Source of the DNA: Zootoca vivipara
Lineage: Eukaryota
Length of the DNA stretch: 64,000 bases
Reading direction: 5' to 3'
NCBI RefSeq assembly: GCF_963506605.1
Contig: NC_083277.1
Coordinates: 24,552,001 to 24,616,000 of the forward strand
Numbering within the stretch: the first letter of the stretch is position 1; each line of letters starts with the position of its first letter. Under the pieces are notes generated by a model. That model ran no database searches. It saw only the letters and a program-made list of their open reading frames with translations, and had not been told where the DNA came from. A program made the translations under genes and the position numbers. Positions 1 through 64,000 of this stretch are shown in pieces.

Positions 1-1488
1 AGTAAAATCATGCTGATGTGGCCTCGGTGCAGTACAAACAGCTGGTGGGTTTGTAAGTTTTCATTTAAATGATATAACAGATTATATATCTTTCATATTT
101 TCAACCTTACCTTTAACATTTGTTTACATTAAAAAGATAAATGTGTAAAAGGTCTTCAGCTATGTTAATACTACTTTCCTTGAAATCACATTCTGATTAG
201 AAACAGGATGGTCCATCCAGTGTCACTTTGTAGCTAGCATGTTTTCCACTTCAGCTAGAAAGTGTTGGCAGTGTATTTTGGTGCTGCTCTGACATGGGTC
301 AGAAGCATTGCAAGGTATTGCGTTCTTTCATTAGAGTAGAGGGTACCCAGGGGAGGTTGCTAAAAATAGCAGCAAGTGAAGAATTAAAGGCAGGGTCTAA
401 ACACTCACATGTATTTTCAAAATATATGTATAGTTAAGTGTCAATAAGTGATTCCTGTTTGGCAACACTGCTCACAAAATTGGACCTTGGAACCTCTAGG
501 TCAGAATTATTTTTTTTCTGCCTTCCTATCATTTTCCAACACAATCATCACATTTGCAGGAGGAAAAGAGGGGGTTTCCTAAAGCTCTGATTCCAGAAGA
601 TAACATATTGTTTCATAGTTTTTAAGAGATTGGAACATGACTTGGAACACTTGGAGTTACCAGGACTCTAGCTCACTCTAGCCTGCTGGACAGCTTTGCT
701 GTCATGTCAGGAGCTGCTTAAATAATTATTATTATTTAATTAATTGCCTAACAAGTAGCATGAAGAAACCAATTCCCACCCATCCAACATAGAATAAGTC
801 AATCAGTTGTATATTGGCATCTTCCAGCTGCATGCAGATGGTGAAATTTTCTTCAACATTTCGGGTTCACATACCATATTAAACTGCTAATAGTTGTCTA
901 CTCCATGAGCATCCAGCGGTCCAAAGGTTAAATGTGACCTTTTTAACAGGCAGGTCAGTCTTTCACTTTACTCTGCTTTGCACTTGAAATTCTTAGAAAA
1001 GGATCTGATCTAAACACAAAGCGTGCAGCCTCTTACTTAGATTTGCTTGTCACAAATTAACGAGAACAAAGCTAGTCCTTGAACAAGAACGAACGAACAG
1101 AGTGTCCAATTGGCAGAGGGTAGCAGGGTAGAGATGGTGACCTGAAACAGCTGGGATGCTGGCAGAATTCTGCATAGATGCAAATAATGCTATCCAAATG
1201 TGTAATAACAGCATGACTTCAGTCAAAGCGTTCAGTTAATGGCTTGAAGTATTTCACCTGCGGAACAGATTATTTTTGTACAGTAGTAATACTGATGCTG
1301 CAGTCTAGAGCCACATTTTAAACCTGAAAAACACAAGGAATTCCTGCTCAAGTGGCATTGCTTTTCATTACGATATCCAGCACTGCTCACCTAAAGCTGT
1401 CCTCTCTGTTGAAGTGAATGGAAAACTCCTTTTAGATTTTCATGTATATATTGCAGCCCAATGATCACAAGGAATCGTAGGGTGTAGA

Positions 1489-1724
1489 CAGGGGTCAGCA
1501 AACTTTTCCACTGTCCCTCAGACCTTGTGGGGGGCCGGACTATATTTTTTTGGGGAAAGAAAGAACGAATTCCTATGCCCCACAAATAACCCAGAGATGC
1601 ATTTTAAATAAAAGGACACATTCTACTCATGTAAAAACACGCTGATTCCCGGACCGTCCGCGGGCCAGATTTAGAAGGTGATTGGGCCAGATTTGGCCCC
1701 CGGGCCTTAGTTTGCCTACCCATG
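1489..1724. mobile_element. hAT (Charlie-type) MITE
   Basis: Imperfect TIRs CAGGGGTCAGCAAACT / AGTTTGCCTACCCATG; degenerate TSD gtgtaga/ctgtaga. Confidence 0.8.
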
Positions 1725-1825
1725 CTGTAGAACTTATAAATTAAAGGCTTTTGCGGATGATGTGGCCCTAACAATGTAATGTAAACCCTAATGTAGAACA
1801 ACCTAATGTAAGCATTCCCAAGGTT

Positions 1826-2930
1826 TTAGATGAAATTGAAAAGTTTGGAGAAGTGGCAGGTTTTAAAATAAATGTAGAAAAGACAAATAATCAAGAGAAT
1901 TAACATGGATAGACAATGGGCTACATACAGAGATCTCTTGGAATTTACAGGGAGTGAACCTCGATTGAAACCAATGGAAGAAGTAAGGAGCCAAATTACA
2001 CATTGGTTACAGTATCATCAAATATATGAAATGTTTAAATTAGATTTTTAAAAAATGGGCTTCCAGATCAAAGCTCACAGTTTGAAAGAGAATTATTATG
2101 GAATAAGGATAAATTGTCAAAAATGTATAACTTTTTATTAGAATGCGAACCAAAAGACAAGTTAGTTAAAGCTTCAGTGACACACTGGGCAATGGATATA
2201 GGGCATAACATAGACCTAAAGCTCTGGGAGAAATTCTGGAGGAATGATTTGAAATTTACTGCATGTAATACTTTGAAAGAGACTTGTATGAAAATGATGG
2301 ATAGATGGCATTTAACAGCGAGTTGGTTGGTCAAGATGTACAAAGTTGGATCAGATCTGTGCTGGTAATGCAGAGAAATGGAAGGAAGAGACCGCCCTAT
2401 ACCCAGAGGTCTCAGGGTGGTTAAAAAGGTTAAAGGCTATGAGGAAATGACCTACAATGACTTTAAAAAATATTTAAAACAACTTTCCCAAAAAAACCTG
2501 AGGCCTATTTGTTAGGAATACTTAAGTATGAAGTTCCCAGTTGTGAGAAAAAAATATTTATGTACACAACACAGCAGCTTGAATTTTGCTAGCCCGAATA
2601 TGGAGAGTGAGGAAGATTGGGAATTTAAGATGATAGAATTTGTAGAAGCAGTAGGTTTAACCTATAGAATAAGAGAGCAAGAAGAATCTTTATTCAAAGA
2701 GGAGTGGAATATTTAGAATATAATTGCTGGTAGCATTTAGATAAATTCAACAGCATGGTAAATATTTGAAGGATGTTAAATGGAGAAATGATTAGATTGG
2801 CTATAGTAAAATATGCAGGAATGATAGGTAAGTAAAATGAACCATGAAAAGGGAAGGAGGGAAGTCAGTTATGTAAAATGTTTATTTTGAGATGTATAAA
2901 CTGAAAAAAATAATTAAAATGTTATTTAAA
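1826..2930 (+). mobile_element. Decayed L1-clade LINE 3' fragment (ORF2 remnants plus 3'UTR)
   Basis: FGEVAGFKINVEKT RT-like motif at ~1844; ORFs 2114-2368 and 2528-2716 resemble ORF2 C-terminus with a Cys-knuckle remnant; purine-rich 3'UTR. Confidence 0.7.
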
Positions 2931-2973
2931 ATGTTAACAACAAATCGCATGTTAACAACAAATCACACAAGTA

Positions 2974-3216
2974 GAAGAAGAGGAGTTTGGATTTGATATC
3001 TCGCTTTATCACTACCCGAAGGAGTCTCAAAGCGACTAACATTCTCCTCTCCCTTCCTCCCCCACAACAAACACTCTGTGCGGTGAGTGGGGCTGAGAGA
3101 CTTCAGAGAAGTGTGTCTAGCCCAAGTCACCCAGCAGCTGCATGTGGAGGAGCGGAGACGTGAACCCTGTTCCCCAGATTACGAGTCTATTGCTCTTAAC
3201 CACTATACCACACTGT
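2974..3216 (-). mobile_element. Squam3-like tRNA-derived SINE
   Basis: On - strand: CAGTGTGGTATAGTGGTTAAGAGC head with A/B boxes, (CTT)n-like tail. Confidence 0.8.
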
Positions 3217-4146
3217 TTTCCATAATGGCCTGGTTCACACATAATGCTAAACAATGTTTTTATTAAACTATAGTGTATTAATCGTGGACTATGGTTCACA
3301 TTGCTAATATCATTTGTGTATTGTCCTGCTATTTTGTGTGGATTTGAATTATTTTAACATGTTGCATTTTGAATGGGCGCACATAAAGTTATATACAGTG
3401 CAGATAATAAGGAATGCTTTCTGGGACTCCTTAAGAACCTGTCCCAAAGTATCCAGCTTCATGGGACTAAGGCTTGGCAAACAATTTTGAAATGAGAGGC
3501 ACCTGAAATGTTGCCTTGTGTGACAGTTTGATAGGACTAGCCAGACAAGTTTGACTGCAGTGATTATTGTTAGAAGGAAAAAACACCCTGTAGGCTGTAC
3601 TACAGTTTGTGCAGACATGAGCTGAAAACGTGTGACGTAAGACAAAAGTGCTTGTAAACAGTATGGTCCAAATTGCATGGAATATATGCAAGTATATATG
3701 CAGACATTGCTTTCTAGCATATGCCAGATCCAAACTGGAAACCATTTGAAATTATTTTGATTGGAATGTTTGTAAAAGTTTCAAACACGCATATACTATT
3801 TATATTGTGTTGGCATCCAGCTGTCTTGGGGGACAGTGGATTGTGCCTCCGGAGTGAGGTCAAACTGCTGGAGAATCTCAGCACCTGATGTGGCTGCAGA
3901 GACCGGTAACTTGTAACTACTGCCTCCAGTGTTCTTTTTGCTGCAATAAAAGCACCAAAGTGACTTCCCTGGGAGTGCAAGCTTGGGCAGTGTGTATGGA
4001 GGTTCTGGGCTGCCCAGATGACAAGACTGCCCAGATGACAAGACCACACTGATATGGTCCAAAGGAAAGCAGAGCAGTACATTTGGCACCAGCTTGGCTG
4101 CAGGAGTTACTGGAAGGAGGCTTACAAAACTCCATCCTACTGTCTT

Positions 4147-4306
4147 NNNNNNNNNNNNNNNNNNNNNNNNNNNNNNNNNNNNNNNNNNNNNNNNNNNNNN
4201 NNNNNNNNNNNNNNNNNNNNNNNNNNNNNNNNNNNNNNNNNNNNNNNNNNNNNNNNNNNNNNNNNNNNNNNNNNNNNNNNNNNNNNNNNNNNNNNNNNNN
4301 NNNNNN
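4147..4306. other. Assembly gap (160 N)
   Basis: Run of N. Confidence 1.
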
Positions 4307-4418
4307 TGAAAAGTTACTGATTTTACATGCTTGGAGAACAGTGGTGGAAATCATCATAACACTAAGCATTGATTCTTGCCTGATGGAAAGATCTCCCATT
4401 TTCTCTCCTTAAACAAAA

Positions 4419-4568
4419 TATCTGAAGAAATGTGTGCATGCACACGAAAGCTCATACCAATGACAAACTTAGTTGGTCTCTAAGGTGCTAAAGGAAGGAA
4501 TTTTTCTATTTTATTTTTACCATATTTTGTTTCGACGGCAGACCAACACGGTTTACCTACCAGTAACT
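4419..4568 (+). mobile_element. Penelope-like pLTR fragment with minimal hammerhead motif (4419-4457)
   Basis: CTGAAGA-aat-GTGTGCATGCACAC-GAAA-GCTC-ATAC followed by the family sequence ending cagaccaacacgg..tacctac..gtaac. Confidence 0.75.
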
Positions 4569-6185
4569 ACAAAAATAAAGTTACATATAAAAATGTTACA
4601 TTAGTATAAAGTTACACACACACACCAATATCAATTAATTTTTTTCTGACACACCCTCCCTCTAAGTCTCGTTCTCACCCAGGGTTCAAATAAACAAACA
4701 AACAAATTATCTCTATTCCAGCTGCTAAGTTTAACTCATACTGGGTTCATCTATCATGTTACTAATCACTGTTTTGAAACAATGCATTTCTAAAAGTGGA
4801 TTTTTTTTCTATAGAGAAATAGTATGAAATATTTTCTATACCACACAACTGATTCTAGAGCTCCCTACATTCTCCTTTTAGATACGTGACTTCTCATTAC
4901 TTCTGGCTTTAATATAGTGATTAACATAATTGCTGCATTCTGTTTTATTTCATTTTAACTAATTTTTATGGATTTAAATATCGTGTTTGTATAATCTTCT
5001 GTACCAGCATTGCCTTCTGAATTTCAGAAAGGTAACTGATCAACATGATAAAACATGTATGCTAACTCATGAGATCTGCTTTCTTTTATATTACATATTT
5101 TTTTGAAGTCTTGGTATTCTTGTGTTACTTATCATACATGAGTTATCGTATTGATCAGTTGTCTTCTTGGACATACCATTTGCAGTAGGATACTTTCTCT
5201 TCCTGAGACAATTGGTCAGACAAATATGCTGAATGTTTTATTGGAATTCTGAAAGTATATAATACTCAGCCTTTTAAAATGTGAATTCTAGAGTAGCAAT
5301 GCATTGCAGCAGTCTAGAATTCTTTTTTTAAACTGTCCTTATATGAAAGACGACGGTTTATGTAACATCATTAATCTGTAAACTAGCTGAATAGTTTTGT
5401 TGTTTGTTTGAATATAAGTTTATTTCTTCCTACCTTTTGTGGTATAGAGAAGGATTCTTCATCATTATCTTAGAAGTCTATCTGGTATAATTAGCAGATG
5501 TAATTGATTGACAGCAGTTTCAACAGGTTTCCTAAACACTTTGACACTCAGTTTTGGGGGTGCTCAAGAGCACTTGCCTGACCAGTGCTAAAAACAAACA
5601 TCACTCTGAAAAGTGAAGCTGGGGCTGGCTGACTTGGTGATGGATGGTGGAGGTAATGGAACCTTGCACCCCAACACCAAAACAAGCCCAAGCCTTCACT
5701 TTCAGCTGTCAAAAGAAAGGGGCTGGGCCTGTCCATTTGGGTGCTAGGCTCCCTAGAGTGTCTGTCTCTATCTCCAAATTTGGAGTTAAAGAGCAGTGGT
5801 TGCACACAGGCCCACTGGCTTGATGGATCCCTGTTACTGTGGCTCTTTGGATATATGCAGTAATCCTAATTGGAAATCTACTAATTTCTCAATTACTGTA
5901 TTCCTCTTGTCTCCCAGGAAATATATTTATGCAGTGCCGATGGCACAGGGGTGTATGACAGCATGTTTTGGATTATGCCCCTAGGTACCATAAAGGCTTT
6001 ATCTAGTTTTAGACTGGTGTGTTTTAATATATGGCAGCTAATGCGTATTGTTATTTAGGAAATGTATGAATTGTATAGTGGGAAATGTGACTTCTAGTAC
6101 CGTATTTTTTTCTTGATTTCAATCCATCCTAAATTTTAGAGTAAAACTCAGGAGACATCATGCCCCATGTTTAACCTACTAGCTA

Positions 6186-6538
6186 TAAAGTAAAGGACCC
6201 CTGACAGTTAAGTCCAGTCGCGAACGACTTTGGGGTTGCGGTACTCATCTCAATTTACTGGTCAAGGGAGCCGACGTTTGTCCGCAGACAGTTTTTTCAG
6301 GTCATGTGGCCAGCATGACTAAGCCACTTCTGGTGAAACCAGAGCAGTGCACGGAAACAGCATTTACCTTCCCGCTGGAGTGGTACCTATTTATCTACTT
6401 GCACTTTGACGTGCTTTCGAACTGCTAGGTTGGCAGGAGCTGGGACCGAGCAATGGGAGCTCACCCCATTGCGGGGATTTGAACCGCCAACCTTCCGATC
6501 GGCAAGCCCTAGGCTCAGTGGTTTAGACCACAGCGCCA
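6186..6538 (-). mobile_element. Sauria SINE
   Basis: Reverse complement of the 11513/16101 copies, with (ACCTTT)-type tail. Confidence 0.9.
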
Positions 6539-7265
6539 TGAAATTCACTTCCTGTAGAGACTTGCCTAAACTGCTTTCATTCCAGATTTTAGATAGCAGG
6601 AAACAGATTTTCTAGGCTGGCATTTAGAATGTTTGTTCACTGCTGAACTTTTTGTTCTTATATAATGTAATTGTCTTGGTATTTGTATTGGTTGGTAACA
6701 TAAATTGTTGAAAGCAAAGGTGTTATGGGGGGATTTATATACCATACCTTATTATTTTAGGATAGTTTACAATACATCCCCACCCCCCAAGCCAGCACAA
6801 ACCGCCTTTTGTACAGCAATATAAAAAGTTGGTATTCAGATTAAAAGTGATTTGAAAGTGAAATAAGGCCTGGTTTGGACATAAGCAAAAATCTCACCTC
6901 CACCCTTGCCCAGCCCCTTCTCTTCTGCACATACTGCAACTGAAGACTTCTTATGGATTAGTTACCCATAGTTTACCTTTACATCAAAAACAGGGGAAAC
7001 TGTGGTTCAGAGCAAATCAGGATTTGGTGGGAGGCAGGGAACAGAATACACATTAGTAACAAAAAAGATAGAGAGAAGGGAAATAAAGGAAAAAGTAGAG
7101 GGAGGCTAGTTTTTGAAGGCCAGAAAAAATGATCTGTGGGTATTTAATATCTAGCCTGAAATAGTCAGTGTTCTTTCTTGAATAGCAATTGGTGGCTCTT
7201 TGGCCAGTGGTTGGGGCCTTTCCCTCTGTTAAGCTTTCTAGTGGGTTTGCCACCCCCAAATGACA

Positions 7266-7269
<4 letters not shown>

Positions 7270-7306
<37 letters not shown>

Positions 7307-7334
7307 GTGTGTTGTGTGTTGTGTGTGTGTGTGT
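7270..7334. repeat. (TG)n microsatellite, interrupted
   Basis: Seen directly. Confidence 0.95.
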
Positions 7335-9859
7335 AGGAGGTGTATTTGCCTGAAATTGGGCAGAGGGATTTTACTCCATTGGGAGCTCTGCTGACACAAG
7401 ATCCCTCCGCTCAGTTTCAGAGAACTCTGCCTTCCCACAGCAACCCTATATGACACAGACTCCACTGTTTGGAGGAGTGTCACTCTGGACAGAGTTTTTG
7501 GTTGGTTCGGGGGGGGGGGCTGTGGGGACCGGAGGAGGGAAAGATAGCAGTCACTTGCATAGATTGCAAAGCACTCATGCAACCATTAGATGCTACCCAA
7601 GAAATTTACCATTTGCTGCTTTTCTTGGTATTGCAAATTTTGGCCACCAGACAAAGGAGCCCATAATCTCATTTAGGACTCCAGGATTAAGCTCCCACAA
7701 GGGACATAAAGCATTGATTTTCAGGTGTTGGATTGGGACCCACAGGTTCACAGCCTAATCCAAGGTGGGTTGCAACCATAGCACTACCACCATACAAATA
7801 TGTAGGGGGGAAAGGGGGGGGGGCGTCTTGAAATTCATGTTTGAGTTAAAGGTTGGTCCCATGGCTGAAAGGGTTGAGATTAATGGTATAAAAAATTCAT
7901 AAACTGATGTGCTCAAATAATTTCATTGCTTACAGTAAGTCACAAAGGTTAAAATTTGATTCTGAGTGCTATGGAGGCTAGCATAATACATTTTAGCAAC
8001 CCAGGAAGCCGCCTGATACACCTTTCCAAAATAGTTTCAATACTTGAGATTGGAAATGTCAAGTTGAAGTGCAACTTTGTTTTAAATCAGAATTAAAAAT
8101 TAAATTTTAAGAATCAAGGCAAGTGATTTTCATGTTGTTTACTGTTAAACTATGCTATACTTGTAAACAAGCAGTTTCCATGGTATTCCAACACCATTCC
8201 AAGAGTTTTTTAAATAACCAGGCAATAAATTTTCAGAATGGCAACCCATTCATAAGATCTTGTTCTCTACATGAATGTAGTAGCGGGGTGGACACGGTCC
8301 ACTTGGTTGAGGCATTGTGACTGATCTGGCTATGAACCTTTGCTCAAGTATTCAGTTGCAGATTCCTTGCATCAATAAGTGATATGCTGTGAGTGAGAAA
8401 ATAGTTTTCTACCTCCAAAAGAGATATGCTTGGAGGTCCAGACTCGTTGACTGTGTGTTTTGTTTGTTCTTTCTCCATACAATGGTAGTTATAAATGTCA
8501 TTCTGCCACGGAATGTACTTTATGATGTTCTGTAGAAAAGCTAAGCTGTTGTTACAAAACTGATAATGATTGGCCCTTACTGCATAGGCTGTCTTGCAAA
8601 CTGAAGAAATATGATTTAGCTGTCCATATATCTTAAAACGGTTTTTAATTGCTGAGTACAGCCTGCTATCCAGATTAAAATGATATTGATTGGTATATTT
8701 AGTGCCAGGGCAGCCTGTGCTTTGAATTTATATGATTCAAATATACCGGTAACTGGAAACCATGGTTTCCTGCCTCAGGCTTAGGCTCAGTCTCACCCCT
8801 TTCATCTTTGTACCTGCAAGGAAGAAGCAAGGAACGTTCAAACTCTACTTTGTGAGAGCAAACCAGCTTCAGAGCCTGGTTTCAGATCCTGGCTTGTTCA
8901 GTAATCAACAGCTTCCCCAAGTTCATACACTGTGGCAAACTGCTGTTACTGGCATCTGTTTGTCTCTAGAGAGCAATGGAATGTACTTCTGGGGGTGAAG
9001 TCAAACCACTGTGTTAGCAGCACTGAAGTTACTTTCCCAGGACGCAAGCAAACAGTGGCTTGTTTAAATGCCGGGACTTTTGATCTTCTTGCAGGTATGA
9101 AAGTGGGGATGAGCCCACTAGTTCATTAACATAGCAGGAAGCCATTTTGAAGGTGATTTTCTAGCATATTACCTCTGTTTGTTGTCAGGGAGATAATAAA
9201 GAAACACTATTCCAATTTAGAAGTCTATTATAATAGTAGCCTACATGTAAGGTTTATTATTTTGTCCAAATGTCATCGTACAGCCAGATTTTCTGCTCAG
9301 TTTTTTCACTCCCTTTTGTAAGTGTTTTCTAGATCTGTGGTACCAGATGGCTGGGATATAATATCCTATTAAATAGAACTATTTGATACATAACGCTGTC
9401 TAGTTAAAGCTATGCCTTTAAAATGTATGCAGTCTGATCCTATGCATGTTTGCTACGAAATTTTTGCTAGCAGTTAAATTCCTATGCCTTTGAGTAATGC
9501 CTTAGAAATGTTTAATAACTTTTCTCAACCTGTGTGCAATTTACTAAAAAAGAAAAAAGAAAGAATATGTGCTCTTTCTAGTTTCTAATGCTTTTCTTAA
9601 AGTAGTATAAACTCAGTTCTATATTCAAGTACCTATAGATAATGACTGTCAATAAGCTATTTTTGTATTCACTCTGAAGTAGATATGTTGCAATACTTAA
9701 TTCCATAACTATTGAGTATTCATTTCTCCACTCCCACGTGTAGCTTTTGAAACTCCGTCTGTTATTCACCTACAGCGACATTACATGGTTATTTTATATA
9801 AATTCTTGTACCACCATTTTGAATACTTGTGAGACATACCCTTTGTCTTTTTATTTTAG

Positions 9860-9964
9860 ATATGCCAATATTTGGCCTATGCCCAGCTCATGATGATTTC
9901 TATTTGGTGATGTGTAACCACTGTAATCAGGTCGTAAAACCACAGGCATTTCAATCACATTATG
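9860..9964 (+). CDS. ATXN7: Ataxin-7 coding exon (N-terminal Zn-finger region, [35 protein letters not shown])
   Basis: ttttag|AT...TATG|gtaagt; 105 bp, phase 1-1; peptide recognisable as ataxin-7 Zn finger (CxxC...H). Confidence 0.97.
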
Positions 9965-11264
9965 GTAAGTACTGAACCATTTTTTAATCATTAGGGTGAG
10001 GTAAAATCAGGATTAAGCCTGGCAATTTTAGATTATCCTTCTTTGTGATCTTTACAGCCGATGTTGCACATGGCATTATGTAAATATTGTACAAATATGA
10101 ATTGTGCATATGATTGCACTTTCATGTTAAATTTTTAAAAAAGGCATAGCAAAAAAATTTATAGCCCATGTTTTATTTTATACTTTTTGAAATATTGTTT
10201 ATTAGGTTTGCAAATGTTTCTTAAACACTCAGAGATTTGAACAGCATTATAAATAAGGAAAACAGAAGAAAAAGATTCAGAAGAAAAAGAGTTGAGTTGA
10301 TGCTATCTTGCATACAGAACCTAGAGTTTACTCTTATATAGCTTTTACACATACTTGTGAAGACTAGAAATGTTCTTCTTTACATTAGTTACTTTTGGGG
10401 GTATGTGAATTGGCCTTAAAGGTGAGCATATATTACCTCCATTAAGACCTCTTTCCTGCTGTAAAATAAGGAGAATCTAGGCTGTTTCATTTGAAACCAG
10501 TTATACAATTCCAACAATGATGCAACAATTCAGAAAATGCTAAACTTGAACATGTTAGAAGCAGAGCATATGTGTTTGGATGTTTTAATTTGTTGGAAGC
10601 TACCCAGAGTGGCTGGGGCAACCCTGTTAGATGAGTGGCTCCCCATGATAGTTCATATATATTGCAGTATAGAGTGTTTTGATACTAGATATAGTTGTAG
10701 TGAATCTTACGTGAGTTCTGATTTGATGTGTTGGTATTAACATATTATTTATGGTGAAGAAATAAAATGTTGTCCGTAGGGCTGATAAACACTCAGGATT
10801 GCATCTAATTTAAGTCCCATGCAGAGTAGACCCACTGAAATTAATTGAGTTGTTACCTTTTGGAAGTAGAACAAAGCCAACTGTTTACATTTAAAATAAT
10901 GTTTAAAAAGAAAATATTGAAATTTATTGGGGCAAGCAAAAGCACATGGAGCCACTAATGAAAATCTCTATCAAAAAAAGCGCAGCAAAGGTGGGTTTTG
11001 TAGGCTTGATGCCATATGCTACTACCAGCAAATGGGTTGAAGATAAAGTAAAGAGAGTGGCACCAGAATTATATTATGGAAGTGGGGTTGTACTACAAAT
11101 ACTGTAGTACAAAGATAATCTTTCCCTGATCCTAATTGCCTCTCATGAAACCCATTTTAAAAGTGTGGTGAAAATTTCCTCCACAAGTGGCTCCTTGACA
11201 ACTCCTTTTGTCTCTTTGTTGACAAACTAATTTACAGGAAGTTCAATAGACTTCTGTTTCAGTA

Positions 11265-11301
11265 TATCTGAAGAAGTGTGCATGCACATGAAAGCTCATA
11301 C
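11265..11301 (+). ncRNA. Minimal type-I hammerhead ribozyme motif in a Penelope-like fragment (fragment ~11265-11350)
   Basis: tat-CTGAAGA-A-GTGTGC/AT/GCACAT-GAAA-GC-TC-atac: intact core, 6-bp stem II, palindromic AGCU stem III, 3-bp stem I. Confidence 0.6.
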
Positions 11302-11512
11302 CAGAACAAACTTAGTTGGTCTATAAGGTGCTACTGGACAATTTTTTATTTTTTTATTTTTATTGTAAATATATAATTAGTATTACTTTAAGGCTGGTTT
11401 CAGTAAAGTATTTAAAAATACAATCCAGAAATATTGCCATCTGTAAATGTATAATGGCATTTCAATTTTTTAATAGACATTCACTAATTAAAATAAAGTA
11501 CCAGTATGAGTA

Positions 11513-11870
11513 GGGACCCAGGTGGCGCTGTGGTTAAACCACTGAGCCTAGGGCTTGCTGAACAGAAGGTCGGCGGTTCGAATCCCTGTGACGGGGTGAG
11601 CTCCCGTTGCTTGGTCCCAGCTCCTGCCAACCTAGCAGTTCGAAAGCATGTCAAAGTGCAAGTAGATAAATAGGAACCGCTACAGCGGGAAGGTAAACGG
11701 CGTTTCCGTGTGCTGCTCTGGTTTGCCAGAATCGGCTTTGTCATGCTGACCACATGACCTGGAAGCTATACGCCGGCTCCCTCGGCCAATAATGCGAGAT
11801 GAGCGCACAACCCCAGAGTCGGTCACGACTGGACCTAATGGTCAGGGGTCCCTTTACCTTTACCTTTACC
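11513..11870 (+). mobile_element. Sauria SINE, full length
   Basis: GGTGGCGCTGTGG A-box, GGTTCGAATCC B-box, (ACCTTT)n tail; flanking direct repeat taccagtatgagtaggga at 11499-11516 / 11867-11884. Confidence 0.95.
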
Positions 11871-11905
11871 AGTATGAGTAGGGAGGCCCTGCAAAACAAT
11901 AATGG

Positions 11906-11965
11906 AATCATAGAATTGTAGAGGTAGAAGGGACTCCGAGAGTCATCTAGTCCAACTCTACAATG
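11906..11965 (-). mobile_element. CR1 LINE 3' tail
   Basis: Reverse complement of gttggactagatgac...ttctatgatt. Confidence 0.6.
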
Positions 11966-12812
11966 CAGAATTCCTGTCAATGGCCATCCTTAGGTAGCCT
12001 CAAACCACCAGCTTTCCGGTTAACAGCCAGACTCACTGACCCATTGTGCCACCTGAGGATTGAGTCAGCTTTTGTTGGTATTATTTGAAAGAAGTGAGGT
12101 GGTAGTTAACTGATTGTTTTGAAAGCTTTTAAGTGTATTTTAATATGTGTGCAACATTTTTGAAAGAGAGAATTTTAATGAAATATAATTTATATCCATG
12201 AGAGACCAAGGCAGGTTTATAACCATTAATGAAAATGGCAAAGTTCTTGGAACTGTCAAGTGTTATAAAATGTTATAAAAAACAATCAAGTTTTATGAGA
12301 CATGGGAGGGAGGAAATGTTAGAATGCCTACAAATATTTAAAATGATAGTTTTGTGGGATTTTGTAACTATAGATAGTTCTTTCGACATTATGGAAAACT
12401 ACAGTTAAGCTTCCTTAGCCATGTTCTAGCATGGTGAGATGCTTGAATTGAGCCAAAAAGGGGGGGGGGCTTGATAAAAAGAATAGTTAATTTTTTTGGT
12501 ATGTGCTTTATAGTCACTATTCCCCGACTTCTTCCTCCTTTCTGTAGAATGGGGTTAAGAGTGACATATACAGAAATATTTTGAGGATATGTTTTGTATA
12601 CCAACTGAATGTTATTCTTCAGATGTCAAACCTATGTATCGTTTCCTCCCCATCTTTTTCCACTAGGCTACCTTGCAGTATATTGTGTTTTCATACAGTC
12701 CATGTTGAGTGTTTATTGTGTGTTCACTCTAGTTACAGTAGACTGAAGTCTTATGATCATGATTTTTGTCTGCTTATTAGTGAAGCTGATTACAGAAACT
12801 AGTATTGTTGAT

Positions 12813-13155
12813 TGTTGTTGTTGTTTAGTCGTTTAGTCGTGTCCGACTCTTCGTGACCCCATGGACCAGAGCACGCCAGGCACTCCTGTCTTGCACTGCC
12901 TCCCGCAGTTTGGTCAAACTCATGTTCGTAGCTTCGAGAACACTGTCCAACCATCTTGTCCTCTGTCGTCCCCTTCTCCTAGTGCCCTCAATCTTTCCCA
13001 ACATCAGGGTCTTTTCCAAGGATTCTTCTCTTCTCATGAGGTGGCCAAAGTATTGGAGCCTCAGCTTCACGATCTGTCCTTCCAGGGAGCACTCAGGGCT
13101 GATTTCCTTAAGAATGGATAGGTTTGATCTTCTTGCAGTCCATGGGACTCTCAAG
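12813..13155 (-). mobile_element. BovB (RTE clade) LINE, 5'-truncated
   Basis: ORF MRVPWTARRSN...YFGHLMRR...LMLGKIEG.RRRGRQR.RWLD; (CAA)n tail; 12-bp TSD agtattgttgat at 12801-12 / 13156-67. Confidence 0.95.
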
Positions 13156-16100
13156 AGTATTGTTGATATTGGTTCTAAAAAGTGATGAACAAATGTTGAA
13201 ACCTGGCTTGAAGAGGAAATTGCAAAATTGCTGTTTATTGGAAGCTAATTTTGGAGCCATTATTAGAGTTAAAAACACAGCTGTTTTCATGCTTTAAATT
13301 ATTCAGAGTGGTTTTAATTTTGCGTTTGTATAGTGTAACACGCTCTGGAATCTTATGGTGAAGGGCGGGTAAGAAATCCTATTGCTAATATTAATACTCT
13401 GTTGACCATAGGATCCAGCAAATTTACTTGCTTACAAACATTTATATTAGATCACCTGCCTTAAATGTCCCTGTTAGTCATATATGGCCTAAAGGGAAAA
13501 ACAACAACCAACTTCTTGAAACCTTCCCTACCTTGTCACCTAGAAACATTTCTTAACAAAGCACAGGTGATCAGGCAAGGGAGTATTTTTCAAAGTCAGA
13601 TTTTTGATAAGAGTTTTCTGGCTTTAAATTAGTATTCGACACAGTATGGTCTTGATGCAATTGTGCTATAATCCCTTTAATCTTCTCTGTTACCTGTTTT
13701 GCTTTACAATGTTGGTTTGTCAGAAGGATGAAGTACTCATTGCATATTATATTCTTAACTGAAAGCAAGCAGATTAGTCCACAAACCACTGGTATCAAAG
13801 AACGGACAGTTCAGTAGGATTAAACTTGACTTAACATGCCAATTCATTTGTGACCCCTAGGGTGCTGTTAGGGTGTGTCAATACATATGATAGCCTTATT
13901 CTAGGTTGCAGTGGAATCTGAGAAGTTAAAGACAGTACTGTATTGCAGACAGATGCAATTAAATATTATGTTGCAGCAGTATACATTATCTACCTATAGA
14001 CCTATGAACGTCAGCTGCACTCTGTTACTTCTTCTGAAGCACAGTCTGTCGCCTTGAAGGCTTGGATAGCTAGGTATAGTTTGGGTAATCACATAATCAT
14101 AGGCTTGTGTGATTTGAGAGTGGGAGGAGAGGGTTGTTCTGTTGGTAAGTGATCATGTTTGCTTCTCCCTGCTTTTGGGGTTTTTCCCTCAAGGTGGCAG
14201 ATTGATGTTTTCCAACATTTCTTATTATGCAGACATAATACATAATACCTTTGAAAAATGCACATTTCCTCCCTTAGATGAGCTTTGCAGTTTGTCTCTG
14301 TGATCAGTCTGTACCACATGTTGTCCTGTGGAAGCTGGGGCTGTACATTGACGAATTGTCTCTGATGAGCAGTGTTGGAGAGAAGTGTTTCTGTCTTGAT
14401 GGCAGAGGTCAGTACATGGATGGGTGAAGGGCAGGGGCACATAGTTTGACTTAAAACTCAGGTCTGTAGCATATAGTTTTGGAGGGAGGTGATCTTGATA
14501 TTGGGAACGGGACACTGACCGGCAAAGTCATTCTTCCATACCTCCAGTGATGTAGTTTTTGTACTTGCAAGCTGTGCACGACTTTGCAGAAGTGCAAGTG
14601 CACCTACTGTGTCCTTTGCATGGCACTGCATTGTAAGGACATTTCACTGTGATCCTATTACACTACTATGCTCCTTAACAGCAAGTGGAGCTGCATAGAG
14701 TCACTTTTACCTGCTTCTTATACCTCATATTGCAGTTATGGTTAAAAAGCAAAACAAAACCACCTTCTCAAAAGCTTGTTGGGCTTTATGTGGCACCCAG
14801 AACTCTAAGTCCTCCATCTGTTGTCATCCAATTGCCAAAATAAAATCTGTACTGCCTCTGTTTCTTCACAAAAAGGACCCTCAGCCTATCAAGCTAGTGC
14901 CAGAAAGGCACATGTAGTGGCTGACTACCAAAAGGCCTGAGATAATTATACAGTTAGGAAATTACCATTAGAAGCTTCGGTCGGTTGCATATAAATACTT
15001 CTCCATTCCTCAAACAGTAGTTCACTAACTCTGAATACCAGCAGCTGGATATTAATCTTCAGTTCTAGTAATGGCTGATTTAATTTCTTCTTGGCAAGGC
15101 TGTATGAAATGCTATAGCTCGTACAAGGAACACTCTGGCATGTCCCCAGAAGCATTTTGCACTTCAAGTTTAGCATTGGATTTGTCTCAGTAAAGACACT
15201 TCAACCAATTACTTGCTTATTTTAAAACAGCGTATCATTTAATAAAGTATCTCCACTTAGATAGCCATTCCAATAAAATAAACAAACAAGGGATGTGAGG
15301 GGAGGCTTGAAAGTATACACTTGGCACTTATTAACCTGAAGCTAGAAACACTCTTAACAAGTCTAAGCAACAAGGTTGGCTACAGTCACAAATGCTACCA
15401 CGTTATTCAATAAAAAGCGGCAATACATACTTGAATTCTAATATGATGCCCTATATTACATATACAGTAGTTTATATGCTGTTGAGTTGTCATAAGCATA
15501 AAATTTTCTTTTAAGGTACTGATGACTCTGGAGAGAACTTTCTACTTGCTATTTGCATGAAATAAAACGATATTTTTAAGTTGCATAATCTGCAAAGAAG
15601 TACTGTATGTGCCAAAACACCAAACATAAAATAGGTTCGGTACACACTGTTCTCTTCTTGACTTAACATTTATTAGTATAAATTGTGTTTCTCTTTAATA
15701 TGCTAAAGCGAGTACATAAACTGCAGAAATTGGTGTGTCTGCACTCCCACAGGAGGGGGAATGATACTTTCTCACTTTCAAAGTGCTCCACAAAAGTGAG
15801 GCTATTTCCCATGCTTTTCTGAGCAAGGAGCTGGGAGAGAGGGATTGACCAGAATCTTTTGCTGATGTTTAGTGTTCTATATGCAAATTAAAAGCTGTAC
15901 TTGAATTTATTGGAGTATCAGTAAATATTTTGAGATGTGAAACTCAATAACACACATTCCTTACCTGGTTTAAGTTTCTTTAATAAAAAAAAGTAAGGCA
16001 CTGAAAATTGTTATACTAATTTTTGCACATTCTTGCATTTATAAATATGCTTGCTTCCAAGGGAGGGCCGGTTAACAGTTTAAAGGATTGGGTAAGAATA

Positions 16101-16454
16101 GACCCAGGTGGCGCTGTGGTTAAACCACTGAGCCTAGGGCTTGCTGATCAGAAGGTCGGCGGTTCAAATCCCTGTGACGGGGTGAGCTCCCGTTGCTTGG
16201 TCCCAGCTCCTGCCAACCTAGCAGTTCGAAAGCACGTCAAAATGCAAGTAGATAAATAGGAACCGCTACAGCGGGAAGGTAAACGGCGTTTCCATGTGCT
16301 GCTCTGGTTCGCCAGAAGCGGCTTTGTCATGCTGGCCACATGACCTGGAAGGTATACGCCGGCTCCCTCGGCCAATAATGCGAGATGAGCGCCGCAACCC
16401 CAGAGTCGGTCACGACTGGACCTAATGGTCAGGGGTCCCTTTACCTTTACCTTT
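16101..16454 (+). mobile_element. Sauria SINE, near full length
   Basis: Near-identical to the 11513 copy; TSD taagaataga at 16093-16102 / 16455-64. Confidence 0.95.
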
Positions 16455-17170
16455 TAAGAATAGAACTGTTTGGATGCACGAGATAAACTTTTTAGCTGCA
16501 CAATCATGCTTTATTCATCAGGCATATAATGTAGGTTTCATATTTAACATGACTAAAATGCACTGAACCGCCCACATCACTGTTAGGTGTATTTGAGCCT
16601 GGCTGCAGAAGACAGTCACTTTGTAAGTCCTGCTTTTCAGAAGTTTTTGTTATTTCTGCAAAGTTTGCTATCCATGCAAACCAGCTTGCAGAGGTGGCCC
16701 GTGAGAAGACAGTTGGCATAAAAACTGGCTTCAAGCCCAGAGTTTTTGTATGCATAGTATGGTGAAATTATAATTTCAGACATTAAGAAACAATAAATAA
16801 ATGAGCTGAACAGAGCAGCGAGATTCTAAAGATTTACTTTCAAGCTAATGTTTGCCTGAAGTAAGACAGTTTTAGGAATCTCATCCTAGAAGAGAGAACT
16901 TCTAGCCTAGTCCTGCATCCATTGTCAGTATTTGTCAGATAGATATTTCTTGGTTTAGAATCCCTTCAGTGTTTTTCCAACATGCATGTGCTTGCTGTAT
17001 TTATTTCCTTTATCTTGACAGCGGCCCTACATGCTTGTCATGAAACTTCCTGTTATCAGATGTGGAGCTGACGATGAGATAGAGGAAACAGATGGCCATT
17101 TGGCCACACAGCTATATCGGATGTGTGGTAAAATTTAAGCGTTAACCTCACTTGATAGTATGATCTAGAC

Positions 17171-17306
17171 CAGTGTTTCCCAACCTTGGGTCTCCAGCTG
17201 TTTTCGGACTACAATTCCCATCATCCCTGACCACTGGTCTTGCTAACTAGGGATGATGGGAGTTGTAGTCCAAAAATAGTTGAAGACCCAAGGTTGGGAA
17301 ACACTG
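17171..17306. mobile_element. 136-bp palindromic hAT MITE
   Basis: TIR CAGTGTTTCCCAACCTTGGGTCT; perfect 8-bp TSD atctagac. Confidence 0.93.
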
Positions 17307-17568
17307 ATCTAGACAACTGGCTTATTGGATGCAAAACCTTTTTCCATCCCAGGTGTTTGCCTACTGGTTCCTGCTAGTAAAGGCTTTTTTGTTCAATGTC
17401 TTTATTAGTCCTTTTCTATAAAAGCAACTTAATGTATTAAAAGCGGCCTCCAATTTTTTTAAAAGTATTGTATTGCAACAAGGGCCATTTCTTGTTCATT
17501 TTGGGGTAGGGAAATCCTGGAAGGAACACCAAAGACATTTTTGCTAACTAAGTATATATCCTCTGAAG

Positions 17569-17867
17569 GACGCAGGTGACTCTGTGGGTTAAACCACAGA
17601 GCCTAGGGCTTGCTGATCAGAAGGTCGGCGGTTCGAATCCCTGCGACGGGGTGAACTCCTGTTGCTCAGTCCCAGCTCCTGCCAACCTAGCAGTTCGAAA
17701 GCACGTCAAAGTGCAAGTAGATAAATAGGTACCGCTCCAAGAAGCGGCTTTGTCATGCTGGCCACATGACCTGGAAGCTGTACGCGGCCAATAAAGCGAG
17801 ATGAGCGCCGCAACCCCAGAGTCAGTCACGACTGGACCTAATGGTCAGGGGTCACTTTGCCTTTACC
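17569..17867 (+). mobile_element. Sauria SINE with internal deletion
   Basis: 16-bp TSD tatatatcctctgaag at 17553-68 / 17868-83; lacks the ~45-nt GCGGGAAGGTAAACGGCG segment. Confidence 0.93.
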
Positions 17868-19576
17868 TATATATCCTCTGAAGACCATATATAGAACCTT
17901 CTTACCAGCTCCTGAAACTCATGGATCCAGCATCCCCCTTTCTTCTGAACCCTTCTTGCCCTTTGTCTCCCAGATCCTTCTTTCAGTAGCTAACCATCTT
18001 CTGATGGAGTTCTGTGATGTTTCGCATCTGTGCATGTTGTTGTTCTATTCCCCTAGATCCTACCTGGCTGCTGCTTTTCATTCTCCTGTTTTGAGACTCA
18101 GGCTATCCACCTTTATTAGCCATGTTAGGTTTTGGCACTGCAATAGTCCTGTCAACTGTAAAGAATTAGAGATCATCATATAATCATTATATGATTATAA
18201 TGTTTTATTTGCTTCTCCCCCACCACACACACAATTTGATTGCATCATATGCTGTATTGCTGGCAGCATAATATATAGGCATGCACCTATGGAACTATGA
18301 GAAGGCGTCATTAGGGTGTTACGTTTCTGGCACTCCTTACAGTTTATGGTTTGCTTGATTTCTAGCTGCCAAAGCTAAGAGGCGCAAAAACATACTACTG
18401 TTATTTCGCAATCTGCCTTGATTTACATAAATTGATTGTATGTATCTTAGAAGTCCTATTCTTAGGGGAAGGAAGAATACTTAAAATATGCAATATACAT
18501 ATTTACATTCTGATGTGCTTTTTAAGCATCTGATACTGTGTTGTTATAAGGGAGAGGAGCAAGGAATCCATTTCAGTTTCAACAAAATTACTCATTTTGT
18601 TTGCACTAAACCCAAATCCTTGAGTTTTTAAATAAACTTGTTTCATCTGGCTGCCTTTCAACAGAGCTGCATTCCTAATGTTGGCAATGGCATGAAAACC
18701 AAAGGTTAAAGTCTTCATCTTTGAATAAGAATTGCAAAATAAAGCTCATAATATCAATTGGATTTCTGCATTAGTGGTTAAACTGTTTCCTTTGATTTTT
18801 GCCTCAGAAATGAGACTTACATGCCTTGAGTTTTAATCTCTCAAGTGTGAGCAGTTTGTGCTAGGCAGCAGCTAAGGGCAGACAGGTGGGTTCATAGAGA
18901 TCCAGGCAATATTATGATATCAGCCCAGCTGGGATTGAAGCCCAGTGAGTCAGGCAGCAGAGTGCATAGAAAAAACTCAAACCTAATCCAGACTACAGCT
19001 CCAAACAAAGGTAGATACTGTGCAGAGGAGCGAGAAATCAAGCGACCCAAGGTGAAATTGTACCTATGCAGTGTCATCGCACCCAATCCCATTCTCTCAC
19101 AGACAGGCATCAAGGAATGGCACTGGCTTTTTGCCCACGATGCGCTGGTTCCAAGTTGCAACCAAAACATGTGGGCTTTCGTATGTGAGCATTTGTTGTG
19201 CTCTGGTGTCTGATATATTTCCAGTTGTTGTGTATTTATTTCCATATCTAATAATGTAGCAAGACTGGGCAGAGGACCCATCAGAATCTACTTGTAGATC
19301 TGAGTGTAAATGGCAAGCATTCCTGACTCCCAACTGTTTAATCATGGCAGCAACAAAATGACTCTGCCACCGCCCTGTCCTAAATTATACTCCACAAATG
19401 AAGAAAGGTTCGAGTAGCCAGGAATTATTTTTTGTTTGGAAGAACTGTGAACTCAGTTCAGTTCTGCTATTTACAGGATTCTGAGTCCAGGAATTTGTTT
19501 TATTCCTAATTATGCGCCAGACTATACTGGAATTATCTTTGGCATAGAACTGAGCAGTTAGATATATCTCAAAGGA

Positions 19577-20812
19577 GGTTCCGGTTTCCGCCTGCAGGAA
19601 TGGCGGACCTGTTTTCCATCCCTCTGACCTTCGTAAGGAATTTGGCGGTTGCTAGGGGAGTAAATGGCAACCCCCTACCCTCTCCGGGGGTTACGGAGAG
19701 GGGCCGCTGGCCCGCGATGCCCCCAGACCCACTCCGACTGTTTATGGAGTGGGGGGAGCTTGGGCTGAAGCACTTACGAGGGCCAGGACTCCCGGACGCT
19801 AATCTGCATGGCGGGGATTTCCATGATTAAAGAAGATAATTAGGCTTAAATCTATGGACATACTTCAGAAGGAGGGGCAGAAGCGCTGTTTACTGCCGAG
19901 AAATCTATGCTGCTGAGGGTGAGGAGTTAAAGGCTGTATTTCATCTGGAAGAAGGATTGATGGGGACGGAGCGATAAGGGAAGCGAGTCTTTCTTTTTTA
20001 TTTTTTTTCATATGAGTTACTTCGTACCTTCCCAGACGTGATGTCCTGGCTTGTTTGGAGTGAAAGAGAAGCAAAAGACTGTGTGAGTTGAACTTTATAA
20101 ACTGTTGTTATTGAGTATATTTTTTGAAGATGAGGAGTTGCTGACGAGAAAAGCCCCCCTCTAGTTGGATGGGAGGAGTGCCTGGACGCGTTCGGAGGAT
20201 TTATGAGTTGTGACGCACTTTGAATTGGAGCAGCGACCTGAAGCTAAGTTCAGCTATAGGGCAAGGAGATCCATTAATTTACCAAGAGTCTATGCATGGT
20301 GTGAGGTCTGGTTCTTCTGCCTGGAAAAGCTGTAAATTTTATAAAGATCGTTAATCTATGAGAGAAAACGAAAGTGATTTGAGTTTTTTTAAGATGGCGC
20401 TGCTTCGTGTTGAGAGTCGACGCAATAGGGACGCTCCAGACCAAGAAGATTTATGGGGAGGCTCGACTGATTAACTCACACAGGAGAAAGAACATTTGTG
20501 AAACTTTGTTTGACATTTATCTCAGCAGCTGGGAAATAATCGGTTGAAAGAGGAAAACATCTATGTGACTGTAAGGGAAAGATCTGGATTATTATGAACT
20601 CGGAGAGACGATTTGAACTTTAGAAAAAAGACGGCAGTGGACGGTTGCGAGGAATCCCCAATTTCTTGAAGCATGGGAACCCAAAAAAATTTTTTAGATG
20701 ATTTGGCATAACATTCGGTTTGATTGATATATATGTGTATAATTTGAAATAATGAATGTGATATAATTGGTTTTAATTGGAAAATTAATAAAAAATATAT
20801 TTTTTTAAAAAA
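19577..20812 (+). mobile_element. Non-autonomous L1-like retroelement (1.24 kb, non-coding)
   Basis: Perfect 18-bp TSD tagatatatctcaaagga (19559-76 / 20813-30); CpG-rich head; AATAAA 20787-92 plus A/T tail. Confidence 0.85.
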
Positions 20813-21649
20813 TAGATATATCTCAAAGGATTAGAGCAAGCTGTAAATTCAGAAGTTTCCAACTGAATTACTGAAAAATACACCATTCATTAATATAATA
20901 GGAACATATTTGCAAAAAAATAAAATTGTCAGCTCTGAAGAACTGGAAGTACTTCTCGAAGTTCAATCAGCAGCTGCTGGACACCGTCTTCCTCTATTTC
21001 CTACATGCCCTGATTGCACTTGGCTTCATAAGAGATAAACTTTGTTTAGGGCAAGTACTGGAAGGGACAAGGAGCTGTGATGCAAGGATGACTTATTTAG
21101 TTTATTAGCTGCTGCATGCAGCCAGAGCCTGTCCACTGTGGCTCTGCACTGTGCTTCTGGGTCCTAGAGAGTGCCTCTTCTCTCTTCTTTGCTAATGCTG
21201 CAGATGGCAGCTGAAAACTGCCATTTAGTGCTCCTTCTGCTAATGTCAGGTTGCCAGCTGACCATAGTTACCCCTCACAATGGCTGTTACTGCAACTGTT
21301 GAAAACTGAAAAGAGGAGAAAAGGGCCATACCTTCCTTCCTTATTTATTTATTTATTTTTGCATCCTGCCCTTCCTTCCAGTGGAGCCCAGGGCAGCAAA
21401 CAGCAGAATGATGTTAAAAGTTCCTGCTGCTGCACATTCTTTGACCTACGATGACAGTAAAAGGTAGAAAAATAATTTGCATCCATTAATATCTGAATTA
21501 GTTCAGTTTAGACTCCTACGTTATGCTAGAGCTCAAATGCAACAGCACCACAAAATCACATCCTTTCTGTTCTCATTAGGTTTAAAAGGAGCATTCTGTT
21601 GGAGCCATAAGAAGGCTTTTTTCATGCCTAATTTCAAAAAGTTCTTTTT

Positions 21650-21940
21650 TTAAAAAAAAAATATTTATTGATTTTATACAACATACAAAGAAAACACAAA
21701 AAACAGAAACAACAATACAAATTACAAACACAACAAATAATAAAGAAAATATAACAAAACATTCATAATTTCTAACATTGTTGACTTCCTCCAATCCCTT
21801 CTAACTGTGTTTCATTATATTACATCCTTAGTACTTTCTATGTCTTAATTCTAATCTTTATCTTTTCATTAATTATCTTAATACTTATATAATGACAACA
21901 CTTTACTAAATCTTATTATATCATAATAACTCAACTAATC
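21650..21940 (-). mobile_element. L1-like 3' end fragment
   Basis: On - strand: GGGATTGGAGGAAGTCAA then TG-rich UTR, AATAAA and A/T tail; resembles the 3' end at ~2850-2930. Confidence 0.6.
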
Positions 21941-22971
21941 CAAAAAGTTCCTGGGGGGTGCCTCTGTGCATGCTTCTTCCCACCCCCTTCTGTCTATCCT
22001 TCCCAGTACACTAGTCAGTTGAGCAGTTCCCCTTTAAAACGTTTAATGAGAGTTTGGTTTGGTGAGGAGGAAAATGCTGTGGAAATGTATTCACTTTCAG
22101 TTGCCCTTCATTCACGTGTGTTTGTGTCTGTACTTAAAAAGAAAGTGTCATATTTCTGAGTAAGATAGATGACATGTCGGTGAGCCCCTCGTCCTGTTAT
22201 GCAATTCCCAGTAAACACAGTCTCTTTAGAACTGGGCTCTGGGTAATATTTGCTGGATCTGAAATCTTAGTTAGAAGGTGATAAGGTATCCTTAGGGGCC
22301 TTGTGAACTCATGAGTCATGACTGAGGATCTGGGCCACAGAACATTCCATTTCTATATTGGTGTCAAAAAGTATTCTCAGCTATTCAGGGTGTCTGCTGT
22401 TTGTTATGTCATCTATAGTGCCTGAAATTTCTGCATCACATTTTTCCATTCTTAATAACAAATACTCCTTTCTCGCTGCTAAAATGTAAGCTTACATCCA
22501 AGGCAGTGACAGTTCGGTTCCACTTTAAAGCATGCTAGGAATGTTGATTAACTCTTTTATCTACTCATTTATGATCAAGCTAATGATAGTGTCTGACAAC
22601 AGCCAGGTATTAAACTTTGAAATAAATACCTTTTGCAACCATACCAGAGCCAACAAAAGTAAAGATACAATAACCTTATGCCTAAAGAAAGAACATGAAT
22701 ATTATTTTATGGCACTAACCTATTGAAATTAATGTATTTGCATACTCTAATATATATTGATTTCCACAATTTAAAATATACTAAAAAGAGGTTGAATCCA
22801 GACTTGCTCTCTAAAATTCTTCTAGTACTAGAGGAAGATGACAGGGTGGCGATTTTTCCCCTTTCCCCCTGCAGCCTGCAGTGCCACTTCCCGCAGTGGA
22901 TGTGTGCAAATCTTCATCTAACGCATGGAGTTTTGTAAGCTTATAAAAGGCCTATGCACATGCATGTATGA

Positions 22972-22972
<1 letters not shown>

Positions 22973-23019
<47 letters not shown>
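22973..23019. repeat. (TG)n microsatellite
   Basis: Seen directly. Confidence 0.95.
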
Positions 23020-23022
<3 letters not shown>

Positions 23023-25104
23023 GTGTAGGTTCCTGCTTTTTTATGTATTGTAATAATACGCTTCCATGAATGTGAGCTTTGCGAATGTACTTAATTGTAA
23101 AGCTATTCCAAATGTTGTGCAGGTGGCCACTAACATAACTCTACCACTGGCTACTAATCATGCTGACTATATGGAGTCTCCATGCTCAGGGCTATGCTAT
23201 TGAATACCAGTTTCTAGGGGAAACTGTGGGAGCCGGTTATTAACTTCATGCCTTGGTTGGGGGCTTCATAGAGGCATCTGGTTGGCCAATATAGGAAACA
23301 GGTTACTGGACTAGTAAGCTTCTTAATGTTGCCTTATGCTCTTCTTTCCAATATATTTCCATTGTTGGAAGCGGGGAGGAATCCTTGCTATATAAATAAT
23401 AACATTCATATAGCGTGTCACGTATATAAACTTCCTGAATGTATAGAGGGTTCCTCATACTTTATTTTAGCAACATGGTAAGGTCTTTGAGGGGAAACTG
23501 TCAATTCTATGATAGTGAAAGGTTTGGAGGGGAAGGTTGGACATGAAAATGTCATGACTTCAGAGTCTAGTGTCTTGCAGCTATGTAGAACTAAAAATGT
23601 ACAGTACTGGCTGAGATCAGACATTGTGCTAGCTAGGTCAGCTTCCAAATCATGGTGGTTTGACCGGAAGCATCTCCCATTAGCTTGCATAAGCCTTCCT
23701 CCACCCTCTTCCTTTCTTCCCCCTTGAATTTGTGCACTCTTTCCTTCTCACTTCCCTGGTTATTGGTAACTGTGATTTACCTTGCAGACTAGTCATTGAA
23801 ACTGGAGTTGGATCTGTTTTCAATTTTTCGGTTGAGACCTACCTTTTGTTCACTGCTGCTACCTTGGCTCAGATGTAACTCTAAAGCATAGTTACGGCTG
23901 CCCAGAGAAGAAAGGGGGCATTTGCACTGGGGGGGGGGAGGAACCCACAGAGAGTAGCTGCTTGCTTGTCAGAGGACTGATGCACAAGAGCAGAATTTTT
24001 GTCATCTCAGTATATAACTTGGCAGAACTGAAGAGGCAAGCTGGGTGGCAAGGGGCAGCATGGTGTGCATGCCCCCAAAGCTAACACTTACATTATCTAA
24101 TTTTTGTTATTCTATCCCAGCAATATCTCTGTTCGTGGGCAGCTGCAATTGTTTCACAATAACACTAATCAATATAGCAGGTGTTTTCCAACTGCTATTG
24201 TCATTCTCAAATGTAAAATTTTTGCTTTTTAAAAATTTCAAACTTTAAAATCAATTAGGCCATTATAGTTGAAGAAGGGAAAATGGCTACCCATCATTTA
24301 TAGCTCTAGTTGCTGGTCTTTTTTTGTGTGCTTACCACTTTATTTTGTTAAATGGAAAGTTGCCTCTACGCCTGAATTCACCTATTCATATAGAGTGCTC
24401 CTAATAATCAAACCAATCTCTGGGAACAATCCTACAACAATACTTTTATGTTTATGAAGGCCTCTATTCATTTCATCTGGACTCTCCCCCCCCCCCAAGA
24501 CTTGGTCTTCTGTTCCTTCCCTTGGACTGTGCTTCCTCCATGCTATACTTCCTAGCCAACATGCATTGCCTGTTAAATTTCTATCGAGGTTGTGGATAAA
24601 AGAGGCTTCACCTCGAAGATGTTTAGTAATTAGGTTTCCTAATGTCATTGTTTCTGGACAAGTGATTAACTTCTGCAGAGCTGACTTTAGCCCCCAGCAG
24701 ATGTGAGATTGTCAAGCAGCTGTGCAACCTGAACTTCAATTTCACAATCTATTGACTCAGCTAGCCTGTCAGTTAGCTGTAGGAATTAGAGTCATCCTAA
24801 TTGGTCTGAGGTTATGGAAGGACTTTGTGTTTTGCCTGGTACTAGTGTTACAAACGCACTGTATCTGAAGTTCCTAGCAAGCACTCTTGGGGCTTTCTGT
24901 TCTGTGGTACTTTGGGAGAGATAAATTTGGGATGTGTTTATATGAAATGCCGTGTTACCACTGATGTTGGCTTTCAAAAACAAACAAACAAATTGAATTA
25001 GGATTTTTTTAAAAAAAAAAAATCATTGCAAATTAGGGTAATTTTTATCATAATTCTTTTAGTTTCCATAGGAGAATTCTCTGATGCTCTAGAGTGATCT
25101 TATA

Positions 25105-25146
25105 TTTTGCTTCGACTCAGACCAACATGGCTACCTACCTGTAACT
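25105..25146 (+). mobile_element. Penelope-like pLTR terminal fragment
   Basis: ttcgactcagaccaacatggctacctacctgtaact matches the 4530-4568 terminus. Confidence 0.6.
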
Positions 25147-26341
25147 TATTTATCATGTTTGTTTTACTTGTATTTAGTAAACAATGCTATAAACTTTGAC
25201 ACTGCCAAACTTGCCTGATATTGTATTTGCAAATGGCACCCACTAATGTTCTTATGAAACGGAAACACTTCTGTGGAAAAATGACGGCTTAGAAAAAATT
25301 TCCTTTGTCAATGTGATTAGGTGCTAAATCATGATTCTGGAATTAAAATGTTTCCATGGCTTTGTCCGGATTTAGCACCAAGAAAAGTTAGATGCCACCC
25401 TTTTTATAAGTTTTTAAATTTATTTGATACCATTGCTGATAACCAATATCAAGCCCTCCCTTGCAACTGTGGTGAATAAGGAATAGCTGTTGTTCATTTT
25501 TTGCTAGCTAGGTTGTGACATTTGCACCTACTTGTTTTTTCAGCCTATCATCTTTCTTAAGATGCATCTTGGCTATGATGCCTCAAATGGTTGAGGTCAT
25601 TGTTCAGCGCACAGCCCCATTACAAATCGTGAGCTGCACACTGGTAGTTAAATCCTATTGAAGTTTCTTTTCTAAAGCAAACTTGAAACTATAAGGTTTT
25701 TTTGGAAAATGCCTGAAATAAATTTGGATCTTATTTAGCAAATATAAAACACCATACAGCAAAAGAGCTTAATTCCAAAGTGAGGGAGAATTTTTTTCAG
25801 GTAAAATCCAAGTGTGGATAATTATTTATGAACTAATTCTGTGTTAACAACTGGTTGTCTAGATTATTTTTGCAGCTCAGAGTTACGTATGCAGGAAAGG
25901 AACATGCATTCATTCATGTACACAGCAAAGCTCTGATAAAGTATATACTGTATTAAGTGGCTGCGGGGGTTAGAATTTAGTATTCAGAATATTAAGTAAT
26001 TTTATAGAATAGTTCTGAAGCACGCTAGCTCTGCAAAGTTCTATTAAATACTCCTTTTGGAAAGCTGTAGTGTTGCATGAGTGTCCATCATGCAGTTCAT
26101 ATTGTACCAGGATTTGTTATTGCATGTTGAATGATAGCTGTTGTAAAGGGAACTGGGGCAGTAGCTGATTAGCACATTATATGGTAGATTGTTTTAAGTA
26201 TGGGCCTCTCAAACTCTGCCAGGTTGTCTGAAAACAGAGGGATTAATTTACATCAGCAAGGATTCCTGGTGTGACCATGTTACCGTAGATAAAATTAGAC
26301 TCCTCCTCCCTGTTTTCACTAGTTATCTGCCAGGACCTTTG

Positions 26342-26384
26342 TGACTCAAGCGCACTTCACTGTAACAGCAAACTGTTACATAAA
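26342..26384 (+). promoter_or_regulatory. Putative internal ATXN7 promoter elements: AP-1 TGACTCA (26342-48), D-box TTACATAA (26376-83) overlapping CATAAA
   Basis: Motifs 100-140 nt upstream of the alternative ATG in a TE-poor stretch; function inferred. Confidence 0.4.
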
Positions 26385-26481
26385 CCCAAACATGGAGCCT
26401 ATCTGGAGTTTGTGGGCAGACCCAAATTATGATGCAAGCTTCAGTGGCAAGTGTGCAGTGAAGCACGGTCAAATTATGTGA

Positions 26482-26551
26482 ATGGGGGGAGTGAAACAAG
26501 AAGGCTTTCCAGAACAGCCTGTTTCCTTTAGACAGGGCTTGAAAGCTCTGG
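26482..26551 (+). CDS. ATXN7: Putative alternative first coding exon of ATXN7 (MGGVKQEGFPEQPVSFRQGLKAL + G)
   Basis: ATG 26482, 23 open codons, G|gtaact donor in phase 1 matching the 35112 acceptor (G+AA=Glu, ERRH). End resembles the recalled human short-isoform N-terminus (..QELKAPL-ERRH). Confidence 0.7.
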
Positions 26552-27989
26552 GTAACTTTCTGGTGCAGTTTTCAGAGGCAGGAGTTGGCAGGGATCCCAG
26601 ATCTGAATGGAGTTTGCAGAAGGTTGGTATAGTTCTGTACTAACACGACATGAAACGGAGAGACTTACACTTGTGTGCATTTTTGTAAGTTTGTTTTCTC
26701 TCGCTCGCTCTTGCTCTGCCAGAGGTGGAGCTGAATAGTGTTGAAGTCCCGTAGATGGCCTTTGCAGAGTTAGTTGATCAAAGTGGATAATCTCAAAATG
26801 AGGGATTAACTGCTGCAAGCGGCCCACATAAGCCATTCTGAAATGTGATTTGGCCAAAGTTCAAACGCAGATGGGAGTTGAGTTTGCTATTAACTCAGAC
26901 AAAATGCTGATGTTTGCATGGAGCTATCACAGTATTTTGGAACATAGTAGCTCTTTTTAAACTGTATCGCAAAGACGTGTAATTGTTTACAAAGCTGACT
27001 GATGTCTAAGATTAACATTTCTGCGTGCTTAAAACGCTTAAACTGTTATTTTGTTAATCATATTTATGATTAAAGTGCTTCTGTGATCAAAATAAGTTCC
27101 CTGAACAGAATGTGATCTGTGTTAAAGCGGCTTCTCTGCAGAAGTTTAAAATGCACATTTTTGTAAAAGAAAAAACATTTGACAAGGGTTAGCAACAACA
27201 AAAGATACAAAGAAAGTTGTATCTGGTAATTTCAGCCTTCTGGATGTAAGTGCTGCGTTTGTTTTGTTTGATTTATTAATAAGAACTAGCTTAATAAGCT
27301 AATTTTAGAAGCTAATCACCGGAAAAGCATATTTAACTCCCCTTCATAGCCCAATTGAGCAACGTAAATTTACATGTCAGAGTGCTATAAACACAAAACT
27401 TATGTTTACAACAGAAGATGGTAATAGTTTTGTCATTGTAAATTTCTTGAAGCTGAAATGTGAAAAGAAATTGGTGACCATCTTACCGTGCAAACATAAT
27501 GTGGTTTGCCCTTATTGTTTACTCTGAATAATCACTCAATTTTATCAGTGACAAAGCATGAAGCTGCTTGTATGCTAGAATTTCTGTTGTAATCCTTCTA
27601 CGCAGCACATAGTAATTATACTGCAAGAGTCTAGAATATTTTGCCAACATAACTACATTAAAGTTAATTGAATGACCAAGTGTCTCTTATTCTTAATCAA
27701 ATGTGCTGCTGCTATTGCAAAGAGGTTTTTTTTATTAAAAAAATCCTCACATCAACAAAGCAGTTTGTTTCTACCCAGTTATGTTTTGTCTAATAGCCTG
27801 TTACACCTGCTTCAACCCCTTTGGTGCCACAAAAAGGTACTCTGCAACATTCTGTTTCTTGGCATATTTTATAATTTCAATTGACCCTAAAGTTATCAGA
27901 ATATAAATTTGGGAATTCAAAAAACCTGTAAGACAGGGAAAATAAGTAAAGATAACACAACTGTGTCCTTCTCCCATACATACGTACAT

Positions 27990-28042
27990 ACACACACATA
28001 CACACACACACACACACACACCACACAACACACACACACACA
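27990..28042. repeat. (CA)n microsatellite, interrupted
   Basis: Seen directly. Confidence 0.9.
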
Positions 28043-29301
28043 CCAGCAAAATAGCATCCCATTGAGCTAAATCCACCTCTGGTCTTTGAATATAGGAAAC
28101 ACTGTAGGGTTTCAGTAGGTTGTTCATTCAGAAAATGTGCCTTCTTTGCCATAGTTCTGGTTCACATGTAACAGTAAGCCACACCATGGTTTTGCGCAAA
28201 AGAAAGAGAAAAACCCCCATGTGGGATTCTGTACCAAAGGTTGCAGCCACAGTGCTTCTCCTCAGTTCTTGTTACTGCTGTACTATACAGGACAAAACCA
28301 TGGATTAGTGTAGTACTGTATAATGTCCAAAGCCAGGTCTTGCTCAAGACAAAAGATAAGCAGTAACCAAGGTCAAATTGAGATCTTTTATTTTTTATCC
28401 ATCTGTTTTCAATAACTGTCTAGAAACCTTTTCAGATCTTAATGTTTGTCAAGGCATTGACAGATGTTAAATATATTTGTTTTAAAGAAGAACAGTGGGA
28501 TCTGTTTTTATTGAATTACAAAAGCTGGGATAAAAATTTGTTGGGAAACTACGTACAAAGTGTAAATAGTTCATTAATTCATATATTAAATATTATGCTG
28601 CCTGTATTATGATGACAGAAAATTTCCACAACATGTTAGAAAGCCACATGGCGTATTTGTTAAACTGATGCAGAACAGTGAAAAGGTTTTGTGACGTATT
28701 TACAACGTTCCTTGGCTTCCTGTTCTTCTGGTAGCTGCTGCTGACAGCTTCCACTTAAGACTACTGCCTGCCACTCAGTCTTCTGTTTTTGAACTACTGT
28801 TGCGCTTTCCATAGCCATTGGACTTAATGTTTCTATCTAGTGTCTGATTTATCATACAGATTATTTCAGCTGTTGTGTTTTGTACTAGCGGTAGAACAAC
28901 AAAACTAAAGGAAGTTCTTGGCTGTTGCATTGTCCCAGAAAGGGATCAATAAAATTTATCTGCTCCATCTACTACAGGAACTGCTGAAGATGATTCCTGT
29001 TCAGAGTTCATCCGTGATAGTGGAGCAGATGTGTAGGGTTCAAAGAGATGGGACGTGCGATATGAGCTGTTCTTGTCACATACATCATGCTTTAATGTAC
29101 AATTGTATGGGGTTTGAGGTGTAATGCCATGATTTTATGTCCTGAGAAGGGATAGTTGATCTCATGTGGGTTCTTAAGGCTGGGGAGTGGGGGCACTGCC
29201 AGTGAAATGTAAGAGTAATTCTCCTGCAAAGTATCAGCTTAATACTGGATAAGCAGCAGATTCTGTCTTTCAGATCTCCTCTTTAATTACCACCAGATAA
29301 G

Positions 29302-29381
29302 AAAATTCCTTCAGTAGCACCTTAAAGACCAACTAAGTTTTAATTTTGGTATGAGCTTTCGTGTGCATGCACACTTCATCA
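29302..29381 (-). mobile_element. Penelope-like pLTR fragment (hammerhead truncated at the 5' core)
   Basis: Reverse complement of tgatgaagtgtgcatgcacacgaaagctcatacc...aaggtgctactgaagg. Confidence 0.75.
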
Positions 29382-29585
29382 CAAAAGCCCCTTCACATGA
29401 GGGTCTCATTTGATGTTGGATATCCAAAATCTACATCTGTTGCTCAGCTCCTTAAAAATATTTTGGTACAAGAAATGTTGGATTTGTAATTTTGTCTAGA
29501 TATGCCATTTTTCTACCTTTGCCGTCCTAGTCTAATGTTGAAATTTATATCACCATTGAAGACTTCACTGTCAAAACAATTAACA

Positions 29586-29663
29586 AAATAAAAAAAATCC
29601 TTCAGTAGCACCTTAAAGACTAACTAAGTTTTTATTTTGGTATGAGCTTTCGTGTGCATGCAC
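29586..29663 (-). mobile_element. Penelope-like pLTR fragment
   Basis: Same family as 29302-29381, truncated inside stem II. Confidence 0.75.
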
Positions 29664-32600
29664 AATTAACAAACACTGCCTAAGTAGCCTAGCGAAAAAT
29701 GCAGTTAATGATATTTCTGTCAATCAAAACTATACATTGCAAATTAATGAGTTTATATATGTGTGTGTTACAATGTAACTCCCCTGTCATTTTAAAATGA
29801 TGTAAAATAGAAGATACAGTACTGGTAACTTGCCAATATATGGATCAGATACTATTTTTAACATTGACTTGTATTGGGATTTAAGATTTGCTAAGTGTAC
29901 AGTAGCTAAGAAGGTAGAAATATCCAGCCTTTTCTTTTTTTCTTTTTGCTTGTACGGGTTCAGTATCACTAATATTGGCTCTAGCAAAATCCTACACTGC
30001 TGAACTTTTAAGGCCTCCAAATAGTAAGTTAGCAAATCCACTCTGGGAATCTCGCCATTGTTATAAAAAGACACTTGGCACTTAGTACTTTGTCCTATTT
30101 AGAAGCACACAATTTACTAGGCTATAAAATGCAAATATACTTGCACAGCACGTAGTTTTGTAAATAGACTAAATGGCCTGTTTTGGGATATGGGGGAAGA
30201 TTACTAAGAGGAAAACTAGAAGTGAATCAATGCAGAGATTTATTTGCTCCCAGACGTCTGGGATCCCCTCACTTTTTATTTAGAACTCAGAATTACAACA
30301 GAAGCACATGGCTCATTTTTAAGTTTAAATGTGTAGTTTTGACACCTCGGAGAGCCCTACCTTATTTTGATGATTGGCTGGGAGGGTCTGGTTGATTTAG
30401 AGGTGTTAGAGAAAGGGATGAATTAGCTTGAATGCTAATCCTAACAATTAGGAATAAACTTGAATTAGGATTCTTTGTGCCTCTGACTAACTGGTGTTGG
30501 TGTTTTCACCCCATCCATGATTGATCATGTGATCGATCAAATTATCCAGGGATTATGTTGTTCTTGGGGTGGAGTGGCAATCCTAGGATTTAGAGTTCGC
30601 ATTTAGTGCACCACTGACTACCACAGTGAAATTTGGTCATAAATCAAGCAAGAACATCAAACTTGTATATGAACATATTCCGATTGTAGTTCTTTTTGTT
30701 GCTATTTGTGCAATTACTACCACAGACCCTGAAATAGCAATCATGCTTTGAGATAATTTATGGTTTGGCCACAAATGTGTACACAGATGAACATGAATTA
30801 TTAAATTTACACATGCACACAAAAAGGCTGCTGAAATTCCAGATGAGTAGATCCTTAATACTGGCTTTGCGGTTTCCCCCGTCTGTTCTCTATGCAGCGC
30901 TGCCTTTTCAGGAAGTGATTTATCTATATTGAGATAGGTAATGACCTCCTCCCCAAGTATTATTTAATGTCTTGATGGTACAAACATGGGGTATTCCTTT
31001 ATTATTTATAAAAATGAAAGTACACATTTAGATGTCTGGTTTTCATTCCTATCCCTGAGGTGTGAAAGCTGACCAAAATTAGATGACCTGTGACCTCATG
31101 CAAGGCTGTAGACTTTAATTTAAGAAAAGAAAGCAGGTGTTTATAAACTATCAGTAAATCTTGAGAACCTCACAGAGGAGACATACTGATAGGGCTACCA
31201 ATTGCAGAGTCTTCATTTATGTGTGGTATAAAAATAGCTATGCAAATTTTTGGTTGAAAAAAAATCTACAGTAAGGTTAATCTGAAGGGGCTATTTCAGG
31301 CCTTTTCTTACTTCGTATGAAGAGTCAGTGAGGTTTATGCAGAACTATTCCAGAGTTTTCCTGATACCACTGTTTTTCTTCTGATTCCTTATGAGACCTC
31401 GGGGGGGGGGGGGGCATAGATCCATAAGCCAGTAACAACTTGATTAATGAATAATGCCACTGTCTCCTATGTGATGAATTGGTGGGTAGACACACTGGAA
31501 AGAGGAAGACATGTGTCTCTTCTCAGATTTTGTGTGTGTTTGAATGAACAGTTCTGCAGTAGGAATGTATACTTGGCAGGTTTACCTATACAACCTTATT
31601 GCTTACTAGCAACTTCTTTCATAACAGGTTTAAAGCAGGTCGGATATTTGTCAAACCCAAAGGTTAAAAAACACACAAAACAGTTTCTCTAGCTGTGCCC
31701 AGAATAGAACACTCTAGTTGCACAGTTCTTGGATCCCAAACCTTCAGTTCCAGAGAAACATTAAAGGTGCTCACAGATCTGCTTCTGCACCAGAGAGCAA
31801 GGAAATTGGAAGTTAAGGCACTCGACCTCAACATCTGTGCCATCTACCGTAAATATGTTCTTCAGTGTCTTTTACCCAGCCAGTTTACACCTTAGCCTCC
31901 GGGCACTCACAGTTTCCCTTCACCTTTCTGCCCTAAATCATTTCTCTCTTCATATTCAGTGTATGTATTGGATGGGCAAAGAATTGAATGGAATGTAGTT
32001 CAAAGAAAGGTTTTAAAACTGCTGTGATTCAGCTACTCTTTATATCCTTCACAAGGCAGATTTTCAAGCCAAATTTCTTACTGATATAATTTGTCTTGAT
32101 TTTATGATGAATAGCATTTTCAGGCTTTAAAATGATAGAAAGGTTAAAAAGGAACTCGCCTTAACTATACAGCCATTCCAGCAGCCCTTATAATCAAGGT
32201 TAAACATATTCAAAATTCTGTATAATCATTTTGGGGATTTGTGTTGAGCTTCCGGTGTTGGTTTCTTGTCAGAGTTCTGCCATAACTGGTCTGGTCAGGT
32301 TATGAACAGGGAAAGGGGAGGGGAACAGTATTGCTCAGAGAATCACTGCCGTGCCTAAATAGAGGACTGTGTGTATTCTGGATGCAAGAGTTAGGTAATG
32401 GAGGAAATAGTCCCTGCCAAGTTTGTGCTTCTTTTTTTTTCAGTCATAGGAAATACTAGACTAGCAAAAAATAAATAAAAAATACCTAGCTAATCTGCAA
32501 GGAAGCTTGGTTTTGTAGCCCTTCCAGATAGTGCAATAGTAATATGCTTTTGCAGTCATGTTGCTAGATCTCATTTAATATTACACTTTTTAAAAGTAAC

Positions 32601-32799
32601 AACTGATAAAACTGGAAATACACATCCCTTTTAAAAGTGTCTGGCTTTTCTGTTACAGTAAGGGGAGAAAAATCCTGTGCCTGTATCATAAGTCCTAATG
32701 CTGAATTTTGAATACTGGTTTGAATCTAAGGGATGTGATTAAATTACAGTAGTTTGAAGCCTCAGGAGCCTACACTTATCAGCCTTGATCCTGGTTAAG

Positions 32800-32900
32800 A
32801 TCATAAGAAGAGCCTGCAAGATCAGGCCAGTGGCCCATCCAGCCCAGCATCCTGTCCTCACATTGGCCAACAAGATGCCAATGGAAAGCCCACGAGAAAG
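32800..32900 (-). mobile_element. Old CR1-related LINE/SINE 3' end
   Basis: cataagaagagcctgc...gatcaggccagtggcccatc; related sequence on + at ~23270-23340 and ~44160-44240. Confidence 0.45.
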
Positions 32901-33370
32901 CATAGAGCACAGCAACATTCTCCTTGCCTACGATTTCCATCAGCAGGTGTTCACCAGCCTACTGCCTTTGACAGTGAATGTAGCAGATTCACACTTCTTC
33001 ATTACCTAATGGCTGCAGTATTGCTTAATGAATGGCCTGGTGTGCACATCACACTAAGCCAAACAGTGACTTAGCATAAGCACATGGGTTTCCAAAGAAG
33101 AGACCATGGCCACCTAGCTCGTCCCTGACCACTAAACCATGGTTTGGCTTAGCATGTAGTTCAAACTTGACTCGTGGTTTAGCTTTCGCCAGACTAACCA
33201 CAAGCTACAACCAAGATTCTTTCAGGGGTTTATAGCTCATGGTTTGTCCAGGAGATCTATACCACAAGCCTGCATTCATATGACATGCTAAGCTCTGCAC
33301 ACTTTTGCCCTAAATTATGGTTTGGCTTAACATGATATGCAGACCATAAACTTTCACTCCTTCACCTATA

Positions 33371-33860
33371 CAGTGGTACCTCTACTTACGAATGTTTCTA
33401 CTTACGAACGGAGCTCCGTCCGTCATCTTGGATGCTGTTTAGATAGGGTTTTTTCTACTTACGAATTTTTAGATAGGGTTGGTTACAGGTAGGTAGCCGT
33501 GTTGGTCTGGATCGAAGTAAAATAAAAAAATTCCTTCAGTAGCACCTTAAAGACCAACTAAGTTTTTATTTTGGTATGAGCTTTCGTGTGCATGCACACT
33601 TCTTCAGATCTGAAGAAGATACGAAGATCTTCTTCGTATCTGAAGAAGTGTGCATGCACACAAAAGCTCATACCAAAATAAAAACTTAGTTGGTCTTTAA
33701 GGTGCTACTGAAGGAATTTTTTTATTTTACTTAGATAGGGTTGCTTCGACTTACGATTTTTTTTCTCCCAATGCATTCCTATGGGATTCGACTTACAATT
33801 TTTTTCGACTTACGAATGTGCGTTTGGAACACATTAAATTTGTAAGTAGAGGTACCACTG
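33371..33860. mobile_element. Tc1/mariner (Tigger-like) MITE, host of a Penelope insertion
   Basis: TA TSD; TIR CAGTGGTACCTCTACTTAC / GTAAGTAGAGGTACCACTG. Confidence 0.92.
33482..33732. mobile_element. Penelope-like inverted pLTR pair
   Basis: 95-bp arms 33515-33609 / 33638-33732 with one mismatch; flanking duplication ttagatagggttg at 33469-81 / 33731-43. Confidence 0.85.
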
Positions 33861-34004
33861 TATGTACTTGCCTAGTACTTGAGATCTTCACTGGAGGTCC
33901 TTCTCTAGGTTTCCCACTTATTAATACAAGGTGGGTATTACTAGGGAGAGAGTGTTGATGGCCTCTTTATGAAATGCCCTTCCCCAAGAGGCTTGTGTCA
34001 CACC

Positions 34005-34179
34005 CAGTGCTTTTTTCTGGGGGGACGCAGGGGTATGCATACCCCTAAACATTTTGTGAATCTTTGTACTTTTGTCCATTTACTGTATTTATTTTCCCCG
34101 ATTCCAACTATAAAATGATGGTTTTCTTGAGTCAAAATGAGAGTACCCCTAAACATTTTTTAAGAAATGAAAAGCACTG
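34005..34179. mobile_element. hAT-type MITE
   Basis: TIR CAGTGCTTTT / AAAAGCACTG; 8-bp TSD gtcacacc/gtaacacc. Confidence 0.85.
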
Positions 34180-35111
34180 GTAACACCCACTGAATCTTTT
34201 AGATTCCATGACTTTTTTATTTGCCCAGGCCTTTTAATTACAAATGGCATATTCAACAGTGTTCATTTGCTGGTTTTGAGATGGTTTTACAGTGTTGTGT
34301 CTATGCTGACTTTTAGATCACATTCCTTCTGATTAGTATTGTTTATAACTGATGTTGACGGCAAAAGTTTAAATGATAATTAGTGGTTTTTTCAAATAAG
34401 TTTGTAAACTGCCAAGAGGACTTGAGTTGTATATAAATGTAACAAATAAGTTTGAATGACCCTAGATAAAACTTTCATAATGACTTCAATGCAGTGCTGT
34501 TTAAGGGATTTAAGTCGAATATTCAGCTGCCAGCCACGTTAGAGCGGATAAATTGGGGATGTGCATAACCACAGCAGGATTAGGTGTTTGTGGCTACCAA
34601 CTAAAAACCTGAGATTGCTAGGACTCTGCCCAGGACCAGACTAGGCCATTTTTCCACTTGAGACAAAATGCCCTGCCACCTTCTCTGGCACTTCTTTCCA
34701 TTGCCAACTGATAGCTTGGAGAGAATGGGATGTTCCCTGGGGGACAAAAGACAAGCTACAGCAATGAGATATTCACACTTAACTTATTATTATTATTAGT
34801 ATCATTATTAGTGTTAGTATTAAATGTGTGCCGCTACTTCCTGTAACATTTTCACAGTGGTTTACCAAGTTAAAACAGTATCAACAATAACCGAGCAATA
34901 AATGGCAAAACAAACAGTAAAACAACAGCTGTACAGAAAAACAGTGGGCACAATGTGGAAAGCTAACGCGCAGCAGCAATCTGTGTCCAGAAAAGGCAGC
35001 TTTTTATTTCCACATGTAGTGGGCACTGGGGCAGGAGGAGTTCCAACCTGGTTTAGAACCAGTTCCATATTCTCAGTGTTTGCTAATATACTCCTTCTTT
35101 TTCCCTTCCAG

Positions 35112-35367
35112 AAAGAAGACACAGCTCCTCCAGCAAGCCACCTTTAACCCCTCCTTCCTCTTCAGTATTCTCCCTCTTTTCGCCTCTGACTTCAAAAAGC
35201 AAAGGTAGCAGCGGAGGTGGGAGCAGTCGTTCATCCAGTGGCGGAGGTACTAGTGCATCGTCATCATCCAGTTCCAAGTTGTTGAAGTCACCCAAAGACA
35301 AGCCGCCAATCAGTGGAAACAATAGGCCAATGCACCTGGTACATAGCAAAGGTCCCCATGACAAAAT
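35112..35367 (+). CDS. ATXN7: Ataxin-7 coding exon (ERRHSSSSKPP...KLLKSPK...GPHDKI)
   Basis: cttccag|AAAG...AAAAT|gtgagt; 256 bp; frame continuous with neighbouring exons. Confidence 0.96.
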
Positions 35368-36409
35368 GTGAGTATGCTCTTATAAGGAGAGGCACTAAAT
35401 GTTTAGCAATGGATACAAATACTATCTCCATTTTGTATATCTCATTTTGAAAAGGCATATTTCATTTTTGTCTAGGGCTCCTTCCCAGCAACTGGCATAA
35501 GATCGATGCCTATCTTCCATCCACCCATTCCCTTTCTTGTCCAGTCACTAGTAAAGCGGCACATAATGTTCTGGAGCTAATAGCAACCATGCTTGCCTTA
35601 ACCTGGGGTGTGGTTGGTTTGCAAATAATAGTTAAAGGTAACAATGGTTATCATTAAATATGGTGCAGACCTATATACTTCACTAGTGCTGGAAAGGGAA
35701 AGAAGAGGATAATTCACATGGGTACAAAAGAAAAAGGGCTTACCTATAGGATTCCTGCAGAATATTAGATCTGCACCAGGGTAGGGCTTTGGACTTTTAG
35801 CTGATGGGCTGTCCCTAAAAATTGGATTGCAATCCAATCTGAAGGAGGCTGCACCAGCAGCATCACTGCCGCACCTTTTCATGTTTCTGGAAAGGGAAGG
35901 ATGATAAAGAAAAAGAGAAAAGCCATATCAAATTGAAAAAAGGAAACATACTCATATGGCAAAAAAAGAGTAAAATTTAAGAGTTGGTTACAAGTTGCAA
36001 ACTGGGATTAAATATGTTTCCTGAGTTTCCTAAGCAGGCTGGAAACTTCTGAGTTAGAAGGTCAGAGCCACCCACTAATTTTTATATTTTGTATATTATT
36101 ATCTCTTAAATTTGTACACTACTTTGCCTCCAAAGATCACAGGGCGGTTTACAGTATAAAGTTGTTGGACATAGAAATCATACTGGTGCAACATTGAAGT
36201 AAAAATGTATTAAATATCAAATGTTTTCTGCGCACATACTCTTAAAAGTGAACCTCTGAATCTGATGTATTGTGTACCTGAGAAAGAAAAACAAACCTGA
36301 TCGAATAATATGTGCATACGCTTTATAAAAGGGAGATGAGCAGCCAGACATCCTATTTTCTATTTTGAATTGAACACAGTAAGTTGGATCCAGACTTAAT
36401 CCTCCACTA

Positions 36410-36473
36410 GGGGGTTGGACTGGATGGCCCTTGTGGTCTCTTCCAACTCTATGATTCTATGATTCTATGATTC
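36410..36473 (+). mobile_element. CR1 LINE 3' tail
   Basis: ggggttggactggatggcc...ccaactct(atgattct)n. Confidence 0.85.
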
Positions 36474-37709
36474 ACTAATGGAAACACTCTTTCAGTCCAT
36501 GGGTTCCTTTGGATCTAGTGGCAACCTTTGCCAGATGGGCAATTCACATTGTGGTCTGTGCACCCATTAGGCAACTATGCCTAAAGATTGTATTAAGCGT
36601 GGGACCATTTGCAAATTAAAAAGGGGCAGGAAGCCTTTATTGAGATGTTCACTTTTCTGGTAAAACGGAATAGTGACACAAATAAATCATTGGAGTCAAC
36701 AGCAAAAAATGCAAAATATGTTTTATATTGTATTTTCTCTTTAAAAATTGATTTAAAAGTTATTCATTTAAAAAAACACCATTTTTTTTTTAAAAAAAAC
36801 CCCACATAATCAGTATGCAGGCTCTAACTTATTCCACAGTTTTTTAGTTATCAAAAAGCACAGTACAGTTTTTTCATTCTGTTCCTAGTGCTGTTTCCCA
36901 TTTGAAGCTGCTTGATGCAGTCATTGAGGGTTAAGGCATGGTGGTATCAGTATGCTGATGGCACCGAGCTCTTTACTTCATATCATCTGAACCAGATGTA
37001 GCTATGTCTCTGCTGAACTGGTGCCCGGAGGTAGTAATGGACTGGATGAGGGCTAGTAAACGGAAGGTGGATTCTGACAAGAGAGAGGTGCTGTAGGTGG
37101 GTGGTTCTAATGTTTGGGAACTGTGTATTTAGCCTGTTCTGGGTGGAGTTTGCATTGTCTCTGAAGCAGCAGGTACATGGTGCTGCTAGATCCATTGTTG
37201 TCATTGGGAGCTCGGGTAGTTTTGTTGGCTAGGATATTGCCAGCTATGGCTGGTCTGCAGCTACAGCCGTTCCTCGGTTGAAACACCTTGGCCACAATTT
37301 TGCTTGCTCTGCGCATCATATAGCATCTATTTTGTGGGATCTACACTGGCTACCAATGTGGTTTGGAACCACCTTTTCCCATATCAGCCAGCCTGTGGGG
37401 GGGGCACTGATTATCAGAAAAAGTTGCTTGCTGTGTGAGGTTGTGCTATATGGCATTCTCAGTAATTACACCCCAACTGTGGATTTCCCTTCCCCTTAGA
37501 GGCCTATGGATGGCTACATATCTAATAGAGAGGCATCTGTTCCCCCAGGCTTTTAGAGGACCTGGCTGATCTGCTCTGGAGTTTAGGATTGTTTGTATTA
37601 TGTATCACTGCTCCTAATTTCTGTTTCAGCTGTATTTTACTTTGTGTTGGATGTTTGATGAAAAGCAGTCTACATATTTTATAATAAATTACTTATTTTG
37701 TCCTTGCAG

Positions 37710-37969
37710 CATGACTCCATCTGTCAAAGTGGAAAAAATACACCCAAAGATAGATGGTGCACTATTGAAACCTGCTGTTGGTCCAACCTGTTCTACTACT
37801 GTGAGCTCCTCAATAAAGACTGGCCTTAATCCCTCAATACCAAAGCCACCCTTGCCTTCCCCTGGACAGATACTGAATGGTAAAGGTCTTCTCTCTGTGC
37901 CTCCATACTCGGAAAAGAAGCAAGACGAGAGTACAAATAATAGGAAATTTTTACACAAAAGATTGTCAG
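37710..37969 (+). CDS. ATXN7: Ataxin-7 coding exon (MTPSVKVEKIHPKIDG...NRKFLHKRLS)
   Basis: ttgcag|C...TCAG|gtaatt; 260 bp; within ORF 37642..38121. Confidence 0.97.
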
Positions 37970-38283
37970 GTAATTTTTATAAGGCATTTTTTATTTATTT
38001 ATCTCGCTTGCTAACAATAAAAATAAAAGAGCAACTGGCAAGGGTTCAGAAGCATTGTCTTCCGGCTTCAGATGTACCGTGGTTAATTTCCAACAAGCCA
38101 GCTTCAGACAACGATTTGTGAAATTGGTTAACCAGAGTTCCGGGTCTGGGAGGGGACGTGGAACATGCAATGTTTGGGTAGGTTTGGGCTCATTCACATA
38201 TTGCTGCACCAAAGTTTAGTGTGACACCTGAGCAGAGCTGTTGTATGATAATAAATCTTGTGCACTAGAAATGCTGTCTAAAT

Positions 38284-38419
38284 CAGGCATAGGCAAACTC
38301 AGCCCTCCAGATGTTTTGGGACTACAACTCCCATCATCCCTGACCACTGATCCTGTTAGCTAGGGATGATGGGAGTTGTAGTTCCAAAAGATTTGGAGGG
38401 CCGAGTTTGCCTATGCCTG
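38284..38419. mobile_element. 136-bp palindromic hAT MITE
   Basis: TIR CAGGCATAGGCAAACTC; TSD gtctaaat/atctaaat. Confidence 0.92.
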
Positions 38420-39559
38420 ATCTAAATGCTAACTCTCAGTTGTTCCAAAGCACCGTGTGTGGTGTACTTGCACATGTATTACTCTGCTTCCCTTTTTCTG
38501 GTGTTTCCCCTCCCTTCTTGGACCTTTTGGTTCAGCACTATTTCAGATCCTGCTGGTCAGAAAAATCAGCCGCATATGCACGCCCAGCCTTCCTTGGATC
38601 CCAGCCAACATTATTAAATGTGCCTTAAATCATCATAATGTGGCATGAGCTAGAAGTGCACAAAACGAAATACGCAAGTGCTGATTAATAGTGCAAATGT
38701 TCACTATTTCCTTTAAAGTGTCCCTCATTTGAAGTATAATATATATTTTTTAATCCTCCTAGGTGAATTAAGTGGTATGAAATCATTTCCCTGGTGCAAG
38801 AAATAGCCCTAGATAAAGGCCAAGAACCGACACAGTCCACACAGCTATATAGTTTTCAACTTGGAAGCTTTGATAGCAAATGAGGCAAGCCTTGAACAGT
38901 GTGTTGACTCTTGGACAGGGGATCGGAATAAAAGCACTTACCGGATGGGGGGGTTGCACATATAGATCTCTTGGGTCTTAGCTGCTGTGACCATTTATGG
39001 ACCCACAGTTACAAAATTTTCCTAGGCATAAGCATGTACAGTTAAAGAAGAGCGCTGTTATTTTTAAAATAAAAAATAAATACACCTGCTCCTTAATCTC
39101 TTCAGTTTGTGTGTTTTTGAAATCTTAATATATGAATTTAAGAAGGTTTTCCTCCCGTTTTCTTAACTATAGCATCATATATAGATTTCTATATAAATGT
39201 AAGAGAGATGTGGCTTCCACTTGACTTACAATGTATAGTATATGTCAGTAACACTGAACTGTTAGAATATGACAGTATGATTCATTTTTCTAGTTTTACT
39301 TTAATTTATATTTCTTTACAAAGCATGCTCATTGAGTCTGTGTGGTTTCTTTCTCACGGATTCTAAAAAGAAGAGGGGCGTAGGTGTAAAGAAAAATACA
39401 AGTGTGGCGATACCTTTACTTGCTTTCACATCGTAAACTCAAAAGCAACTTTGGGGGTTAGTTCTGCATTGAAATAAACAAATTCAATTTCTGAACGAAG
39501 CAAAAATTGTTATTGTTGTTTGTGTTATTATTATTTGTATTATTATTTGTATTTAACAG

Positions 39560-39642
39560 AGAGAGAATTTGATCCTGATATCTACTGTGGCGTCATTGAC
39601 ATAGAAACGAAGAAACCCTGTACTAGGTCTTTGACATGCAAG
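39560..39642 (+). CDS. ATXN7: Ataxin-7 coding exon, SCA7 domain start (EREFDPDIYCGVIDIETKKPCTRSLTCK)
   Basis: aacag|AG...CAAG|gtagga; 83 bp; SCA7 Zn-binding Cys pattern. Confidence 0.98.
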
Positions 39643-40931
39643 GTAGGATGCCTTCTTAATGAACTAAATTTTCTGAACTTCAGGACAGAGAAGTCAAAGT
39701 ATGATTTAGGTGATTCAGACAACTCCCTGAAAACAACTTAGAAAACTCTGTTATGGAAGCTAGTAAGAAGGTTAGAGCTAGACTGTAATAGGAAGAAAAT
39801 CTAGTTTAATTTAAATCTTCATTTATGTGTTTTCAGACAATGTATCTAAATGATTCCAGTTCCTCCCTCCCACCTACTTTTTTTTAAAAATGGGAGATCC
39901 TCAAATAGGTTTTGGCAAAATAGGGAGTTCTGCTTAAATACGGCTTCATCTTTTGACATGGGGAATAAAGGCAAGGCCACAGGAAATTCTGATGAGAAAA
40001 TTCAGATACTGGAATTACTATTCTAAAATAATGCAAATGAAATGATTTTTTTAAAAAAGCAAATGCAGTACGTATAAAAATACAGTTCAGGTGTACTCTG
40101 AATTGCATTCACATTGTTACCTCCGCTCCCTTACTAGGGCAATACTGCAAACCTCTTTGCTGTCCTTATTACCAAAGATGATGTACAACTGTGAATTTGT
40201 GGCTGGGTATGAACTGGTACTAAAAATGTAGGGTAGGGTATTTATAGCTATAACTTGTTGAAGAATGGCTTGTACACAAAACCCTTTAACTGCTGTGCAC
40301 AACACCTATATTTCCAGCAGAGGGAGCACCAGCTAATGTAATTTAACAAAATGGCATTTCTATGTTTAAGTGGGTATTAATGAAATTTAAGAAACACCAT
40401 TATATTATATCACAAACACTGCAGAACTTCGATACACAATCCAGTGTTAATTCCCGTACTATATATGGTTAGGACCATATGTACTGAATTTGATTTACTG
40501 TACCATGAGCTAAGAAACTCCATGATTACGACGTTTTAATGGGTTTAATGTTCACTTTTAATATCTTCTTAATGCCAGATGCAAGTATGGCACATGGCAT
40601 TTTCAGGTCTTGTTTGAAAGTTTTGCCTGTCACTTCATGCCAGTTCATATATTTATGCAGCCAGACATATGATACATATAATAGGCTCTTTCCCATTTTC
40701 CTCTCTGTATTCCTGGTATTCTTCCTTCTATCCATTTTTGGGCTCTGTGGATTAGGTTGGAGTTCCTTCTTGGCCAGGTCTCCCCACCACTACCAATTCT
40801 CCCCATTCCACTGTTCCTAATCCAAAAATGCTTCATAAATGACCACACTACCCACCTCCCCATATGTATTGTGCTCTGTTTTCCTAAAAGCAAACAGCTT
40901 TGATGTTGTTTCCTAAAAGCTTTGATGGTGT

Positions 40932-40998
40932 TTCCTGCTTGGCAGGGGGTTGGACTGGATGGCCCTTGTGGTCTCTTCCAACTCTATGATTCTATGAT
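40932..40998 (+). mobile_element. CR1 LINE 3' tail
   Basis: Same tail as the 36410 copy. Confidence 0.85.
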
Positions 40999-41120
40999 AA
41001 ATCTGCACTAGTAAAATGCCAGACAAAACAATACCTTGGTATATTCAAGGCTTGGTTTTACATATATTGCACAAATATACCTCTTCAACGTGGAGTAATT
41101 GGTTACCTTTTAATTTCCAG

Positions 41121-41386
41121 ACACATTCCCTAACTCAACGGAGAGCTGTACAGGGTCGAAGGAAACGATTTGATTTATTACTAGCTGAGCACAAAAGCAA
41201 AACCAGGGAAAAAGAATTACTCCGCCATTTGGATCATCATCAGCAGATGCCCCCTCTCAGGGAACCACATCCCTCACCTTCAAGAACTTCCCAGGAGCTG
41301 CACCAAAATTCTCATGGAGTTATTCCTACAGAATCAAAGCCTTTAGTACCTACTAAACCCAAACCTCACACCCCCAGTCTTCCAAG
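41121..41386 (+). CDS. ATXN7: Ataxin-7 coding exon (THSLTQRRAVQGRRKRFD...PHTPSLPR)
   Basis: ttccag|ACA...CCAAG|gtaaat; 266 bp. Confidence 0.97.
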
Positions 41387-42447
41387 GTAAATAAAATCAC
41401 CCAGTGACTTTGGTAGCCCTTTGGTGAGGGAACTTGAGGAATTGTGACTTTCTGCATTCAGCCTGGTGAATCCTTGCTTGTCTGGTCCATCTGCTCCATT
41501 TTGTGCCACTCCAGGTAGCACCAGCTCTCCCATTTTAAGATTCTTTCGCCCTCAGTGTCTGCACTGACCCATACCACAGTCTCACATTAGAATTCCTATG
41601 ACACCAGTATATGCAGTGCAGCATGCTTTTATGTTGCACTTTCACAAGCTCTGGATTGATCTGAATTAGCTCTGCTTATTAAGCTCAGCATGGTAACAAG
41701 TTAATGAGCATAAATGATCAGACCACCTAGATATTTTCAGGGTAAAGCGGCAGCCCAGATCACTGAGACCTGTTCCACAGTTGAGAAGCATGAGAACATT
41801 AATAGAGCAGCGGCTGAAGGCTGTAAATGCCAAATAGTTGAAAAGGTTTGGTCAAAGTCTCCATTCTTATGAATTGGAGGCCCGGAGTCGCCATATGCCT
41901 CTCTCTAGAGCCGAGAAACATTTCTGCAATTAGTCTGGCCTTTGGTTAAAAATAAAAATCCTATCAACACATTGTGTGAGCGGAAGGTTTTTCCAGGCAA
42001 TCTGTGTAAGGTAAGCTTTAATTTCTAAGAACGACTGTTAAGCAAGCGCTCTAAGGCAGAAGGCGTTGTAGTTACCAAAGGCCCAGTGTATTTTCGGCAT
42101 TTGAACTGTCTCCTGTACTTTCTGTGTCGGAAGAGCTGTGCAACCTTTGATTCAGCAGAAGGGTGCATTAATGTAAGACAGAGAGAGGAGAGTTTCCACC
42201 AATTTCTCCCTGCAGCCCCCCCCCACTGTCAATTCTGTGTGGGTTTTGTAGGGTTCCCCAACTCTCTAGAACAGATTTTCAGGGATCTACAATGGTCCAA
42301 TGTTGTGTGATTATTATTATTTTTGTAAGAAACTATTACTCTTCATGCATGTGCATTTGTGTTGTAATTTCATGTTAAAATACAAATTTTAACAGCTTGG
42401 ATATGTGAGATAGATGATGTTTGTTTCTACTGCTCAAACCACTACAC

Positions 42448-42583
42448 CAGCCTTTCCCAGCCTGCTGCCCTCCAGATATTGTTGGATTACTGCCCCCATC
42501 ATCTCTGGCCGCTATCCATGCTGTCTGGTGCTGATTATAATTGTTGTCCTTAACATCTGAGGGTACCAGGTTGGGGGAGGCTG
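42448..42583. mobile_element. Diverged ~136-bp hAT MITE
   Basis: CAGCCTTTCCCAGCCTG...CAGGTTGGGGGAGGCTG with a decayed version of the 17171/38284 core. Confidence 0.65.
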
Positions 42584-42913
42584 AATTTACACCAACTCTC
42601 AGTTCATCAGAGTGCTCTGAAGCCTTTGATTGCCAGAAAGGTTAGAAAAGAGAGGGAGCATGTGGATCTCCCTCTGTTTGCTGTTCTTCTTAGGCTGCTT
42701 GTCATCAACCTCTAGTGAAGTGCATATTGCTTCCTTTTGACACTGCTGTGGGATTGGTCTGCCAATCCATTGTGCCATTTTGCATATATAATATAGGAAG
42801 AAGTCCTATGCTCTAAATCTAAGACCTTTGCTCTATAAAAATGCATTAATACATTTTTAAGCCAAGTTATAAAGCATTCATTGGTATTTAACTATGATTC
42901 TTCTTTTATGAAG

Positions 42914-43112
42914 GCCTCCCAGCTGCCCAGCCCAACAAAGTGGGAATGCCCCAAATGAATCTCCATCAGTCCATGAATCTCCACATGCTCCCTTACCTGC
43001 AGCTGAGCCAGCATCTCGGTTATCCAGCGATGAGGGAGAATGTGATGAAAAAGAAGAGCCTGTTGAAAAACTGGATTGTCTTTATTCAGATCATCATCCT
43101 CAACCAGCTGCT
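42914..43112 (+). CDS. ATXN7: Ataxin-7 coding exon (PPSCPAQQ...SRLSSDEGECDEKEE...HHPQPAA)
   Basis: gaag|GCCT...GCT|gtacgt; 199 bp; translated by hand, frame not listed in the ORF track. Confidence 0.95.
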
Positions 43113-43622
43113 GTACGTTTCCCAATTTATATTTTCCTTGTATTTCCCTTGCTTAGTGTTTTAAATGTGTGTATAAGCAGCAATACTTCATGTTCTCTAG
43201 AGGAAGGAGCATTCAGATGTAGCTGTGGGTCTGGATACAGAATACTGCTGAATACTGAATCACTGGGGTTGGTTGCAATTGATGTGGTAGGCATTAAATT
43301 ATTCTGAGACACAAGAAGCTAGCATGGTGACAGAGAAGCTGAAAGGCTGCCTTTAGCATCATATTCCACAGAGAATTAAGATCTTTGGGCAGGATCGACT
43401 GCTCTATAACATACCGGTATATATAGTATATTTGTTGGATTCCTTCAGCTGGAAGTTCTGAGCTGTAAGAGAGCCACAGATAATCATGAATGCTTATGAT
43501 TCTTTCTGTAAGTTGTTTTACTGCAACTGTTTTATTTGTCTTTGCATTATTTTATATTTGCTAATATGCAACATCTGGTTGAGAAATTTACTAAAGTAAA
43601 TTGGTTTCCCTCCCCCCCCCAG

Positions 43623-43744
43623 TTTTGCACATTTGGTAGTCGACAAATTGGAAGAGGTTACTACGTGTTTGATAAGCGGTGGAACCATATTCGATGTGCA
43701 CTTAATGTCATGGTGGACAAGCATCTTAACTCACAGATGTGGAA
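43623..43744 (+). CDS. ATXN7: Ataxin-7 coding exon (FCTFGSRQIGRGYYVFD...HLNSQMWK)
   Basis: cccag|TTT...TGGAA|gtgagt; 122 bp; conserved ATXN7-family block. Confidence 0.97.
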
Positions 43745-44356
43745 GTGAGTAGAAACAGAACAGGCTGTCATATATCTCATTGTGAAGTGGGGTGTTTTGC
43801 ACGCACGGGGTGAAGGAGGAAAACGCGTTTTCTTTTGCAGTTAAGGAGTGTTAACATTACGCATCAACACATTGTCTTAGGCGTTTCTGAATTAATGGAA
43901 ATGATCCATTTCCTAAACTGAGGCATCCTTCCCAATTAATGAACTACCAGTGTAGCCCAGCACAAGAGAGGTAACACATGTAAACATTGTTAGATCATTT
44001 GCTAGTTTCAGGGAGCCAACCCAGAGGTCTGAGCGAGAGAACCTTTTTGGACAGAAGAGAGCAGAAAAACCAGATTTCCTTGACAACTTCTGAATACCAG
44101 TTGCTGGAAAATGCAGGAGAGAAGAATAGTGTTGTGCTCAGGTCCTGCTTGCAGGTTTCCCATGGATCTCTGGTTAGCCACTGTGATAACAGAGTGTTGG
44201 ACTAGAGGCACCATTGGCCTGGTCCAACAGAGCTATTACCAGGTTCTTGGGAGGAGAGATTTGGACATTGCTTTCTTCAAAATTAATCTGTTAGGTTACC
44301 AGCAAGAATGCTGGCAACCCTTAGTGAAGCTAGGTGGACAAGAGGGATCCCTGCTA

Positions 44357-45561
44357 CCGTGTTTCTCCTATTTTAAGACGTATTCATAAAATAAGCCGTA
44401 GCAGGATTTTAAAGCATTTGCGAAATATACAACATACCCCCAAAAATAAGCCATACCCATGAGCTGCACGGAGCGAGACCGCCAAGCACCCCAGCCAGCC
44501 AGCGGGACCAAGCACGACGGCCGCGGCAGGAGGAGGCCTGCCGGGTCGGTGCCCAGTAGTGCCGCGCGGAGTGCCCCAAGCTTCCTGCCCTGTTGCTGCT
44601 GCTGGCTCCCGGAGGCTTGGGGAGCTCTGCGTGGCGCTGCTGGGCGCCGACCCAGTAGTCTGCCTCCGGGAGCCAGCAGCAGCAACAAGTCCGAGGATCT
44701 CGCTGGCTTCCTCCATCCCCTTGATTTCTGGGTTGATGAGTTGGTTTGGAGAGGCGGACGGCAGAAAGAGTGAGTGTGTGTGTGTGTGAGAGGGAGAGAG
44801 AGAGAGAGAGGAGAAAACAAGCCCTCCCTTGCTGGTCAGGGGCGGGAGAAAGGTCCCAGATTCTCTAGGTTCCCCTTCCTCCCTCTCCGAGTTTAATGGG
44901 TGTTTGGCTGTGGCGACGGCATCCCCAGTCTGCCGATGTGAACAAGAGGGGAAGAGCGAGAGCTGTGGAATGCCATCCTGCAATGTTGAAATTGCCATTG
45001 TAATTTCCGCTCCCTGCTCTGTTGCCTCGCTCGCTTTCCACCTCCGCGAACCCCCCGCCCCGTCCTTCTTTCTTCCTCCCCCTCCCCTTTTCAGTGATCC
45101 TCTTTTCCTCTCTGCCCTCCCCCCATGCACTCCGGTGTCTGATTAAATGAGAAGGAAGTTTGGGAGTGGAGGCTGCAAAGCTCTCCCTTTAAGAGGCAGC
45201 CTGCAATGACGAATTGTTGAAATTGCCATTGCAGGCTGCCTCTTAAAGGGAGAGCTTCACTCCCACACTTCCTTCTCATTTAATCAGACACCGGAGCACG
45301 GGTGAGCGAGCCAACGGAGCAGGGAGTTTTTTGTTCAAGTGGGGCGGGAAGGAAACCCACCTGATCACTTCTTGGAGTGGTTTAAAGCCACAGCGTCCCC
45401 TGGTAAAAGGCTGAGATTTCTTCACCATCCCTGTTTACTTGCTACAGCCTTTCTCCTTCTTCCCCCAGTGTATTTTAAGACACCCCTTGAAAATAAGCCA
45501 TATGCTTATTTTCTTGAGTAAAATAAATACAAGACGGTGTCTTAAAATAGGAGAAACACGG
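44357..45561. mobile_element. Non-autonomous Tc1/mariner (Tc2-like TIR) element, 1205 bp, with CpG-rich cargo
   Basis: TA TSD; perfect 23-bp TIR CCGTGTTTCTCCTATTTTAAGAC; subterminal AAAATAAGCC repeats. Confidence 0.9.
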
Positions 45562-45736
45562 TATCTAATTCTGATGGTCATTTGTGTAGGGCTGCTTACA
45601 GCATAGGCCTTTGACTCTGTGCCCACTGTACATTTTCAGTCTTCCTTCCGTTAAGGTAGCAGATTTTTTAATTTCAAGTGGGCAAGATAGAATTAACCCA
45701 TGGAACATTAATGACCTGCTTTTCCCTGCCGCCTAG

Positions 45737-46682
45737 GAAAATTCCTCCAGCGACAAGCAACACTACATCCTTGCGCGCTCCACACCGGACAAGCTCGACA
45801 CCTGTGTCGCAGTACGGCTCCAGCACAACAGGTTTCCTCTTGCCCGCCACAGCTATGCCCTCGCCAGCACACGTGTCTCCTTCCTGTTTATCCCTCAGTG
45901 GGAAATCGGTACCATCCCACGGGACTACGCTCAATGCCAACCCTGCTAGTTTTGGTGCAGCAGAACCTGCCTGCAGTATGCAATCAAGACAAGTGTCTAC
46001 ATCCCCTTCCACGCCTCCAGTGCTTTCCTCGGTACCGTCGCCTCTGTCCAGCAAACCTCAGAAATTGAAATCCAGCAAGTCTTTCAAGCCTAAGGAATCT
46101 TCTGCTAGCAGCGCCAACTGCAACAGTACCAGTAGCAACAGCAGCGGTGGCAGCTCAGGAAAGAAGCGTAAGAACAGTTCTGCGCTGCCAGCACCTTCTT
46201 CTCATTCCACAGAGTCCTTTAGGAAGAACTGTGTGGTAAACTCTGGAAACTCTGGGGCTTCTTATCACTCGCCTGGGATGTCTTCGTCCCACAGCCTCAA
46301 CTGTATGACTGGTAAAGCTAACTCGGTTAGCCTCAAACATGACCAATCAGGGAGGGGCCCTCCGACTGGGAGCCCTGCAGAATCTATAAAAAGAATGAGT
46401 GTGATGGTGAACAGTGGCGATTCCACCCTGTCGTTGGGGCCATTCATTCACCAGTCCAGCGAGCTGACTGTCAACTCGCATGGCGGGTTTTCACATTCAC
46501 ATCCTTCCCTAGACAAATTCATAGGAAAGAAAAGAAAGTGCTCGCCTGGTTCAAGCAGCATAAACAGCAGCAGCAAAGCAAACAAGGTTGCCAAATTGCC
46601 GCCAGTGAACAACATTCATACGAAACACGCTGGTGCAATCCCAGGGACACAAGGACTGATGAACAATTCTATCCTTCATCAG
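45737..46682 (+). CDS. ATXN7: Ataxin-7 large Ser-rich coding exon (KIPP...GKKRK...PAESIKRMSVMVN...ILHQ)
   Basis: cctag|GAAA...CAG|gtatga; 946 bp; within ORF 45678..46688; two KKRK NLS-like motifs. Confidence 0.97.
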
Positions 46683-46836
46683 GTATGAAATCTTACTTGG
46701 GCCATATTGATATCCAGACAAGTTACTTTGACAAATTCCCATTCCGGACAGTACTTGCCTACTGGAGGTGATTTTTTTTCTTGTCAGAGATGTTGGCGCT
46801 GGATATCTTGGGTGTATGCTTCGCTTCGCAAAATGG

Positions 46837-46837
<1 letters not shown>

Positions 46838-46890
<53 letters not shown>
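46838..46890. repeat. (ATT)n microsatellite
   Basis: Seen directly; source of the poly-I/poly-Y ORFs. Confidence 0.95.
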
Positions 46891-46892
<2 letters not shown>

Positions 46893-47087
46893 CTCCCCCC
46901 CCCATGGATGCTGTTGCTTGTTGGAAGCATTATTCCCTTTCATCTTTTGGGACTTGTTGAATTTTTAAGACATGGCACAGATTCCTTGTTGGGGGAAATA
47001 GCACGATCCAGCTGGGCTCACCTATATATCCTGAAGGGCTTTTCTGTTTTCAGCTATGAGAAACCAACGACTTCTTCATGTTTGAGG

Positions 47088-47990
47088 ATATTATTATTAT
47101 TTATTAAATTTGTATGTTACGTTTCATCCAAAGATCCCAGAGCAGTTCACAAAATAAAAATACAAAATACATAATAAAGCAAAAGCAAAATTTTTACCAA
47201 TGAACCCTGCTTCCATAAACACATTTAAAAGGCCATAGAATAGCCAAAGCTCTGGTTATAGAGAAAAGATTTTGCCTGGAGCCTAAAGATATGTAATAAA
47301 GACACCAGGCAAGCCTCTCTCTAGGGAGGGCATTCCACAAACGGAGCCACCGCAGAAAGGGGACATTTTTGTGTTGCTGCCCTCCAGACCTCTCATGGAG
47401 GAGGCACACAAAGAAAGGCGACAGATGATTGCAGGGCCCAGGTCAGTTCATACAGGGAGAGGTGGTCCTTGATGTATTGCATTCTTCGGCTATTTAAGGC
47501 TTTATAAGTCAGAACCAGCCCTTTGAATTGGTCCTGGAAACTAATCGGCAGCCAGTGCAGTCGGGCCAGGATTGATGTAATACAGTATGCTCAAACCTTT
47601 TTGCCCTGGTGAGCAACCTGGCCACTGAATTCTGCACCAGCAGAGGCAGCCGTATGTATAACGTGTTGCAGCAATCTAACCTAACGGTTATCAGAGCAGA
47701 GACAACAGAAGTTAGACTTGGGGTGCAGCTGGGCCACCAGCCGAAGCTGAGAGAAGGCACTCCACACCAATGAGGCTACCTGAGTCTGAAGCAACAGCAA
47801 AGGATCTAGAAGTATTCCCAAGTATTCCCACTCCTTTATCGAGGGAATGTAACGCCATCAAGAGCAGGCAACCTCCCACCCATCCAGTCTAGGGAACCAC
47901 CCACTGACAGTGCCTCAGTCGTCTCTGGCTTGAACTTCCGTTTGTTGGCTCTCATCCAGTCCATTCCTTCACATAGCCAGAAACAGGTAC
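47088..47990 (-). mobile_element. L2 LINE fragment
   Basis: Remnants RLDCCN.LY..LP, LVQN..ARLLT and WMRANK.K.KP..TE typical of L2 ORF2 C-terminus; AT-rich tail. Confidence 0.8.
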
Positions 47991-48782
47991 CCCATGGGGC
48001 TGCTTGCAAGTTGGAAGAGCTTAGTTGTGCCATTGAAAACAACTCAAACAGATAGCTTTGTGCCAGTGGGATTCAAGTCTGTTTGCCTTTCGCCAGATTG
48101 CCAGCTTGTAGCTTAAATACCACTAGTGGATCAACTCATAGTTTTTGTTTTTCAAAACTGCTGCACCCGCCAAGAAAAGCAGCGCTGATTTTATTATTAT
48201 TTTAACAGGACATAATGGGTTACATAGTTATTTATTTGATAATTACTGGTCATCTCGGCAACCAGGGGCAGGTGCCTTATTGCAAACGAACAAGTTGCTG
48301 ATTGGAATTGACAATATTATACCACAATGAACTAAAGGGAGGATATGGGACTGGTCAGTAAAACAGAAATTCATGTTTTTTTAATCAGTAACCTTACCGA
48401 AATTTTAGAAGCCACTTCATAATTTTCAACCTTGATGACAAGTAATTGAACTTTGCCCATATACTGTGTTTTGTTTTTGTTTTTAAAAAGATTTTCCTTT
48501 GACGCATAAGAAAGGGAGGGGTCAAGTAGATTAGTTTTTTGCTGTTGCTGTGACAAAGAACCCTATACAGAAATATGCCTAACAAATCTGATGATAAAGC
48601 AATAAAATGCATATAGCTTTTCCCCACCCCAAGAAAGTCGATGTTTGGTTGCTAACCTGTTGCCACTGAATTTTGCCAGAGCATGTTTTGGGGTTCCCAG
48701 GTGATATAAGTGGGCATAGCTTTATCACTTAGTATATTTAATATTTATTTATCTGTTTTTCCTCTTTTCATTTGTGTGAAAG

Positions 48783-48800
48783 CCAAAGGCTCGTCCCTAA
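48783..48800 (+). CDS. ATXN7: Ataxin-7 last coding exon (PKARP*)
   Basis: pyrimidine tract, aaag|CCAAAGGCTCGTCCCTAA; PKARP is the known ataxin-7 C-terminus. Confidence 0.93.
   Translation, partial: PKARP

Positions 48801-64000: not shown

What the first reader, a model, noticed from the sequence alone, without database searches (positions are those of the whole stretch)
26482..26557. Hidden alternative first coding exon predicts a polyQ-less, ZnF-less ataxin-7 isoform
Seen: in the middle of the 25-kb intron (9965-35111), ATG 26482 opens MGGVKQEGFPEQPVSFRQGLKAL and ends G|gtaact. That is exactly the phase needed to join the 35112 exon (ERRHSSS), giving 2220 nt = 739 aa. It is too short for the ORF track. 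Recalled, to be verified: a human short ATXN7 isoform starts MEGSK...QELKAPL-ERRH from an internal first exon in the same intron, and QGLKAL resembles QELKAPL. Inference: an amniote-conserved internal promoter produces ataxin-7 that keeps the SCA7 domain and C-terminal region but lacks the Zn finger needed to anchor the USP22 DUB module, so it could uncouple SAGA from H2B deubiquitination.
Basis: partly seen in the sequence, partly recalled or inferred. Interest (0 to 1): 0.8.

Follow-up and report, generated by a model that had tools for sequence, protein, structure and literature searches.

The report
Known alternative ATXN7 exon, different splice use

Summary
ATG 26482 opens 23 codons plus one G, followed by GT at 26552, in the phase that exon 35112 (ERRHSSS) needs.

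The pattern alone is not special: 23 comparable ATG/donor combinations lie in the same intron.

The place, however, is the orthologue of an alternative ATXN7 exon already annotated from coelacanth to apes. A turtle model (Macrochelys) uses the same near donor. Crocodilians and another turtle read through it to a far donor after MEFAE.

Seven squamate RefSeq models start at MEFAE-ERRH. In the window that is ATG 26607 with donor GT at 26623.

Against the turtle peptide, the lizard DNA is 37/45 identical. That match needs three frameshifts, and a TGA replaces a Cys. A close relative's contig (low depth) lacks one G, which would close it (MGE*).

RNA reads gave no test: 0 reads and no positive control.

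Verdict: the exon is real and ZnF-less ataxin-7 is plausible. The exact 739-aa model is unproven. The feature is already known and its function is unstudied.

The parts
9860..9964 (+). Constitutive ATXN7 exon encoding the N-terminal Zn finger ([34 protein letters not shown]). It ends in phase 1 with G|GTAAGT. The short isoform lacks it.
   Evidence: identical peptide in squamate ATXN7 proteins; donor score 10.6
26300..26322 (+). Pyrimidine tract (18 of 20) ending in TAG. This is the only acceptor-like site upstream, and an exon would start at 26323. It allows the exon to be internal (cassette) rather than first. Untested.
26482..26551 (+). The interior (about 26494-26522) is read in a different frame from the turtle peptide.
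26552..26553 (+). Near (proximal) donor GT, TGG|GTAACT, score 4.7. It is homologous to the donor of mammalian models and of the Macrochelys model. In crocodilians and Pangshura the same bases are read through as Gly-Asn (GLKAL-GNF).
26604..26606 (+). TGA where turtles, crocodilians, coelacanth and frog have Cys (..QICMEFAE). It cuts the long ancestral ORF just before the MEFAE start.
26607..26622 (+). ATG GAG TTT GCA GAA + G, which is MEFAE in phase 1. This is the start annotated in the seven squamate short isoforms seen (Anolis reads MKFAE), and also in a caecilian. It forms the C-terminal end of the longer N-termini in coelacanth, frog, turtle and crocodilians.
26623..26624 (+). Far (distal) donor GT, AAG|GTTGGT, score 6.0. 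It joins MEFAE+G to AA of exon 35112.
35112..35367 (+). Constitutive exon (E)RRHSSSSKPPL...PHDK, acceptor AG at 35110-11. It is the common junction partner of all N-terminal variants.
39559..39642 (+). First half of the SCA7 zinc-binding domain (PF08313, profile positions 12-38). The short isoform keeps it.
   Evidence: E 1.3e-10
41121..41207 (+). Second half of the SCA7 domain (PF08313, profile positions 39-67).
   Evidence: E 1.4e-08

Best explanation
Window 26482-26622 is the lizard orthologue of an ancient alternative exon of ATXN7. The exon lies in the intron between the Zn-finger exon and the ERRHSSS exon. It has two alternative donors, and its products skip the polyQ and Zn-finger exons. 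In squamates the coding use that annotation supports is ATG 26607 (MEFAE) with the far donor at 26623, which gives a protein of about 721 aa that starts MEFAE-ERRHSSS and keeps the SCA7 domain. It would read 47 codons in the exon and 11 more in exon 35112 (KEDTAPPASHL, stop), overlapping the MEFAE start. It is possible here but not shown. Shown: exon orthology, both donors, both ATGs, the frames, and the annotation pattern across taxa. Inferred: that the exon is transcribed in this species, which donor is used, and that the product enters SAGA without holding the deubiquitinase module.
For: (1) Short isoforms starting MEFAE-ERRH occur in Podarcis muralis, Sceloporus, Varanus, Pogona, Rhineura and Hemicordylus, with MKFAE in Anolis. 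They also occur in the caecilian Geotrypetes. Coelacanth and Discoglossus end their N-termini ..Q[IL]CMEFAE-ERRH. (2) Crocodilians and the turtle Pangshura carry both motifs in one 45-aa frame, M[GE]VNKK..GLKALGNF..AQICMEFAE-ERRH. (3) These peptides match the window best at exactly this exon. Crocodilian residues 16-45 hit 26532-26621 with E 7e-9, and coelacanth hits with E 5.5e-4. (4) In the frameshift-aware alignment, Pangshura is 37/45 identical over 26482-26621, with three frameshifts and a TGA at 26604-06. That explains why squamate models begin at MEFAE. (5) The far donor scores 6.0 and the near donor 4.7. (6) The relative's contig keeps MEFAE and the far donor unchanged but has one G fewer in the run at 26484, which would give MGE-stop for the upstream ORF. 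(7) The SCA7 domain is present downstream. (8) The ataxin-7 amino terminus and its zinc finger hold the deubiquitinase (Non-stop/USP22) in SAGA (PMC6693919, PMC8987156).
Against: There is no transcript evidence in this species. Three RNA runs of the same species label, each read to about 6%, gave 0 reads on 25600-27400, and no positive control shows the runs would have caught ATXN7. The squamate models are computational predictions and I could not inspect their support. If the transcript starts upstream of 26482, the MEFAE start lies behind ATGs at 26476 and 26482 (and more at 26392-26432), which would hamper its use. In this genome the upstream ORF is open and in phase with the near donor, so that product cannot be excluded. 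The 1-base deletion in the relative rests on one contig of depth 2.4 in a homopolymer run.
Confidence: 0.6

Rival explanations
1. One reading: in this lizard the exon is spliced at the near donor (26551|26552) and translated from ATG 26482. The product is a 739-aa ataxin-7 with the 23-aa N-terminus MGGVK..QGLKAL, alone or alongside the MEFAE form.
For: The ORF is open and in the right phase. The ATG and the GT are homologous to those used in mammalian models (Pongo, Tupaia, Ochotona, Erinaceus, Tamandua) and in the turtle Macrochelys model. With the far donor this ATG would be an inhibitory overlapping upstream start, so use of the near donor would make sense of it being in phase.
Against: None of the seven squamate models seen uses it. 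Nine or so interior codons are frame-shifted relative to turtles, so the peptide is not under protein-level constraint. The relative's contig would close the ORF after three codons (weak). The near donor is the weaker of the two (4.7 against 6.0). The -3 position of the ATG is T, and a one-codon ATG-TGA sits directly upstream.
Confidence: 0.2
2. The exon is mainly regulatory and makes no stable protein in squamates. It could be a cassette ('poison') exon entered from the Zn-finger exon through the acceptor-like site at 26322/26323, which would bring stop codons into the full-length frame. Or it could be a non-coding first exon whose upstream ATGs keep translation low.
For: The acceptor-like site has 18 of 20 pyrimidines followed by TAG. 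The frame entering from the ZnF exon meets stops (three-frame translation). There are five ATGs before MEFAE. Nucleotide conservation persists through frameshifts and stops, which fits constraint on RNA or DNA rather than on the peptide. No CpG island is present.
Against: MEFAE with a phase-1 donor is kept from coelacanth to squamates, which is hard to explain without coding use. Turtles and crocodilians keep a 45-codon open frame. Annotation pipelines call a protein of more than 700 aa from these transcripts.
Confidence: 0.15
3. Chance ORF in an intron: no exon lies here at all.
For: There are 23 comparable ATG/phase-1 GT combinations in the same intron, and 0 RNA reads.
Against: Significant and exactly placed matches to annotated N-termini from five vertebrate classes.
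Confidence: 0.02

Closest known systems
Mammalian short ATXN7 isoforms (Pongo abelii X7/X8 XP_054407911/XP_054407912; Tupaia X2, Ochotona X7/X2, Erinaceus X2, Tamandua X5). The human RefSeq transcript NM_001128149 is recalled from memory as the same kind. Two papers list that accession with ATXN7, but I did not read its sequence.
   Same: The alternative exon has a 21-22-aa N-terminus M-E-G-x-K...Q-[GE]-L-K-A-x-L joined directly to ERRHSSS. The start ATG and donor are homologous to 26482 and 26552. The products lack polyQ and the Zn finger and keep the SCA7 domain.
   Different: The interior of the lizard ORF is frame-shifted, so only the ends match. Only 10 of 21 (Pongo, no frameshift) to 13 of 22 (Erinaceus, one frameshift) residues are identical. 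Use of this donor in squamates is not annotated.
Squamate short ATXN7 isoforms (Podarcis muralis X2 XP_077781191, Sceloporus X2, Varanus X3, Pogona X4, Rhineura X2, Hemicordylus X5, Anolis X2)
   Same: They belong to the same clade as the window, whose exons are 87-93% identical in protein. Their start MEFAE-ERRH is encoded in the window at 26607-26622 with a phase-1 GT donor.
   Different: They are 714-729 aa long rather than 739.
Turtle and crocodilian short isoforms (Pangshura 4-T5, Macrochelys 3-T4; Alligator, Crocodylus, Gavialis X3)
   Same: Same exon. Pangshura and the crocodilians use the far donor. Pangshura is 37/45 and Macrochelys 19/21 identical to the window DNA when frameshifts are allowed.
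   Different: In them one uninterrupted frame runs from the first ATG to MEFAE. The lizard has three frameshifts and a TGA.
N-terminal truncation or loss of Sgf73/Atxn7 in yeast and fly (functional analogue, from the literature)
   Same: Removing the amino-terminal zinc-finger region detaches the deubiquitinase module from SAGA (PMC6693919, citing Lee et al. 2009; PMC8987156).
   Different: Those are experimental mutants. Nothing shows that the natural short vertebrate isoform enters SAGA or has this effect.

Membership tests
ATXN7 (ataxin-7) gene | SCA7 zinc-binding domain (Pfam PF08313) | tested here: met
   the two exon pieces 39559-39642 and 41121-41384 match profile positions 12-38 and 39-67 (41.4 and 34.9 bits; cutoff 23).
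ATXN7 (ataxin-7) gene | Orthology to annotated ataxin-7 along the coding exons | tested here: met
   tblastn finds 84-93% identity to squamate ataxin-7 over about 770-810 residues, with exons in order on the + strand.
ATXN7 (ataxin-7) gene | N-terminal Sgf73-type Zn finger exon | tested here: met
   9862-9963 encodes [34 protein letters not shown], identical to other squamates. Pfam has no passing model for it.
Vertebrate short ATXN7 isoform from the alternative exon before ERRHSSS | Exon sequence orthologous to the annotated alternative exon | tested here: met
   the best window-wide matches of crocodilian, turtle and coelacanth N-termini fall at 26482-26621 (E 7e-9; 37/45 identical).
Vertebrate short ATXN7 isoform from the alternative exon before ERRHSSS | Far-donor form: MEFAE start followed by a phase-1 GT | tested here: met
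   ATG 26607, G 26622, GT 26623; the same start in seven squamates.
Vertebrate short ATXN7 isoform from the alternative exon before ERRHSSS | Near-donor form: first ATG, open frame, and a phase-1 GT after GLKA(x)L | tested here: met
   all three are present in this genome.
Vertebrate short ATXN7 isoform from the alternative exon before ERRHSSS | Near-donor form: same reading frame as in other species throughout (peptide conserved) | tested here: not met
   two compensating frameshifts (about 26494 and 26522) are needed to follow the turtle peptide; the relative's contig would give MGE-stop.
Vertebrate short ATXN7 isoform from the alternative exon before ERRHSSS | Transcribed and spliced to exon 35112 in this species | tested here: inconclusive
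   0 reads in three RNA runs, each sampled at about 6%, with no positive control.
Vertebrate short ATXN7 isoform from the alternative exon before ERRHSSS | First exon with its own promoter | not testable with these tools
   No CAGE or 5' end data were available. No CpG island is present. An acceptor-like site at 26322/26323 leaves an internal exon possible.

The most novel reading that the evidence does not exclude
A polyQ-less, Zn-finger-less ataxin-7 has been kept for over 400 million years (coelacanth to mammals) as a natural competitor that occupies the ATXN7 slot in SAGA without holding the USP22 module. Lineages would tune it by switching between two donors of one exon. In this lizard the choice of donor decides whether ATG 26482 is the protein start or an inhibitory upstream start for MEFAE.
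Probability: 0.15. Interest if true: 0.6.

Novelty: already known. Interest (0 to 1): 0.3.

Why it matters
The exon and the truncated isoform are already in public annotation for apes, other mammals, turtles, crocodilians, squamates, amphibians and coelacanth, so the window adds no new kind of feature.

What may be worth a specialist's attention is that the isoform seems unstudied. A 2022 SCA7 review does not use the word isoform, and four literature searches found nothing on it. Yet the exon is kept across sarcopterygians.

If the product enters SAGA without the Zn finger, it would yield SAGA without its deubiquitinase. In SCA7 it would be a polyQ-free competitor of the mutant protein.

For the scan itself, the lesson is that an open, in-phase mini-ORF at an orthologous exon can still be the wrong coding model. 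Here the conserved start and donor lie 125 and 71 bases further on.

Tried and rejected
(1) RNA reads. The fourth run (a close relative) gave two unspliced, DNA-like contigs.

(2) HMMER search with the ERRH exon. It returned mostly fragments whose 'N-termini' are read-through of the upstream intron, for example ..FSLPERRH. P0004's N-terminus looked similar by eye (EGFGEQQ / QGLSEKQ), but tblastn gave no match at the exon, so I rejected it.

No DNA of other vertebrates could be fetched, and the planned test of ATG, frame and donor conservation across squamate genomes could not be run.

(4) Third protein search, with the crocodilian N-terminus. It added no new representatives, because isoforms are hidden inside 90% clusters. 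Cluster listings were what revealed them.

(5) Birds. No isoform with this exon appeared among the members listed. That is not evidence of absence, because only 40 of 403 and 40 of 158 members were read.

(6) Literature. No paper on this isoform was found. NM_001128149 appears only in variant and expression tables.

(7) Joined model. Exons were searched one by one, and the 739-aa total was not re-derived.

(8) I did not scan metagenome contigs for the exon, because human-derived contigs could have come back.

Full report
**Setting**

The window carries ATXN7 on the + strand. Its exons match squamate ataxin-7 proteins at 84-93% identity. The SCA7 domain (PF08313) is split over exons at 39559-39642 and 41121 onward. 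PSMD6-like ORFs lie on the minus strand near 57-61 kb. Lacertids and Elgaria are the nearest annotated species, at about 90%. None is identical, so the species itself is not among the proteins I saw.

**The observation**

- ATG lies at 26482-84, directly after an in-frame TGA.
- It opens 23 codons, MGGVKQEGFPEQPVSFRQGLKAL, followed by G 26551 and GT 26552.
- Exon 35112 begins with AA, so the junction gives Glu and then RRHSSS.
- The Zn-finger exon ends at 9964 in the same phase.

As a bare pattern it is not remarkable.
- The same 25-kb intron holds 23 ATG-ORFs of at least 20 codons that end at a phase-1 GT of equal or better donor score.
- This donor is weak: 4.7, against 8.2-10.6 for the gene's constitutive donors.
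- The -3 position of the ATG is T, and a one-codon ATG-TGA sits just upstream.
- The stretch is not part of any repeat found within the intron, and there is no CpG island.

**Transcript evidence**

One run search and one read-laying run were allowed. Three RNA-seq runs with the same species label, each sampled to about 6% (7.5 million reads), put no read on 25600-27400. Without a positive control this is no test.

A fourth run, from a close relative (98-99% identical), gave two short contigs. One runs unspliced across both donors (26424-26684), so it is DNA-like. It differs by G>T at 26521, by G>A at 26584, and by one G fewer in the run at 26484. The contig depth is only 2.4 and the site is a homopolymer, so this counts as a hint only. 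MEFAE and the far donor (see below) are unchanged in that contig.

**What other species show**

A search with the ERRH exon mostly found fragments that read through the upstream intron. One look-alike N-terminus (P0004) did not stand up to tblastn.

Searching with full-length bird and monitor-lizard proteins restricted to the ERRH region, and then listing cluster members, brought out the annotated short isoforms.

| Group | N-terminus joined to ERRH | Species or models |
|---|---|---|
| Mammals | MEGNK.PLQ..AQGLKAPL | Tupaia, Tamandua, two Ochotona, Erinaceus |
| Orangutan | MEGSKTPLQSSPSAQELKAPL | Pongo abelii X7/X8 |
| Turtle, near donor | MGVNKKAFQNSLSFCTGLKAL | Macrochelys |
| Turtle, far donor | MGVNKKAFQNSLSLCTGLKALGNFSCAVFRGRSWQRAQICMEFAE | Pangshura |
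| Crocodilians | nearly the same 45 residues as Pangshura | three species |
| Squamates | MEFAE (MKFAE in Anolis) | Podarcis muralis, Sceloporus, Varanus, Pogona, Rhineura, Hemicordylus, Anolis |
| Caecilian | MEFAE | Geotrypetes |
| Coelacanth, frog | ..AQICMEFAE and ..AQLCMEFAE | Latimeria, Discoglossus |

Taken together, this is one exon with two donors. The near donor lies after GLKA(x)L and the far donor after MEFAE.

**Mapping onto the window**

The three forward frames of 26400-26700 each hold a piece of the ancestral peptide:
- NKKAFQNSL lies in a second frame.
- AVFRGRSWQGSQI-stop-MEFAE lies in the third.

The crocodilian N-terminus hits 26532-26621 with E 7e-9 and the coelacanth one hits with E 5.5e-4. 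Both are the best matches in the whole window.

A frameshift-aware alignment gives 37/45 identities to Pangshura over 26482-26621. It needs three frameshifts (near 26494, 26522 and 26560), and a TGA at 26604-06 stands where the other species have Cys. Macrochelys is 19/21 identical with the first two shifts.

MEFAE is ATG 26607-09 through GAA 26619-21, then G 26622 and GT 26623 (AAG|GTTGGT, score 6.0). It is in phase 1, exactly as the squamate models require.

**Consequences**

The exon is real and orthologous. Its conservation reaches beyond amniotes.

In squamates the long frame has decayed and the annotated coding use is MEFAE with the far donor. On such a transcript ATG 26482 would open an out-of-frame upstream ORF of 58 codons. 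It spans 141 bases to 26622 and then reads KEDTAPPASHL-stop in exon 35112, the same tail as the ORF ending at 35147. This upstream ORF overlaps the MEFAE start.

Which of the two happens here is open.

The regulatory reading rests on three points:
- There is an acceptor-like site (pyrimidine tract plus TAG; the exon would start at 26323).
- Five ATGs lie ahead of MEFAE.
- Nucleotide conservation persists through the frameshifts.

**Function**

The short products lack the polyQ tract and the amino-terminal Zn finger and keep the SCA7 domain (on Podarcis X2 and on the window's exons). [quoted passage not shown] A Zn-finger-less isoform that still enters SAGA would therefore give a complex without the deubiquitinase. 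This step is inference, and I found no paper on the isoform.

**Limits**

- The cross-species evidence therefore consists of computational gene models, whose transcript support I could not inspect.

**Verdict**

Observation confirmed. Interpretation partly supported. The feature is already known from annotation. Interest is modest.

Noticed in passing
window 26137-26354 and 26424-26684: Small runs (60-370 million letters) of three other organisms from four studies hold parts of this stretch. The one that was laid gave 224- and 260-base contigs at 98-99% identity, one ending in adapter letters. This looks like reduced-representation or capture data and may mean the exon region is a conserved marker locus.
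   Followed up: partly
window 26484-26489: A run of six G right after the ATG.
   Followed up: partly
window 26289-26322: A TATA-like ATAAAAT lies at 26289-26295, followed by a pyrimidine tract and TAG (26300-26322). This could be a core promoter or a 3' splice site for the alternative exon. The relative's contig lacks 5 bases at 26281.
   Followed up: no
window 44400-45400: A GC-rich block (GC 0.55-0.62, CpG observed/expected up to 0.74) with long ORFs on both strands, in the intron just before the large ATXN7 exon at 45735. Unexplained; possibly a CpG-island-like element.
   Followed up: no
window 11515-11865, 16101-16452, 17570-17868: Three copies of a repeat of about 300-350 bases (97% identity between two of them) that ends ..GGTCAGGGGTCCCTTTACCTTTACCT. 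From memory it resembles a squamate SINE.
   Followed up: no
window 33511-33736; related copies at 29297-29381, 29588-29672, 11265-11354: A near-perfect palindrome (110-base arms, 96% complementary, 6 bases apart) with dispersed single-arm copies. MITE-like.
   Followed up: no
window 1685-1726: The odd N-terminus of a Varanus model (KAF7250031, MGTAGRIRPPGRSLRTHAQ-ERRH) finds its best window match here (E 0.003), upstream of the Zn-finger exon. It may be a repeat-derived or spurious first exon in that annotation.
   Followed up: no
related proteins P0190 and P0193 (Hemicordylus capensis): Two further alternative N-termini join to ERRH in one lizard: MGLAT- and MQQQQQRRRRRRRQP-. So the junction before the ERRH exon takes several upstream partners.
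   Followed up: no
window 56782-61007, minus strand: ORFs with proteasome subunit PSMD6-like peptides (for example ..[26 protein letters not shown]) lie tail to tail with ATXN7. From memory, the two genes are also neighbours in human.
   Followed up: no
window 12825-13154, minus strand: A 109-aa ORF resembling the C-terminal tail of a LINE reverse transcriptase (..RSAWRALVHGVTKSRTRLND).
   Followed up: no
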